Of a DNA stretch of 64,000 bases, positions 1 through 64,000 are shown piece after piece. Under the pieces are notes generated by a model that was not told the origin of the DNA, ran no database searches, and worked only from the letters and a program-made list of their open reading frames with translations. A program made the translations under genes and the position numbers. Location: positions 13,293-77,292 of the IMG/VR virus record IMGVR_UViG_3300027313_000002; one strand, 5' to 3'. Position 1 is the first letter of the stretch. Each line of letters starts with the position of its first letter. The stretch comes from a virus.

Positions 1-367
1 GCACAGCACCACGATGGTACGGCCGAGCGCGGCCTCGGCAGTGCGCAGCCGGGCCTCGCCGACCTCGGTCAGGCCGTACCGGCGGCTGCCGTGAAGCGTG
101 CGGTACCCAGCCCAGCCCTTGCTCACCAGGCGCCGCGCCACGCGGTGCCACTGCACCGGGTGATCCGGGTCCGGCAGCCAGCGCTCGGCGGACAGCTCGG
201 TGATCAGGTGCATGCGGTGAATGCCGTCCGGCTGGCCAGGGGTCGGCTCGCGGCGCAGGGCCGAGGCATCGCGCAGCGCGCGGGCCAGGGCCAGCTCGTC
301 GGGGGTGAAGTGGCGCAGCGCCGCCTCGGTCATCTCGGTCTGGTACAGGCTCATGGTGCCGTCCCCC

Positions 368-568
368 TCACGCGCGCCAGCGCGCGAACTCGATGTCGCC
401 GGCCGACAGGGCCAGCCGAGCCATGCCCGCCGGGTCCTCGGCCGCGCCGTCGGCGATGGCGGCCAGGACCGAGCGGTACATCTCATCCTCCAGCCCGTGC
501 GCGTGCTCGTCGTCTGCCTTGTTGCGGGCCACCTCGTCCACCAGGCCCTGCACATCCTTGACGTTCAT
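368..568 (-). CDS. small hypothetical phage protein
   Basis: ATG at 568 after AGGGA; downstream of the promoter/operator at 623-636. Confidence 0.6.
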   Translation of the reverse strand: MNVKDVQGLVDEVARNKADDEHAHGLEDEMYRSVLAAIADGAAEDPAGMARLALSAGDIEFARWRA

Positions 569-622
569 GGCGCCGTCCCTTGCTCGGGGGTTGTCAGTAC
601 CCCTATATCCTCTCATACGGAC

Positions 623-636
623 TTGACTGGAGTCAA
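623..636. promoter_or_regulatory. palindromic operator TTGACTGGAGTCAA overlapping a minus-strand -35
   Basis: Same palindrome recurs at 4318, 6246/6261 and 8805. Confidence 0.7.
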
Positions 637-665
637 GCAGGCGGCGCGCCCTGGACGCGGGAATC

Positions 666-872
666 TCAGGTCACGCGGTACACCGGGCCGTCTGCCAGGC
701 GCAGCTCCTCATGCACGCGGTGAACCGGGCACCACGCCAGGCCGCCCAGGCCCGCGGCCCTGATCCGGCCCTCGACACCGGAGCGGGTCAGCCGGTAGCG
801 CTGCGCGATCACGCACGCCGAGAGGCCCTGCCGGTACAGCCCGGCCGCCTGCTCGCTGGTCAGCCTGGCCAT
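666..872 (-). CDS. small HTH DNA-binding protein
   Basis: LYRQGLSACVIAQRYRLTRSGVEGRI fits an HTH pattern. Confidence 0.6.
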   Translation of the reverse strand: MARLTSEQAAGLYRQGLSACVIAQRYRLTRSGVEGRIRAAGLGGLAWCPVHRVHEELRLADGPVYRVT

Positions 873-905
873 GGAAGGAGATTATTTCCTGCCGATGGTC
901 CGGGT

Positions 906-1382
906 ATGGCCACCACCCCGCTGCCGGGCGTCCCGGCGCCCGCGCAGCCCTCCCTCGGCGACCAGCTGCGCACCGCGGTCTCGCTCAACCCGGTCGCCGT
1001 CACCTGGGCGGTCAACACCGCCCTGGTGCTCGCCGCGGGGTTCGGCCTGCGGCTGGACCGGTCCCAGGCCGGCGCGATCACCACCGTGAGCACCTCCCTG
1101 GTCGCGGTGATCACCGCGCTGGCCGCCCGGCCGTGGTTCATCCCGGGCATCACCGGGGCCACCGCCGCGGTGCTGGCCGCGGCCTCGGCGTTCGGGCTGC
1201 ACGCCAGCGGCCCGCAGGTCAGCGCGCTGACCGCGGGCCTGTCCGCGGTGCTCATGCTGCTGACCCACCAGGCCGTGATCCCGGTGGCCGCGCACCGCCT
1301 CGGGCTGACCGCCGAGGACATCCTGCTCGGGAAGGTACCGCCCAACGGGCGCCACCACGCGCTGCCGATAGAGCAGGCATGA
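906..1382 (+). CDS. holin-like membrane protein
   Basis: Four hydrophobic segments in two repeats (NPVAV...AGFGL..SQAGAI); GCCGAT-N9-ATG start. Confidence 0.6.
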   Translation: MATTPLPGVPAPAQPSLGDQLRTAVSLNPVAVTWAVNTALVLAAGFGLRLDRSQAGAITTVSTSLVAVITALAARPWFIPGITGATAAVLAAASAFGLHASGPQVSALTAGLSAVLMLLTHQAVIPVAAHRLGLTAEDILLGKVPPNGRHHALPIEQA

Positions 1383-1951
1383 CACTGCTGCAGGCGGCGC
1401 CCGGTGACGTGCTGGCGGTCTGGACCTCGGCCAGCTGGGCCTCGGACGCGATCCGGGCCGGCGAGGCGCTGATGGGCAGGCCCGCCGTCGCCAACCACGT
1501 GGCCATCGTCACCCACCAGGACAGGCGCGGCCGGTGGATCGCGGTGCAGGGCGAGCCCGGCGGGGTCGGCCTGGTCGACGTCACCCCCTGGCTGCCGGAC
1601 TCCCGGACCCGGTCCAACCACGGCCAGCCCAAGCCGGACAACCGCGGCCAGCTGAGCACCCTGCTCGCCTCGGCCGCGAAGTCCGTCGGCATCGCCTATG
1701 ACTGGGTGGGCATCGCCGAGGACACCTGCCGGGCACTGCACCTGACCGACCTGAGCGAGGCGATCGACCCGCTGTGGCGCTGGCCCAGCGACCACAACCT
1801 GCTGCCCGGGCACGTGGTCTGCAGCTCGCTGGCGGCCATGCTGTACGACCTGCCCGAGGTCGGCTACGCGCACCCGGACCTGGGCGATGAGCGCAAGTGC
1901 ACCCCTGCCGACTGGTGGGACTTCAGTGACCGCCAGCTGTGGGCGAAGTGA
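1379..1951 (+). CDS. permuted papain-like amidase (YiiX/YebB type), possible lysin
   Basis: GDVLAV, NHVAIV, GIAYDW, VCSSLAA motifs; ATGA overlap with the holin-like gene. Confidence 0.7.
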   Translation: MTLLQAAPGDVLAVWTSASWASDAIRAGEALMGRPAVANHVAIVTHQDRRGRWIAVQGEPGGVGLVDVTPWLPDSRTRSNHGQPKPDNRGQLSTLLASAAKSVGIAYDWVGIAEDTCRALHLTDLSEAIDPLWRWPSDHNLLPGHVVCSSLAAMLYDLPEVGYAHPDLGDERKCTPADWWDFSDRQLWAK

Positions 1952-2811
1952 CCCCGGGCTAGCCCGGCCAGCCGTCCCGCTCCAGCTTCGCCAGGTCGCG
2001 GCGGACCTCGCGGCGGGCCTGCCAGGCCGGCCACCACCTGGTCGCAACCAGGACAGCCAGGATGCCGACGGCGAGCGTCACGGCCAGGCCCAGGGCCAGC
2101 GCCCAGGCCGGCAGCGGCGGCCCGGGTGGCGCACCCGCCGGCCACCGGGTCACGACGGCAGCTCCGGCTGAGGCGCGCGCTCCAGCTCCTTGAGGAACGC
2201 GGTCATCCGGGCCCCGGACAGCCAGCCGGTCTCCTTGGCCCGGATGGCCAGCCCGTGCAGCTCGCAGGCCCGGCCGATGTGCCCGGGCAGCGGCATCCCG
2301 GCGCGGCGCAGCGGGCCCGGGTTCGGGTGCCTGTCAGCCAGCCGGCGCAGCATCCACAGCGGCACCCAGGTCTCCTCCAGCAGGACGCCCTCCTCCCAGG
2401 CCGGGCGCCAGGCGGTCCTCACGTCCGGCCCCCGCGGGCCGAGTACCAGATGAGCCCGAGCCCGGCCACGGCACACAGCGACGCCATCACGGCCAGGCCC
2501 AGCGCCAGAGACATCACGAAGAGCGCCATCACGATGCCGCCGGACAGGTACAGCGGCCAGTCCTCCCGCCACGCCTGCCGGTCGAAGAACCAGGCCAGGA
2601 ACTGCCTCATCACGGGCGCCAGCGCATGGCATCGCCGGTCAGGACCTGGGACCGGCCGTCCAGGACGCACACGATCCAGGCGTAGACGGCCAGCTCCCAC
2701 CACGCAGGACGCACGCCCCAGGCCAGCGCGGCAGTGATCACCGCCGCGCACGCTAGCGAGACCGCCGACAGCGCCAGGCTGATCCGCGCCCAGCGCCGGG
2801 CCAGGAGCACC

Positions 2812-3309
2812 TCAGTCTCCCCTCGACGCGTCCCGCTCGCGCTCGGCCGCGCTGCGGAACGGCTCGCCGGTCTCGACCGGCGCCACCCAGGGCCCGGGAC
2901 CGGTATAGCCCGCGCGATCCCGGGCCGCGTCCGCGTGCGCCTCGCTGTCGTCGTCGGCCAGGTGCGGCACCGGCACGGGCGCCGGGTGCTCCCAGCCGGG
3001 GTGCCCGGTGACAGGCTCGCCCGACTCGTAGCGCTCGGCCAGCTCGACCAGGTGGACCACCGCGGCGTCCAGCTCGACGGCCAGCGGCGGGCGGCCGGGC
3101 CCGCGCTGGCAGATGGTCTCGATCCGGTTCCGCGCGGCCTGCTCGGCCACCTCGAACGCGTCCGCCTCCCGGCCGTGGCGGCCGGGCCCGCGGTACTCCG
3201 TGCGGAACCTGGTCAGGTAGGCGCAGGCGCGGTGCTCGTCGACGGCGATCAGGTAGACGTCCAGGCGGCCGGAGCCGCGGACCGTGCGGTCCAGGGTGTA
3301 CCACTCCAT
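2812..3309 (-). CDS. hypothetical protein
   Basis: Coupled ORF (TGATG overlap) with GC3-rich codons. Confidence 0.55.
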   Translation of the reverse strand: MEWYTLDRTVRGSGRLDVYLIAVDEHRACAYLTRFRTEYRGPGRHGREADAFEVAEQAARNRIETICQRGPGRPPLAVELDAAVVHLVELAERYESGEPVTGHPGWEHPAPVPVPHLADDDSEAHADAARDRAGYTGPGPWVAPVETGEPFRSAAERERDASRGD

Positions 3310-3668
3310 CAGGCCTCCTCATGCTCGCAGCCGGGCTCATCCAGCAGCAGCCCGCCGCTCAGCTGGCCCAGGTCATAACCGCGCTCGGCCTCGGCGGCCA
3401 GCGCCTCGAAGTCCGCATCGCCCATCAGCTTGCCGCGGGCGGTGATCAGCGCCTGCAGGGCCTCGCGCAGCGCGGCCTCGGTGCCCTGGTCCTCGCAGCC
3501 GGGCTCATCCAGCAGCAGCCCGCCGCGCAGCCGACCATACGGGCCGGCCATCAGGTCGCCCATCCGCCGGAAGAACGAGCCCTCGGCCTGGTCGGTGCAC
3601 GCATCATGCAGGCCGTCGATCAGCTGCGCCAGGTCCGGCACCGGGTCATAGCCGCGCGCTGCGGTCAT
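3309..3668 (-). CDS. hypothetical protein with an internal 35-bp duplication
   Basis: GGLLLDEPGCE occurs twice; identical DNA at 3324-3358 and 3492-3526. Confidence 0.55.
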   Translation of the reverse strand: MTAARGYDPVPDLAQLIDGLHDACTDQAEGSFFRRMGDLMAGPYGRLRGGLLLDEPGCEDQGTEAALREALQALITARGKLMGDADFEALAAEAERGYDLGQLSGGLLLDEPGCEHEEA

Positions 3669-3859
3669 CCCCCCGTCACCTCCAGGTGCTCGGCCACGTC
3701 CGCCGGCACGATGGCCGCGACGCGCCGGCCGTGGTCGGTCAGCCAGGTCACGCGGTCCTGGTCGCTGGCATTGTCGATGGCGTCGCGCAGCTGCTCCAGC
3801 CAGGCCTGCGTAACGTGCATCCCGAGCAGGTGCCCGACGTCCAGCGCGGTCCCGCTCAT
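3665..3859 (-). CDS. Phd/YefM-family antitoxin-like protein
   Basis: LRDAIDNA...VTWLTDHGRRVAAIVP motif. Confidence 0.7.
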   Translation of the reverse strand: MSGTALDVGHLLGMHVTQAWLEQLRDAIDNASDQDRVTWLTDHGRRVAAIVPADVAEHLEVTGG

Positions 3860-4260
3860 GATGCCGCCCACGCCTGCTCGCGGTCCCGGAACCAGGCGAT
3901 GCGGATGTGCCGGCTGGCCTCCCCGGCCAGCGCGACCGCCAGCTCCAGCACCCGGAGCATGGCCCGGGCCTCGGCCTCGCAGGCGGGCCCGTCCCGCATC
4001 GCCCAGGTGACCTCGGCGCCCGTGTCGCTGGCGCCCGGCTCGCCCGGGTCCGGCGTGGTGGTGATGACGACCCGGGCCTGCAGGCCGGGCACCGGCACGG
4101 GGTCCAGCGCGCCCGCGTTCACCGCGATGACGTCCACCTCGCGGTCGGCCAGCAGGGCGCCCAGCGCGGCCTCGAAGCCGGTCTCGTCCTCCTCGCCGCG
4201 GGGGGTCAGGTCCCGGCCGCCCCGGGCGATGATGCGGACCTTGTGCGGGTCATAGCTCAC
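3856..4260 (-). CDS. hypothetical protein
   Basis: GTG start with GGAGG RBS, downstream of the promoter at 4331. Confidence 0.55.
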   Translation of the reverse strand: MSYDPHKVRIIARGGRDLTPRGEEDETGFEAALGALLADREVDVIAVNAGALDPVPVPGLQARVVITTTPDPGEPGASDTGAEVTWAMRDGPACEAEARAMLRVLELAVALAGEASRHIRIAWFRDREQAWAAS

Positions 4261-4317
4261 GTGCTCGTGCCTCCCTGTTCCGGTGATGCGGTCACGGGGC
4301 CCATGATAGCGGGTCGC

Positions 4318-4331
4318 TTGACTGCAGTCAA
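4318..4331 (-). promoter_or_regulatory. sigmaA-like promoter TTGACT-N17-TATCAT with palindromic operator
   Basis: TTGACTGCAGTCAA perfect palindrome; minus-strand -10 TATCAT. Confidence 0.75.
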
Positions 4332-4712
4332 AGCCCGGGGCGCCGGGCGCGGCCGGGGACGGCGCAGCACCGGCCGGGCCAGTACCGCGAGCCCGGCCGC
4401 CATGGCCAGGGCGAACGCCGCGCCGGGCACGGCCATGCCGGGGCGGGCCAGCCCGGCGGCGGCCTCGGCGGCCAGGAACGCGCCGAGCGCGGCCAGGACC
4501 GCCAGGCCGGCGATGAGGACGGCGCGCATCACGGCCTCCGCTCCCGGACCGCCCAGTCGGTCAGCTCGGCCGCCGCGGGGGTCATTTCCTCCAGCGCCTG
4601 CGCCGGGAAGTCCTCCAGGCACCCGGTGTCGGTGAAGTCATCGGGCACCTCGACCGCATGCGTGCTCTTCCAGGTGCAGGTGACCTGCACGATCTTCATC
4701 GCGCCCTCCTCT

Positions 4713-5645
4713 CTAGAACGGGGGATTATTTCCCTGCGGGTCCGGGTCGTACGGCGGCGGCTTGGGGGCCCGCTTCGGGTGAGTGCCGCGGCACTCGCAG
4801 CCGCGGTCCCGGCACAGGTCGCAGCGCTTGTCCAGGCAGTCATTGCAGTGCGCGCGCAGCAGGTACCCGTAGCCGGCTGGCAGGACCCGGGTCTTCGGCA
4901 TCGGCGGGGCGCCGGGGGGCGGCGTGACCTGTCCGTTACCGTTGGGGGCGCGGGGCGGGCGGCTGCCATTGCCAGCCATCACGCGCGGCCGGGGGGAAGA
5001 CCGGCCGCGAGCGGGCCGCCCGCCCCGCGCCTTGCGGGCCCGGCTCACGCCGTGCGTGGTGCGCTGCACGCGCGCCCGGGCACCGAGGTAGCGGCGGCGC
5101 CGGAACGGCCACAGCAGCGCGGTGCCGTAGCCGGTGCAGCAGTCCTCGGCGATGTGCAGGCCCATGCCCAGCGCGATCATCCAGGCCAGCGCGCCCGGGT
5201 CCCGGGTCACCACGTACCAGGCGAGCCCGGCGCCGGCCAGCAGCGCGACCGGGCCCTGGCGGGCGAACCCGGTGGCGATCAGCCCGCCGGCGACCAGCAC
5301 CGCGAGGAACGCGCCGAACGCCCAGGCGGCCGGGCGGCAGTGCGCGACGCCCACGGTCCACAGGGCCAGGCCGGACAGCGCCGCGGTGACCGGGATGCTG
5401 TGCAGGCCCTGGCGGTGCCCGCCGAACGCGACCGCGGCCAGGTGGGACACGCCCCGGCTCAGCGGGCCCGCGGTCCAGGCGAACGTGGCGCGCGGGTGGT
5501 CGATGTCGGGGGCCAGCGCCAGCCCGCCGACGGCCAGCCCCTGCACCGCGGCCAGGGCCAGGTGATGCTGCCACGGGCCCGGGACGGCGAAGGCCAGGGC
5601 GGCGCCGGCGATCATGCCGCTCGCGGCGTGGGTGGTTCCCTCCAG
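4713..5645 (-). CDS. YdjM-like membrane metal-dependent hydrolase with C-terminal Cys cluster
   Basis: THAASG, LAPDIDHP, HRQGLHS, HIAED motifs; probable CTG start after GAGGGAG. Confidence 0.75.
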   Translation of the reverse strand: MEGTTHAASGMIAGAALAFAVPGPWQHHLALAAVQGLAVGGLALAPDIDHPRATFAWTAGPLSRGVSHLAAVAFGGHRQGLHSIPVTAALSGLALWTVGVAHCRPAAWAFGAFLAVLVAGGLIATGFARQGPVALLAGAGLAWYVVTRDPGALAWMIALGMGLHIAEDCCTGYGTALLWPFRRRRYLGARARVQRTTHGVSRARKARGGRPARGRSSPRPRVMAGNGSRPPRAPNGNGQVTPPPGAPPMPKTRVLPAGYGYLLRAHCNDCLDKRCDLCRDRGCECRGTHPKRAPKPPPYDPDPQGNNPPF

Positions 5646-5646
5646 C

Positions 5647-6168
5647 TCACACTCCCTCGTACAGGCCCAAGTCTGAATTGGTGAGCGCGAACTCGCCGAA
5701 GTGCCGCGGCGCCGCGTCGTCGTAGGCCCGTGCCGCGTCCCGCTCATCATCGAAGTACCCAAGATGCACATGCCGCCCGGCACACGTAAGGCCAGCTGCC
5801 CACCGGCCGGTCCGCGGGGTGAAGCTGACGCCCTTGAACCGGGACGACGCATTGGCGCGCTTGCGCTTGGCGGTGTTCGCCTGGTTCTGGCCATCGGCGG
5901 CCTCGCGCAGGTTGAGCCGCGTGTTGTTCAGCCCGTTGCGGTCCCGGTGATCCACCCGTGGCCAGCCCGTGATGAGCGTGTGCATGGCGATGTAGCGCGG
6001 CGAACGCCCGAGCGGGCGGCTGAACGAGCCCGGGACGTAGGCCACCGCGTACCACAGGCCGTTGCCCTTGCGATGAGCACACCAGGTGAACCCGGCGACC
6101 AGCGGCACGTCGGCCAGGTCGGCGAGGGCCGCCTTGCCCTGGCTGAGCAGGATGCTGACTGGTTCCAT
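5647..6168 (-). CDS. HNH-AP2 homing endonuclease
   Basis: VDHRDRNGLNNTRLNLR; SRFKGV...W.A...HLGYFDDERDAARAYD. Confidence 0.9.
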   Translation of the reverse strand: MEPVSILLSQGKAALADLADVPLVAGFTWCAHRKGNGLWYAVAYVPGSFSRPLGRSPRYIAMHTLITGWPRVDHRDRNGLNNTRLNLREAADGQNQANTAKRKRANASSRFKGVSFTPRTGRWAAGLTCAGRHVHLGYFDDERDAARAYDDAAPRHFGEFALTNSDLGLYEGV

Positions 6169-6245
6169 CGTTCTCCCGGTGCTCGCCGGCCCGGGACAGC
6201 GGCCGGCTCAGGTAGCTGGTGCGCAGCGGGGTTGCCATGCCCCCA

Positions 6246-6274
6246 TTGTCTCAAGTCAAGTTGACTCAAGTCAA
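6246..6274 (-). promoter_or_regulatory. tandem operator pair over promoter TTGACT-N18-GACAAT
   Basis: TTGTCTCAAGTCAA followed by TTGACTCAAGTCAA. Confidence 0.7.
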
Positions 6275-6451
6275 GTGCTGGCGTCCGATCCCCCGGATTC
6301 TTTTCCTGATTTCGGGTCGCCGGCAGGGTGGATGTGCTCCATCGACAAGCTGGCGTACTCGTCCCATGACTCGTGCAGCCAGCCCGGCTCGGGCTCGCCG
6401 GCCAGGTGCGCCACGCCGGCGCCCTCGGTCAGCCTCTCCACCGCCGGCCCC

Positions 6452-7630
6452 TCACAGCCGGTGCCCGAGGCGGAACCCGCCGGGCAGGCGGATGCTGCCG
6501 TACCAGCCCCGGCCGTAGGTGTAGTACAGGTTCGGGTGCGCGCCGTGCGCCCGGTAGTGCCGGCGGTGGCTGCGCGCCCCGCCGGCCAGGTGCGCCACGG
6601 CCAGCACGGCCAGCACCAGGCCCGCGATCACCAGACCTCCCATGGTCAGTTACCTCCTCAGTCCATCGGCAGCGGCGGCTCGCGCCAGCGGCGCGGGCCG
6701 AAGACGTAGGCCGCCCAGGCCGCCACGGCGACCGCCGCGGCCACCGTGGCCGGGAACGGCCAGAAGACATACCCGGCGGCCAGCGCGCCGGCCACCACGG
6801 CGGGCCCGGCCGACATCACCGCCCGGTACCAGGGCGGGCGGGCCAGCCAGCGGGCGTGGTGCCCGGTCGGGGAGGCGCCCAGCCAGCCGTGGTCGGCGCA
6901 GCCGTGCGCCACGGTCAGCCCGGCGGCCAGGATCACCAGCGCCAGCGCCCACCCGGTCACGGCACGGCCTGCTTCTGCTCCGCGGAGGCCTCCCAGCAGA
7001 TCCGGCACAGCCCGGCGTCCTGCCCGGCCCGCGGGTGACGGCCGCGGAACTGCGCGGCCACCACCGCCTCGCGCTGCCCGCAGTCGGTGCACCGCTCCGG
7101 GGGCTCCGGCGGCGCCGGGCGGCGCCAGGGCAGCCTCACGGGATCACCTCGAACTCGGTCATGTCCAGCGTGCCCGGGGCGTCATCGGGGCCCAGCGGCA
7201 CGCCGCGCAGCAGCGCCGGGCGATCCGGGCCCGGCAGGGCCGGGCGGGCGGGGGCCGGCCAGCGGTACGGCGGCGGGTCCGGCAGCGGCGCCGGCGAGGG
7301 AGCAGGCGGGCCGGACGGGTCCAGGCCGGCGGCGATGACCAGGTCGCGGTCCACGGGCGGCGCGCCGGGCGTGACCCGGAACCCGGGCAGCGGGGCCGGG
7401 CGGGGGACCCGGCGGGCACCGCGGCGCAGCGCGATGACGCCCCAGGCGAGCGCGCCGGCCGCCAGCGAGGCCTCGATCACGATCCCGGCCACCAGCGCCC
7501 GGACCACCCCGGCCGCGATCACCGTCCCGGCGAAGATGACCCCGCCGCCGATCAGGGCCCACGGGAAGCACTGCGCCGCCGCGCACTGGCGCGCGCACCA
7601 GGCCGCGTAGGCGGCATATGCCGCCCTCAC
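6452..7630 (-). other. run of small coupled membrane and Cys-containing proteins
   Basis: ORFs 6452-6643, 6658-6960, 6957-7139, 7136-7630, several with GTGA overlaps and hydrophobic segments. Confidence 0.5.
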
Positions 7631-7724
7631 GAGGCCCGCCCCCGGCGGCGGCGCAGCGCGGCCAGGGCCCGCGACAGGTCCGCGGCCAGGGCCCGGCCGG
7701 ACAGCTGCGCCCACGGGAAGGCGC

Positions 7725-8255
7725 TCACGAGGCCCGCCCCCGCTCCCGCTCGTCCAGCACGTCGGTGACGTGCGCGGGCAGGTCCATCCGGGCCACCTCG
7801 CGGCGCCAGCCGCCGCGGGACGCGCCGCGCCGGGCGCCGGAGGCCCGCCACTCCTCGTACCCGGCGGTGCCCTTGAGGTTCTCCAGGTCCAGCCGGTCGA
7901 TGAAGGTGAACTGGGTCAGCCGGGCCTGGTGCCGGTCCCGGCACGGGAACACCCGCACCTCGGCGATCCGGCCGGTCCCGCCGCCGTCCCCGCGCGGCCC
8001 GCCCGGGGCCAGCGGCACCCCGGCGCAGCCGTGCCTGCGCACCTTGGCGCCCAGGCGCTCCCACAGGTTCTCGGTCTCCCCGGCGTCGAACCAGCGGGTC
8101 GGCCGGCCGCCGCGCGGGGCGTCCTCGGCCAGCAGGTAGGCCCAGGCGCCCGGGCACAGCGCGAACCGCAGCCCGCCGAACACCGCGAACAGGTCCTCCG
8201 GGAACGCCAGCGGGGCCGCGGGCGGCGCCGCGGGCCGGTTCTTGCGGCCTCTCAC
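7725..8255 (-). CDS. hypothetical protein
   Basis: GAAGGAGG RBS, GTG start. Confidence 0.55.
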   Translation of the reverse strand: MRGRKNRPAAPPAAPLAFPEDLFAVFGGLRFALCPGAWAYLLAEDAPRGGRPTRWFDAGETENLWERLGAKVRRHGCAGVPLAPGGPRGDGGGTGRIAEVRVFPCRDRHQARLTQFTFIDRLDLENLKGTAGYEEWRASGARRGASRGGWRREVARMDLPAHVTDVLDERERGRAS

Positions 8256-8362
8256 GTAAATCCTCCTTCACGGGCGGCGCGGGGGGTGTCATTTTTTCCC
8301 GCGCCGGGCGGGCCCGGGCGGAAGATCTCCGGCCCGCGGCGGTCCCCGGGCCCGGGTGCTAG

Positions 8363-8438
8363 CAGTATGGCAGTACGGGCATGCCCGTACTGATAGCAGT
8401 ATGGCAGTACGGGCATGCCCTGCTGTATATCAGTACGG
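8363..8438. repeat. 8-bp CAGTAYGG repeats (5 direct, 1 inverted), clt-like locus
   Basis: Copies at 8363, 8371, 8397, 8405, 8431; inverted at 8385; 22-bp palindrome 8371-8392. Confidence 0.7.
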
Positions 8439-8804
8439 TCATGCCAGCGCGCTAGCGGCCCCGGCCCAGGCAGCGCTCGCACAGGTGCCGCTCGGTCACG
8501 CCGTCGTCCCAGGTGACGCTCAGGTGCACGCCCCGGTCCCGGGACCCGCAGCGCGGGCAGGTCCGGGCCGGGCGGGCCAGCCACATGCCCAGCGCCAGCG
8601 CGCCGAGGGCCGCCGCGGCCAGCGCCAGCGCGCCGCGATGCCCGGTGCCCAGCCCGGCCGCGAGCAGGGCCAGGGCGGGCACGGCCGCCAGCGGCACGGC
8701 GCGGACCATCCGGCGGTGCCGCCGCGCCACCGCGGCCGGGTCGTTCCTGCTGGTCATCGGGGCCTCCGGGGGGCTCGGGTACCCCTCCAGCATACCACGG
8801 GGGC

Positions 8805-8818
8805 TTGACTGGAGTCAA
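8805..8818 (-). promoter_or_regulatory. sigmaA-like promoter TTGACT-N18-TATGCT with operator
   Basis: TTGACTGGAGTCAA; extended -10 TGGTATGCT on the minus strand. Confidence 0.75.
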
Positions 8819-9296
8819 GGGGGGCGGGGGGCACTGAGCGGGGGGCCGGGGGCAGGGCGCAGGCCACCGCACAGCGCCGGCTGCCGGCTGACTATATATT
8901 TGCTCCGCTTCCGGCCCTGCAGGTGCCCGGGCAATCTCCCTGCAATCTCCCCCCCTTCCGCTGACCGGGGGGCGTACTGACGCTGACAGCATGACCTACG
9001 TGCACCCCCTGACGCCGGCCAGCGGGTCGCAGCTGGCCAGCCTCACCTCGGCGCCCCCGGTGTGCGGCCTCGGCTCTCCGGTCATCAGGCCGGGGGTCCA
9101 GTCGGCGCCGTTCGGATTTGAGAAGTTCACGGATGTCCTCCCTTGACGTGGCCCGCGCTGGCTGCCGCGGCGTTCACGGCCTCCCCCAGGCGGGCGATGA
9201 GATGGCCTGCGGCCTGGCCCGCGCCGTGCGGGTCCCGGGCCGCCAGGACCAGGACGGCCGCCGCGGCAGCGGCCAGGGCCAGGTGCGCGAGCGCGG

Positions 9297-11270
9297 TCAC
9301 GCCTCCTCCCCGGGCTCGTCCCGCGGGTCCTCATCCTGCCCTGCCGCGGGCGGCGGCGCCTCGCAGACGGCCCAGTGCTTGACCGGCGCGTCGCCCAGGT
9401 ACTGCACCACGCCGCGGTCCTCCAGCACGGCCATGGCGCCCTCCGGGCCGTACAGCCAGGACCGGGACCGCCCGGCCCGCTGGCAGACCCCGGACTCGTT
9501 CAGGTCCCGGGCAGTCACCTCGGCCTGGCCGGCGGCGTTGCGCGGGCGGGCCGGGTCGTCACGCAGGGCCCACAGCAGGTCGCGGACCAGGGCGATGGCC
9601 TGCGCCGGGGCGGGCTTGGCCGCGGGCGGCGGCGCGCCCGCCTTATCGTACCGGCCACCCACGGGCCTGTCCGTGCTGGTAGGAGACGGGCCGGGCTTGG
9701 CCAGCAGCGCGTCCATCGTGCAGCCGTCCACCTCGCGGTCGCGGTCCTGGGCGTACTGCTGCACGTGCTCGAAGATGGCCTGCGCGCCGTCCCCCCAGGA
9801 GTACAGCCGGACCGGCAGCGCCTTGTCCGCGTCCGGGATGGTGAGCGTGTCCCACACGCTCATCCCCGGGTAGGACGCCCCCCACAGCTGCGGCCGGGCG
9901 CCCCGCTGCCGCTGGGTCTCGCTCAGCCCCAGCTCGGCCTGGCCGGCGTCGGCCACCCCGAAGCACACGTGGCCCTGCTGGGCGCGGGCTACCGTCGGGC
10001 CCTGGCTGTGGTGCACCGACTGCTGGGAGGAGTCGGCCCGGATGCCGGCCGACCGGACGTTGCGCTGCAGGGACACCCACAGGTCCTCCAGCTGCTTGCG
10101 GTCCAGCAGCGCCAGGATGTCCGGGGTCTCCTCGAAGAGGGCGTGCAGGTAGCTCAGGCCGCAGCCCCGCTCCCACTCGGTCATCTTGCGCTTCGCCAGG
10201 TAGTCGCAGCGGGCCAGCCGGGCCCGCTTGAGCGCGTACAGCAGCTCGACGGCATCCTCGGGCTCCACGGCCAGCGGCAGCGCCATCGCTGCCTCCAGCG
10301 CGCCGAGGAACTGGCGCCGCTTGGCGACGTCCGCGGCCACCACCGCGTAGTCGCGCCGGGTGACGCCCTCGGCGATCATGTTCCAGGCGTAGCCCATCGA
10401 CTTGGCCGACCCGGACTGGCCCATCACCTTGACCGAGTGCGAGGGCAGCAGGCGGTACAGGAACAGGTCGGAGTCCTGCCGCAGGCCGAGGCGGAACGGC
10501 GCATCAGCGATGCTCTCCCCGGGAGCGGACGGCCCCGGCCACGGGACGGGCCCGCGCAGCAGCACCTGCGGGTCGGTGATCTTGACGTTGCCGACCCCCG
10601 CGTCGCCCAGGTCGCTGGTCACCGTCCAGCTGCCCGGCGGGTGCCGCAGGGCGGCCTCCACCCGCTCGATGTCCTCAGCGGCCTCGCCGACCACCATGCC
10701 GTCCGGCAGCTGCAGCCCGGCCTCGGTCACCACCGCCCGCTGGCCGCCCGCCGGGGACCCGGCCCGGCGGTGCCGGACGCTGAACAGCCGGGCGCCCTGC
10801 ATGCCGACCGGCTCGGCCTTGGCCGCGAACGCCTTGGCCAGGTCCCGGTTGTCGCCCGCGCTCAGCCACAGGTCCCAGATGACGCAGGCGCACAGCCCGC
10901 CCAGGAAGTAGGCCATCGCCAGCACCCGGCCGAAGCCGAAGATCAGGAACGCGGCCAGCGCCAGGGCGGCCAACGCCGCGGTGACCGGGCCGATCAGCCG
11001 ACCGACCACGGCGGCCCGGTGCCAGCGCAGGTGCAGGTCGAAGCCGGTCACGGCGGTGCCCAGCGCCAGCACCGTCAGCACCGTCCCGGCCCGGAACCAG
11101 AACCCGCTCTCGATGAGCAGGAACAGCTTCAGCACCAGCCCGGTCAGGGTCAGCCCGATCCAGGCGCCCCAGGGCAGCACCATGTGCCAGAGCTTGATCA
11201 GGACCTCGTTCCGGCCGCTCTGGTGCTGCGCGGACGGCGTCGGCCGCCCGCTGACGGTCCGGCTAGGCAC
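9297..11270 (-). CDS. traB: TraB-like FtsK/SpoIIIE conjugative DNA translocase
   Basis: N-terminal TM helices; Walker A variant GQSGSAKS; LFEET Walker B; RSAGI; C-terminal wHTH (RSRSWLY...LEDRGVV). Confidence 0.8.
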   Translation of the reverse strand: MPSRTVSGRPTPSAQHQSGRNEVLIKLWHMVLPWGAWIGLTLTGLVLKLFLLIESGFWFRAGTVLTVLALGTAVTGFDLHLRWHRAAVVGRLIGPVTAALAALALAAFLIFGFGRVLAMAYFLGGLCACVIWDLWLSAGDNRDLAKAFAAKAEPVGMQGARLFSVRHRRAGSPAGGQRAVVTEAGLQLPDGMVVGEAAEDIERVEAALRHPPGSWTVTSDLGDAGVGNVKITDPQVLLRGPVPWPGPSAPGESIADAPFRLGLRQDSDLFLYRLLPSHSVKVMGQSGSAKSMGYAWNMIAEGVTRRDYAVVAADVAKRRQFLGALEAAMALPLAVEPEDAVELLYALKRARLARCDYLAKRKMTEWERGCGLSYLHALFEETPDILALLDRKQLEDLWVSLQRNVRSAGIRADSSQQSVHHSQGPTVARAQQGHVCFGVADAGQAELGLSETQRQRGARPQLWGASYPGMSVWDTLTIPDADKALPVRLYSWGDGAQAIFEHVQQYAQDRDREVDGCTMDALLAKPGPSPTSTDRPVGGRYDKAGAPPPAAKPAPAQAIALVRDLLWALRDDPARPRNAAGQAEVTARDLNESGVCQRAGRSRSWLYGPEGAMAVLEDRGVVQYLGDAPVKHWAVCEAPPPAAGQDEDPRDEPGEEA

Positions 11271-11997
11271 GGCTCACCTCCGGCGCGTGCCCGTTGACGT
11301 GCTCGCGCAGCAGCTGGCTGGCCGACTGGCGGCTGCAGCCGAGATCGCGGGCCAGCTCGTTGCGGCCCCCGGCGGCGGCCACCCGGCGCGCCAGCTCCTC
11401 CGGCGGCAGCTTGCGCCACTCGGGAATGGCGCCCGCCCTGCCACGCGGCTTGCGCCCGGCAGGGCGGCGCTGGACCCGCCGGGGGGCGCCGGGCCCGGGT
11501 GAGGCAGGCTCCTGCTCCGGCGCGCTCCCGGCGGCGGGCTCAGGCTCCGGCTGCGCCTCCGCGGCAGCCGGGGTCTCGCTGGCCATCCGCACCAGCCACA
11601 CGGTCAGCTCATAGGCGGCGACGAACGCCACCGCGGGCCAGGCGCTGATGCCCGGCCGCAGCCACACGCCCCACGAGGGGTAATCCGGCGACAGGTTGAT
11701 GATGATGGTGACCGCGATGCCGGCGATCAGCACCAGCCAGGCAGGCACGGTCCGCCAGAAACTCGCGTGCTTGCGGGCCGCCGCCCAGACGGCCAGGGTG
11801 GCGGCGACGATCAGGCCGTCCACGCTCCACGGGAACAGCCCCGCATCCCAGTGCGCCTGGCCGTACCGGATGGCCTGCTCGTACTGATGCTGGTAAGACC
11901 CGGATGCAGCGACGCCCGCGACGAACGCGGTCACCGCGCAGGCGGCGGCGACCAGCCGCCAGGACTGCTCGATGCGGAGCCAGGACGGCACCTGCAT
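11263..11997 (-). CDS. DUF2637/Spd-like membrane protein with C-terminal HTH
   Basis: SYQHQY...LFPWSVDGLIVAA...ISAWPAVAFVAAYEL. Confidence 0.8.
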   Translation of the reverse strand: MQVPSWLRIEQSWRLVAAACAVTAFVAGVAASGSYQHQYEQAIRYGQAHWDAGLFPWSVDGLIVAATLAVWAAARKHASFWRTVPAWLVLIAGIAVTIIINLSPDYPSWGVWLRPGISAWPAVAFVAAYELTVWLVRMASETPAAAEAQPEPEPAAGSAPEQEPASPGPGAPRRVQRRPAGRKPRGRAGAIPEWRKLPPEELARRVAAAGGRNELARDLGCSRQSASQLLREHVNGHAPEVSRA

Positions 11998-12260
11998 CAG
12001 GCCACCTCCTCGGCCGGGCGCTCCGCCCACCACGCGGCGGTCACCTCGGACATGTCCCCGGGACCGCTGCGCCCGGCCGAGGCCCGCACCGCATCCAGCC
12101 AGCTGACGTAGACCGACAGCTGCCCGCCGAAGGTGCGCACCGACGGCATCCGCCCGGCGTTCGCCCACTCGCGCAGCGCATCCTCCGAGCGGCCGAGCAG
12201 CCGGGCTGCCATCGGCAGGGTGGTCAGCCGCTCCAGCCGCTCCCATCCGGTTACCGCCAT
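11997..12260 (-). CDS. excisionase/MerR-like HTH protein
   Basis: LTTLPMAARLLGRSEDALREWANAGRMPSVR. Confidence 0.7.
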   Translation of the reverse strand: MAVTGWERLERLTTLPMAARLLGRSEDALREWANAGRMPSVRTFGGQLSVYVSWLDAVRASAGRSGPGDMSEVTAAWWAERPAEEVA

Positions 12261-12406
12261 CCGCCTGGTCCTCCCGGGGAATCCTGGGAATCTCCGTATC
12301 CGGCCAATGTACTGCGTACCGTACACGACCGCAAGCAACCGGCTTACCGTTTCATCAGGCCCGACGTAAGATCAGGGCGTACCATCACCAGCACACGGAG
12401 GACGCG

Positions 12407-13174
12407 GTGTCTCCTCGGGCCCAGCGCACGCTGCCGCTGCACCAGCAGATTTACGACCACTACGAGCAGCTCATCACCGACGGGAACCTGCAGCCAGGCG
12501 ACAAGCTGCCGTCCGTCCGCCGGACCGCCGAGGAGTGGGGCACCGGCCAGCAGGCCGCCCAGCACGCCTACGCACTGCTGCGCGCGGCCAAGCTGACCCG
12601 GACCAGCACCGAGGGGACCTTCGTCGCGCAGCGTCGCGCCACCTACGGCCCGCAGCAGCGGGCCCGGTCGGTGCGGTTCTCCCCGGGCACCTCCACCGAT
12701 GTCCGGGACGCGGGCAGAGTCCTGATCACGCCGCCGCACCCGTGGGATTACGTCATCGCGATCCTCGGCCTGGAGCCCGACCATGAGGGCGACTTCGAGG
12801 TGATCCGGCGCGAGGAGCTGATCAGCGACGAGGGCGGACCGGTCATGCTGCTGGTCACCTGGGCCTCGCCGGGCTGGCTGCCGCGGGTGCCCGAGCTGGC
12901 CGTGGCCGACATCCTGCCGGACCCGCGCGGCGCGGCGCACCTGATCGCGGACCGCTGGCCAGTCACGGTCGAATGGGGCGAGTACTCCGACGAGACCCGG
13001 CTGCCGATGGACGACGGCCGCGAAATCCCGCTGCTGGAGCTGGCACCCGGTGAATACGTGGGCGGCAAGACCTGGAAGTGGGGCCACGGCGCCGGCGAGG
13101 CCGAGCAGCTGCTCGCCTACGAGGAGGCCACAGTCAAGCGGAACCGGGTCATCCGGCTGTACATCGAGCCCTAG
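12407..13174 (+). CDS. GntR (HutC/KorSA/TraR-like) regulator with UTRA domain
   Basis: PLHQQI...LQPGDKLPSVR wHTH plus UTRA-like C-terminus; divergent from the tra operon. Confidence 0.85.
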   Translation: MSPRAQRTLPLHQQIYDHYEQLITDGNLQPGDKLPSVRRTAEEWGTGQQAAQHAYALLRAAKLTRTSTEGTFVAQRRATYGPQQRARSVRFSPGTSTDVRDAGRVLITPPHPWDYVIAILGLEPDHEGDFEVIRREELISDEGGPVMLLVTWASPGWLPRVPELAVADILPDPRGAAHLIADRWPVTVEWGEYSDETRLPMDDGREIPLLELAPGEYVGGKTWKWGHGAGEAEQLLAYEEATVKRNRVIRLYIEP

Positions 13175-13692
13175 CCGAGCACATCCTCGGCGAACGAGGC
13201 GTAGACCCACTCGGTGGCCAGCGCCAGCGGCACCTCGCCGGCACCGCGCGGCAGCCACAGCATCCCGGCAGACAGCAGCGCGACCCGGGCGCCCAGGGGG
13301 GACCGCCTGCCCGGCTCGGTGTCGGCGCTCAGCTGCTCCCGGCGCACGTGGTAGCGCTCCAGCGCCCGGCCCAGCGGCACGGCCGAGGCGAGCAGCTGCT
13401 CGCGCACCTCCGCGTCGGGGATGCGGCCCGGGATGTAGGTGGCCTGGACCTCGGCGATGCGGGCGCCGCTGACCGTGCGCAGGAAGCCGGACCGCCAGGC
13501 CGCGATCATCCCCCCGGGAGCCTGCAGCAGCCGCCGCTCCGCGCCGGTCAGGCAGGTCTCGTGCCACCGGGCGGTCACCTCGGCGGTCACCTCCTCGCCG
13601 GCCAGCTTCTCGGCCAGCGCGGTGAAGGTGAGGGCGCCGTCCAGCATGCCTGCTAGTTCGGCAGCCGGGGACAGCCGTGTCTCTGTCGCCAT
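13171..13692 (-). CDS. chorismate pyruvate-lyase (UbiC)-like protein
   Basis: TFTALAEKLAGEEV, RSGFL, PLGRAL, ATEWV pattern; GGAAGG RBS. Confidence 0.55.
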   Translation of the reverse strand: MATETRLSPAAELAGMLDGALTFTALAEKLAGEEVTAEVTARWHETCLTGAERRLLQAPGGMIAAWRSGFLRTVSGARIAEVQATYIPGRIPDAEVREQLLASAVPLGRALERYHVRREQLSADTEPGRRSPLGARVALLSAGMLWLPRGAGEVPLALATEWVYASFAEDVLG

Positions 13693-13908
13693 GCTGATGT
13701 TCCTTCCAGCATGGCCGGGCCGGGGGTACTCCCCGGGCCAACGGTTCTTCGCCCCGGGCCCGGCCGCTACGGAGCGCGTCCACAGCCTCGCGTCAAGTGA
13801 ACGCCGCCCTCCTACCGTGCCCCCGGGCACGGAGCGCTGTCAAGAGGCCGCACATGGCGAGCGCCCTGCGGACGCAGACCGCAGGGCGCTCGGGTCAGGG
13901 GGCAGGGA

Positions 13909-14670
13909 TCAGGTGGCAGGAGCGAACGGGTAGATGGTCCTGGTCTTGGTCGGGGTAGGGACCGGGACCGGCACTGACGCCAGCCTGGACGTGCCGACGG
14001 CCTGCACCTGGACGTCGAACACGGTCGGGGTGCCGAGCGCGCCCGGGTCATAGTTCAGGAACCAGGCCGCATTGAAGCTGTTGACGAAGCGCGGCAGGCT
14101 GCACTGCGGCTGGCCGTACTTCAGCCCCCTGGTCGGGAAGCTCCACATGCCCTCCAGGTCATACCGGCCCGAGCCGGTCACCCCGGCGTAGATGCCGGTG
14201 CCGGGGCCGAACCGCCAGGGCAGGTCGAACTGGCTGACCGTGATGGAGCAGGTGGCGCGGTCCACCCTCGCGCCGGACAGCGGGAAGTGCCGGATGTCCA
14301 CGCCGTTCGGGCCCTGGAAGATGAAGCTGAGCACCTGGCTGAGCGTGGTGAGGTGACCGATGTCCAGCGAGACCGGGCCGGTGGCGATCACGTAGCCGTC
14401 CGGGTCAGCAGTGCCGACGTTGATGTCGATGTCCTGCTGGCCAAACGGGGTGACGACCGGGGGAACGGTCTCGGTGACGGTCGGCGTCGGCAGTGGCTGG
14501 GTCGGCGTCGGCGTCACAGTGGGCTTGCCGGTCGAGTAGGTAGGCGTGGGCGTCGGGTGGTGCGTGCCCGCGAGCGCCGGGACGGTCATCGCGGCGAGCC
14601 CCCCCACGGCCAGCACGACCACCGTGCCGGCAGCCGCCCAGGCCTGCCTCGACGTCAGATGTCCGAACAT
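13909..14670 (-). CDS. secreted protein with Thr/Pro linker
   Basis: Signal peptide ending ALA-G; PTPTPT repeats; AAAGGA RBS. Confidence 0.7.
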   Translation of the reverse strand: MFGHLTSRQAWAAAGTVVVLAVGGLAAMTVPALAGTHHPTPTPTYSTGKPTVTPTPTQPLPTPTVTETVPPVVTPFGQQDIDINVGTADPDGYVIATGPVSLDIGHLTTLSQVLSFIFQGPNGVDIRHFPLSGARVDRATCSITVSQFDLPWRFGPGTGIYAGVTGSGRYDLEGMWSFPTRGLKYGQPQCSLPRFVNSFNAAWFLNYDPGALGTPTVFDVQVQAVGTSRLASVPVPVPTPTKTRTIYPFAPAT

Positions 14671-14796
14671 GTTGGTCCTTTCCGTTGGTCTTGCGCTTGT
14701 CAGCGGAAGTAGCCGAACGGAAAGCCGCTATCGGACACCCGGAGCGCCAGCCCGCGATACGAGGTAACGAAAGGGCAACAACCTGCGCCCGGAAAC

Positions 14797-15522
14797 CTAC
14801 GAGAAAACGACAGTCGTCGCAAAAACCCACGCAGCCCCGGGCATCTTCTGGCCCAGCCCGCCCGCCGGGATTTTCCTGTTCAGCATGGCGGCCGACCCGC
14901 CCGTGGCGTACACCGAGGACAGCACCGGCCCGGCGGTCGGCACCCCGGCGCCCGAAGCCCAGCACCACTCCAGCCAGGTGAAGTTGGCGTTGCCCGCGGC
15001 GAAGGTGGACTGCCCGTTGATCGTGGCGGGCAGGGTCAGCGTGGGATAGGTGGCGTCCATCGACTGGTACCAGCTGTTACCCGCGCCCTCCCCGCCGGCG
15101 TTGGACAGGTGCGTCTGGGTGGCCACGAACCCGGTGGCCCCGTCGATGCCCACCCCGATGCACGGCGCGCCTGCCGCGCCGCCGCCGGAGGCCAGGGTGA
15201 GCGGGCGCCCGGCGGCGCCGGACGGCGCGGCGCCGGTCAGCAGGTTGATCAGGTTGGTGAGCCCGCCGTTGACCATGGAATTGCCCTCGTCATAGGCGTA
15301 GCCGTCCTCCGGCCCGCCGGGGAACACCCGGCGCAGCCAGTCGCCGTGCAGGCGGGGCACCCTGATCCCGAGGAACTCGACGAGCAGGTGGCGGCCCCAG
15401 CTCAGCTCGCTCTCCAGCTTGCGCTGCGCCCAGGCGGCCTGGTCCGGGCTGTACTTCTCGACCGTGACCGTGGGGTACCAGCGGATGCTGTCCCGGCCCG
15501 TCCGCGGGCTCACGTCAGTCAC
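14797..15522 (-). CDS. virion structural protein (tail collar/fibre-like)
   Basis: GNSMVNGGL, IGVG, STFAAGNANFTWLE, MLNRK, LGQK; GAGGAG RBS and upstream GCCGAT. Confidence 0.6.
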   Translation of the reverse strand: MTDVSPRTGRDSIRWYPTVTVEKYSPDQAAWAQRKLESELSWGRHLLVEFLGIRVPRLHGDWLRRVFPGGPEDGYAYDEGNSMVNGGLTNLINLLTGAAPSGAAGRPLTLASGGGAAGAPCIGVGIDGATGFVATQTHLSNAGGEGAGNSWYQSMDATYPTLTLPATINGQSTFAAGNANFTWLEWCWASGAGVPTAGPVLSSVYATGGSAAMLNRKIPAGGLGQKMPGAAWVFATTVVFS

Positions 15523-15649
15523 GGGCAGCTCCTCGGGCCGGCGAGTCGGGACTACCCGCTCCAATCGGCCCACCAGCGCCTTGGCGCGGTGTTAGGCTGC
15601 GCGGATTCCGTGCCGAATTTCCGGGTGGGGCTGATTCGAGGAGGCCGGT

Positions 15650-16270
15650 ATGAGCGGATCCCTGACCGAGCTGCTGGAGGCCCGGCGCGTGACGCCGGAG
15701 GAGGTCGAGCAGGCCAGCTTCTCCAGGGTCCGCTTCGGCGGCGTCAGCGACGGGGAGGTGGCCGCGTTCCTGGACCGGGTGCACGACGAGCTGGTGGTGC
15801 TGGCCGCCGAGCGGGACGCCGCGCTGGCCGGCGCCGCGCGGGACCGGGATACCGCGGCGGCGACCGCCGGCGAGCCAGGCCCGGGCGCCATGGAGGCGGT
15901 GCGCATCCTGGCCGAGGCGCAGGCCACCGCCGCCAGGCTAGTGGCCGAGGCCCGGGCCGAGGCGGACGAGCTGACCGGCAACGCCAAGCGGCAGCGCGAC
16001 CAGCTGCTCGCCGACGCCGAGGCGAAAGCCGCCGCGACCCTGAGCACCGCCGGGGCGGAGGCCGCCGCCGTGCGCGCCCAGGCGCCCGCTGAGGCCCTCG
16101 CGCGGCTGGCCCGGTGGCAGAGCATGGGGCAGAGCCTCGGCGGCCACCTGGAGGCGCTGCAGGACGAGATCACGGCGGTCCTGGACTTCTGGGGAGAGCC
16201 GCCACCGGAGCCCGCGCCCGCCCGGCCGGCCCGGCGCCGCCGCCCCGCTACGCCAGCGGATACGGCATGA
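15650..16270 (+). CDS. DivIVA/Wag31-domain coiled-coil protein
   Basis: VTPEEVEQASFSRVRFGGVSDGEVAAFLDRV plus Ala-rich coiled coil. Confidence 0.85.
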   Translation: MSGSLTELLEARRVTPEEVEQASFSRVRFGGVSDGEVAAFLDRVHDELVVLAAERDAALAGAARDRDTAAATAGEPGPGAMEAVRILAEAQATAARLVAEARAEADELTGNAKRQRDQLLADAEAKAAATLSTAGAEAAAVRAQAPAEALARLARWQSMGQSLGGHLEALQDEITAVLDFWGEPPPEPAPARPARRRRPATPADTA

Positions 16271-16676
16271 CCTCGGTGACGAGCACGCCCTCCGGCGGCA
16301 GCTGAGTCGCGGCGGCCGTGCCGCGCTGGTTCCCCGCCATCATCCACGCCCGCTGCACCTGGACCGTGGCCTGCACCGCGGGCTGGGCGACGCCGAGCAG
16401 GCCGGCGATGTCCTGGCAGATGCCGTCCAGCGTGCTGGCGATGGCCGCCTCCACCTGGTCCTGGTCGAACTTGCTGTAGTCCCAGGTGTAGACGTTCAGG
16501 TCCTTCTGCGGGTCCGGCTGGGTGCTGCCGGTCTCGAAGAAGAACACGAACTGGACCGGGTTCGGCACCCCGAACGCCACCGTGCCGCCCTGGGCGGTCA
16601 GCCCGCTGAACGTGCAGTCGTAGCTGACCGACGCGCAGTGCGCCAGCGGGCCGAGGTCCGGCATCCGTGTGGCCAT
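16248..16676 (-). CDS. hypothetical tail-associated protein
   Basis: Follows the tail tip gene with GGGAGG RBS. Confidence 0.6.
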   Translation of the reverse strand: MATRMPDLGPLAHCASVSYDCTFSGLTAQGGTVAFGVPNPVQFVFFFETGSTQPDPQKDLNVYTWDYSKFDQDQVEAAIASTLDGICQDIAGLLGVAQPAVQATVQVQRAWMMAGNQRGTAAATQLPPEGVLVTEVMPYPLA

Positions 16677-16685
16677 GGCCCTCCC

Positions 16686-19600
16686 TCAGTGCGTGTAGCT
16701 GACGGTGAGCATCGGCTTCTGGCTGTTAGTGGCGTTCATGCCCCGGTAATACCCAGTGTACTGCGAGGACCCGCCGCCGATCGGGTTGCAGGCCGCCATC
16801 AGGTACGTGTAGGTGCCCAGCAGGTCAGTGATGAGCTGGAGGTTGGTGGTGGACCCGACCGAGTTGGTCTGCCCGGCCTTGAAGCTGGGCTGAGTCCGGG
16901 GCGTCGTGGAGACCACGCTGCCGGTGCTCCGCGCGCTGGACGGGTAGATGCCGACGACCGCCCCGCCCGAATAATAGGTGCCCATGCACGTCATCCGCAG
17001 CGACCAGCTGGTGATCGTCGCCCCGGACGGGATAGCCGCCTTGACATTCGAGAAGTCCATGAACGAGTAGCAGCTGCCGCCGCCATTGTTATAGGCATTC
17101 CAGCCGCAGTACACCGCGCCCCCGACGGCGAGCAGGCCGCCAGCGCCCGAGTAGGCCCAGGTCTGGTTCGGGTAGAACGACTGCGTGTAGAGCTGGCTGC
17201 CGGCGCCGCCGCTGGTGCCGGTGCCCAGGGCCAGGCCGGTGTTGGTGGTGACGCCGGGGCCGCCGAAGCCGAGGTCGGTCACCCGCATCTCCACCACGTT
17301 CTCGTACTTGAACGCGCCGGACTGGATGAAGGCGGTCAGCAGGAACCGGAAGGTCTGCGCGGCCGAGCTGTTGTACGGCATCACGTATTCCATGTACGGG
17401 CTCATGTTGTTGCTGGTCGAGCCGCTGGGCACCGGGACGATGCTGGGGTTGCTCAGCACGGTCGCCGACGACGTGGTGGGCGTGGAGCCGTCCGTCGTGT
17501 AGTGCAGCTTCTGCACCATCTGCGTGGCCGAGCCGGGCGCGGTCGTCGGCACGAAGTCGCACGGCAGCACCTGGAGCAGGTAGGCCCGGCCGGGCGGCAC
17601 GGTCACGTCCAGTTCCAGGACGGCGACCTCGCTGGCCCCGATCGCGGTGGACGGCCACGGGCCGCCCGGCGTCCAGCCCCGCGAGACCAGGCCCTGCGGC
17701 AGGCTCGGCAGCAGCGTGTTCAGCAGCGACTGGCCCTGCACGATGACGTCGGTCGCGGCGCTGACGTACTGGCCGGTCACATCGCCGTCCGCGTCGATGC
17801 CGCCGAGCTGGTTGCCCCACGGGTCGGTCACCCCGAGGACGTTGGTCAGCATCGGCAGCCCGTAGAAGTTGATGCCCTGCGGGACGGCGTTGCCCAGTGC
17901 GTCGGTGCCGGGCACGGGCGAGTTGGAGTACACCAGGCCGCCGGCCACCTGCACGGTGTCGATGTACAGCAGCGTGCCGCTGGTGTCGGCGTGCGCCTCC
18001 TGCACGGTGAAGGTGGCGCTCACCGCGGTCGACGGCACCGTGGCCCCGGTCAGGGTCACCGCGGTCGGCGTGGTCGCGGCCAGCGCGAACGCGCCCTGGT
18101 CCCCGGCCACCGTGCCCAGGTTCGTGCCGGTGCCGTTCGCGCCGCTCCAGAACGTGACGAAGACCGACACCGCGGACAGCGCGACGGCCGAGTACAGCAC
18201 CGCCTGGGCGGTGGTGAACGTGCCGGCCTGGACCGTGAAGGCAGGCGAGGTCGCGCCCCAGGTGGCCGCCCCGGTCGCCGTGCACAGCAGCGAGTACGAG
18301 CCGGTGTTCGCCCAGGCGCCGGAGGCGGACAGCGTGCAGCTGACCGCCGCCCAGGACGAGGTGCTGCCCGACCCGGAGCCCTCGAAGTCCCACGTCGTCG
18401 GGCCGGTCGGCGACCCGTAGATGAGCTGGGTGCCGCCCGGCTGCAGCTCCATGAGCAGCTGCGTGCCGGCCGCGGTGTACCAGTAGATGGTGCCGTCCGG
18501 GCCGATCTTGAACACGACCGCGCCCGCCGAGTTGGTGATGGTGATCGAGCCGTCAGGGTTGATGGACGTACGCGGGTTGGTGCTGCTGTTCTGGATGGTG
18601 GAACCGGTGACCGTGGTGCCGTTGATGATCCCGGCGAGCACGATCCCGGCCTGGAACAGGCCCGCGGTCAGCGTCCCGGTGGCGATCTGGCCTGCGGTGA
18701 TGGTCGAGCTGGCGATCTGGGTGGCCGTTATCGTACCGCTCGCGATCTGCGTCGCGGTGATGGTGCCCGCCGCGATGAGCGCCGCCGTGACCGAGCCCGC
18801 CGCGATGGCCTGCGTGCCGTACTGGTACGCCGTCCAGGCCGAGCCGGTCCAGCGCTGCAGCTGGTAGCCAGCAGTGCCGTTGAACCACAGGTCACCGGTC
18901 TGCGGCGAGGTCGGCGCCGTGCTGCCCACGGTGACGTTCGGCCCGCCGCCGATGGCCTGGGCGGTGAACGCCACCTGCCCGGCGGTGATCCCGGCGGTAG
19001 CCGATAGCTGACTGCCCAGGATCCCGGCCGTGGCGGAGATCTGGGTGGAGGTGATGGTCCCGGTCTGGATGACGGTGCCGGGCAGGCTGCCCGGGGTGAT
19101 GGCCGACCCCACCGCCAGCGGGGTGGCGGTGCTCTGCGCCGACGCCGCCGAGGCCACGCCGGACTGGTTGACCGCCACCAGCTTGACGTAATACGGGGTG
19201 CCCGCGGTCAGCCCGCCGATGCCGAACAGCCCGCCCACGGCCATGGTGCCCTGCAGGGTGGGCGTGCCCGGGGTGAACCCGGACGTCGTCGACCCGTGCA
19301 CCTGGACGTAGCGGAAGTCGTACAGCGGCGCCGCCCCGGCCAGGTTCCCGTCCCAGCCGACGATGACCCCGAGCAGCCCGGCCACGACCGTGGGGGCGTC
19401 CGGCTGGCCCGGCGGCGGGGCGTTGACCGTGACCGCGGTCACCGTCCCGTCGGACTGCTGGCCGAGGACGACCCGCGCGGTGCCGGTCGGGTCGCGGATC
19501 ACGACGCCGGTCGGGGTGGTGGACACCGAGGCGGCCGGGACGGCGCCGGCCGAGTCGGCCGCCGTGCCCGCCGAGGCGCCCGCCGCGGTCACGGTGTGGC

Positions 19601-21755
19601 TGCCCGGAGCGATGGTGGTCGTGCCGCCCGAGCCGGTGACGGTGACGTTGGCGGTGCTGCCGGTGTCCGGGTTGACCGTGCCGGCCGGCACCCAGGTCCC
19701 CGTCTGGGAGTTGTACACCAGCGGCGCGTTGTTGGCCGCGCCGCCGCCCACCACGTTGGACAGGCCGGCCATGGTCAGCGAGTACACCGACGGCTGGGTC
19801 AGGTTGCTGATACCGCCGGCCACCGCGGTGGTCCCGGTGACAGACAGGAACTGCCCGCCGAGCTTGCCGACCACGTAGGCCAGCTGCTCCTGCAGCCACT
19901 GCAGGTAGGACACCAGGGTCAGCTCATGGGTCTCGACCCCGCTGGCGTCGACCTGCACGGCGATGGCGATGACCTGCACGGAGTCGACCGCAGAGTAATC
20001 CGGCCGCTCCAGCCCCACCCAGTCGCCGACGTCGAAGTCCCGGAACACGGTCTTGCCCGGCCGGTTCGGGGTGATCTGCAATGTCCACTGCAGCTGCTCG
20101 ATGGAGGTCTGCTCGACCGAGGCGGCGGCCACCACGTCGATGTCGGTGGGGCTGACCTGGACGGCGGCTTGGATCCATGCCTCGCGCTGGCCCCAGCTGG
20201 CGATCGACGTGGTGTTCGAGGCGGTGACCGTGCGGCCGTCGGAGTTGATGGCGGCGATGAGGTTGGCGATCTGGTTGCGGGTGCGGGTGCGCTGCTTGGA
20301 GGTCTCGTCCCGGGCCTCGCGCAAGATGACAGACTGCGACCGGTCCGCGCCCAGGGTGATGATCCCGGTGGCCCTCGGGATGCCGACCTGCAGGACGAAC
20401 CCGGGCTGCATGACGAACTCGGCGTTGATCATGCTCGCGTGGCCCTGGAGCAGGGCGAACAGGTCGGTGCCGTTCTGGATTTGCACGGACTGGCTGTCGC
20501 TCCAGGCGTTGCCGAAGCTGTCGTAGCTGGCGCTCATCCGGGTAGTGATGAACGGGATGGTGCCGCGGCCCTGGGCGGCCTGCAGCTCCTGCAGCCACAC
20601 CGACATGATGGGCTGGTTGAAGTACAGCGCCCCGGCCAGGCTGGACGTCGTGACGTTGCTGTTCAGGCTGGTGATGGTGGCGAACTGGCTGTTGTCGACG
20701 TCGTACTTGGCGCTCACGTAGAACGCCACCTGAGTCGCGTTCCAACTGTGCGCGACCTTGAACTGCTGAGCCCAGTTCTGGCCGTCGGGACTGGTCCAGG
20801 CATAGAAGTAGCCGGCGCTCTCGCTGATCTGCCAGTACTGGTAGGCCTGGTTGTTGGCAGCGACGGTGTTGAAATTGGCGGCCGAGCTGATGACCTTGGT
20901 CTGCGTGCCGGTCGGGTCGCCCAGCTGAGCGTAGAAGTTCAGCCCGCTCATCCCGATGAGGAAGTAATGGCCCGCGTTGTTCACGTCCTGCACGTAGAAC
21001 TGGGTGAGCTGGCTGCCGTCCAGGGTGGCGCCTGCGGCGTTCGGCGAGACCATGGGGTTGACCTGGGCGGATATGAGGGTGCTGGTGGCGTCGAAGACGC
21101 TGGTGCCCAGGAACGTGGTGGACGGGCTGGCCATGACCTGAGCGGTGCCGCTCGGGTTCAGCGCGATGTGCGAGGTCGGGCTGGCCAGGTTCCACAGGTA
21201 GAAGTCGGGCACCAGCTGGCCGGAGGTGTTGACCTCGGAGAAGCTGTCGGTGATGGCGTCCAGCTTGTAGATGATGCTCGGGAAGCCGGGCGGCGCCGCC
21301 ATGGCCCAGGACAGCGCGGCGATGGAGCCCGGCCCGGTGACGGTGGCGATCCGCTGCTCGCTCGGGTCGACGAGCTGCTCGGTCACGGTCTCGGCGAAGA
21401 ACTCGAACCGGAGCACGCCGTCCTGCCAGACCTGCCACAGGTGCTCGTAGTCCAGGATGTTGTGCGCGGCCAGGCCGCCGGGCAGCACGACCTGCCAGAA
21501 CGAGTCATCCATGTTCAGCGTGACGGTGCCCGAGCCCTTGTCAGACAGCTGCTTGGCGAACTGCAGGGTCAGGACCGTCCGCGGCGGCAGCTTGGCCAGC
21601 TGCTGGTAGTAGGACGGGGCGGCCAGCACGGTGACCTCCCAGCCCGACCCGGCGCCGGGGGGAGGCGGGCCGCCCGGGCCGCCCGCGGCGTACGGCTGGC
21701 CGGGCAGCAGCAGGCCGGAGCCGATGGCGTCGGGCAGGACGGTGGCGAGCGGCAC
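16686..21755 (-). CDS. large tail tip/minor tail protein (hub-like N-terminus, FN3, ITA repeats, CBM-like)
   Basis: 1689 aa; PYYVKLVAVNQSG FN3 motif; repeated ITATQIA; position after Dit. Confidence 0.85.
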   Translation of the reverse strand: MPLATVLPDAIGSGLLLPGQPYAAGGPGGPPPPGAGSGWEVTVLAAPSYYQQLAKLPPRTVLTLQFAKQLSDKGSGTVTLNMDDSFWQVVLPGGLAAHNILDYEHLWQVWQDGVLRFEFFAETVTEQLVDPSEQRIATVTGPGSIAALSWAMAAPPGFPSIIYKLDAITDSFSEVNTSGQLVPDFYLWNLASPTSHIALNPSGTAQVMASPSTTFLGTSVFDATSTLISAQVNPMVSPNAAGATLDGSQLTQFYVQDVNNAGHYFLIGMSGLNFYAQLGDPTGTQTKVISSAANFNTVAANNQAYQYWQISESAGYFYAWTSPDGQNWAQQFKVAHSWNATQVAFYVSAKYDVDNSQFATITSLNSNVTTSSLAGALYFNQPIMSVWLQELQAAQGRGTIPFITTRMSASYDSFGNAWSDSQSVQIQNGTDLFALLQGHASMINAEFVMQPGFVLQVGIPRATGIITLGADRSQSVILREARDETSKQRTRTRNQIANLIAAINSDGRTVTASNTTSIASWGQREAWIQAAVQVSPTDIDVVAAASVEQTSIEQLQWTLQITPNRPGKTVFRDFDVGDWVGLERPDYSAVDSVQVIAIAVQVDASGVETHELTLVSYLQWLQEQLAYVVGKLGGQFLSVTGTTAVAGGISNLTQPSVYSLTMAGLSNVVGGGAANNAPLVYNSQTGTWVPAGTVNPDTGSTANVTVTGSGGTTTIAPGSHTVTAAGASAGTAADSAGAVPAASVSTTPTGVVIRDPTGTARVVLGQQSDGTVTAVTVNAPPPGQPDAPTVVAGLLGVIVGWDGNLAGAAPLYDFRYVQVHGSTTSGFTPGTPTLQGTMAVGGLFGIGGLTAGTPYYVKLVAVNQSGVASAASAQSTATPLAVGSAITPGSLPGTVIQTGTITSTQISATAGILGSQLSATAGITAGQVAFTAQAIGGGPNVTVGSTAPTSPQTGDLWFNGTAGYQLQRWTGSAWTAYQYGTQAIAAGSVTAALIAAGTITATQIASGTITATQIASSTITAGQIATGTLTAGLFQAGIVLAGIINGTTVTGSTIQNSSTNPRTSINPDGSITITNSAGAVVFKIGPDGTIYWYTAAGTQLLMELQPGGTQLIYGSPTGPTTWDFEGSGSGSTSSWAAVSCTLSASGAWANTGSYSLLCTATGAATWGATSPAFTVQAGTFTTAQAVLYSAVALSAVSVFVTFWSGANGTGTNLGTVAGDQGAFALAATTPTAVTLTGATVPSTAVSATFTVQEAHADTSGTLLYIDTVQVAGGLVYSNSPVPGTDALGNAVPQGINFYGLPMLTNVLGVTDPWGNQLGGIDADGDVTGQYVSAATDVIVQGQSLLNTLLPSLPQGLVSRGWTPGGPWPSTAIGASEVAVLELDVTVPPGRAYLLQVLPCDFVPTTAPGSATQMVQKLHYTTDGSTPTTSSATVLSNPSIVPVPSGSTSNNMSPYMEYVMPYNSSAAQTFRFLLTAFIQSGAFKYENVVEMRVTDLGFGGPGVTTNTGLALGTGTSGGAGSQLYTQSFYPNQTWAYSGAGGLLAVGGAVYCGWNAYNNGGGSCYSFMDFSNVKAAIPSGATITSWSLRMTCMGTYYSGGAVVGIYPSSARSTGSVVSTTPRTQPSFKAGQTNSVGSTTNLQLITDLLGTYTYLMAACNPIGGGSSQYTGYYRGMNATNSQKPMLTVSYTH

Positions 21756-21973
21756 GGCGGGCTACTTCTTGGCCCGGCCGGTAACGTGCAAGCGGGCGTT
21801 ACCGGTGACCGGCGGCGGGTCCGGGCCGGGCGTAGCCGGGAACACGGTGCCGAGACGTGCCTGGTCCTCGCCCGGCCCGGGGTCCTCCCACGGGCCGCCA
21901 TGATCCATAGCGTCCCGGATGTCCCCGAGTACGTCAGCGTCCGGCCGGGACCACGGCAGGTCATTCTGCTCGG

Positions 21974-22141
21974 TCATGGCGCACACTCGATGACGGCCAG
22001 CAGGTCGGCAACGTCCTGGCTCTCCAAGGCCCGGACTTCCAGCCGGGCCCGGGCCTCGGCGTACCGGCACTCGCGCTCCTGGCGCTGCGCGCGCAGCCCG
22101 TCGGCGACGGCGGACAGGTCGATGACTAGCTCGTGATCCAT
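21974..22141 (-). CDS. small coiled-coil protein
   Basis: MDHELVIDL..., between tail genes. Confidence 0.45.
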   Translation of the reverse strand: MDHELVIDLSAVADGLRAQRQERECRYAEARARLEVRALESQDVADLLAVIECAP

Positions 22142-22145
22142 TGGC

Positions 22146-23059
22146 TCACCCAAATGCGTAGAGGCCGAAGAAGGAACCGGACAGGTAGTAGCAGCTGGCC
22201 GGGCAGGCCAGCGACAGCGAGCTGATCGCGGCCTGGGCGGCCGGGTTGTAGAAGCCCCAGCGGATCCGGCCGTCGACCATGGCCCCGGTCCCGTTGCCCG
22301 ACCCGGACATGCTGTAGTAGCTCTTGTTGTACGTCGCCTGGCTGTAGTTGGGCAGGAAGGCGAACCCGCCGCCGGCGTTGACCGCCGACCCGGCCAGGCT
22401 GGCCGCGACCCGGCAGACCGGCCAGACGGTGTTCGCGGCCGAGGCGAACTGGCTGCTGGCCAGCGCCCCGGTGCCGGCCCCGCTGATGTTGGACAGGTAG
22501 AAGCTCAGGTAGCTGTAGACCGCGGTGGTATCCCCGTTGACCTGCATCAGGATGTCGTCGGTCTGGTTGTTGGTCTCGGTCAGCCGGGCCTGGATCATGA
22601 TGAGCAGGTGCTTGAAGGTCGCCGGGATGGCGCTCCAGGTAACCAGGTTCGTGGTGCTGTTGGGCAGCGTGGTCTCGTTGATGGTCGTGAAGGCGCCGAC
22701 CGACCAGGCGGTCGAGGGCAGGCCGTGCGGCAGCTGGGCCAGCTGGGCGATCTCGTGGGCCCGGCTCAGCGCCAGGTCCCCGGCCGTCATCTCGTGCTGC
22801 ACCGTGGTGCCGGCACCCCAGGCCGAGGCCGAGGTGGTGTCCTGGGCCCGGGTGATGGTCCACGGCGTGCCCGAAGTCCCGGCCCCGGCCGTGACGTAGA
22901 CGATTTCCGCGCCGCCGAGCACCAGCTTGAACGGGAACGTGGTGGGGTACCCGGACGGCGTGGTACTCAGGTACACGCTGGTCGCGGAGTTGGAGATGGC
23001 CGCTCCGGTCACGCCGGCTACGGCGACGTTGCTAAATAGTAGAAGGCGGGCGTCGTCAT
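22146..23059 (-). CDS. minor tail protein with a frame break at TTA (codon 9)
   Basis: MTTPAFYY in one frame joins SNVAVAG... in the long ORF; YPTTFPFKLVL...EIVYVT...TITRAQD. Confidence 0.7.
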
Positions 23060-23089
23060 CCTTCCTCGTCACCCCCGCCCACGCCACCG

Positions 23090-23659
23090 TTACTGCAAGG
23101 AGCGCCGCCTGCCTCGCACGATGTAGGAGATACTGGCCTGAGACACCCCGTAAAGGGCAGCCAAGCTCTCCTGCGAGACACCACCAGCCTGGTAAACGGC
23201 AATGAGCGCGCGAGCCTGGTCATCGGTGAGCTTGGCCCGTCCTGCCTCAATGCCAACCCGCACAGGAGGCAGGTGACCGCGCCCCCGCGAATGCATTTCC
23301 TTGGTGTTCTCAGCTGCTGTGCCCTCATGGACATGCTCAGGGTTCTCGGCATTGCAACAGAGCCCGAAGTCACAGCCGTGCAGGGCCTGCGGCTCAGGCC
23401 AGTGACCGTGCACAAAATAGAACGCTGCACGGTGGGCAAGAACAAACTGCCGCCGCTCGCCTCCCCAGAAGAACCTGCCGTAGTACAGGTCCGGCATGCC
23501 CTTGGCAAGCGCCTTGGCACCCGTCCAGGGCCAGCACTCGTCATAGCCCCGGCGGTCCACCTTGGGCCAGAAGCGAACCTCAGGCGATACAACGCCACTG
23601 CCCTTTGGCCGTCCTGCTGACTGGTGCCGTCGGCACCGGCACCCTGACTCGCAACGCAT
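23090..23659 (-). CDS. HNH homing endonuclease with C-terminal HTH
   Basis: RFWPKVD, CWPWTG, AHR, HGCD..CCN..H, AKLT...LAALYGVS. Confidence 0.9.
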   Translation of the reverse strand: MRCESGCRCRRHQSAGRPKGSGVVSPEVRFWPKVDRRGYDECWPWTGAKALAKGMPDLYYGRFFWGGERRQFVLAHRAAFYFVHGHWPEPQALHGCDFGLCCNAENPEHVHEGTAAENTKEMHSRGRGHLPPVRVGIEAGRAKLTDDQARALIAVYQAGGVSQESLAALYGVSQASISYIVRGRRRSLQ

Positions 23660-23684
23660 ATCTTAATGATACAGCCTCGCATAT

Positions 23685-24542
23685 CTATAGGTAGCAATCG
23701 TTCCATTTCAGCGTGGCTGTCCCAGCGGAGACCTGGATGATGTTGGCTCCGGGCAAGAGACAGAGCCACATGCGGCTGCCGCTGTGGGTGAGCCCGGCCG
23801 CCTGGTTGATGCCCGCGGTGTCGGTGACGGTGAAGTTGAGGATGTCGACGGTGACCGGGTAGACAGCCCCGGCCGCGCTGAAGCTGAACGCCACCCCGCA
23901 CGTGGTGTTGGTGACGGTGGCCGCGGCGCTCAGCTGGACGGTGAAGGCGCTGACCGCACTGGGGTACCCCTCGCCCACGATGCCCTCGCCCAGGGCCGTG
24001 CACGTGGTGCTGGCGCCCGTGCAGGCCGCGGTCTGCTGCGCGCCGTAGAAGTACGGGTCGGACAGGAGGAAGTCGACGCTGAACGCGGCCGAGGTACGGC
24101 CGTTCATGGTCAGGTCCATGGAGCCGGCGATCTCGGCCATGGCCGTGCTGGTGACCAGCTTGGGAGTGCCCTGGGTGAGGTACCAGTTGCGCTGCAGCTG
24201 GCCCTGCACCGACCCGGTGGGGTTGCGGTACCACAGCATCTTGCGCAGCTGCTGCAGGTTGTCGTTGAAGGCCAGCCGCTCGTCCGCACTCGGGTAGGAC
24301 TGCGAGGCGCTGGCCTGGCCGCCGGCCCACATGGCCAGGGTGAGGGTGCGCTCGTCCGGGTATTTCTGCCGGAAGCCCTGGCCCGCGCGGTAGGCCGCCG
24401 CGTAGTCCGAGCCGCGCAACGTGGGCAGCGCGAACCGGCTGCCGCCGAAGGTGGCGATGTTCATGTAGGACTGGTTGAGCGCGGTGCCGTTCCAGTACCA
24501 CAGCTCGGCCGGGGAGTAGGCGGCAGCCGACGGCGCTGGCAT
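23685..24542 (-). CDS. distal tail (Dit)-like protein
   Basis: Follows the tape measure; DPYFYG, LLPGAN.I motifs. Confidence 0.8.
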   Translation of the reverse strand: MPAPSAAAYSPAELWYWNGTALNQSYMNIATFGGSRFALPTLRGSDYAAAYRAGQGFRQKYPDERTLTLAMWAGGQASASQSYPSADERLAFNDNLQQLRKMLWYRNPTGSVQGQLQRNWYLTQGTPKLVTSTAMAEIAGSMDLTMNGRTSAAFSVDFLLSDPYFYGAQQTAACTGASTTCTALGEGIVGEGYPSAVSAFTVQLSAAATVTNTTCGVAFSFSAAGAVYPVTVDILNFTVTDTAGINQAAGLTHSGSRMWLCLLPGANIIQVSAGTATLKWNDCYL

Positions 24543-27500
24543 AACGCGAGCCCCCTTCCGGCCAGGAACGCGAGGCGGTTGGACGCCCGGGTGATCGACT
24601 GGCTGGGCTGCTCGGCCGTGGGGTTGTTGATGACCATGCTCTCGACGTTCAGGGCCGGCCCCCTGGTCGCCGCAGCGGCATCGGACAGGGTGCGCGGCTG
24701 CTCACCGCCGAACCCCGGGGCGGACAGCTTGCGGGCCATCACGGGACTCACGCCCATCGGGCTGAAGTAGACCGGCCCGCCGAGCGCGAACATGCCGGCG
24801 ACGTCGCCCAGGCCGCCGCCCGCGGCGAAGCCGTAGCCCGCGCCGGTCACCGACAGGTCGAAGACGGGCTGGCCGGGTCCGCCGACGGTGACCAGCGGGC
24901 CCAGGTTCCAGCCGATGCCGGGCGTGGTGTCCACCCGCGGCGCCGCCGGGCCCGGGCCGCCGAGGATGCCGCCGGCGATGCCCGCGCCGGCGTACAGCTC
25001 GGACCAGGCCTGCTGCGCCACGTCCTTGGTAATCCCCAGGTGCCCCAGCTGGGTCCGCATGGCGCTCCACTGGCCGGGCAGGTAACGGAGCGCATCCCAC
25101 CCGCTGGGCGGCACGGTGCCCGGCTTCCACCCGGACGGCATCTTCTTCGGCCAGGTATGGCCCAGCTCGGCGCCCCACGCGCTGCGCGGCGCTCCGGGCA
25201 CGGTGTACAGCCAGTTCCACATCGTGCTCAGCTGCTTGCCGAAGTTCGTCCACATGCCCGGCGTGATGACGTCGGGCCGCACGAAGTCCTCGGACAGCGC
25301 CATGTACGCCCCGGCCGGGACGGCGCCGATGCCGATGGCCCTGTTCTGCTGGGCCTGGAGGATGTCGATGTCGGCCTGCCATTGCAGCGCGCCCGGTGTC
25401 TGCGCGATAGCCTTCGGCAGCCTGGCATTCTTGAGCGCGGTCCACGCCTGCGCCTCAGCCTGCACCGCCTGCGGCAGCGTGGTCTTGGAGTAGTTCAGCC
25501 ACGTGGTCTCGGCGTCCAGGCCGCCGGGGAAGACCGTGCCGCCCGCGGCGTAGCTCAGGCCCGAGGCGATCAGCGCGCTGGCCACCGGGTCCGACGCCCA
25601 CGGCTGGTACCCGGACGCGTTGTACAGGGAGACGGCCGCCCGGGTGTTGTTGGCCGCGTTGAGCAGGTTCCCGAAGGCGCCGTTCTGGCTGATGCCGCTG
25701 GTCGGGGTGATCTGGTACAGGCCCCAGCCGGTCAGGCCGGGCGGCTGGCCCTGCTGGATGGCGCCCGCGTTGTCCCCGGACTCGGCGTAGGCGATCCGGG
25801 CCATGTTCTGTGCCGCGGAGGCCCGGCCGCCCTCCTGGACCCACAGCGAGGCGATCTGCGCCGCCGTCATGAGACCGCCGGTCGGGCCGGCCGCAGCGGC
25901 GGAGGCGAAGGCGCCGAGCGCAGACTGGCTGGCGATGGCCTGGCTCTTAGCCTTGGAGTCCTGGCCGGTCATGAAGTTGTCGATGCCCAGCTTCAGGTTA
26001 TGGGCCAGCGCCTGCAGGATGGCCCCGGGCATGGTGTCGCCGGGCACCACGCCGAACAGCGGCGCGACGGTGTGGTCCCAGACGGCGTTGAAGATGGCCG
26101 TGGCGCCCTGCCGGGCCAGCTTCAGCAGCTCGCCGGCACCGCCGCTGACCAGGTTCGCCAGCGGCTTGATGAGGCTGCCCAGCCCGGTGCCTGCCGAGTC
26201 CAGCAGCCCTTCCACGGTCTGCCAGACCTGGCCGATGCCGCCGAGCGCGGCGCTGATGACGTTCTGCCCGCCGGGGCCGCCGAGCCGCACGCCGACGACG
26301 AAATTGTCGTTGCTGATGGGCGTCTCGGTCACGCCCAGGGCGGTGTCGTAGGCGCTGATGAGGGTGCCGGACGCGGCGGCCATGCCGGTATGGCCGATGC
26401 CGCCCCACTTGGACGGGTCGGGCGAGGCCCCGGTGAAGAACAGGATGTCGCCGGCCTGGATCTGGCTGCGGTTGGTGAAGGTGTAGTCCGAGTCCCAGGC
26501 CGAGAACCAGTCGGCTTCGAGGTTGGCGATGGCCGAGGACTGCGGGATGGGCACCCCAGCCGCGTTGGCGGCGGACCACACCAGGCTGGAACAGTCGTAC
26601 GGCGGGCGCCCCCACCGGTTGGCCTCGCTGTAGGCATCCCCCCGGCGGGCCAGCATGTAGCTGAGCATGGCCTGCTCGATCTGGCCGCCCGAGGCGTACG
26701 GGGCCGGGGACCAGTCCCTCGGCGCGTTGCCCCGGCCGGGCATGTGCGGCGGGTTGCCGAGCCCGCCGCCGGCCGCGAACCCCTGCGAGGCCATGGTGCC
26801 GCGGGACCCGGCGCCGAGCCACTGGTCCGCCTGGTTGAGGCCGTTCAGGAAGTCCGGCCCGAACGCCCGGTCCAGCGCCATCCGGGCCGGCTGGCGGAGC
26901 ATGTACTCCCCGCCCATGGCCAGGATGGGCGTGCCGTCCACCGCGCTGGCCCCGGGCACCGACCCGCCGCCCGGGTAGACCGGGCCCCCGGCTGCCCTGA
27001 TGAGCGGCACATCAGGGATGGACAGGCCGCCCGGCAGGTGCTTCAGGATGACGTTGTTAATCGCGTTGATCGTGCCATTGATGGGGTTCTGGATTACCCA
27101 GTTAATGGCAGCCTTGAAGGCGGTCTCGATGTCATTGCCGAGGCCGGAGATCATGCCGCCGACGGGTATGGCGATCTTGGACTGGAACCAGCCGCGGAAC
27201 TGGTCGAACCACTGCGGCACCAGCACGGTGAACAGGTGCGACATCCCGCCCACGATGTCGTTATTGAAGAAGCGCCAGCTGTCGGCCCAGGCGATGGCGG
27301 ACCCGGACACGAAGCTGTTAAGCCAGGCCGGCACGCTGACGGTGAAGAAGTGCGCCACGTTGCTGACCAGGGTGCTGCTGAAGAACCGCCAGGCCTGGGC
27401 CCAGGCGATGCTGGCCCCGTTCACGAAGCCGGCGAACCAGGCGGGCACGGAGGCGGTGAAGAAGTGCGCGACATTGGCCACGATGGCGCTGTCGAACCAG

Positions 27501-30500
27501 TGCCAGGCGGCGAAGAACCCGTCATGCGCCGCCTTCGGGATGGTGACGTTGAAGAAGCCCGGGGCGGTGACGGTGAGGAAGTGCGTGAGCGGGCCGGCGA
27601 AGTCCTGCTGGAAGTGCTCGTAGCCGATCGACCAGCCGTGCGCGATGGCATTGGGCAGCAAGGTGCTGAAGAACCGGCTCACCGGGTCGCCGAAGCCGGA
27701 GGAGAAATTGGCCGCCGCGGTGTTCCACGTGCCCTTGGTGCCGAGCGCGAAGCTCCGGGCCCAGCCCGGCATCAGGAGCATGAACAGCTCCTCGACCTTG
27801 GTCACGAACCCGCCGTTGAGCGAGTCCCAGATGCTGGCGCCCCACCCGGCGATGGCATGCGGCAGCGTGCGGTTGAAGAAGCCCGGCATCGTGACCGTGA
27901 GGAAATTGGTGACCGGGCTGCCGAACCCGCGCATGAAGTTCTCGTAGATGGTGCTCCAGGCGAAGGCGATCCCGTGCGGCAGGGACACGTTGAACCAGTT
28001 GGGGATCTTGTTGACCAGCACCTCGGTCAGCGGGCCGGCGAAATTGCGCTGGAAGTCCTCGTAGGCGACGCTCCAGCCATGCGCGGTGGCATTCGGGATG
28101 GTGTCGGTGAAGAAGTGCGGCAGGGTGGTCCCGAAGAACCGGCCCATCTGGTCGATGTTGGAGAAGAAATCGTCTTTCCGCTGGCCCCAGAACCCGGACT
28201 GGGCCAGCTTGTCTGAGGCATCAGCGGACTTGGCCAGGCCCTGCTGCAGCGACTGCATGGGCTTCTCGCCCTTGGACACCTCGGCCCACAGCCTGTCGGC
28301 CTGGACCTGGGTGAAGCCCATGGACTTCATCCAGGCCTCGAACTGGGTCTTGGCGTCCTTGGCGTTCCCGCTGGCGCTGATCAGGATCTCGGCGACCTGC
28401 CTGCCTGCCTGGATGGTCGGCTGGGCGCTCGGCCCGAACTTGGCCAGGTCGGTGGCGAAGCCGTTGAAGGCGCCCTGGCCGCCGAGGGCGTTGAAAGTCG
28501 CGGTGGACATGGCCGGGACCAGGTCCTGCTGCAAGGTCGTGGTGAGCTTGGCGGCATCCTGGTCCAGCTGGGACAGCGGCTTGTCAGCCGTGGCCATCTT
28601 GTTCTGCAGGTCCTGCGTGGCCGCCGCCGCGCCGAGCGGGCCGATCCACCTGGTCAGCTGCTTCCAGGTGGTGATCGACGGGTCGGCCTCCTGGACCAGG
28701 GCGAGGATGGCGCTGCGCGCGGTCGAGCTGTTGCCGGCCAGCGGGACGAGCATGGCGGCCAGGTCCCTGGTCGCCCCGGTGAGCAGCGCCGTGCCGGCCG
28801 CGCCGGACTGGGTGACCGCGGACTGGCTGCGCAGCCAGTCGAGCACCTGCCCGGCCTGCGGGATGAGCTGGATGAACGAGGACCGCAGCGTCAGGCTCTG
28901 GCTGTTCAGCCCGGACATGGAGGCGCCCGCGGCAGCCGCGTTGGTGTGGGTGGTGTTGAGGTTCTGCTCCAGGGTGACGAAGGTGGACTCGCCGCCGGTT
29001 ATCAGGGTCAGCCACTGGTCCCAGGCGGTGTTCAGCGCCTGCATCTGCTTGAGCTGGTCGGAGTTCATGACCAGCTGCACCGACACGTCGCCCTGCAGCT
29101 GGGTGAGCCCCTGGCCCATCGCGGCGTACCCGGCGACCAGCCCCTTGACCTGCTGCATGTCGGCGGCCCACACCTTGCCCTGGGCGGTGAACAGGTCGCT
29201 GGTCTTGACCCCGGCGGTCTGCAGCAGCTGCAGCGCGCCGGGCATGTTCACCCCGTAGGCCTTCTGGATTTCCCCGGTGTGCACCAGCTCGGCCTGCAGC
29301 TGGCCGGACAGCTGAGCATGCTGGGCGCTCAGCTCGCCGACCTCGGTCGAGTTGAGATGCTGGGCGTTGGTCAGCTGGACCGTGGTGGCGGCCAGGTCCG
29401 AGACGGTCTTGCCGATGACGGTGAGCATGGACTGCTGGCCCAGCCCCTGGTTCATCGTGTCGATCCACTGCTGGGCGGCGTCCTTGGCGGTGGCCACCTT
29501 GTAGGCGAAATAGCCGATGGCTGCGACGAACGCCGCGATCAGCGCGACGTCGAGCACGGAGGCCAGCAGGGCCAGCGCCCCGGACAGGCTGAAGGTCGCC
29601 CCGGCGGCGGCGGTCTCCGCCACCGCCAGCTCCCCGCCGGACATCGCCGCCGCCTCCTCGGCGATGGCCGCCTGCCCGGCCGAGGCCGCGACTGCCTCCT
29701 GGGCCGGGGCCAGGATCCCGAGGCTGACCAGGAGATCCCGGATCCGGGTGGGGATGGCGCCGAACCCGGCCGCGATGTCGGTGAGGATGGCCCGGAACCG
29801 CTGCAGCCCGCTGGCGCCCTCGGGCAGCAGGCCCAGCGCGCTGGTGGCCGCGGAGATGCCGCCGACCAGCAGGGCCAGCGACCGGACCATGTTGAGCACG
29901 ACGGTGACGGCCAGGCCGCCCCACAGCTGGATGCCGTGCAGGCCGAGGACGAACACGGTCAGCCACGCGCCGACCTGGGTGTGCATGAGGTCGCCCAGCA
30001 GGCCGAGCAGCTTGGACAGCACCGCGGTGACGGCCACCAGGTCCTCGGCGATGTGAGTCTTCTGGGCCGCGTCGAACAGGCCGGAGATGAACCGGCCGAC
30101 GTTCAGCGCGATCTGGCCGAGGTTCTTCAGGACCGACTCACCATCGGCCAGGAAGCGCTGGATGGCCGGCCCGGCCGCGTTGAAGTCCACCACGAGGCGG
30201 GCCAGGAACCGGTCCAGCACGGCTCCGGTGCTGAGCGCTAGCTGGCCGATCAGGCTCATCTTCCCGCTCGCCGCGCCGAGGGCATCCCCGAACAGCTGCC
30301 AGACCTGCGGCCGGATCTTGCTAGCCAGGTTGTCGAAGAAGTTGCCCAGCGGGTAGATGGCCTGCCCGGTGGCGGTGGAAGCCGCCCAGACCGCCTTCAT
30401 CCGGTCGCTGATCCGGCCCAGGGTGTCCTGGGCGAGGTAGGCGACGAGCAGGAACGAGCCGATGCCGGCCGCCAGGGTGCCGATGGCAGTGGTCAGGATG

Positions 30501-32082
30501 ATGGCGGTCTCGACCACGGCATCCAGGGCGAAGTGCCAGGCGTGGATAGAGCCGATGAACCCGGTCGTGCCGAGCAGGCCGGCGAAGACCAGGACCTTGG
30601 CGTTCAGGAACCCCCAGCCGTTGGCCGCGTTCACCAGCCACGGGGCCATCCAGCCGAGCGCGGAGCCCAGGGTGCGGCCCGTATCCGCGGTGTCCTTGTT
30701 GGCCGCGGCGGCCTCCCGGGCAGCCTGCGCCTGGGCCATGGTGGCCATCCAGATAAGCCGGGCCTTGGCCGTCAGGTCGTCCTCGGCCGCGGCGGCGGCC
30801 CACAGCTCGTCCGCCATGTCCTTGGTGCTCTTGGCCGCATCGTCGGCGGCGGCGGCCTGGTTGCGCAGCGCGCTGGCGGTCGCGTTGATGTCGGCCGGCT
30901 CCTCGGGCGGCGGGGCCGCGCCCGCAGCCGGCGGAGGGCCCCCGCCTCCCCCGCCTGCCGCGCCGCCCATGCCCAGCGTGGGCCCGATGGTCGGCGCGAA
31001 CCGCTCGGCCATGGCCGCCTTCAGCCGGGCCATGAACGCGTTCAGCTCCTCCATCGCCGCGGTGTCGTCGAACTCGGCGGCGAAGGCGTACCGCTCCCGG
31101 ACCGCGCGCATCAGCTCGTCCATCCACTGGCTCAGCTGCACCTGGGCGTGGCTGGTGTCGACGTCGATGACCTCCAGTTCCTCCAGCCTGGCGGGCAGGA
31201 ACCTGTAGGGCTCGATGGCCTTGGACGGCTCGGTGCCCGGGTAGGTGGCCGGCCCGTAGCCGCCCTGGCCGGGCGGCAGCGCGGCTCGCAGCGGCGGCGG
31301 CAGGACGGCGGGCCGGAACGTCTCCGCGCTCGGCAGGGCTGCCAGCGCGGCCCGGTAGACAGCCAGCTGGGCCATGGCCCTGGTGGCATCGAACTGCGCC
31401 TGGGTGACCACGATGTCCGGCAGGCCGGACAGCGCGGCGGCGTAGCTGGCCGCGGCGCTGATGCCCTCGCCGAGCTGGCCGATGGACTCGTGCGTGCCGT
31501 GCACCGCATCCTGGTAGGCCAGCATCGCCTGGGTCTCGGCTGTGATGGCGGTGGTCCGCGCCCGGATGGCGGCGCCCTCCTGGGAGTAGGCGGTGATCTC
31601 CTTCTGCAGGTACGTCAGCCACTGATCCGGCGTGAGATAGCCGCCAAACCGGGCCCTGTTCTCCTGCAGGGTCAGCGTGAGCATCTGCATCCGCCAGGCG
31701 GCGTACTGCTGCGGGGTGGTGAAGCCGAGGTCCCGGGCACGGTTGAGCAGCTCCTGCAGCTGGGTCTCGCGCTGCAGGTCGGCCAGGTGCTGGGTCATGT
31801 CGGACCGGCCGCCGTACAGCAGCTGCGGGTTGGTCGCCTTGGCCGCCGCGCCCAGCTGGTTCAGCGCGGTGGTCTCCTCGCGCATGGCGGCCACGTCGGC
31901 CTTGCGGGCCGCTGCCGCCGCGGTCGCGCCGGCCACCTCGGCCGCCGACTCGGCCTTGGCCGCCTCGGCCATGCCCTGCATTTCCTTCTTGGCGGCCTCG
32001 GCGTCCCGCATCAGGTCACCGAAGTCGGCAATGGCCTTAACTTGTAGATGACATACCAGTACTCGGGTCCCTCATAGGCCAT
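24461..32082 (-). CDS. tape measure protein with NlpC/P60 and lytic transglycosylase domains
   Basis: About 2500 aa, Ala/Trp-rich; YDCSSLV..GDILFF..GHTG; AESG..GLYQI; probable true start ATG 32082 via a 5-nt hop. Confidence 0.9.
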
Positions 32083-32092
32083 CTACGAACTC

Positions 32093-33111
32093 TCACCCCC
32101 CTCCGTGCCCGTTACCGCCGGCGCCCGGCGGCGGGCCGCCGAACTTCGTCATGAACGCCTCGAAGCTGCCCTCGGCGTTAGCCGCCTCCACGCCGCGCTC
32201 CGGATCCGCCTGGACCTTCCCGAACCGCGGGTCGTCCTCGATCCGGTCGGCCACCTTCGGCCCGCGGATGCGGTCCAGCTCGGCCTCCCGGGGATCCTGG
32301 CCGCCCATGATGTCGAGGGCCTGGGCCATCTCGACCAGCGGGTTGCGCCCGCCGTGCCGGTCCGGGTCGACCTGGGCCTGCGCCCCGATGAACGTGCACA
32401 CCGTCTTCACCTGCCATTCGGCCAGGCGCAGCCGGGCTACGCTGTCCCGTTCCCGGCGGGCGCTGATGGCCTCCGCGATCTGCCTGAGCCGGCAGAGCGG
32501 GAGGCCGAGGATGTCAGCGTCGCGCCATCCGTACTCGGAGCTGATGAGGTCGAAGGCGGTGGCGAAGGCTCCTGCGAGGCCAGCTGCTCGGGGCCCGGCT
32601 CCGGTTCCGGCGGCTCCTTGTCCTGCCCGGTCCGGCGGAACAGGTCCATCATGGCCTCCAGCCGTTTTCCCAGGGCCTGCAGCTCCGGCGCCTCCTGCCG
32701 CACGATGACCTCGATGAGGTCCAGCGTGTCGCCCAGTTCCGGGTTGAACAGCGCCTCGTTGAACCCCTCCCAGGCGGCGGCGTTGTCTTCCTTCTCCTGC
32801 TTGGTCAGCTGCGAGTCCGGCTTGTCGGCCAGGCCCGCGGGCTTGCACATGGACTGCAGGAACGTGATGGCCTCGGACTCGGCGTCGGGGATGCTCATCA
32901 GCACGAGCATCAGGAACCGCTCGGTGAACTGCTCCGGCTCGTCGCGGAAGTTCAGCCGGGTCAGCGCGGGCCCGGCGCCGTGGGTGAGCACCCGCAGCAG
33001 CCGGAAGAACTGCCTGGTCCTGAGCCTGACGACCTCGACGGGGAATCCGGTGGACAGCTTGACGGTGACAGGCTGCGGGTCGAGTCGCTCCAGCTCGCTC
33101 TCGTCCGGCAT
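32093..33111 (-). CDS. tail assembly chaperones G/GT with -1 frameshift
   Basis: G GGA AAA at 32665-32671 joins ORF 32437-33111 to the frame ending at 32093. Confidence 0.85.
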
Positions 33112-33166
33112 GCGGGCCTCCCGGGGCCTCTAGACGTTTCCCCGGCTATCGACACCCGGCTGCGGG

Positions 33167-33805
33167 CTAGACGATGGTGCCGCCGCCGGCGCCGAACGGC
33201 TCGGCGACGAACGCTCCGGTCACGCTGCCCGGCCAGGAGACCAGCCGGCCGATGGATTTCGGATAGGCAGCGGGCAGCGCCCCGCCTATTTCATTGACTG
33301 CCGAGAAAAGCGCCCGGCCTGCAATTGAGCAGGACAATCCGGTCTTATAGCTCGGACCGGTGAAGTTGAAAGGCTGGAACTGGACCGCATACAAAACGAA
33401 GTCCAATGTCCTGACTTGACCGCCCGCATCCTTTGACGGGACACGAATGGCAAGAGGCCAGGTAGGCTGGTTCATAGACGCCAATGTCCAGAGCGGGATC
33501 GCGTAATAGTCTGCGCCCGCAGCGCCCGAGGAGGTGACCGTCGTCCCGGTGATCAGTGCAATTGTAGAGAAGGGGATAAACCCTTCTTCAATTGTCACGT
33601 TGGCGAAGTTGATCCAGAAATGCTCGCTCAGGACGACATCATCACCGGTATTTTCAAAGTTCCCCTGGTCGGTGCTTATCGTACCGTTTCTCACGCCGTA
33701 GACCGTAGAGGCCTCCGCGCCGGTCGTGCCGCTCAGGATGGCAGCGTGGCTGAGGCTGAAGCCCTCGAAGGGGGTGCCCGGATACGAGCTGCTGAGGTTG
33801 GCCAT
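33167..33805 (-). CDS. major tail tube protein
   Basis: MANLSSSYPGTPFEGFS after AGGAGG; directly upstream of the chaperones. Confidence 0.8.
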   Translation of the reverse strand: MANLSSSYPGTPFEGFSLSHAAILSGTTGAEASTVYGVRNGTISTDQGNFENTGDDVVLSEHFWINFANVTIEEGFIPFSTIALITGTTVTSSGAAGADYYAIPLWTLASMNQPTWPLAIRVPSKDAGGQVRTLDFVLYAVQFQPFNFTGPSYKTGLSCSIAGRALFSAVNEIGGALPAAYPKSIGRLVSWPGSVTGAFVAEPFGAGGGTIV

Positions 33806-33858
33806 GCCCGCGTGCCCTCCTGGGTCGGCGAGTTGCGTCAGCCTGGATAATCGGCCGG

Positions 33859-34077
33859 CTACGGGCAGCCGGGCAGTTGCAGCTGCGCAGGGTGCTGGCC
33901 GAGCGCGAACAGCTCGGCCAGCTGCCGGTCGTCGATGACGCAGACGTCGGTCTGGACATGCCGGACGACCATCAGGACCTCCAGCGACCAGACCGCGGCG
34001 CCGCCGAGCGCGCAGCCGACGATGACGGCCGTCACGACGGCCACGGCGAAAAACCACCATGGCGGCCCGGCCCTCAG
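33859..34077 (-). CDS. small membrane protein (CTG start)
   Basis: CTGA overlap with the upstream stop; one TM helix. Confidence 0.5.
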   Translation of the reverse strand: MRAGPPWWFFAVAVVTAVIVGCALGGAAVWSLEVLMVVRHVQTDVCVIDDRQLAELFALGQHPAQLQLPGCP

Positions 34078-34394
34078 TGCGTGAGGCGCAGGTGCAGCCA
34101 CACCGTCAGGAACACCACCAGCAGCGGCAGCAGCAGGCTCGTCAGCAAGATGGTTGCCAGCGTCCATATACGACTCCTCCGGGACTCGATCTGGCCGGCT
34201 ATGCCATCGACCCTGATGGCCAGGGTCCGGCGGTTCTCCTCCGCGGTCGCCACCGACCGCTCGGTGGCCTCGATCCGGGTGAACTGCTCCGCCGTGTCGC
34301 TCTCCACGCCATCGAGCCGGTGCAGCACCGCCCGCTGAGCTTCCTGCCATCGTCCCCAGGTAACCGCCTGGTCATCAGGGCGAGCATTCGGCAT
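34074..34394 (-). CDS. coiled-coil plus C-terminal TM protein, possibly lysis-associated
   Basis: LATILLTSLLLPLLVVFLTVWL. Confidence 0.6.
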   Translation of the reverse strand: MPNARPDDQAVTWGRWQEAQRAVLHRLDGVESDTAEQFTRIEATERSVATAEENRRTLAIRVDGIAGQIESRRSRIWTLATILLTSLLLPLLVVFLTVWLHLRLTH

Positions 34395-34395
34395 G

Positions 34396-35223
34396 CTAGG
34401 CCGCCGGGAGAGCCAGGGTGCCGCCGGTCAGCTGGTGGAAGTCCGCGGCCAGCGCCTGCTTGTCGACGCCGTACTCGAAGGCCACAGCGCCCAGGTGCTC
34501 GGGCCAGATGCACACCCAGGCCTCCTCAGCCTGGGCGGTCCAGTACGCGTCGGTGAAGCTGGTCTCCTGCGCCCAGGTGATGAACCGCTCATCGCCGCCG
34601 AGCGGGCCCGCCCCGGGCGTCCCGTAGCCCCCGGTGAGGACCGAGTGCCCGCCCTCGGCCGCGCTGCCCGCCACCAGGTCCCACGGCTGGCCGGCCTGGA
34701 ACTGGGCGAGATTGGCTGCCAGCACGTTGACCCCGGTCCAGACATACCCGAAGATCGCGATGGCCGCCTTGACCTCAGCGGCGTCCTGCGGGTTGACCGC
34801 GCCGAACGCGACCGCCTTCACCCCGTCCGGGCCGCCGACACGGACCAGGGCCTCCAGCGCGGTCTGGATGTCCATGCCGGCGTCGGCCTGGCTGCCGGGC
34901 CCGTCGGCGGCCGGGGAGCCCGCGGGGTCGAAGCCCGGGTTCTGGGTCCTGTAAAACTGCCAGACCTGGTCCTGGTCCGGGTAATGCCCTGGCGGGGCAA
35001 GCAGGGTGGTGACCAGCCGCCGGGCGTTGGCCCAGGTGACGGCCACGCAGTCCCCGGCCTCGCCGTTGCCGAGCACCTGCCAGCCGCCGTGCAGCTGGGC
35101 CAGGTAGTCGGCTGCGACAGGATAGCCCAGCGGCGCGCCGGGCGCGGTCAGCCGCCACCGGGAGAACTGCATGGCCGGGGCGCGCTTGGGCGGCCTGCGG
35201 CCATACCTGCCGGGCTGCGGCAT
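34396..35223 (-). CDS. papain-like cysteine peptidase, possible endolysin
   Basis: GNGEAGDCVAV, GGHSV, ITW motifs. Confidence 0.7.
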   Translation of the reverse strand: MPQPGRYGRRPPKRAPAMQFSRWRLTAPGAPLGYPVAADYLAQLHGGWQVLGNGEAGDCVAVTWANARRLVTTLLAPPGHYPDQDQVWQFYRTQNPGFDPAGSPAADGPGSQADAGMDIQTALEALVRVGGPDGVKAVAFGAVNPQDAAEVKAAIAIFGYVWTGVNVLAANLAQFQAGQPWDLVAGSAAEGGHSVLTGGYGTPGAGPLGGDERFITWAQETSFTDAYWTAQAEEAWVCIWPEHLGAVAFEYGVDKQALAADFHQLTGGTLALPAA

Positions 35224-35287
35224 GGGGCCTCCCGGGAAGGACGGAGGGCGGGACCCGCTCTAGAGCCTCGCCCTCCGTATCGACCCC

Positions 35288-36106
35288 TTAACAGCCGTCG
35301 TAGGGAGACCAGTTGGACTGGCCGCCAGCAGCCAGGGCGTTAGCGAAGACCTGGTTCTGCTCGGCCACGCTGGCATGTCCGAAGTCCGCCGGGTTCCCGC
35401 CATACGCCGCCCAGGTGCTGGCGGCGAACTGGTACAGGCCGTAGTGCCCGGTGGCGTTCATCACCTGGGCGTTGCCGCCGGATTCGCGGGCGACCACGCA
35501 CTGGCCGAACGAGCCGCCGGGGTAAGAGCCGCCGGAATACCCGGCGGTGGCGACCTGATGCGGCTGGGAAGCCGGGGCCTGGTAGGCCGGGGCCTGGCGG
35601 GAGCCGCAGCTGACGTCCCATCCGTCGCCGTCGCCGTCGCCGCAGTAGTTCGGGTAGCCGTAGGTCACGCCCCAGACTTTCCCGGCCGGGTCGGCGGCCG
35701 GAGCGGCGGCAGCGGCCACGGCCGCGACCGCCGCGTGGCAGGCGAGGAGGATGTCCCGCCCGGCGTAGATGAGATCGGCGTCGGGGATGTGGTTGGCGGC
35801 GGCCAGGCTGGGATAGTCGCCAGCCGTGCCGCAGAACCGCCCGGAGATGCCCGAGAGCGTGTCCCCGGCCCGGATAAGGTATATGCCGGGAGCCTGGCCC
35901 GCGCGGGCGGCTGCATGGCTCTCAGCGGCTGCCAGCAGGACCATGTGACCGTCCTCCGGCAGCGCGGGCGGCACTGCCGGGCGGGCCGGGACCACCGCGG
36001 CATGCGCGGCCTCCGGCCTGGGGAAGATGGCGGCAATGGCCGCCATGACGGTGAGCACGGCCGCTATCCTGGCCGCGCGGATGAGGGTACAGGCGTGCTC
36101 CAGCAT
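35288..36106 (-). CDS. secreted LysM plus Rpf-like transglycosylase
   Basis: YLIRAGDTLSGIS LysM; CVVARESGGN..GLYQF..STW..EQ..W..C. Confidence 0.9.
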   Translation of the reverse strand: MLEHACTLIRAARIAAVLTVMAAIAAIFPRPEAAHAAVVPARPAVPPALPEDGHMVLLAAAESHAAARAGQAPGIYLIRAGDTLSGISGRFCGTAGDYPSLAAANHIPDADLIYAGRDILLACHAAVAAVAAAAAPAADPAGKVWGVTYGYPNYCGDGDGDGWDVSCGSRQAPAYQAPASQPHQVATAGYSGGSYPGGSFGQCVVARESGGNAQVMNATGHYGLYQFAASTWAAYGGNPADFGHASVAEQNQVFANALAAGGQSNWSPYDGC

Positions 36107-36261
36107 GGTCTCTCCCCGCCCGGCAGGAGCAAGCCGCCGAGACTGCTTCCGGCGCGCCCGGGTCAGGGGGCGCTGCGGACTGGCGTCCTGCGGGCCAGTC
36201 GGTAACGGAACGAGGCGACCCTAACAGCAGCCGGAGGCGTCTCGCAGGTAAACGCCGCAGG

Positions 36262-36519
36262 TCATGGCGTATCTCGGCGCCCGTCGTACTGCTTCAGGAG
36301 CCAGTCCACCCCGTTCACCCAGCCCTTTATGTCGCTGCTGGCGCCGCCCTGCTCGGGGAAAAACCGGTGCCACTTCTCCCGGCGCAGCCGCCTGGACCGG
36401 CCGATGATGACACTGCCCTCAGCGTGCGGGACGCCCAGCCAGATGATGTACCACTCCGCCGGCTTCTTCTTGTCCCCGCGCTCACGGTGGGTGCCGTCGG
36501 GGACGAGCCGCATCCCCAC
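36262..36519 (-). CDS. hypothetical protein
   Basis: Coupled to the lsr2-like stop. Confidence 0.5.
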   Translation of the reverse strand: MGMRLVPDGTHRERGDKKKPAEWYIIWLGVPHAEGSVIIGRSRRLRREKWHRFFPEQGGASSDIKGWVNGVDWLLKQYDGRRDTP

Positions 36520-36917
36520 TAGGCGCCCTTACCCCGGCTCAGCAGGTGCTCCTGGTACCGCTGCTCCAGCCAGTCCGGGTAGGTGAAGGTGCCTTTCTTG
36601 CTGACGAACGCGAGCCGCGACGGGTCGCGGGGATTGCGGATGTCCTCCTTCTCCGCCCAGGCCCGCAGCCGCGCCCGGTACACGCGGCGCTCCCGGCTGT
36701 TCTGCGCGCCGGACACGCTGGGCGAGGCGTCCGGCACGTGGCCTGCCTGCAGGTACGGGGCCAGCTTCTTCTCCAGCGCGGCAAAATTCTCGCCGGTCAG
36801 CTCCAGCTCGATCACCTTGCCGACCCAGCCGAGCCTGACCGTACGGTCTGCGCGGACATGACGGCCGGCGGCCAGCTCCAGGTCATCCCACAGCGCGACC
36901 TCGATGGTCTTAGCCAT
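36519..36917 (-). CDS. lsr2: Lsr2-like nucleoid protein
   Basis: MAKTIEVALWDDL..ADRTV..IELELTGEN..L.PY..AG..RAWA. Confidence 0.8.
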   Translation of the reverse strand: MAKTIEVALWDDLELAAGRHVRADRTVRLGWVGKVIELELTGENFAALEKKLAPYLQAGHVPDASPSVSGAQNSRERRVYRARLRAWAEKEDIRNPRDPSRLAFVSKKGTFTYPDWLEQRYQEHLLSRGKGA

Positions 36918-37362
36918 GCCTGAACCTAGCCTGCGGCACCTCCCCGGGCGCCCGGTCCGTGACCCGCGCGGCCTCCAGCACGATGGCCCTGTAGGGGCCG
37001 CCGGCCCGGGCATCGGCGACCACCCGGAACGTGCGCTTGCCGACCCGGCCCAGCTCCTGCGGGACTTTCTTCCACCTCCTGGAGTACCGGTACCGGTAGA
37101 TCACGTCGACGTCATAGGCGCCGCCGGGCAAGGTGACCGACCACCGCTCGACCATGCCGCACTCCAGGCAGGTCTCGATGACCAGGTAGCACCCGTCGAC
37201 CTGCCGGACCGCCTCCACGCCTTTCAGCCGCGAGCCCTTGCGACGGCGCCTGTCCAGTGCGAACGAGTGCCCGGCCGGGCCGCGGCATTCCACCTCCTCG
37301 TCGTCCATCGAGTCGATGATGCTGGCGAGCCTGGCGTCGTTGTCGGCTGTCACTGCGGTCAT
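36910..37362 (-). CDS. Cys-containing hypothetical protein
   Basis: ECR..GH, CLECG; GGAGGT RBS. Confidence 0.6.
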   Translation of the reverse strand: MTAVTADNDARLASIIDSMDDEEVECRGPAGHSFALDRRRRKGSRLKGVEAVRQVDGCYLVIETCLECGMVERWSVTLPGGAYDVDVIYRYRYSRRWKKVPQELGRVGKRTFRVVADARAGGPYRAIVLEAARVTDRAPGEVPQARFRHG

Positions 37363-37433
37363 GGGCCCCACCTCCCGGCACAGGTGAGCTTAACCCGAGA
37401 CCAGGCCCGCCCTCAGCCAGAGTCTCCGCAAGG

Positions 37434-37742
37434 TCACCTGCTACTACGAGGATCATCCCTGTCCTCGGTCAGAGTCTGGACGAGACAGCCTGCAAGGTCA
37501 TAACGGTGCAGCACCCGCCCGACCCGGACACCTGCCTGCTTCAGCCGGTACTTGCAGTCCTCGCAGGTCAGCTCGATGAGGTTGTCCGGATGCACGTAAG
37601 ACGGGCGCCCGCCGGCCAGCCGCAGCTTCAGCAGCAGGCGGCCCGGCCTGCACCGGCCGCTGGGCAGCTGCTCGGGAACAGGGCAGCGGACCTCGACCAC
37701 AGTCAAGCTCTCCGGGGCCATGCCCCGGCTGATCGTCACCAT
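37434..37742 (-). CDS. Zn-ribbon-like hypothetical protein
   Basis: EVRCP..LLLK..IELTCEDC. Confidence 0.6.
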   Translation of the reverse strand: MVTISRGMAPESLTVVEVRCPVPEQLPSGRCRPGRLLLKLRLAGGRPSYVHPDNLIELTCEDCKYRLKQAGVRVGRVLHRYDLAGCLVQTLTEDRDDPRSSR

Positions 37743-40070
37743 TTACCCGCGCCTCCACCCGGCAGGCGCGGCCAGCGCGGCGATGCCGGCCTCCTCCGGC
37801 TCCCGACGGCAGCCCATGGCCAGGTCGTACACGGCCGCGCCCGGGCCGGCCACCTCGTCGCGGATACGCCGGAACAGCGCCTCGATGACCACCTGCCAGT
37901 CGCACATCAGCGGGATGGTGCGGGCGGCCAGCTCGGCCTTGCGCCGGGCCTCCTCGCGATGCGTGTAGATGTGCCAGATGACGTCCTTCAGGTGCGGCAC
38001 CTGGACCCGGGCGTCATGAGCGGCCCACGGCTTCTGCTCGAAGGTCGGGGCCAGCTCGTAGCCCAGCGGGTAGGCGTAGTCGGCGTTCAGCCACTGCCGG
38101 TGGCCGCCGAAGTCGGTGGCGGCCACCGCCCCGCCCGTGGTCATGAACTCCAGCGCGGGCAGGTTCTTGCCCTCCCCCCTGGACGGCGCCAGCAGCACGT
38201 GCCCGGAGGCGTAGAAGTCCTGCAGCGTGCGGTGGTCGAACGCGTCGACGAACACCTTGATCCGCTGCTCCTCGAAGACCTTGTTCAGCTCGGGGAACAG
38301 GTCTCCCGGCAAGATGGTATGCAGCGCGAAGGTGGCGTTGTCGAAGCCGTCCGGCCATGGGCCCGGCCGCTCGAACTTCAGCTCGTTGAAGGCCTGGATG
38401 GCGGTCCACGGGCACTTGCGGGCGCCGAGCGCGCCGTGCATGAGGAAGCCGAACCGGCCCAGGCCGTCCCAGTCCCGGGTGAGGAAGTGCCACTCCGAAC
38501 TGTCGTAGCCGCCCTGCAGGACGCCGCGGCATACCCGGCGCGGGATGTAGGGCTCCAGCGCGGCCAGGCTCACCTCGTCATAGCCCAGCAGCAGGTCGAA
38601 CCAGCGCAGCGCCGACGGCAGCCGGGTGCGGCCCCGGCAGTGCGGGACCAGCCCGGACACGCCCCTGCCGTCCCTGCCCGGGCCGCCGGCAAATTCCCAC
38701 ATCGTGTTACCTGTGTAGAAGATGTGACCCTCATGCCGGGCCAGCCAGTTCCCGTGCTTAACCGACGGGCACCAGATCACGCCCTGGTACGTCTCTCGGG
38801 TCGGTGACCGGGTATTGAGCACCGCCGTGTCCCGGGAAGAGAGGCGCACCGTAGCAAGGTGCGGATGCTGAGTCCTGTGCGGCCGGGACACCGGCTGGCC
38901 GGCCAGCACGCAGGCAGCCACGAAAGCATCCAAGCGAGGCCCGCGAGCCTGCGAGAAAACCCGCTCGCTCTCGCATTCATGCCCGTCAGCCAGCAGGCTG
39001 ACCTTAATGAACAGCTCCAGCTGAGCTGGCGTAAGCGACAGCAGGAACCTCATCGACGGCACTTTGCCCGGGCAGGCGGCAAGGACCTCCTGAGACACCG
39101 GGCGAGAGATATTGAAGATGATCATCCCGTCCGGCTTAGGTGGCGCCTCGGTCCAGGTCTGATACCCAGCCCGCTGCCCGAGAGCGCCCCGACCGGATTC
39201 ACGCATGTAGCAGGTGTGGCACAGCCCGCGCGCCCGGGTGACCCGGCCGAGGCTGTCTGGCTTAGTGCTACCGCACAAGTCGCATGCCTCGGGCTTCCCG
39301 TTCGGCTGAGCCGGTCCGCACAGAGCCAGCAGCGCCGCGCGGATGCGCTGCGTCTTGGACGGGTTGACGCGCTCATTCTGCCCGATGCGGACAGACTTCC
39401 CGCGCTCCAGCCATCCCTCGGTGTAGGTCCAGGCGACCAGCTCAACGAACGCATCCGTGTACTTGGACTCTTGCGGCAGCTGAGCGCACGGCACGCTGCG
39501 GATGATCTGGTCACCCGCCTTCAAGGCCGCCGACGTCCGCCAGGCCAGGTGCTGCGCCGCGTCCCGGATGAGCCAACGGTGCGACGGGTTAGTCAGCGAC
39601 TCGTGCCCGGGCGCCTTCAGGCGCACCATCTCGTGGCACGCATCGCCCGACCGGTAAACATCCCGGATGTCCTGCCATTCAGACAAGCCGGTCGCCGGAT
39701 TGATCCCGAGTGCCTGGTCACTGGCCTCGATCTCCTCATGCCAGAGCCAGCCTCGCCTGGTGAAGATTTCCACGTTCTGTGATACGCACCAGGCGACCGC
39801 CACCCTGGTAGCCAGGCGCGCCTCCCTGGTGATGTACAGGTGAGCGGGATCCCAGTGATTGATCAGCAAGTCGAACGGCGGCTTCAGCTCGCGCGTGAAC
39901 AGGTGCACAAGGTCCCGGGGGATGGGCACATCGAGCCAGGTGGGCTGCGGGTACACCTCGCAGCCCCAGCGGTCCAGCCCCCGGATGAGGCCCCAGCCGT
40001 CAGTGCCGTACCCAGAGAACTCGCTAAACGGGCTCTTGACGATGACCTTCAGCGGGCGGTCAGCAGGCAC
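37743..40070 (-). CDS. GT4-like glycosyltransferase interrupted by an intein
   Basis: FSGYG, AW|TMWE, PSRGEGKNLPALEF. Confidence 0.85.
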   Translation of the reverse strand: MPADRPLKVIVKSPFSEFSGYGTDGWGLIRGLDRWGCEVYPQPTWLDVPIPRDLVHLFTRELKPPFDLLINHWDPAHLYITREARLATRVAVAWCVSQNVEIFTRRGWLWHEEIEASDQALGINPATGLSEWQDIRDVYRSGDACHEMVRLKAPGHESLTNPSHRWLIRDAAQHLAWRTSAALKAGDQIIRSVPCAQLPQESKYTDAFVELVAWTYTEGWLERGKSVRIGQNERVNPSKTQRIRAALLALCGPAQPNGKPEACDLCGSTKPDSLGRVTRARGLCHTCYMRESGRGALGQRAGYQTWTEAPPKPDGMIIFNISRPVSQEVLAACPGKVPSMRFLLSLTPAQLELFIKVSLLADGHECESERVFSQARGPRLDAFVAACVLAGQPVSRPHRTQHPHLATVRLSSRDTAVLNTRSPTRETYQGVIWCPSVKHGNWLARHEGHIFYTGNTMWEFAGGPGRDGRGVSGLVPHCRGRTRLPSALRWFDLLLGYDEVSLAALEPYIPRRVCRGVLQGGYDSSEWHFLTRDWDGLGRFGFLMHGALGARKCPWTAIQAFNELKFERPGPWPDGFDNATFALHTILPGDLFPELNKVFEEQRIKVFVDAFDHRTLQDFYASGHVLLAPSRGEGKNLPALEFMTTGGAVAATDFGGHRQWLNADYAYPLGYELAPTFEQKPWAAHDARVQVPHLKDVIWHIYTHREEARRKAELAARTIPLMCDWQVVIEALFRRIRDEVAGPGAAVYDLAMGCRREPEEAGIAALAAPAGWRRG
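38706..39788 (-). mobile_element. 361-aa intein with LAGLIDADG endonuclease
   Basis: Starts CVSQNVEIFTRRGW, ends HIFYTGN with +1 Thr; TEGW and LLADGH motifs. Confidence 0.9.
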
Positions 40071-40106
40071 GGCGAATCCCCCATCCCCTCCGGCGCGCGG
40101 GATTCC

Positions 40107-40631
40107 CTATTCTGCCGCATCGGTCCAGCCCGCAGTGCCCACCCCGTAATACGCGGTGCCCCGCAGCAGCCCGTCGCCGTCCGGCACCGGGATGAACTGG
40201 ATGTCGGTGAGCAGGTGGCAGTCGACGGTCACCAGGTCCCCCCACAGCAGGGCGTCCGGGTCCGTACGCTGCAGGCGGAACTGGGCGGCGGCGAACACGG
40301 CCAGGCCCCGGTTGGTGGTCAGCGAGGACGATTCGGTCAGGTTGCGCGAGGCATCGCGCAGCGGGTCGGTCCACACGTCCAGGCGCAGCCGCCGGAACCG
40401 CAGCGTGCCGAGCACCTCGGGCACCGACCAGCCGCCGAAGTCGGCGCACACGATGGCGGAGGCCGAGCTGCCCTCCATGGTCTTGAACACCCCGGTGTTG
40501 GTGTCGGCAAACAGCCACGGCCGCCCGGCGTTGGCCTGGTTGAGGTCGCCGGCCGGGAACGCGCCGAGCAGCGAGGTGACGTCGGGGAACCCGGCCAGGA
40601 ACTTGACCGCGCCGCTCGCCACGTCGTCCAT
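40107..40631 (-). CDS. tail terminator-like protein
   Basis: Synteny in the head-tail joining block; CCCGAT-N10-ATG. Confidence 0.6.
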   Translation of the reverse strand: MDDVASGAVKFLAGFPDVTSLLGAFPAGDLNQANAGRPWLFADTNTGVFKTMEGSSASAIVCADFGGWSVPEVLGTLRFRRLRLDVWTDPLRDASRNLTESSSLTTNRGLAVFAAAQFRLQRTDPDALLWGDLVTVDCHLLTDIQFIPVPDGDGLLRGTAYYGVGTAGWTDAAE

Positions 40632-40806
40632 GCCCGCCAATATCGGGACAAGCGGCCCGGCCGGCCGGTAACGTGGGAGGCCGCTCAGAGCACCCCTCCG
40701 CTGCGCCAGGCTGCCGGCGCCGGTTAACGCCGGTCCGGGCGCGCCGAGACACTCTCCGCGAAACGGGTAGCGCCGGGCCCTGCTTCATCGGCCAGGGCCC
40801 GGCGCG

Positions 40807-41244
40807 CTAAGATCCGCCACTGTAGGGCCCCAGGCCGCCGCTGGGCGCGTCGCCGCCCTTACCGTCGGTAACCCAGTCCCACAGGGCCTGCCGGACCTCG
40901 TGCTCGAACTCAGGGCCGCCGGGGTCAAAGAAGTAGTGCATCCCCTCGGGATGATGATGCGGCGTGGTCTTCGGAGTAGGCGCCTGCCCGCGGGCCAGCT
41001 CGAAGATGCCGGGGTCGCGGACGTAGCTCACCTCGCCGCGCCAGGTCCCGAAGCCGAAGTCGGATTCCGGGTGACCGGAGCCCTTCAGCCCCCCGGTGAT
41101 CACGTGCACCCGGGCCTCGCTGACCGCGTAGCAGGCCAGCAGCGCGCTCTCCCACCGCCCGACGGTCGCCGCTCCCGGGCCGCGGGCCAGCCGGGACAGC
41201 TCGTCGCCGGCGCCATTCAGGTCGACCCAGAAGACGACGCCCAT
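40807..41244 (-). CDS. neck/HK97-gp10-like protein
   Basis: VHVITGGLKGSG motif; synteny. Confidence 0.6.
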   Translation of the reverse strand: MGVVFWVDLNGAGDELSRLARGPGAATVGRWESALLACYAVSEARVHVITGGLKGSGHPESDFGFGTWRGEVSYVRDPGIFELARGQAPTPKTTPHHHPEGMHYFFDPGGPEFEHEVRQALWDWVTDGKGGDAPSGGLGPYSGGS

Positions 41245-41317
41245 CAGGATGACCCTGGGCCGGGTGCGTGGTCGTCCCCGACCTGTCCATACACCCGGCC
41301 CATGAGCATTACTACGG

Positions 41318-41809
41318 TCATGGCGGACTACCGGGGAACGGGGTGGGGCTGCCCGGCTGCAGCTGCTGGCTGACCTCGATGACCTGGACCTCGCAGTGGC
41401 TGGCGCCGACCAGGTCCTGGGCGACGTCGGGGATCTGGCGGATCTCGAAGGTGCCGAAGATGGGCCCGACCACGCACTGCAGCCGGTCCGCGGCCAGCAC
41501 CAGCGGCACCCCGTTCGCGTCGGCGGTCACGCCGAAGTAGCACACCCCCACCCGGTCCGGCGCCCGGCCGGCCACGTAGGCGGGCGGGGCGTCCTTGCCG
41601 GGCCGCAGGAAGGTCAGGTCGATCCGGCACCTCATCAGCCCGGGCTGGTCCAGCAGCGGGTCGACGATGGCAGTGACCCGCTGCCAGGACATGGTCATGC
41701 CCCCGCCTGCCTGCAGGGTCTCGTTGAGCCGCAGCACCTGCACGGTGGAGGTGTAGAACGCTGCCAGCCCCGCCTGGCCCGGCGCGAACGGGACATACGG
41801 GCTGCTCAC
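41318..41809 (-). CDS. head-tail adaptor/closure-like protein
   Basis: Beta-rich, HCEVQVIE terminus; synteny. Confidence 0.6.
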   Translation of the reverse strand: MSSPYVPFAPGQAGLAAFYTSTVQVLRLNETLQAGGGMTMSWQRVTAIVDPLLDQPGLMRCRIDLTFLRPGKDAPPAYVAGRAPDRVGVCYFGVTADANGVPLVLAADRLQCVVGPIFGTFEIRQIPDVAQDLVGASHCEVQVIEVSQQLQPGSPTPFPGSPP

Positions 41810-42225
41810 CGCTCCTCCAGCGGGATTTCCGGCGGCGGCTGGACGCCCTTGGCGGCCAGGGCCGCGCTCATGGCTCCGTAATCTGTCGCCAGATTGGCGT
41901 ACACCGAGTAGACGAGCGTGATGAAGATGCCCACAGTCTCCCAGAAGCTGCGATGGAAGAAGAACAGCCAGGCCACAATGGGGAAATTGATGAGCCAGTA
42001 CAGCACGCCCCAGCGGTGCACGCTGTACTGGGTGTCCGGGTCAGACTCCAGCCGGGCGATCATGCTCCTGACCGGACGGTTGCGCAGCATCCGCCAGGCC
42101 ACGTAGACCAGGACCGCCCCGGCCGCGCCGAGCAGGACATAGCCCGCGTGCAGCTTGCCGTCCGCGTCGATGACCACGGCAGCTACCAGCAGGCCGAGCA
42201 GCAGGTAGCGCAGCGCAGCCATCAC
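41806..42225 (-). CDS. membrane protein (about 4 TM)
   Basis: Hydrophobic segments; CCCGAT-N9-GTG. Confidence 0.6.
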   Translation of the reverse strand: MMAALRYLLLGLLVAAVVIDADGKLHAGYVLLGAAGAVLVYVAWRMLRNRPVRSMIARLESDPDTQYSVHRWGVLYWLINFPIVAWLFFFHRSFWETVGIFITLVYSVYANLATDYGAMSAALAAKGVQPPPEIPLEER

Positions 42226-42644
42226 GCCCGGAGAATCGGGTCGGTGAACCGCCGGGTCGGGATGCCGCAGCGCTTCTCGGCATAGTCGGCGCAGTGCACC
42301 GCGCCGTGCGAGCCGTGCGAGCCGTGCAGCGGGCAATCCTCCTTCTCGCACGGCCCGATGAAGGCCAGGCACGCGGTGGCACCGAGATCAGCCATGGCCT
42401 CGCTGCGCTCGAAGCCGGCCCGCGGGTTGAACCGGCCGTCCCGGTACCAGTTCCTGACCGGGTGCGGCTCGACCTGGCCGCCCAGGTCCTTCCAGATGCG
42501 CTCCAGGTCCTGGTCGCCCTTCCGGGCATGCCCGGAGACCAGGACGGCGTCCGGGGCCAGCTCGTGCGCCCGGCCGAGCACTCGGCAGGCCAGCGCCCAG
42601 TCGTTCCAGCTGCGGGAGCAGGTGATCAGGATGCGACGGGTCAC
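42222..42644 (-). CDS. SLOG/DUF2493 (YspA-like) protein
   Basis: RILITCSRSW..VLVSGHARKGD..CLAF. Confidence 0.75.
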   Translation of the reverse strand: MTRRILITCSRSWNDWALACRVLGRAHELAPDAVLVSGHARKGDQDLERIWKDLGGQVEPHPVRNWYRDGRFNPRAGFERSEAMADLGATACLAFIGPCEKEDCPLHGSHGSHGAVHCADYAEKRCGIPTRRFTDPILRA

Positions 42645-43375
42645 GTCAGGATTCCCTCGCGCTCTAGTACGGCGACCGCCCGCTGGTAGACCCCGGCAGC
42701 CTCATCCTCGGTGAGGAAGGTCCCGAGGTGAATACGCGCGACCCAGCCGGTGCGCCCCTCCCCGTAGCGCAGGTCCTTGATCTTGCTCACGCCCTTGGAA
42801 CGGCCATCCCGCCGATCCTTATTGCGGTTCTGCTGTGAGTACGTCGCCCAGCGCACCTTGCCTGGCTCGTAATTGCCGTTTCCGTCCCGGCGGTCAAGGC
42901 TCCAGCCACGCCCGGGATGCGGCCCTATTTCCGTCTCGACATCCTCGATGAACTGGCGCAGGTCGTGCCAGCGGTCACAGACCTCGATCCCCCGGCCACC
43001 GTAGTGCTCCCACCGGACATTATCCGGGTTCTCGCACCGGCTCAACATGTTGTGCCAGACCGCGTAGAGGGGATGCCCGGATAGCCCGTAGCCTGGCTGC
43101 TTAGCGACCCAGGCTGCCTTGGCAACCTTGATGGTCTCCCGGCCGATGCGCGCAGACTGCTCCCGCCGCGCGCAGCCACAGGACGTGGTGTTGATCCGGC
43201 CTCTGCGCTCCACCAGAGACAGCAGCGCGGCCTCGTAGTTGCTGCCGCAGTCACAGCGGAGCAAGGCCCCGCGCTTGCCGCCTGTGACCCTGATCTGAGG
43301 GTCCAGCACCACACCGCGGCCAATACGCTGGCCGACTTCGAAGTTTAGGGTAGGAGGTCTTCCTGTCTTCGGCAT
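42641..43375 (-). CDS. HNH-type endonuclease with AP2-like tail
   Basis: CDCG, SCGC, W.NM..RC, YGGRGI.VC.RW, SLDR.D.NGNYEP. Confidence 0.85.
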   Translation of the reverse strand: MPKTGRPPTLNFEVGQRIGRGVVLDPQIRVTGGKRGALLRCDCGSNYEAALLSLVERRGRINTTSCGCARREQSARIGRETIKVAKAAWVAKQPGYGLSGHPLYAVWHNMLSRCENPDNVRWEHYGGRGIEVCDRWHDLRQFIEDVETEIGPHPGRGWSLDRRDGNGNYEPGKVRWATYSQQNRNKDRRDGRSKGVSKIKDLRYGEGRTGWVARIHLGTFLTEDEAAGVYQRAVAVLEREGILT

Positions 43376-43399
43376 AAAGACAGTGTAGCAGCCATTATG

Positions 43400-43981
43400 C
43401 TAGAGACCAGGATCGGAGGGGAAGATTTGCGCGTTGATGTCGAACATCTGCCAGTCGATCTGGTCCCGGTCGCTCGGCCCGGCCATCACCATCCGCTGCT
43501 CGCGCTTGTCCCACACGATGCCCACGCCGTCGTAGCGCTCGCTGTACCGCTCGAACCCCGTGATCTGCCCGTAGAAGACGCCGTTGGCCCGGGTCCGCCT
43601 GGCCAGGAACCGGACGGCCAGGTCGAACATGTCGACCCCGGTGCGCTCAGCGGTGACTTCCAGCGCCTGGGCGTTGCGGGCCATCTCCTGGATGGGCTTG
43701 GAGTAGCTGTAGGACCCGACCGTCTCGCTCATCAGCGGGTTGGCGAGGACCTGCTGGTAGGGCCAGCGCAGGTACAGGTAGTCGGCCATGGCCATGATGC
43801 CGGAGTTGGCCAGGGTCTGGTCGTCCGGGTTCATCGCGCCGTAGTCAGCCACGCCCAGCTCGGTCAGCGTGGTGAACATGATGGTGGCCTGCAGCAGCGC
43901 GCTGTTCACGTACGTGGTGTAGCTGACCTCGGCCCGGCCGGTGTACTCGGCCAGCTCGGCGAGGGTGGGCAGCGGCCACAT
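43400..43981 (-). CDS. head-tail connector (gp15-like)
   Basis: SETVGSYSYSK motif; GCCGAT-N9-ATG. Confidence 0.75.
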   Translation of the reverse strand: MWPLPTLAELAEYTGRAEVSYTTYVNSALLQATIMFTTLTELGVADYGAMNPDDQTLANSGIMAMADYLYLRWPYQQVLANPLMSETVGSYSYSKPIQEMARNAQALEVTAERTGVDMFDLAVRFLARRTRANGVFYGQITGFERYSERYDGVGIVWDKREQRMVMAGPSDRDQIDWQMFDINAQIFPSDPGL

Positions 43982-44399
43982 ACCTGGTACATCGGCCGGG
44001 GAGGGCTGCGCGCAGCCCGGTTTCCGCCTCAGGGGGCCGGACTCGGGTCAGAGGCCACATAGCAGGGATCGGACTCCGTGATGCGGCCCTCGCCTTCAAG
44101 GCCCCGGAGGCGGGGGCGTAGAGCCACCCTCCCCGGTGAGGAGAACATCGGCCACTACGAGCGGGGCCACCATACGGTGCATGCCCGGCAGAGATGCTGA
44201 GCCCCGCCATGGCCCGGCGCCAGGGCGCAGCTGTGCTCGCCGCGCGTCTCGGTGCACCGCCGGGTCACGGCCCGGCGCTGGGCTAGCGCGAACTCGATGT
44301 CGCGCAGCCCGTGCTCGGTGAGCCCGATCCGGTAGATCGCCGGATGCTCCCGCAGCTCCAGGGTCAGGTGGCCGCCGTGGTCGGTGACCTGGACGTCCA

Positions 44400-44738
44400 C
44401 TACAGCAGCGTGCTGATGTCGACGGTGGCGCCGAGGCTGGCCGGGATGGGTACCCCGGTCACCGGGGGCGGCGCGGTGGCGTCCGGGACGGCCAGCCTGG
44501 TCGTGATGGTGTAGGTGAACGCCGGGCTCACCGAGTCAGTCGTCGGGATGACCAGCGGCGTCATCACCCCGGCGATCACCTCGCCGGTCGCCGAGCCCTC
44601 CAGCAGCGTGGCCGCGGCCGGGTCGCTGACCGGGCCGGACGGGGTGAAGACGAAGAACCCGTTCAGTGGCTCGCCACCCATGTCCAGCACGTGCTGGCCG
44701 GTGACGGTGATGGTGGTGATGCCGGCCGGGAGGCTCAC
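44400..44738 (-). CDS. hypothetical structural protein
   Basis: VSLPAGITTITVTG..., GTGA overlap. Confidence 0.5.
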   Translation of the reverse strand: MSLPAGITTITVTGQHVLDMGGEPLNGFFVFTPSGPVSDPAAATLLEGSATGEVIAGVMTPLVIPTTDSVSPAFTYTITTRLAVPDATAPPPVTGVPIPASLGATVDISTLL

Positions 44739-45424
44739 CGGAACGCCGGGGCGGGCACGCCGCGGGCCCGCCTCGCCTCCGCCGCGTCGGCCTGCCGCAG
44801 CGCCTCCTCGCCCGGCCCGGCGATGGTCACCGGGTTGCCGGCGTGGTCGGTGCCGGACAGCTGCTGGAAGCCGCCCTGCTCCTCGGTGTAGGAGCGGCGC
44901 CCTGGCCACGGCCCGTGCTCGAAGAACTGCCGGCCCCACCGCTCGGCCTGCTGCGCCCGGTTCAGCAGGATCCAGCCCCGGGCCTCCTCCCAGCGCGGGT
45001 GATCCGGGCCGATCTCCAGCTCCTGGCCGCGGTACCACACCTGGCCGAACGCGGTCAGCCCGTCGTCGATGAAGTGGATGAGCACGGCCCTGCCCTCGGT
45101 CGGCTGCCAGGCCTGCGGCTGGGCCTCGAAGCGGGCCGTCTCGGCGACCGCGGCGGCATGCGCCTTATCCCGCTCGGCCAGCTCCTCCGGGCTCAGCTGC
45201 GCCGCGGGCCGCGGCCGGACCCCCTCGGCCCGGACCGCGTCCGGGGCCTGCGCGGTCATGTCCAGGCCGCAGCTCGCGCAGAACCGGGCCCCGGTCACGT
45301 TCTGGTGGCCCAGCGCGCACACCGGGCCGGGCAGGCCCGGCTCTTCCGCCGGGCCGTCCGGCACCAGCTGCCCGGCCGCGGCGGCCGGGTCGACGATAAC
45401 CTGCTTTCCGCTCAGTCCTGCCAC
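44735..45424 (-). CDS. zinc-ribbon-containing protein
   Basis: CALGH..ARFCASCG; GCCGAT-N9-GTG. Confidence 0.6.
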   Translation of the reverse strand: MAGLSGKQVIVDPAAAAGQLVPDGPAEEPGLPGPVCALGHQNVTGARFCASCGLDMTAQAPDAVRAEGVRPRPAAQLSPEELAERDKAHAAAVAETARFEAQPQAWQPTEGRAVLIHFIDDGLTAFGQVWYRGQELEIGPDHPRWEEARGWILLNRAQQAERWGRQFFEHGPWPGRRSYTEEQGGFQQLSGTDHAGNPVTIAGPGEEALRQADAAEARRARGVPAPAFR

Positions 45425-45443
45425 GCCCGGGGAATCGGCCGCC

Positions 45444-46187
45444 CTACACCACGATGTCCACGTCCCCGGCAGCGACCTCATGCCAGCGCTGCGGCGGGTA
45501 GTCCTCCTGATAGCAGCTGCTGCGGGTCGACGGGTACATGTGCGCGGACAGCTCGGAGCGGTACAGCGCGCTGACCTCGCCGATGTGCAGCGCACGGGAC
45601 CGCAGCGGGAACAGGCACCGCACGCCCGCCTCGCCGAGCCGGATGCGCAGCTGGGCGTCCCAGCCGAGCGCGTTGCCCTCCGGCACCCCCCAGCCGGGCT
45701 CGATGAACTCCTCCCAGCAGACCTTCCAGGTGCCCCAGGTCAGCGGGCTGAACCACGGCAGCCGCACGACGGCACCCGCCCGGGCATCCCGGCTGGACAG
45801 CACGTGCGCGCAGGCGATCATGATGTCCGGGTCCGCCGCATAGGTCGCCGCAGCCCAGCTGAAGTACTCCAGCACGTCGGCGGACACCACGACGTCCTCC
45901 TCGGCCAGCACCGCGAACGGGGCGCTGCTGCGGAAGGCGAGATCCAGGGCCCGGCGCGTGTTGGCCACCACGCCGAGGCGCTCGCGGTTGACCGAGCAGT
46001 GCGCGTGCCGGAAGGACCGCTCCGCCCAGGCCTCGAAGTCCGCCACCGGGAACGACGGGTCCGGCTCGATGCAGAACAGCAGGTAGGCGTCGTCTGCACC
46101 GCGGACCCGGGCCCAGGACTCCAGGGCCGCGCGCAGGTAGTCCTGCCGTTGCCCGCTGACCGTGAACGCGACAGTGACGGCTAGCAG
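45444..46187 (-). CDS. GT-A fold glycosyltransferase
   Basis: RQDYLRAALESW, VLAEEDVVVSADVLEYF, GWD, HIGE; frame stays open up to the capsid stop; CTG start inferred. Confidence 0.75.
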   Translation of the reverse strand: MLAVTVAFTVSGQRQDYLRAALESWARVRGADDAYLLFCIEPDPSFPVADFEAWAERSFRHAHCSVNRERLGVVANTRRALDLAFRSSAPFAVLAEEDVVVSADVLEYFSWAAATYAADPDIMIACAHVLSSRDARAGAVVRLPWFSPLTWGTWKVCWEEFIEPGWGVPEGNALGWDAQLRIRLGEAGVRCLFPLRSRALHIGEVSALYRSELSAHMYPSTRSSCYQEDYPPQRWHEVAAGDVDIVV

Positions 46188-46202
46188 AGCGATGCCGCCA
46201 GG

Positions 46203-47408
46203 CTAGTCGATGGTGCCGCCGCCCGGGGCGTTGCCCACCGCGCCAGCCCAGTACCCGGCCGGGGCCGCGGTCGCTCCGGTGCCGATGATGCCGGTGGCCA
46301 CGAGCATCTGCTCAGGCCTGGTCACAATAGGCAGAAGATGCCATTCCAGAAGGTACTGCCTGGCCGACGGATCTTTTTCCTTCCAGGTTTTCGCGTACTT
46401 TCCAGTAAATCCATCGGGCGCTTCATCATCGGCGGTCGGGCCGATTAGCAGCTCGATAGGCCGCTGGTCGGTGTAGTTGCCCAAATACATCTGTCCATCG
46501 GGGACAAAAAAGCTGATATTGCCGAGGTCCGACTCGAAGACCTGCTCCACTGTGTTCCATACGAGCCCCATAAAGCCGGACATTATGCCCGTGCTATAAA
46601 ACTCGTCCTTCATACGATCTGAGAGCATGGTCGCCGGGATATTGACCGTGGCGCCGGAGGTAGCCTGGGTCCAGGCTTCCATGAGGGCCGCCATTGTCAC
46701 CGAGGTCGCGAATACTTCCTTGGCCGGGACGCGCCCGTGGATTTGCACGACCCGCTTCCAGGAGCGGACGTCCTCCAGGATGGACACCGGGTTGGCGTAC
46801 GTTATCGTACCGGTCCCGGCGTTCAGCCGCGTGCCCGCCTGGCCCAGCGTGAGCGGGTTGCTCGGCGAGCCGGTGCCCGTGCCGCCGGTCGTGTAGTAGA
46901 CCAGCGAGGGGTTGTTGACCCACGGCGTGGCCGGGGTGACGAAATGCGAGGCGGGGAACTTGTAGTCCACGACCGCCTGGATGTCCGCGTAGTTGTAATT
47001 GATACCGCCGCCGAGGGCCTGCCAGCAGCTCCATTCCGCAAAATTGTCGAACCTCATATTGAGGTCATTGATCTCGCGGAGGACTGCCTGCTCGGCGTTT
47101 ACCCGCGCGATTTCCCCGGGCACCCGGAGCCAGTGAAGGGTGGTCGGCTCGAACACTTTCTTCTCGCGAAGATAAATGAATGCAGCCGACTCTTGCGAGC
47201 GGCCGAGACGGGAAATTATGTGCGCTTCCGAATTGGGGACGTTAGGCTTAGCGACCGCACGCGAGCCCTTTACCACATCCCATGTCGCGGACGGGAAAGG
47301 CCAGGGAGTCTGATCCAGCCTGTTCATGAGCACGAGCGTTTCCGGCGTGACGAACTTCTCCACGACTCCGCGCAGGACCACGGGCTCAAGGAGGCTGATG
47401 TCTGGCAT
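46203..47408 (-). CDS. major capsid protein (phage cap E-like)
   Basis: MPDISLLEP..., EWSCWQAL, WKEKDPS..LP; GGGAG RBS. Confidence 0.9.
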   Translation of the reverse strand: MPDISLLEPVVLRGVVEKFVTPETLVLMNRLDQTPWPFPSATWDVVKGSRAVAKPNVPNSEAHIISRLGRSQESAAFIYLREKKVFEPTTLHWLRVPGEIARVNAEQAVLREINDLNMRFDNFAEWSCWQALGGGINYNYADIQAVVDYKFPASHFVTPATPWVNNPSLVYYTTGGTGTGSPSNPLTLGQAGTRLNAGTGTITYANPVSILEDVRSWKRVVQIHGRVPAKEVFATSVTMAALMEAWTQATSGATVNIPATMLSDRMKDEFYSTGIMSGFMGLVWNTVEQVFESDLGNISFFVPDGQMYLGNYTDQRPIELLIGPTADDEAPDGFTGKYAKTWKEKDPSARQYLLEWHLLPIVTRPEQMLVATGIIGTGATAAPAGYWAGAVGNAPGGGTID

Positions 47409-47614
47409 TTGCCGGCTCCCTTTCAGGTGCTTTCCGCTACGGAGGCAGCGGCACCTGCCCGGTGCCCGGCCTGCGCCGCCCCCCCGGGGGAGCCACCTGG
47501 CTGGCCTGGCCGCATGATCGCGGTTACCCGGTCTTATCGACCCGGGCACGCGAGAGCCCCCGGCGCTGCGACGCCGGGGGTCTCGCGCGGACAAGTGCCG
47601 CGGCCGGGATGCGA

Positions 47615-49351
47615 TCAGGACTGCGGGCCGGCGTTCTGGCCGAGGGCAGGGGCCGGGCTGCTGCCGGACGGGACCACCCCGGCGAACCTCAGCAGGTCCG
47701 CCAGGCCGAACGACCCGTCCGCCGCGGCAATCGGCGCCGCTGGCTTGAAGTTGCTGGCGATGGCACCGCCCTTGTCGACCTGGAGAAGGCGCAGCAGCAC
47801 ATCAGTGCAGATCCTGGCCCCCACGGGGCCGAGCATCGCCTGGGTGTTGTTGCCGGCCGTGCCGGTGCCGTCGAAATTGTCCACCGTGGTGACGCCCTGG
47901 TTCTGCAGGAACGCCTCGTAGCCGACGTAGAACAGCAGCGGCGTGCCGTCCTCGAAGCCGGGGATGACGGTCGGGTCGATCGCCGTGCCGGGCGCAATTG
48001 GGGTCAGCCCGTAGGCCCTGGCCACGTCCTGCCCGGAGGGCATCTGGTAGAAGAACGCGCGGATGAAGTCGCGGAACATCAGCGAGTTGGACCCGGACGG
48101 CTGCGCGCCGCTCGGGCCGCCGATCGGCAGGCCCGCCCCGGTGCCGAGCAGCGCCGCGCCGGGCGGCTGGCCGAACAGCGACTGCGCGACCATGTGCAGG
48201 CCATCGGCGCCGGGCTGCTTGAGGACCTGGAGCGCCAGGCCGGGCACCGAGGGGTCATACAGCGCCTCGTGCCACTGCCGCCAGTCAATCTGGTGGTCGA
48301 GCGTCAGCGGATACCCGCCGTGCAGGTCACCCGCGGACTTGTTCGGCACGCCGCCTCCTCCGGCCGTGCCGGTGGCCCCGGCCACGCCCGTGAACAGGTT
48401 GTTCCGGCTGTCGGAGTTCGGGGAGATCACCGGGTTGGGCGCGTAGGCGTTCCTGACCAAGAAGTGACCGAACCTGTACGCGCCGACCGAGAACTCGATC
48501 GGCATGACGGGCTTGGTCACGTCGGCGCCGGGGTCGTAGACCCGGCCTTTGCCGTCCAGCATGTCGGTGATGGTCTGCTGGCCGAAGAATGTCGGCATCA
48601 GGTCATGCAGGATGAGCCACTGCCAGTAGTGGATGACTGTCTTCTGGGCCTTGGCGAAGTGCTTGATCTTGAGCTGGTCGACCACGGCGTTATGGAACAG
48701 CAGCAACGAGACATGCAATTGCGAGATGATCTCGTTCTCGTCGTCGCGGGTCTCGACCACGATCGCCGAGCCGTCCGCGCGGCGGGGGAGGTCGACGACG
48801 CCGTTGACGTTGGGGCCGACGATGAAGTGCAGCTTGTCGGCCTGGTACAGCTCGGGCGACACGCTCGGGCCGCCGCCGTAGATCATGGACAAGTCGACCT
48901 TCTTGGTCTCGTAGTCCAGGACCGGGTTGCCGTCCGGATCTAGCAGCGGGTCACGCGCCGACTTGGCCTTGAAGGAGAACGCGGCGGTGGGCTGCGGCTG
49001 CACGTCCAGGGTCACGTCGTGGTCGAGGATCTGGAGGGCGTAGGTGCGGGCGGCACCGAACGTGGTGTCAAACTTGCCGCCGGGCTGGAGCATGGCATCC
49101 GCCAGCGCGGCCAGCGCGGTGGCCGGGTCGCCGTTCGGGACGAACCCGGTCAGCTTGGGGAACATCCGGCCGAACATGGCGCCGGACGGGTCCTGGCCGG
49201 GCACCGAGACGGCCCGGGTCGGGTCGAGCGCCATTGAAGCGGACGCCGGGCTGGCCAGCGCCCGGCCGCCGCCCTTCAGCAAGACGACGGCAGCGGGCGC
49301 GCCCACCAGGCCCAGGCGCAGCAGGGTGCGGCGGGACATATCAGCGGTCAT
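47615..49351 (-). CDS. Tat-exported heme peroxidase (peroxidase-cyclooxygenase family)
   Basis: SRRTLL; FGRMFP, LDHDVT, IYGGGP, RDDEN, EFSVGAYRFGH. Confidence 0.85.
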   Translation of the reverse strand: MTADMSRRTLLRLGLVGAPAAVVLLKGGGRALASPASASMALDPTRAVSVPGQDPSGAMFGRMFPKLTGFVPNGDPATALAALADAMLQPGGKFDTTFGAARTYALQILDHDVTLDVQPQPTAAFSFKAKSARDPLLDPDGNPVLDYETKKVDLSMIYGGGPSVSPELYQADKLHFIVGPNVNGVVDLPRRADGSAIVVETRDDENEIISQLHVSLLLFHNAVVDQLKIKHFAKAQKTVIHYWQWLILHDLMPTFFGQQTITDMLDGKGRVYDPGADVTKPVMPIEFSVGAYRFGHFLVRNAYAPNPVISPNSDSRNNLFTGVAGATGTAGGGGVPNKSAGDLHGGYPLTLDHQIDWRQWHEALYDPSVPGLALQVLKQPGADGLHMVAQSLFGQPPGAALLGTGAGLPIGGPSGAQPSGSNSLMFRDFIRAFFYQMPSGQDVARAYGLTPIAPGTAIDPTVIPGFEDGTPLLFYVGYEAFLQNQGVTTVDNFDGTGTAGNNTQAMLGPVGARICTDVLLRLLQVDKGGAIASNFKPAAPIAAADGSFGLADLLRFAGVVPSGSSPAPALGQNAGPQS

Positions 49352-49392
49352 GAGCGGTTTCCTCTCAGGTGGCTTCCCCCTCACGAGCCGAA

Positions 49393-49803
49393 TCAGCTCA
49401 GGATGTACACGGACACGTGATTCCGGAGACTGACACAGATGATGGACGGCACGTGGATGACCACGGTCCGGTGCAGGACCACCGAGTAAGTGGACTCGGC
49501 GGTAGTCGCCAGCCGGCAGCCGGAAAACGGGCTCGCCGACGGCGGCGCAGTGGGGGCGGCCGGGGACGTCACCGCGGGCGTGCTGCTCGGGCTAACAGTC
49601 ACGGTGGGCGTCGGGGTCACGGTTGCCGCCGGGGTCACGGTTGCCGCCGGGGTCACGGTCACGGTCACGGTGGGGGTCGGCGAACTGGTGTCGGCCGGGC
49701 CAGCCGCATGAGTGCTGGCCGCCAGGGCGGTGCCGCCAATGGCCAGCGCGGCGACGATTGCGCCCAAGACCGCGGCGACACGGATCATCAGTGAACGGGG
49801 CAT
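49393..49803 (-). CDS. secreted Thr/Pro-rich protein
   Basis: Signal peptide; TVTPAA repeats; CCCGAT-N9-ATG. Confidence 0.6.
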   Translation of the reverse strand: MPRSLMIRVAAVLGAIVAALAIGGTALAASTHAAGPADTSSPTPTVTVTVTPAATVTPAATVTPTPTVTVSPSSTPAVTSPAAPTAPPSASPFSGCRLATTAESTYSVVLHRTVVIHVPSIICVSLRNHVSVYILS

Positions 49804-49867
49804 ACCTGCCCTATCGGGCCCAGCAGGCGCTACGCACAACAAACCTGAAAGTTACTTCTGAATTGCT

Positions 49868-50533
49868 TCAGAACACGAACGCGTTCACCCCAGGCGCGGT
49901 GGCCGGGAGCTGGCCGTCCATCGGGCCGCCGGGGAACGGCGCCGGGCCCTGCGCGGCGACCGAACCGCCGTACGGCACGTACCGCGCGCCCAGCTGGGCC
50001 AGGATCTGGCCTGCCCCGGATCCGAGGCCGTTGCCGACCACGTTGGTGGTCTCGGTGCCAGACACGATGTTTCCGTTCAGGATGCCGCGGATGACCATGT
50101 TGCCGAGCGCGTCGTTGGCCACCTTGCCCGCCGGGCTGGCCGGGAACACGACCGTGCCGCCGGCCAGCGTAATACCGTCCGGGTTCACGCTGTTGGTGTT
50201 GGAGTTGTACGCGGCCACCGAGGCCGCGCCCGGGCCGCCCGTGTCCCGCGCATCGCGCAGCACGCCCATGGCCACGCCCCGCCCGTCGGTGGCGGCGGCC
50301 TGGTAGGCGAAGTACTTGCCGCTGGCCGTGTGCCTGGCCACCACGCAGCCGGTGGGCAGCACGCCCTGGCCCGCGGCCAAGGTGACGCCCCGCTGGGTGT
50401 AGCCGGCCATGGACAGGAGCAGCTCGGCGACCGCTTCGGCATGGAACTCGTCACCGTAGGGTGCGCCCTGCTCATGAGTCGGCTTCTGGTACTGGGCCGG
50501 GTAGTCGAACTCCACGCTGTCGCTGGCTGGCAT
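49868..50533 (-). CDS. head decoration protein
   Basis: GVTLAAGQGVLPTGCVVAR..GKY; between protease and capsid. Confidence 0.75.
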   Translation of the reverse strand: MPASDSVEFDYPAQYQKPTHEQGAPYGDEFHAEAVAELLLSMAGYTQRGVTLAAGQGVLPTGCVVARHTASGKYFAYQAAATDGRGVAMGVLRDARDTGGPGAASVAAYNSNTNSVNPDGITLAGGTVVFPASPAGKVANDALGNMVIRGILNGNIVSGTETTNVVGNGLGSGAGQILAQLGARYVPYGGSVAAQGPAPFPGGPMDGQLPATAPGVNAFVF

Positions 50534-50550
50534 CTAGGTCGCCTCCCCGT

Positions 50551-51660
50551 CTACCTGGTCTTGGTGCCGTTGGGCGAGAAGAACTGGGAGTGCGCAGCGG
50601 TGAGCCGCGCCACCTCGGTGTCGATGTCCTGCTCCTGGCGCTGGTCCCCGTCCGGCCCGCTGAGGCCCTCCTGGTTGTTCAGCTTGACCACCGGCTCCTC
50701 GGGCAGCAGGGCGGTCAGCATGTCCCGGTCGGACAGGGCGAGCGTGACGTACGCGTCCCGCTGCTTGGGCAGCACCCGCCCAGCCTGGATGTAGCCGTCG
50801 ACCTCGTGCTCGGCCTCGCGGCGGCGCAGGTCGGCGATGGTGGCGTCCCGCGCCGTGTTGGAGCGGGCCAGCTCCAGCACGGCGGCCACCACGTCATCCT
50901 GGCTGACCTGCTCGTCCGGCGCGGCCAGCTGGACCACCCCGGAGGACCGCAGCGCCTCGACTACCGCGGTGGACAGCGCCGCCGGGTCCGGGCCCGGGCG
51001 GGCGGCGGCCAGCTGCAGCTCCGCGACGTCGATGCCGTGCTCGCTCTTCAGAGCGGCGAGCAGCTCTTCCCTCGTCAGTGGCACGGGCTCCTCCGCTGCA
51101 GTCAGCACGACGACCTCGCCTGCACTATCGTCCGAAGCGGCCAGGACTTCCTTGTAGTCGTCCAGGCCAGTGACGTATGGCCGGTTGGTGACCGCCACGT
51201 GAAGCAGGGCCGGGCCGACCTTCTGGCCGGTCGCGGTGTCGGTGTAGTTGGTGGACAGGAAGGCGCTCGCGCCCAGGTAGGTCTTGCCGAACCTGTCCGC
51301 GTCCTGGCGCGCGTCGATGAGCGCGTAGACCTTGCCGCCGCGGTGCTGGATGCCGACCACCTCGCCGAGATTCGCGCCCGGGCTCTCCACGTGCTCGTTC
51401 TGGTCGTTCGCGAGAGGCACCTGGACGATGTCGCACACGCCCGAGGCAAAATTGCGCTCCAGCGCGGAGACGAAGGCATCGTCGATGTCGATGCGCGCCC
51501 CGGTCTTGGGGTGGATCAGCGGACCCTTGTTCAGGATGTGCTTCTCGAAGAGCCTGCCGGTGACCTTGCGGCTGCGGGCCAGCTCGACCGGGACGTCCTC
51601 AACCAGGCTGAACGGCGCGTCAGCCGGGGACGGGATGATGTAGCGCAGGTCATCGCCCAT
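50551..51660 (-). CDS. capsid maturation protease/scaffold (Mu gpI-like)
   Basis: H, YLGASA, LLHVAVTNRPY; helical C-terminus. Confidence 0.85.
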   Translation of the reverse strand: MGDDLRYIIPSPADAPFSLVEDVPVELARSRKVTGRLFEKHILNKGPLIHPKTGARIDIDDAFVSALERNFASGVCDIVQVPLANDQNEHVESPGANLGEVVGIQHRGGKVYALIDARQDADRFGKTYLGASAFLSTNYTDTATGQKVGPALLHVAVTNRPYVTGLDDYKEVLAASDDSAGEVVVLTAAEEPVPLTREELLAALKSEHGIDVAELQLAAARPGPDPAALSTAVVEALRSSGVVQLAAPDEQVSQDDVVAAVLELARSNTARDATIADLRRREAEHEVDGYIQAGRVLPKQRDAYVTLALSDRDMLTALLPEEPVVKLNNQEGLSGPDGDQRQEQDIDTEVARLTAAHSQFFSPNGTKTR

Positions 51661-51686
51661 GCGGGCATAATCGACCTGCTAAGCGG

Positions 51687-52088
51687 CTACTCCGAGTCGA
51701 GCGCCGGCAGGCTGCCGGTGTCCTCGCCGCCCCGGCGCGGCCGTGACGGCTGAGCCGGGCTGTTGTCCTCGGGCAGCTTCTCGGCCATGAGCCGCAGGCC
51801 CTGCGCGTACGCCGGGTTCCTGGCATCGGCGGACCGGGCTGCCGCGCGCAGCGCCTCGCCGGCCTCCTCGAACTGGCTGTCCCGCAGGCAGTTGAACGCC
51901 TGCAGCACGAGCTGGGCCGCCTGGTCCTCGTGCCGGTCCTGGAGCATCCGGGCCGCGTCGTGCAACTGGATGAAGACGTTGTCCTCCTGCTCGTTTGCCT
52001 TGCGGGCCTCGGCATGCCAGTGCCCGGTGCCCTTGAACTTCACCGGCTGCCCGGCGGCCCCCCGCTCCGGCGCATTCCCGTCTGCCAT
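51687..52088 (-). CDS. hypothetical protein
   Basis: AAGGAGG RBS. Confidence 0.55.
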   Translation of the reverse strand: MADGNAPERGAAGQPVKFKGTGHWHAEARKANEQEDNVFIQLHDAARMLQDRHEDQAAQLVLQAFNCLRDSQFEEAGEALRAAARSADARNPAYAQGLRLMAEKLPEDNSPAQPSRPRRGGEDTGSLPALDSE

Positions 52089-52168
52089 GGCTCCTCCTTG
52101 ACCCCAGTATAGCTCAGGCAGCAGCCTCAAGACACGTCCCTCAGTGCTAACACGTGGCATGCCTAGTA

Positions 52169-54019
52169 CTACGGGCCAGGCGATGCTCCGCGCGCAGACG
52201 ACGACCCTGGCGGAGACGCGGATGGCGGAACAGGCGAAGACGCAGGCGGCGGTTCTTCTCGAATATGTGGTGGAAAATATCCATTACCGTCGGCGAAGTT
52301 GTAGGCGCCACCAATATTATGAGAATATGCGCCCAGGGCCCGGGAGTCCTCCAGGCTGGGCGTCACCACCACCGGGTCGAACTCGATGGTGCCCTTCTCG
52401 TCGTCATGGAAGATGCCCAGGTGGTAGCCCTTCGCGGCAAGCAGCGGGCCGAAGTCCTTCAGCGCCCGGTCCATGGCCCTCTTGAACTGGGCCTCGGTGG
52501 CGGTCTCCGGGATTTCCACGGTCTGGTAGCCGAACGGCAGCTTGGCGGTGACCGCGTACAGGTTCTCGTCGCCGGCCAGCGGGATACCGGTGTGCGCGTC
52601 GATGGTCATGCCGCCCCAGGACTGCTGGACCTCCTGCCAGGCCTGCTGTTCGAGCGCATCCCAGTTCTCGGTCAGCCCGGTCGGCGGGCTGGAGTTGTCC
52701 AGCATCGCGCCAATCATGTCCCGGCCGCGGGTGGCGGTGTCGAACCACTCCGCGGCCGAGACGGGCGGGCTGTCGCCGCGGGCCTCGGCCGCGGTGATGG
52801 GCTTGGGGGCCAGCGAGGTCGTGCCCAGCTCGGTGCGGATGCCGTGCTCGCGGGAGTAGGTCTCCCACCGCTGCCAGTGATTCCGCATCGCGGTGTACAG
52901 CCCCATGGCGCCCTTGGCCTTGCGCTCCCCGGCCGCCGCGGCAGCCCGGGTGGCCGACTCGTTCAGCCGCTGCTGCCGCAGCCAGACGATGGCCTGCAGC
53001 TCGGACGGGCTGATTTCCTGCCCGGTCTCCTGGGACAGGTCGGCCGCTGCCTCGCGGTACTGGTCGGCGACGTACTCGTGGAACACGTAATCCCCGATGG
53101 GGGCGAGCTTCAGCTCCTCATCGCTCAGCGTGCCGCCCAGCGCGGCATTCAGGCCGTGCCGGTCGACCACCACCCGGCCGATGGGATCACTGGGATGGTC
53201 CAGGCCGGTCTCGCCGAGCCGGGCGAACGCGTTGGTCTTCGGCCCGTTGAACACCTCGTCGAAGCCCTTGCCGGCGAACCCGGCCGCAGACATCTGGGTG
53301 TGCACGGGCATGACGCCGCCCTCGCCCTTGCCCAGCGGGCGGCCCTCGGCCAGCGCACGGGCCGCCCGGAACATGTTCAGCGGCCAGCTGACCTGGGGGG
53401 AGTAGGCGGACAGCTGGGTGGCACCGTGCCGGGCATCGCCGCCGCCCAGCGCCCAGGCCAGCCGGGCCATGTCCGGGTACCAGCGGCGGCCCTCGTACTT
53501 CTCCGCCGGGGTGGTATCGCGGAAGGCGGCCTTGATGTTCTCCTTGGCCCCGGCAACGGAGTGCTTCCGGAAGAACGGGTGGTCCTCGGGCCGGGCGTAG
53601 GCATTGCCCTTGGCCTTCTCCCGGGTCAGCCGCTCGGGGTTCGGCCGGGCATAGCCGTGCACCGGCCGCTCCCACATGGTGCCCTGCCCGACCGTGCCCT
53701 CGGCCTCGGGCCGCTCCTCGCGCGCGATGGGCGCCCGGCCGCCGCCGGGCCGCTCCACCTCGCCGTTCTCGTCGCCCTCCAGCTTCTCGTCCCGCAGGTC
53801 CTCGGCGGCCTCGGCCGCCGCCCCGCGCTCGCGCCAGGCGGCCTCGCCCGCGGTGATCCACCGCTGCTGGCCCTTCAGCCAGTCCGGGTGGGGGATCCAC
53901 CACCGCCTGGTGGTGTAGGGCCGGACCACCTCGGGGCGTCCCCGTTCCATGCGCCGGTACCCGCGGACCTGCGCCAGAGCGAGGTCGTCCGGCTCGCTGC
54001 GGACCACCCACCCGGACAC
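52169..54019 (-). CDS. large head-region protein with a helical (HhH/glycosylase-like) domain
   Basis: WYP, SAYSPQVSW, PKTNAF, VVVDRH, ELQAIVW motifs. Confidence 0.55.
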   Translation of the reverse strand: MSGWVVRSEPDDLALAQVRGYRRMERGRPEVVRPYTTRRWWIPHPDWLKGQQRWITAGEAAWRERGAAAEAAEDLRDEKLEGDENGEVERPGGGRAPIAREERPEAEGTVGQGTMWERPVHGYARPNPERLTREKAKGNAYARPEDHPFFRKHSVAGAKENIKAAFRDTTPAEKYEGRRWYPDMARLAWALGGGDARHGATQLSAYSPQVSWPLNMFRAARALAEGRPLGKGEGGVMPVHTQMSAAGFAGKGFDEVFNGPKTNAFARLGETGLDHPSDPIGRVVVDRHGLNAALGGTLSDEELKLAPIGDYVFHEYVADQYREAAADLSQETGQEISPSELQAIVWLRQQRLNESATRAAAAAGERKAKGAMGLYTAMRNHWQRWETYSREHGIRTELGTTSLAPKPITAAEARGDSPPVSAAEWFDTATRGRDMIGAMLDNSSPPTGLTENWDALEQQAWQEVQQSWGGMTIDAHTGIPLAGDENLYAVTAKLPFGYQTVEIPETATEAQFKRAMDRALKDFGPLLAAKGYHLGIFHDDEKGTIEFDPVVVTPSLEDSRALGAYSHNIGGAYNFADGNGYFPPHIREEPPPASSPVPPSASPPGSSSARGASPGP

Positions 54020-54293
54020 GCTCAGGTAATCGGGACCGGGGCCTCGCCTCCGTTGATGTTCTGCTCGACCAGGCCGGGGATGCCGTCCAGCAGCTCAGCG
54101 ATGCCGTCCAGGTCAGGGCCGGAGACGGTCAGCCCGGACTCCCGCATGGCCTCGGCGTCCATCGGGCCGAACTCGAAGTGCTGCTCCTTGTGCGCGCGCG
54201 CGTACTCGATGAGGCGGATGGCGGCCAGCGCGTAGGACACCGAGCTGTCCGCGAACCAGCGCCGCGTGACCACCAGCACCCCCTTCCCGGACG

Positions 54294-55304
54294 TCACATT
54301 CCCTCCGCGAGCCTCCTCAGTACCAGGTTAAGCTCGTGCATGGCAGCCTGCAGGAATGCCATATCAGCCTGGTACCTGTCCTCGGGTACCGCGCGTACCT
54401 CCGACGCACTCAGGAAACCGGCCGGCGGCCGAGCCGCCCGGCGCTGCTCCTGGCCGCCTCCTCTCCGCGCAATTTCCAGCCAGCACCGGCAGAACGGGTG
54501 CAGGAGCGGTCCCTGCAGGTCCCCATGGTACAGCCGGGGCGGCTGGGTATAGAGGATCCGCGCGCCGGCGGGCCGGCCGAATTTCCGCTCCCCCGCCAGG
54601 GTCCGGACGTGGCGGGGGACGGCCTGCGGCATCCGGGCCGGGCCGCCCAGGTGCGGGGCGAACGAGTCGCGCAGGCCGATGGTCACCCCGTCCAGGCGGC
54701 GGCACCAGAAGCAGCATGACTCGTATTCCACGTGCGCCCGCCACCGCTTCAGCACCAGCTCCCCGCGATCACGCAGGCCGCGAGCGGCCTGCAGCACGGC
54801 CAGCGTCCGGGCAGCGCCCTCCGCGGTCGAGACCGTCATGCGGGCCCTCAGGGCCGCCTGGCGGCTCCAGTCCAGCAGCGCCCAGCGGACCGCCTCGGCA
54901 CGCTCGGCCGAGGCCTGCATGACCGGGGCGGTCCCGGGCTCGGACACGCCCGGGACGAACGGCCGCGGCGGGACCGAGGCGTGCGCACGCCGGATCACCG
55001 CGTGCAGGTGGCCTACATTCCCGAATACGCGCCCGATGTCGTCCAGCAGCCGGTCCAGCTGCGCGGGCTCGCCGGCCAGCGCCGGGACCTGCGCGTACCA
55101 GCCCTGCCGGACGGCATCCCCGGCCGCGGCCCGCGCCTCGTCCAGGGCTTCGGTCAGGACCGCGCCGACGTCAGGCCGGGCCAGCAGCTGGCTGGCGGAG
55201 CCGAGCGGGTTGGTCTGGGTGACCAGGGACAGGTAAGCGGCGGCGGACCCCAGCGCCGCGCTGACCGCCTCGGCGACCTGCGCTCCCAGCTCGGACTCCG
55301 CCAC
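54294..55304 (-). CDS. MuF-like head morphogenesis protein
   Basis: KRW..CCFWCRRLDG..HPFCRC. Confidence 0.8.
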   Translation of the reverse strand: MAESELGAQVAEAVSAALGSAAAYLSLVTQTNPLGSASQLLARPDVGAVLTEALDEARAAAGDAVRQGWYAQVPALAGEPAQLDRLLDDIGRVFGNVGHLHAVIRRAHASVPPRPFVPGVSEPGTAPVMQASAERAEAVRWALLDWSRQAALRARMTVSTAEGAARTLAVLQAARGLRDRGELVLKRWRAHVEYESCCFWCRRLDGVTIGLRDSFAPHLGGPARMPQAVPRHVRTLAGERKFGRPAGARILYTQPPRLYHGDLQGPLLHPFCRCWLEIARRGGGQEQRRAARPPAGFLSASEVRAVPEDRYQADMAFLQAAMHELNLVLRRLAEGM

Positions 55305-55682
55305 GGCCTGCGGAATCGGCTGGCTCCGACCGCGCGGCGGGCACTACCGGGACCGGATCGGACGGCTCGACCAGGTGCCGGTAGGCGTGGTAGCTGATGG
55401 TGTCGCCCGGGTGCCGGTACAGGTGGTGGCCCAGCTGCGGATGCACCGCCCCGGCGCCGCGCCTCGGGGGCACCGGCTGCCAGGGCGGTGGCCTCACCGC
55501 GGGGCTGCCCGCCTCTCCCGCCGGCCCCGGCACGTTCCCGCCAGGCCTTCCAGTCCGGGGCTCCCCGCCACGGGCCAGGCCCGTGACATCTCCTTCTACG
55601 CCCCAGGCCAGCGCCATGGCCCGGGCGACCGAGATCTCCTGGACGAGCGATCGGGCCAGCGCGGCCAGCTCGTCCTCGGCGC

Positions 55683-57284
55683 TCACGCGCCCCGTCCCTG
55701 CAGCTGCGGCGGCCCGGGGCCGCGCCCGCCACCCAAGCCGGGCCCGCCCGGCGCCGTCTCCGGCGGAGCGAAGCCCGGCGGCGGGAACGGCCCCGGGGGA
55801 GGCGGCCCCGGAGGCTGCGCCCCGCCCGGCTGAGCGCCCTGCCCGGCCCCCGGCGGCGCCGGCTGCGGCGGGCCCTGCTGCGCCATCATCCGGGCCTGCC
55901 GCTCGCGGTCGCGCTTGATCTTGTCGTAGTCGATGTCGAACCCGAAGTTGACCGCCATCTGCTGCTCCAGGTCCAGCATGAACTCGGGCGTGACGTTGGC
56001 CTGCATTCCCGCCGCCGCCAGCTTGTCGAAGGTATCCTGCACGGCCGCCTTCTGCTCCTGGGTCAGCGGGCTGAACTTGAAGGTCGGGTACCGGTGCGAG
56101 CCGAAATTCCAGTCCACGAACCGGGGGAAGATATGGACGTTTATCAGCTCGGTGATCTCCTCCAGTATCCCTTCCAGCATCAAATAGTATGTCGTGTCCT
56201 CCTGCTTGCCGAAATCTACGAGCGTGCTGTCACCCTGACCGCCACCCTGCTCATTGTCGAACCACTGCGCGAGCACCGATTTGGACATCTGCGAATTGTG
56301 GTGATTGATCAAGCCCAAAAAGTCGAAGCGGGCCGCCGCCTCGTTCAGCGTCTGCACCGTCCAGTCGGCCGACGGCACCGCGATGTACTGGGCCAGGCCG
56401 AGCTGGGCCAGCGCCTGGATGAAGTGGTCCTTGTCGGAGGCCGGGGCGTTCGGGACCATGGTGCCGATGCGCAATCCGACCGCTGCTCTCTGCGCGGCCA
56501 GGTGCGCAATGTAATACAATTTCTCTTTCTTGTCATAATGGTAGTATGCCGATTCGAACATTGACACGCCGTAGAAGGGGCGCTCGGCCTCTTCGTGCGC
56601 GTAGTAAATAGCGGTCTCCCTGGGGATCTTGACATCAATCGTGCGCCCCTGAAAAAACGTCCTTTGCCTGAAGCCGTTGAATTTACCCTGGCCGTCGAGC
56701 AGGAACGTGAGGGTCTCCGATGGCCTCCAGTCCACTTCCCGGAGGGTGATTTTCCCCGCATTGGGTCCCAGCTTCGGCACCCAGTAGATCAGCTCCCAGG
56801 CGGAGAAGCCGTTGAACAGCGCGAGCAGGGCCTGCTTGATGAACCGGGAGAACGAGTGCGTCATGCCGCCCATCTGCGGCGGCGCGAACAGCAGGTCCTT
56901 GCAGAACTGGGCCTCCTCGGTGCCGCCGAGGGTGCCCTGGATGGGCACGACGTCGGCGTTCTTGAGGCTGGCCAGCAGCGGCTTGGTCAGCAGCCGGTAC
57001 AGCGCCCGGGCCTGGCCGTCCCGCCTGCGCATGGCGATCAGCTGGCGGATAGACACCGGGTCGTCGCGGAAGACCTCCCAGCTGTCCCGGTACGGGGTCG
57101 CGAACGGCAGGAAGTAGGGGACGCCGACAGCGAAGTTCTCGCCCTCCGGGGGCGGCTTGGGCAGCTGCTGCTGCTCGGGCAGGACGTAGCCCTCCTGCCC
57201 GAACCCCTGGGTCGTGACCCCCATGCCGCCAGGCGGCTGCAGGCGCGACTCGTACGGGCCCTGACCGCCGCCTGGTGTGGTCAC
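55683..57284 (-). CDS. portal protein (DUF935/Mu gp29-like)
   Basis: GFSAWEL, PFYGVSMF, HHNSQMSKSVLAQ, NFG..YP.F; precedes MuF. Confidence 0.9.
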   Translation of the reverse strand: MTTPGGGQGPYESRLQPPGGMGVTTQGFGQEGYVLPEQQQLPKPPPEGENFAVGVPYFLPFATPYRDSWEVFRDDPVSIRQLIAMRRRDGQARALYRLLTKPLLASLKNADVVPIQGTLGGTEEAQFCKDLLFAPPQMGGMTHSFSRFIKQALLALFNGFSAWELIYWVPKLGPNAGKITLREVDWRPSETLTFLLDGQGKFNGFRQRTFFQGRTIDVKIPRETAIYYAHEEAERPFYGVSMFESAYYHYDKKEKLYYIAHLAAQRAAVGLRIGTMVPNAPASDKDHFIQALAQLGLAQYIAVPSADWTVQTLNEAAARFDFLGLINHHNSQMSKSVLAQWFDNEQGGGQGDSTLVDFGKQEDTTYYLMLEGILEEITELINVHIFPRFVDWNFGSHRYPTFKFSPLTQEQKAAVQDTFDKLAAAGMQANVTPEFMLDLEQQMAVNFGFDIDYDKIKRDRERQARMMAQQGPPQPAPPGAGQGAQPGGAQPPGPPPPGPFPPPGFAPPETAPGGPGLGGGRGPGPPQLQGRGA

Positions 57285-57642
57285 CCCTGTGGAATCGGAT
57301 CAGTGCTCCCCGCACACCCAGCGCCCGTAGGCGAGCCGCCAGCCGCGGGCGCGCAGCTCGGCCACGACCCGGGGATCCAGCTCGTGCACCAGGTACCAGT
57401 CCAGGCGGGCCACGTAGCCGGGCGATCCCTCCTGGCCGAGGTAATCCGGCAGCCTGAACCCGCGCGGCGCGCTCAGCTCCAGCCTGCTCTCGCAGCCGTT
57501 GACGACCGCCGCGCACGTGAACAGCAGCTGCGCCACCGGCCCAGCATAAGGATGAGAAGCACCCCGGCGGCCGGATTTTAACCGGCGACCACCCGGAATG
57601 ACGAGCCAGGCCGCTCTAACGCTGGCGCACACCGGGGTACCG

Positions 57643-57716
57643 TTCCCGCGGCAGGAACTGAACCTGCACCCACCCGGTCCCAAGAGCCAGGCGCTCTGCC
57701 AATGAGCTTCGCGGGA
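57643..57716 (-). tRNA. atypical tRNA-like gene with a 9-nt anticodon loop (CTCTTGGGA)
   Basis: Acceptor TCCCGCG/CGCGGGA; D arm GCTC/GAGC; T arm GCAGG TTCAGTT CCTGC. Confidence 0.6.
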
Positions 57717-57826
57717 AGCCCTCTCAGGATAGCTGCTGCTGCCCTGAGCTGCCCAGGTACTTTCCCGTCACCGGGTGGTACACCGGCCGTGGCCCGGTGA
57801 TGACCTCCCCTGCCGATGTACCCCAG

Positions 57827-58348
57827 GTGAACTGGCTGAAAGACATCCTCGCCGAGTACCGGCGCTACCCGTGGGGGGTAGCGGTCCTGGTGTTCCTGCT
57901 GTTCGCCGGGCTGAGCGCGGTCCTCACCGTGTACGCGACCCGGGGCGGCGGGACACCGCCTGCGCCAGTGCCGCCCAGCCCGCCGGTCACGGCCCCGCCG
58001 CGCCCGGCTGCCACGCAGCCGCGTCACCACCACCACACCACCACCAGCCCGCCAGTTATCGTACCGCCGCCATACACGCCGCCGCCTAGCATTCCGCCGA
58101 GCCCGCCACCCATCTCACCGGCCGCAGGGACACCCTCACCCAGCCTGACGTCGAATGTGCCGACTTCGTCCGGCCCGCCGACGCCGAGCCAGTCAGCCAG
58201 CCCCAGCCCGCCGCCGAGCCCGAGCCCGAGCCCCAGCACGGTGTCGGCGAGCCCTACGGCCGCGCCCAGCACGCCGTTCAGCGGGTCCGGCGGGACCAGC
58301 CCGGCCGGTTTACGCGTTCGCCCGCGGGGCACATCCGGCCAGGTCTAG
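57827..58348 (+). CDS. membrane-anchored Pro/Ser-rich protein
   Basis: One TM helix then low complexity; GCCGAT-N9-GTG. Confidence 0.6.
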   Translation: MNWLKDILAEYRRYPWGVAVLVFLLFAGLSAVLTVYATRGGGTPPAPVPPSPPVTAPPRPAATQPRHHHHTTTSPPVIVPPPYTPPPSIPPSPPPISPAAGTPSPSLTSNVPTSSGPPTPSQSASPSPPPSPSPSPSTVSASPTAAPSTPFSGSGGTSPAGLRVRPRGTSGQV

Positions 58349-58380
58349 GCTGATGGCCCGTGGCTGCCGATATACCCAGC

Positions 58381-58956
58381 GTGGAACCCGTCCAGCTGAC
58401 TTCGGCCCCGGACTACATCGCAGTGCGCACAGCGGCCCTGGCCGCGGCGGCGAAATTCTGGGCCGACAGCAAGCACACCGACGCCGAGCAGGTGCTCGAC
58501 ACGGCCGCGGCCTGGACCTCGTGGGTCCTGGCTCCGGCCACGCAGTTGGTCATCACGGCCGCCCCGGTCACGTTCGACCAGCATGATCCCGCGAAGAACA
58601 ACCCGACGATTTCCGTACCAGCCCCAGGAGGAGCAGGCACCATGGCCGTGACCATGACCGACACCCAGCAAGTCACCCTGAGCGTGAAGCCCGAGGACTC
58701 CAAGGGCGCCCCGACGACCGGCGACACCGTCACCTGGTCCGAGGACAGCAGCGGCGCCGTCGTCACGCTGCAGCCCTCCGCAGACGGCCTGTCCTGCGTG
58801 GTCGTGGCCAACGCCCCCGGCACCGCCAACGTGACCGCCACCGACGGCACGCTCACCGGCACCGACACGATCACCGTGGACCCGGGCGCCACCTCGCAGC
58901 TCGCGCTGTCCGAGGGTCCCGTCACCGACCAGGCCCCGCCGACACCGGGCGCCTGA
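58381..58956 (+). CDS. Ig-like (Big_2) domain protein
   Basis: VTWSEDSSGAVVTL..PGTANVTAT; GCCGAT-N9-GTG; possible internal start at 58642. Confidence 0.7.
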   Translation: MEPVQLTSAPDYIAVRTAALAAAAKFWADSKHTDAEQVLDTAAAWTSWVLAPATQLVITAAPVTFDQHDPAKNNPTISVPAPGGAGTMAVTMTDTQQVTLSVKPEDSKGAPTTGDTVTWSEDSSGAVVTLQPSADGLSCVVVANAPGTANVTATDGTLTGTDTITVDPGATSQLALSEGPVTDQAPPTPGA

Positions 58957-58999
58957 GCGCTTCCCCTTAGAGGAACCGCGGCGCGGGTCCGGTCCTTAG

Positions 59000-59074
59000 C
59001 TGGCCAGGCGGGACTCGAACCCGCGCCGCACGGTTTAGGAAACCGCGGCTCTATCCAGACTGAGCTACTGGCCA
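59000..59074 (-). tRNA. tRNA-Arg(CCT)
   Basis: Cloverleaf; loop TTCCTAA. Confidence 0.9.
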
Positions 59075-59078
59075 TTTG

Positions 59079-59150
59079 AGGCGGAAGCGGGGCTCGAACC
59101 CGCGTGTCGCGCTTTGCAGGCGCGCACCTAGCCAACTCGGTCATCCCGCC
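59079..59150 (-). tRNA. tRNA-Cys(GCA)
   Basis: Loop CTGCAAA. Confidence 0.9.
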
Positions 59151-59151
59151 G

Positions 59152-59227
59152 TGGCGTCCCCAGCAGGGCTCGAACCCGCACGCCCGGCTCCGGAGGCCGG
59201 TGCTCTATCCAGCTGAGCTATGGGGAC
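59152..59227 (-). tRNA. tRNA-Arg(CCG)
   Basis: Loop CTCCGGA; CCA encoded. Confidence 0.9.
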
Positions 59228-59228
59228 T

Positions 59229-59312
59229 TGGTGGCGGACGCAGGACTCGAACCTGCCGTGTCGGAGACGACGGTTTTACGGACCGCTCCCTTGCCTCTAG
59301 GGTTACTCCGCC
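59229..59312 (-). tRNA. tRNA-Tyr(GTA)
   Basis: Loop CCGTAAA; long variable arm; CCA. Confidence 0.85.
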
Positions 59313-59313
59313 T

Positions 59314-59390
59314 TGGGGCGACCGGCGGGGCTCGAACCCGCTTACCTGGATCCACAGTCCAGTGCCTCAGCCTGTTCGGCTTCGGCCGCC
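59314..59390 (-). tRNA. tRNA-His(GTG)
   Basis: Loop CTGTGGA; G-1:C73; CCA. Confidence 0.9.
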
Positions 59391-59391
59391 A

Positions 59392-59467
59392 TGGTGGGCG
59401 ATGCAGGGATCGAACCTGCGCAGTCCCGCGGTGTGAACGCGGCGCTCTCCCGCTGAGCTAAACGCCC
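59392..59467 (-). tRNA. tRNA-Val(CAC)
   Basis: Loop TTCACAC. Confidence 0.9.
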
Positions 59468-59553
59468 GTGCTCGCACTTGACGGATGCGAGCTGTGAGGT
59501 CCCAGGCAGCGCTACCTGGTCCACCGGGCCGTCTTTAAGCGCGGCCGTTCACG

Positions 59554-59626
59554 TGCGCCCAGAGGGACTCGAACCCCCATTGCCAGATCCGTAGTCTGGA
59601 GCCCTTGTCCTTTAGACGATGGGCGC
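59554..59626 (-). tRNA. tRNA-Arg(ACG)
   Basis: Loop CTACGGA. Confidence 0.9.
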
Positions 59627-59630
59627 GTAG

Positions 59631-59703
59631 TGGGCGGCACTGGGTTCGAACCAGTGCCCTCCTACGTGTCAGGTAGGCGCTCTCCCGGCTGAGCTAGCCG
59701 CCC
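59631..59703 (-). tRNA. tRNA-Val(GAC)
   Basis: Loop CTGACAC. Confidence 0.9.

Positions 59704-64000: not shown

What the first reader, a model, noticed from the sequence alone, without database searches (positions are those of the whole stretch)
23031..23059. Second tail gene also breaks frame at a TTA codon
Seen: GAGGAAGG-ATG ACG ACG CCC GCC TTC TAC TAT TTA GCA... stops after 13 codons. Skipping 2 nt (or slipping -1) at TTA yields MTTPAFYY-(F)-SNVAVAGVTG, the long tail ORF. The alternative in-frame N-terminus needs CTT CTA CTA TTT, implausible at this GC content. Landing would be unmatched (TAT to TTT). Two independent breaks at TTA near 5' ends of virion genes argue for a programme rather than error (inference).
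Basis: partly seen in the sequence, partly recalled or inferred. Interest (0 to 1): 0.7.

Follow-up and report, generated by a model that had tools for sequence, protein, structure and literature searches.

The report
Two-base TTA gap in fibre gene
The tail-fibre gene of this uncultured soil actinophage is really interrupted after codon 8 by two extra bases that create the almost unused codon TTA. It is one of many such mini-gaps in this phage group, often next to endonuclease genes, and ribosomes most likely skip it; this way of decoding is published only for a few Streptomyces phage terminase genes.

Summary
On the minus strand, ATG 23059 behind a Shine-Dalgarno sequence reads MTTPAFYY, then TTA (23035-23033), and stops at TAG 23020. 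The 295-codon body (SNVAVAG...) lies two bases out of frame.

About 110 homologues begin M[TS]TPAF[YF]YSN, so two bases (TT) split one gene. Contigs assembled independently from four soil runs show no difference here, so it is not an assembly error.

It is not isolated.
- A distant clade of the same fibre family carries TAC-TT-AGC at the same Tyr|Ser junction.
- This phage's tape-measure gene has a 5-nt gap, AAG-TT-AAG.
- Across six related phage contigs and two metagenome loci I found 18 such gaps in tape-measure, portal, a glycosyltransferase-like gene and fibre genes. Sixteen begin with TTA and 13 have a matching landing codon.
- Most have an HNH or EndoVII endonuclease gene directly upstream, as here (23090-23659).

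This matches the UUA-led translational bypassing proposed for phage phiHau3 terminase. It differs in being only 2 nt long and lacking a cognate landing codon.

Best reading (about 0.55): a +2 skip at a starved UUA. Rivals are an alternative start or re-initiation, a -1 slip, or a dispensable gene. No translation data exist. This scan has noted TTA-led hops in at least 40 other genomes.

The parts
23090..23659 (-). HNH endonuclease gene with a C-terminal helix-turn-helix (189 aa), inserted between the Dit-like gene and the fibre gene
   Evidence: Pfam HTH_3 and weak HNH_3; PHROG phrog_1872 endonuclease 5.7e-20. Absent at this junction in the nearest relatives L008/L031 and L009, where the Dit stop overlaps the fibre ATG. 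Homologues lie directly upstream of two other broken genes: the G1 GT-like gene and the L058 fibre.
23060..23067 (-). Shine-Dalgarno sequence GAGGAAGG serving ATG 23059
   Evidence: Read from the sequence.
23036..23059 (-). Frame-A segment: codons 1-8, MTTPAFYY. The take-off codon TAT is at 23038-23036.
   Evidence: Translation. Identical to the N-terminus of P0005 and close to about 110 homologues. Seven of its eight third positions are G or C (read from the sequence).
23033..23035 (-). Zero-frame TTA codon. The two extra bases TT are 23035-23034, and A 23033 is the first base of the resume codon AGC (23033-23031).
   Evidence: Unbroken relatives read TAC TAC AGC AAC (L031). Four assemblies show no difference here.
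23018..23020 (-). Zero-frame stop TAG. It ends a 13-codon peptide if TTA is decoded normally.
22146..23033 (-). Frame-B body of the tail-fibre-like gene, SNVAVAGVTGAAISN... for 295 codons, plus stop TGA 22148-22146
   Evidence: PHROG tail fibre phrog_38058 matches from residue 18. In the model of P0003, the N-terminal domain resembles chain 8jov_1 of the phage GP4 portal-tail complex and the C-terminal domain is a lectin-like sandwich.
23010..23012 (-). GTG in frame B, 5 nt after the frame-A stop. This is the start chosen by gene callers (288-aa P0002) and a possible re-initiation site.
23070..23087 (-). Upstream frame-B GTGs (23087-85 and 23072-70), which are alternative starts giving ...RLLLFSN
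   Evidence: The codons CTT CTA CTA TTT are each about 1.5 per 1000.
32036..32082 (-). Companion gap in the same phage: tape-measure 5' end. ATG 32082, MAYEGPEYWYVIYK, take-off AAG 32043-41, TTA 32040-38, landing AAG 32038-36, resume GCC.
   Evidence: Unbroken L067 reads YKAIGDFG. L068 has the same 5-nt gap.
24542..24544 (-). TTA in the place of the tape-measure stop codon, overlapping the Dit ATG (TTATG)
   Evidence: G0, G1 and G3 have TTATG where G2, G4 and G5 have TAATG or TGATG.
58999..63908 (-). Phage tRNA array. ARAGORN tRNAs, and a relaxed run adds a tRNA-Tyr. Leu is covered by CAG, GAG and CAA only; there is no tRNA-Leu(UAA).
   Evidence: G3 and G4 also lack it.

Best explanation
The fibre gene is one gene split by a real, inherited 2-nt insertion (TT) that puts the very rare codon UUA directly after Tyr8. 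It belongs to a class of short UUA-led coding gaps that are scattered through the virion genes of this phage lineage and that often lie next to homing-endonuclease cassettes.

Proposed mechanism (inferred, not shown):
- Ribosomes start at ATG 23059 and make MTTPAFYY.
- They stall with UUA in an empty A site, because its tRNA is scarce and the phage supplies none.
- A fraction move +2 without cognate re-pairing and resume at AGC. This gives the full-length fibre MTTPAFYY-SNVAV....
- Ribosomes that decode UUA normally end after 13 codons.

The insertion probably arrived with, or was selected because of, the HNH cassette immediately upstream. It may act as a target-site disruption, as in T4 gene 60/mobA. 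Only insertions that create a skippable UUA would survive in a needed gene.
For: Shown:
- The DNA is real in four assemblies.
- Frame A plus frame B reproduce the family N-terminus exactly.
- Frame A has the SD, the ATG and typical codons, whereas the frame-B extension uses four rare codons.
- The same Tyr|Ser junction is split by TT in a clade only about 50% identical (G3/L001, G4/L016). There, frame A keeps an SD and a GTG or ATG start.
- Broken alleles occur on at least five branches of the tree and share a 5' haplotype.
- The same genome's TMP has AAG-TT-AAG, which is conserved in a TMP 43% identical. In relatives, the TMP segment WYVIYKAI, flanked by two gaps, shows at least 7 synonymous and 0 non-synonymous changes, so it is translated.
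- 18 gaps were found in four gene families of six phage contigs and two metagenome loci. Sixteen begin with UUA and 13 have a cognate landing codon.
- A second TT|AGC gap (G1, TTT-TT-AGC) allows a perfect +2 re-pairing. It lies behind a 44%-identical homologue of this HNH.
- L058 has a 58%-identical HNH upstream of a TTT-T-TAC break.
- The three phages whose tRNA sets could be read carry 35-37 tRNAs but none for UUA.

From the literature: UUA-led 10-nt and 7-nt gaps in phiHau3 and prophage terminases, with a junction peptide found by mass spectrometry (PMC10732093).
Against: - There are no translation data for any of these phages.
- The landing triplet for tRNA-Tyr after +2 is UUU here (CUU in G3 and G4, UCC in L036). 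It is not cognate, unlike 13 of the 18 gaps.
- Allele L036 (and the P0059 type) has CC instead of TT. The A-site codon is then CCA, which is not rare and is read by a phage tRNA-Pro(UGG). UUA is therefore not indispensable in that clade, where a frame-B ATG (MALLSSN) could serve as the start.
- No significant or conserved RNA structure was found around the site.
- Residues 1-14 are unstructured in the model, so an altered N-terminus may be tolerated.
- dN/dS does not separate broken from unbroken alleles.
- Endonuclease genes also sit upstream of some unbroken fibres: L006, L046/L061 and L056.
Confidence: 0.55

Rival explanations
1. No recoding occurs. The 13-codon frame-A ORF is a remnant of the old N-terminus, perhaps now a UUA-sensing leader. 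The fibre is made from a frame-B start. That start would be either GTG 23012, by termination-reinitiation 5 nt after the leader's TAG (losing 17 residues), or GTG 23072/23087 (giving ...RLLLFSN).
For: - Gene callers chose GTG 23012 (P0002).
- The stop-to-GTG spacing of 5 nt suits coupling.
- In the other clade, a frame-B ATG gives MALLLSN, and the CC variant keeps that frame while destroying UUA.
- Residues 1-14 are unstructured in the model.
- A uORF with UUA is a described arrangement at adpA (PMC10732093).
Against: - S9, N10, A12 and V13 are at least 90% conserved across the family and would be lost from GTG 23012.
- No SD precedes GTG 23012 or 23072, whereas a strong SD serves ATG 23059.
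- The frame-B extension consists of rare codons.
- In L058, no frame-B start exists at all.
- In the GT-like gene and the TMP of relatives, conserved segments upstream of gaps cannot be reached from any alternative start.
Confidence: 0.25
2. A -1 frameshift that needs the UUA tRNA. tRNA-Leu(UAA) decodes UUA and then slips back one base onto UUU (the U_UUA pattern, as at the A site of the HIV-1 site). Reading resumes at AGC and gives MTTPAFYY-L-SNVAV. Expression would then require the UUA tRNA rather than its absence.
For: U UUA is present here (TAT TTA) and in G1 (TTT TTA). Both are the gaps linked to this HNH family. UUA-to-UUU slippage of tRNA-Leu is established knowledge for U UUU UUA sites.
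Against: - In G3 and G4 the -1 triplet is CUU, a poor partner.
- None of about 110 homologues has an extra residue between YY and SN.
- The longer gaps in the same phages can only be explained by forward bypass.
- No downstream stimulatory structure was found.
Confidence: 0.12
3. The gene is inactivated, a casualty of the endonuclease cassette, and is dispensable or on its way to decay.
For: - L058 combines a 1-nt insertion with ATT at the start position.
- dN/dS of the window against L031 is 0.80, compared with 0.65 for an unbroken pair.
- Other large tail proteins lie next door.
Against: - The 295-codon frame is intact.
- The phage is present at depth 5-16 in 24 soil runs from two years with identical sequence.
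- Broken alleles with open bodies persist on many branches.
- Broken pairs show the same dN/dS (0.38-0.47) as broken-unbroken pairs.
Confidence: 0.07
4. Sequencing or assembly error at a short T run.
For: None was found. The T run is only three bases long.
Against: Four independent Logan assemblies show 0 indels. The same TT appears in unrelated contigs of another clade.
Confidence: 0.01

Closest known systems
UUA-led coding gaps in the large terminase of Streptomyces phage phiHau3 (g6/g7/g8) and two Streptomyces prophages (Smith et al. 2013; Antonov et al. 2023, PMC10732093)
   Same: - A short frame-disrupting insert that begins with UUA directly after the last sense codon.
- Flanks that are contiguous in relatives.
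- A high-GC actinophage in which UUA is almost unused.
- A zero-frame stop soon after.
- Near-invariant residues on both sides, which argues against extra amino acids.
   Different: - 2 nt here, against 7-10 nt.
- No cognate landing codon.
- A tail-fibre gene at codon 9 rather than a terminase.
- An uncultured lineage of about 150 kb with many gaps per genome and in four gene families.
- An adjacent endonuclease gene.
- Host unknown; the nearest cultured relative is a Microbacterium phage.
Phage T4 gene 60 50-nt translational bypass with the mobA homing-endonuclease cassette (Bonocora et al. 2011, recalled from memory; Manning & Atkins preprint, cited in PMC10732093)
   Same: A coding gap in an essential phage gene next to a free-standing HNH-type endonuclease gene. 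In both cases the gap plausibly protects the carrier's own target site.
   Different: No 50-nt gap, no take-off hairpin, no matched GGA codons, no known nascent-peptide signal, and the trigger is a rare sense codon rather than a stop.
Hungry-codon frameshifting without P-site re-pairing (yeast Ty3 +1) and the low-level +2 shifts catalogued by Weiss et al. 1987 (cited in PMC10732093)
   Same: A slow A-site codon lets the next aminoacyl-tRNA enter out of frame. The shift is of overlapping triplets.
   Different: Those cases are +1, or +2 at low level in reporters. No natural gene is known to me that depends on a +2 shift at UUA.
Mitochondrial byps of Magnusiomyces capitatus (Lang et al. 2014, cited in PMC10732093)
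   Same: Many bypassed inserts per genome, several in one gene, and probably mobile.
   Different: Those are 27-55 nt GC-rich elements in a mitochondrion, not UUA-led and not linked to endonuclease genes.

Membership tests
UUA-led translational bypass (phiHau3 type) | A frame-disrupting short insert that is absent from homologues, whose flanks are contiguous in those homologues | tested here: met
   TAT-TT-AGC here against TAC-AGC in L031, L009 and many others. The protein N-termini agree.
UUA-led translational bypass (phiHau3 type) | The insert begins with UUA in the zero frame directly after the take-off codon | tested here: met
   TTA at 23035-23033 follows TAT. The same holds for 16 of the 18 gaps in the lineage.
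UUA-led translational bypass (phiHau3 type) | UUA is exceptionally rare in the phage and its decoder is not supplied | tested here: met
   At most 0.6 per 1000 codons, mostly in doubtful ORF extensions. There is no tRNA-Leu(UAA) among 35-37 phage tRNAs in G0, G3 and G4. The host's tRNA could not be tested because the host is unknown.
UUA-led translational bypass (phiHau3 type) | A landing codon cognate to the take-off tRNA | tested here: not met
   After +2, tRNA-Tyr would face UUU (CUU or UCC in other alleles). The feature is met by 13 of the 18 gaps elsewhere in the lineage.
UUA-led translational bypass (phiHau3 type) | Strong local RNA structure around the UUA, reported for the four terminase sites | tested here: not met
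   Folding z-scores ran from +1.06 to -1.14, with no shared structure.
UUA-led translational bypass (phiHau3 type) | A trans-frame protein product is demonstrated | not testable with these tools
   No RNA or protein data are available, and no RNA run was listed.
Classical programmed -1 or +1 ribosomal frameshift site | A slippery sequence that allows cognate re-pairing (X XXY YYZ, or a CUU-U type) | tested here: not met
   For C TAT TTA, the P-site tRNA-Tyr cannot re-pair at -1 or +2. Only the A-site U UUA half fits a -1 slip.
T4 gene 60-type bypass | A long gap (about 50 nt), matched take-off and landing codons, a take-off hairpin and a stop after take-off | tested here: not met
   The gap is 2 nt, there is no hairpin, and the following codon is a sense codon.
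Homing-endonuclease cassette with a target-site-disrupting insert | A free-standing endonuclease gene adjacent to the interrupted gene and absent from uninterrupted relatives | tested here: met
   The HNH gene at 23090-23659 is absent at the junction in G1 and G2. Homologous HNH genes lie upstream of the broken G1 GT-like gene and the L058 fibre, and EndoVII or HNH genes lie upstream of broken TMP, portal and G4 fibre genes. Exceptions: three unbroken fibres with a cassette, and two broken fibres without one.
Homing-endonuclease cassette with a target-site-disrupting insert | The endonuclease cuts the uninterrupted sequence and not the interrupted one | not testable with these tools
   This needs an in-vitro cleavage assay.
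Pseudogene | Further disabling changes, relaxed constraint, or loss from the population | tested here: not met
   There is a single break, the 295-codon body is open, dN/dS lies within the family range, and the sequence is fixed in 24 runs.

The most novel reading that the evidence does not exclude
A whole lineage of uncultured soil actinophages of about 150 kb carries dozens of UUA-led micro-gaps (2-15 nt) in virion genes, seeded by HNH and EndoVII homing cassettes. It also uses UUA in place of the stop codon at the TMP/Dit overlap. If so, UUA behaves as a practically unassigned codon during infection and serves as a general take-off and stall signal. The fibre site would then be the first natural gene that depends on a +2 shift with no cognate re-pairing, possibly helped by the phage's own unusual tRNA-Tyr, which has C33 in place of U33.
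Probability: 0.3. Interest if true: 0.9.

Novelty: new variant of a known kind. Interest (0 to 1): 0.72.

Why it matters
Published evidence for UUA-triggered bypassing rests on the terminase genes of one phage and two prophages.

- This work shows a minimal form of it (2 nt, non-cognate landing). It recurs at one codon junction of a tail-fibre family and sits among 18 gaps in four gene families of related phages.
- It ties the gaps to homing-endonuclease cassettes, which offers an origin for such elements that parallels T4 gene 60/mobA.
- It bears on annotation. Gene callers truncate these proteins (288 aa here, or 'MALLLSN' starts elsewhere).
- It bears on how phages may couple virion production to the availability of a host tRNA.
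- It gives recoding research a graded natural series (+1, +2, +4, +5, 7-15 nt) with which to test what a stalled ribosome can skip.

Tried and rejected
- blastn of the locus against cultured phages found nothing. tblastn found only a weak hit to Streptomyces phage Stella. The TMP N-terminus has no match in cultured phages.
- The genome-contig scan found no relatives, so there is no prophage or host clue.
- No RNA holder was listed among the sequencing runs.
- Pattern scans of viral contigs for YY-NN-AGCAA breaks returned only the two known relatives plus chance matches.
- An ab initio TTA scan with GC3 filters was too noisy and missed the known sites. The 5'-end comparison was also noisy and had to be read by hand.
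- RNA folding gave nothing significant.
- dN/dS and the AlphaFold model do not discriminate between recoding and an alternative start.
- A matched hop for tRNA-Tyr was sought and not found. The only near-cognate triplet downstream (TAG, +4) leads into the wrong frame.
- I considered pairing of UUAGC with positions 34-38 of tRNA-Ser(GCU). I dropped the idea because the CC allele does not fit.
- An expanded-anticodon tRNA was looked for only with ARAGORN and Rfam, and none was seen.
- Counting independent origins on the tree (8 changes) overstates them. The WRYY-clade broken alleles share one 5' haplotype, so I count about three origins.

Full report
**What is there**

The feature lies on the minus strand. 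The elements, in order, are:
- a Shine-Dalgarno sequence GAGGAAGG (23067-23060);
- ATG 23059, followed by ACG ACG CCC GCC TTC TAC TAT;
- TTA (23035-23033), then GCA ACG TCG CCG;
- TAG (23020-23018).

This gives MTTPAFYYLATSP and a stop. The long ORF 22146..23087 reads ...LLLFSNVAVAGVTGAAISN... in the frame two bases away. The window is part of a 77,292-bp virus record with 71% G+C.

**Is it one gene?**

A search of 5.8 billion proteins returned about 120 relatives, mostly 301-313 aa. Their N-termini read:
- MTTPAFYYSN (P0005);
- MSTPAFFYSNVAVQGVTGAAI (P0003, 74% identical);
- M.TQ..YYSN or ..WRYYSN in more distant clades.

S9, N10, A12 and V13 are at least 90% conserved. The window's frame-A octapeptide and its frame-B continuation therefore reproduce the family N-terminus exactly if TT 23035-23034 is skipped. 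Unbroken relatives read TAC TAC AGC AAC at this point.

The collection's copy of the window's own protein (P0002) starts at GTG 23012 and has 288 aa.

The protein is a small tail-fibre or receptor-binding protein.
- PHROG tail fibre matches from residue 18.
- In an AlphaFold model of P0003 (pLDDT 87.6), the N-terminal domain matches chain 8jov_1 of the phage GP4 portal-tail complex (TM 0.67 on the target).
- The C-terminal domain is a lectin-like sandwich.
- Residues 1-14 have no secondary structure.

**Is the DNA right?**

Twenty-four soil-metagenome runs (2016 and 2018) hold the stretch. Logan's own assemblies of four of them cover 23031-23059 with no substitution and no indel, at depths of 5.8-16.4. 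Two of these four are not flagged as possible sources. These are contigs, which cannot show rare variants, but an assembly slip is excluded.

**The break recurs**

In a clade only about 50% identical, two phages of about 150 kb read as follows:
- G3 (L001): GTG ACC CAA TGG CGC TAT TAC TT AGC AAC;
- G4 (L016): ATG ACC CAA TGG CGT TAC TAC TT AGC AAC.

These have the same TT at the same Tyr|Ser junction. An SD and a start codon serve frame A. Gene callers used a frame-B ATG and produced 'MALLLSN'.

Two further alleles differ:
- Metagenome locus L036 has TAC TAT CC AGC AAT.
- L058 has one extra T (TTT T TAC). This makes TTT-TTA-C, an ideal +1 site, but ATT stands where the start codon should be.

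On a tree built without the N-terminal columns, the nine broken alleles need eight changes. However, the WRYY-clade alleles share a distinctive 5' haplotype. I therefore read about three origins, plus spread of that 5' end by recombination.

dN/dS is 0.38-0.47 among broken alleles and 0.43-0.48 between broken and unbroken ones. This gives no sign of decay, but the test is weak.

**The wider programme**

I compared the tape-measure 5' ends of five relatives.
- G4 is unbroken and reads VAYEGPEYWYVIYKAIGDFGGLMRDA.
- The window has ...TAC AAG [TT AAG] GCC ATT..., a 5-nt gap with matched AAG codons.
- G2 has the same gap, although its TMP is only 43% identical.
- G1, G3 and G5 each have two gaps: TGG[TTA....]TGG and GGT[TTAACAT.CA]GGY, or in G1 GCT[AGACCCTGATCA]GCT.

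In G1, G3 and G5 the segment WYVIYKAI lies between the two gaps. Across the six phages it shows at least seven synonymous and no non-synonymous differences, so it is translated in its own frame. That requires bypassing.

A frameshift-aware comparison of all six contigs added further gaps.
- Portal: G5 has ACC[TTAG]ACC. G3 has ACC[TTAA]GCC and GGC[TTAACCT]GGT.
- The 775-aa glycosyltransferase-like gene: G2 has TAT[T]TAT (+4) and G1 has TTT[TT]AGC. The G1 gap is a second TT|AGC gap, but there +2 re-pairs perfectly on UUU.

In total there are 18 gaps. Sixteen have UUA as the first zero-frame codon and 13 have a cognate landing codon. The 2-nt fibre gaps are the non-cognate exceptions.

UUA is at most 0.6 per 1000 codons in candidate ORFs. 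G0, G3 and G4 carry 35-37 tRNAs, including Leu CAG, GAG and CAA, but none for UUA.

**Link to endonucleases**

The gene directly upstream of the fibre (23090-23659) is an HNH-plus-HTH endonuclease. It is absent from this junction in the nearest relatives, where the Dit stop overlaps the fibre ATG.

Homologues of this HNH sit upstream of other broken genes:
- a 44%-identical homologue directly upstream of the broken GT-like gene of G1, which also has TT|AGC;
- a 58%-identical homologue upstream of the broken fibre of L058.

Other endonuclease genes show the same pattern:
- HTH-EndoVII genes sit upstream of the broken TMPs of G1, G2 and G3 and of the broken fibre of G4.
- HNH genes sit upstream of the broken portals of G3 and G5.
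- The unbroken TMP and portal of G4 have none.

The link is not absolute. G3 and L036 fibres and the TMPs of the window's phage and of G5 are broken with no intact cassette upstream (G5 keeps only a 59-aa remnant). Three unbroken fibres (L006, L046/L061, L056) have a cassette.

The pattern parallels T4 gene 60/mobA, which I recall from memory. I infer that the insert disrupts the nuclease's target, and that only inserts creating a skippable UUA survive in needed genes.

**Literature**

Antonov et al. 2023 (PMC10732093) describe two 10-nt UUA-led inserts in phiHau3 terminase and 7-nt inserts in prophages, originally reported by Smith et al. 2013. They argue for bypass from junction conservation and report a junction peptide by mass spectrometry in E. 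coli. This is the closest known kind.

This scan's own index lists TTA-led hops in at least 40 other genomes, some of them noted as nuclease-linked. I tested that link independently here.

**Mechanism at this site**

What is shown:
- the anatomy;
- its reality in the DNA;
- its recurrence;
- its genomic company.

What is inferred: translation starts at ATG 23059, stalls at UUA and resumes at AGC after a +2 movement.

| Reading | Confidence |
|---|---|
| Hungry-codon +2 skip | about 0.55 |
| Alternative start or re-initiation | about 0.25 |
| -1 slip of tRNA-Leu from UUA to UUU, adding one Leu | about 0.12 |
| Dispensable or decaying gene | about 0.07 |
| Sequencing error | about 0.01 |

Evidence against a simple picture:
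- the landing is non-cognate;
- the CC allele destroys UUA while keeping a frame-B ATG;
- there is no stimulatory RNA structure.

**Host**

The nearest cultured relative by portal is Microbacterium phage Magritte (50% identity, 133 kb), and its portal is unbroken. No relatives were found in bacterial genomes. An actinobacterial host is likely. A Streptomyces-style developmental (bldA) reading is not supported by anything tested here.

**Verdict**

The feature is a new, minimal variant of UUA-led recoding, in a new gene and a new phage lineage, with a probable endonuclease origin. Translation remains to be shown.

Noticed in passing
window 61957-62284 (-): A full-length bacterial class A RNase P RNA (Rfam RF00010, 263.7 bits, E 5.9e-86) is encoded inside the phage's tRNA array. 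I do not know of a phage-borne RNase P RNA; this was not checked in the literature.
   Followed up: no
window about 59232-59315 (-): The phage tRNA-Tyr(GTA) is missed by default ARAGORN. Its anticodon loop is CCGTAAA, with C33 instead of the near-universal U33, and its acceptor stem is weak. G3 and G4 have the normal CTGTAAA. tRNA-Tyr is the take-off tRNA at the fibre gap.
   Followed up: partly
window 24542-24544 (-); G1, G3 against G2, G4, G5: TTA replaces the tape-measure stop codon at the TMP/Dit overlap. G0, G1 and G3 have TTATG where G2, G4 and G5 have TAATG or TGATG. If TTA is read, the TMP is extended by a variable tail, 26 codons in the window's phage and 6 in G3. UUA seems to stand in for a stop or stall signal.
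   Followed up: partly
window 32036-32082 (-): The tape-measure 5' end has a 5-nt gap, AAG-TT-AAG, after MAYEGPEYWYVIYK. It is homologue-supported and conserved in G2. Relatives have one or two gaps of 11-15 nt at neighbouring codons.
   Followed up: yes
L077 (G3 about 149,700-149,810) and L222 (G5 about 45,480): The portal genes of two relatives carry 7-nt and 10-nt TTA-led gaps with HNH genes directly upstream. The window's portal (55683-57284, Pfam Portal_Mu) and that of G4 are unbroken.
   Followed up: yes
L227 (G1 10,586) and L231 (G2 49,590); window orthologue 37743-40070 (-): A 775-aa glycosyltransferase-like gene is unbroken in the window. It is split in G1 by TTT-TT-AGC (+2, cognate) and in G2 by TAT-T-TAT (+4, cognate), both upstream of the conserved SGYG motif.
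   Followed up: yes
L227 (G1 about 10,490-10,545): The G1 HNH ORF has no stop before the next gene's GTG. A TTA (CGA TTA TGC) sits where the window's homologue ends.
   Followed up: no
G3 19,493; G4 65,374; G5 63,908 (minus strand): An in-frame GTA-TTA is conserved about 50 codons before the end of a protein of roughly 1,050 aa in three relatives. G5 changes frame a few codons later. This may be a further recoding or pause site, or an ordinary sense UUA.
   Followed up: partly
L006/L020, L046/L061, L056: Endonuclease genes (EndoVII or HNH) lie directly upstream of unbroken fibre genes. L056 has YYAN instead of YYSN at the junction, which may be resistance to the nuclease by substitution rather than by insertion.
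   Followed up: no
window 22000-24000: G+C drops to 0.667 around the HNH cassette, against about 0.71 overall. The insert regions upstream of broken genes in relatives are 0.61-0.65. This is consistent with foreign cassettes.
   Followed up: partly
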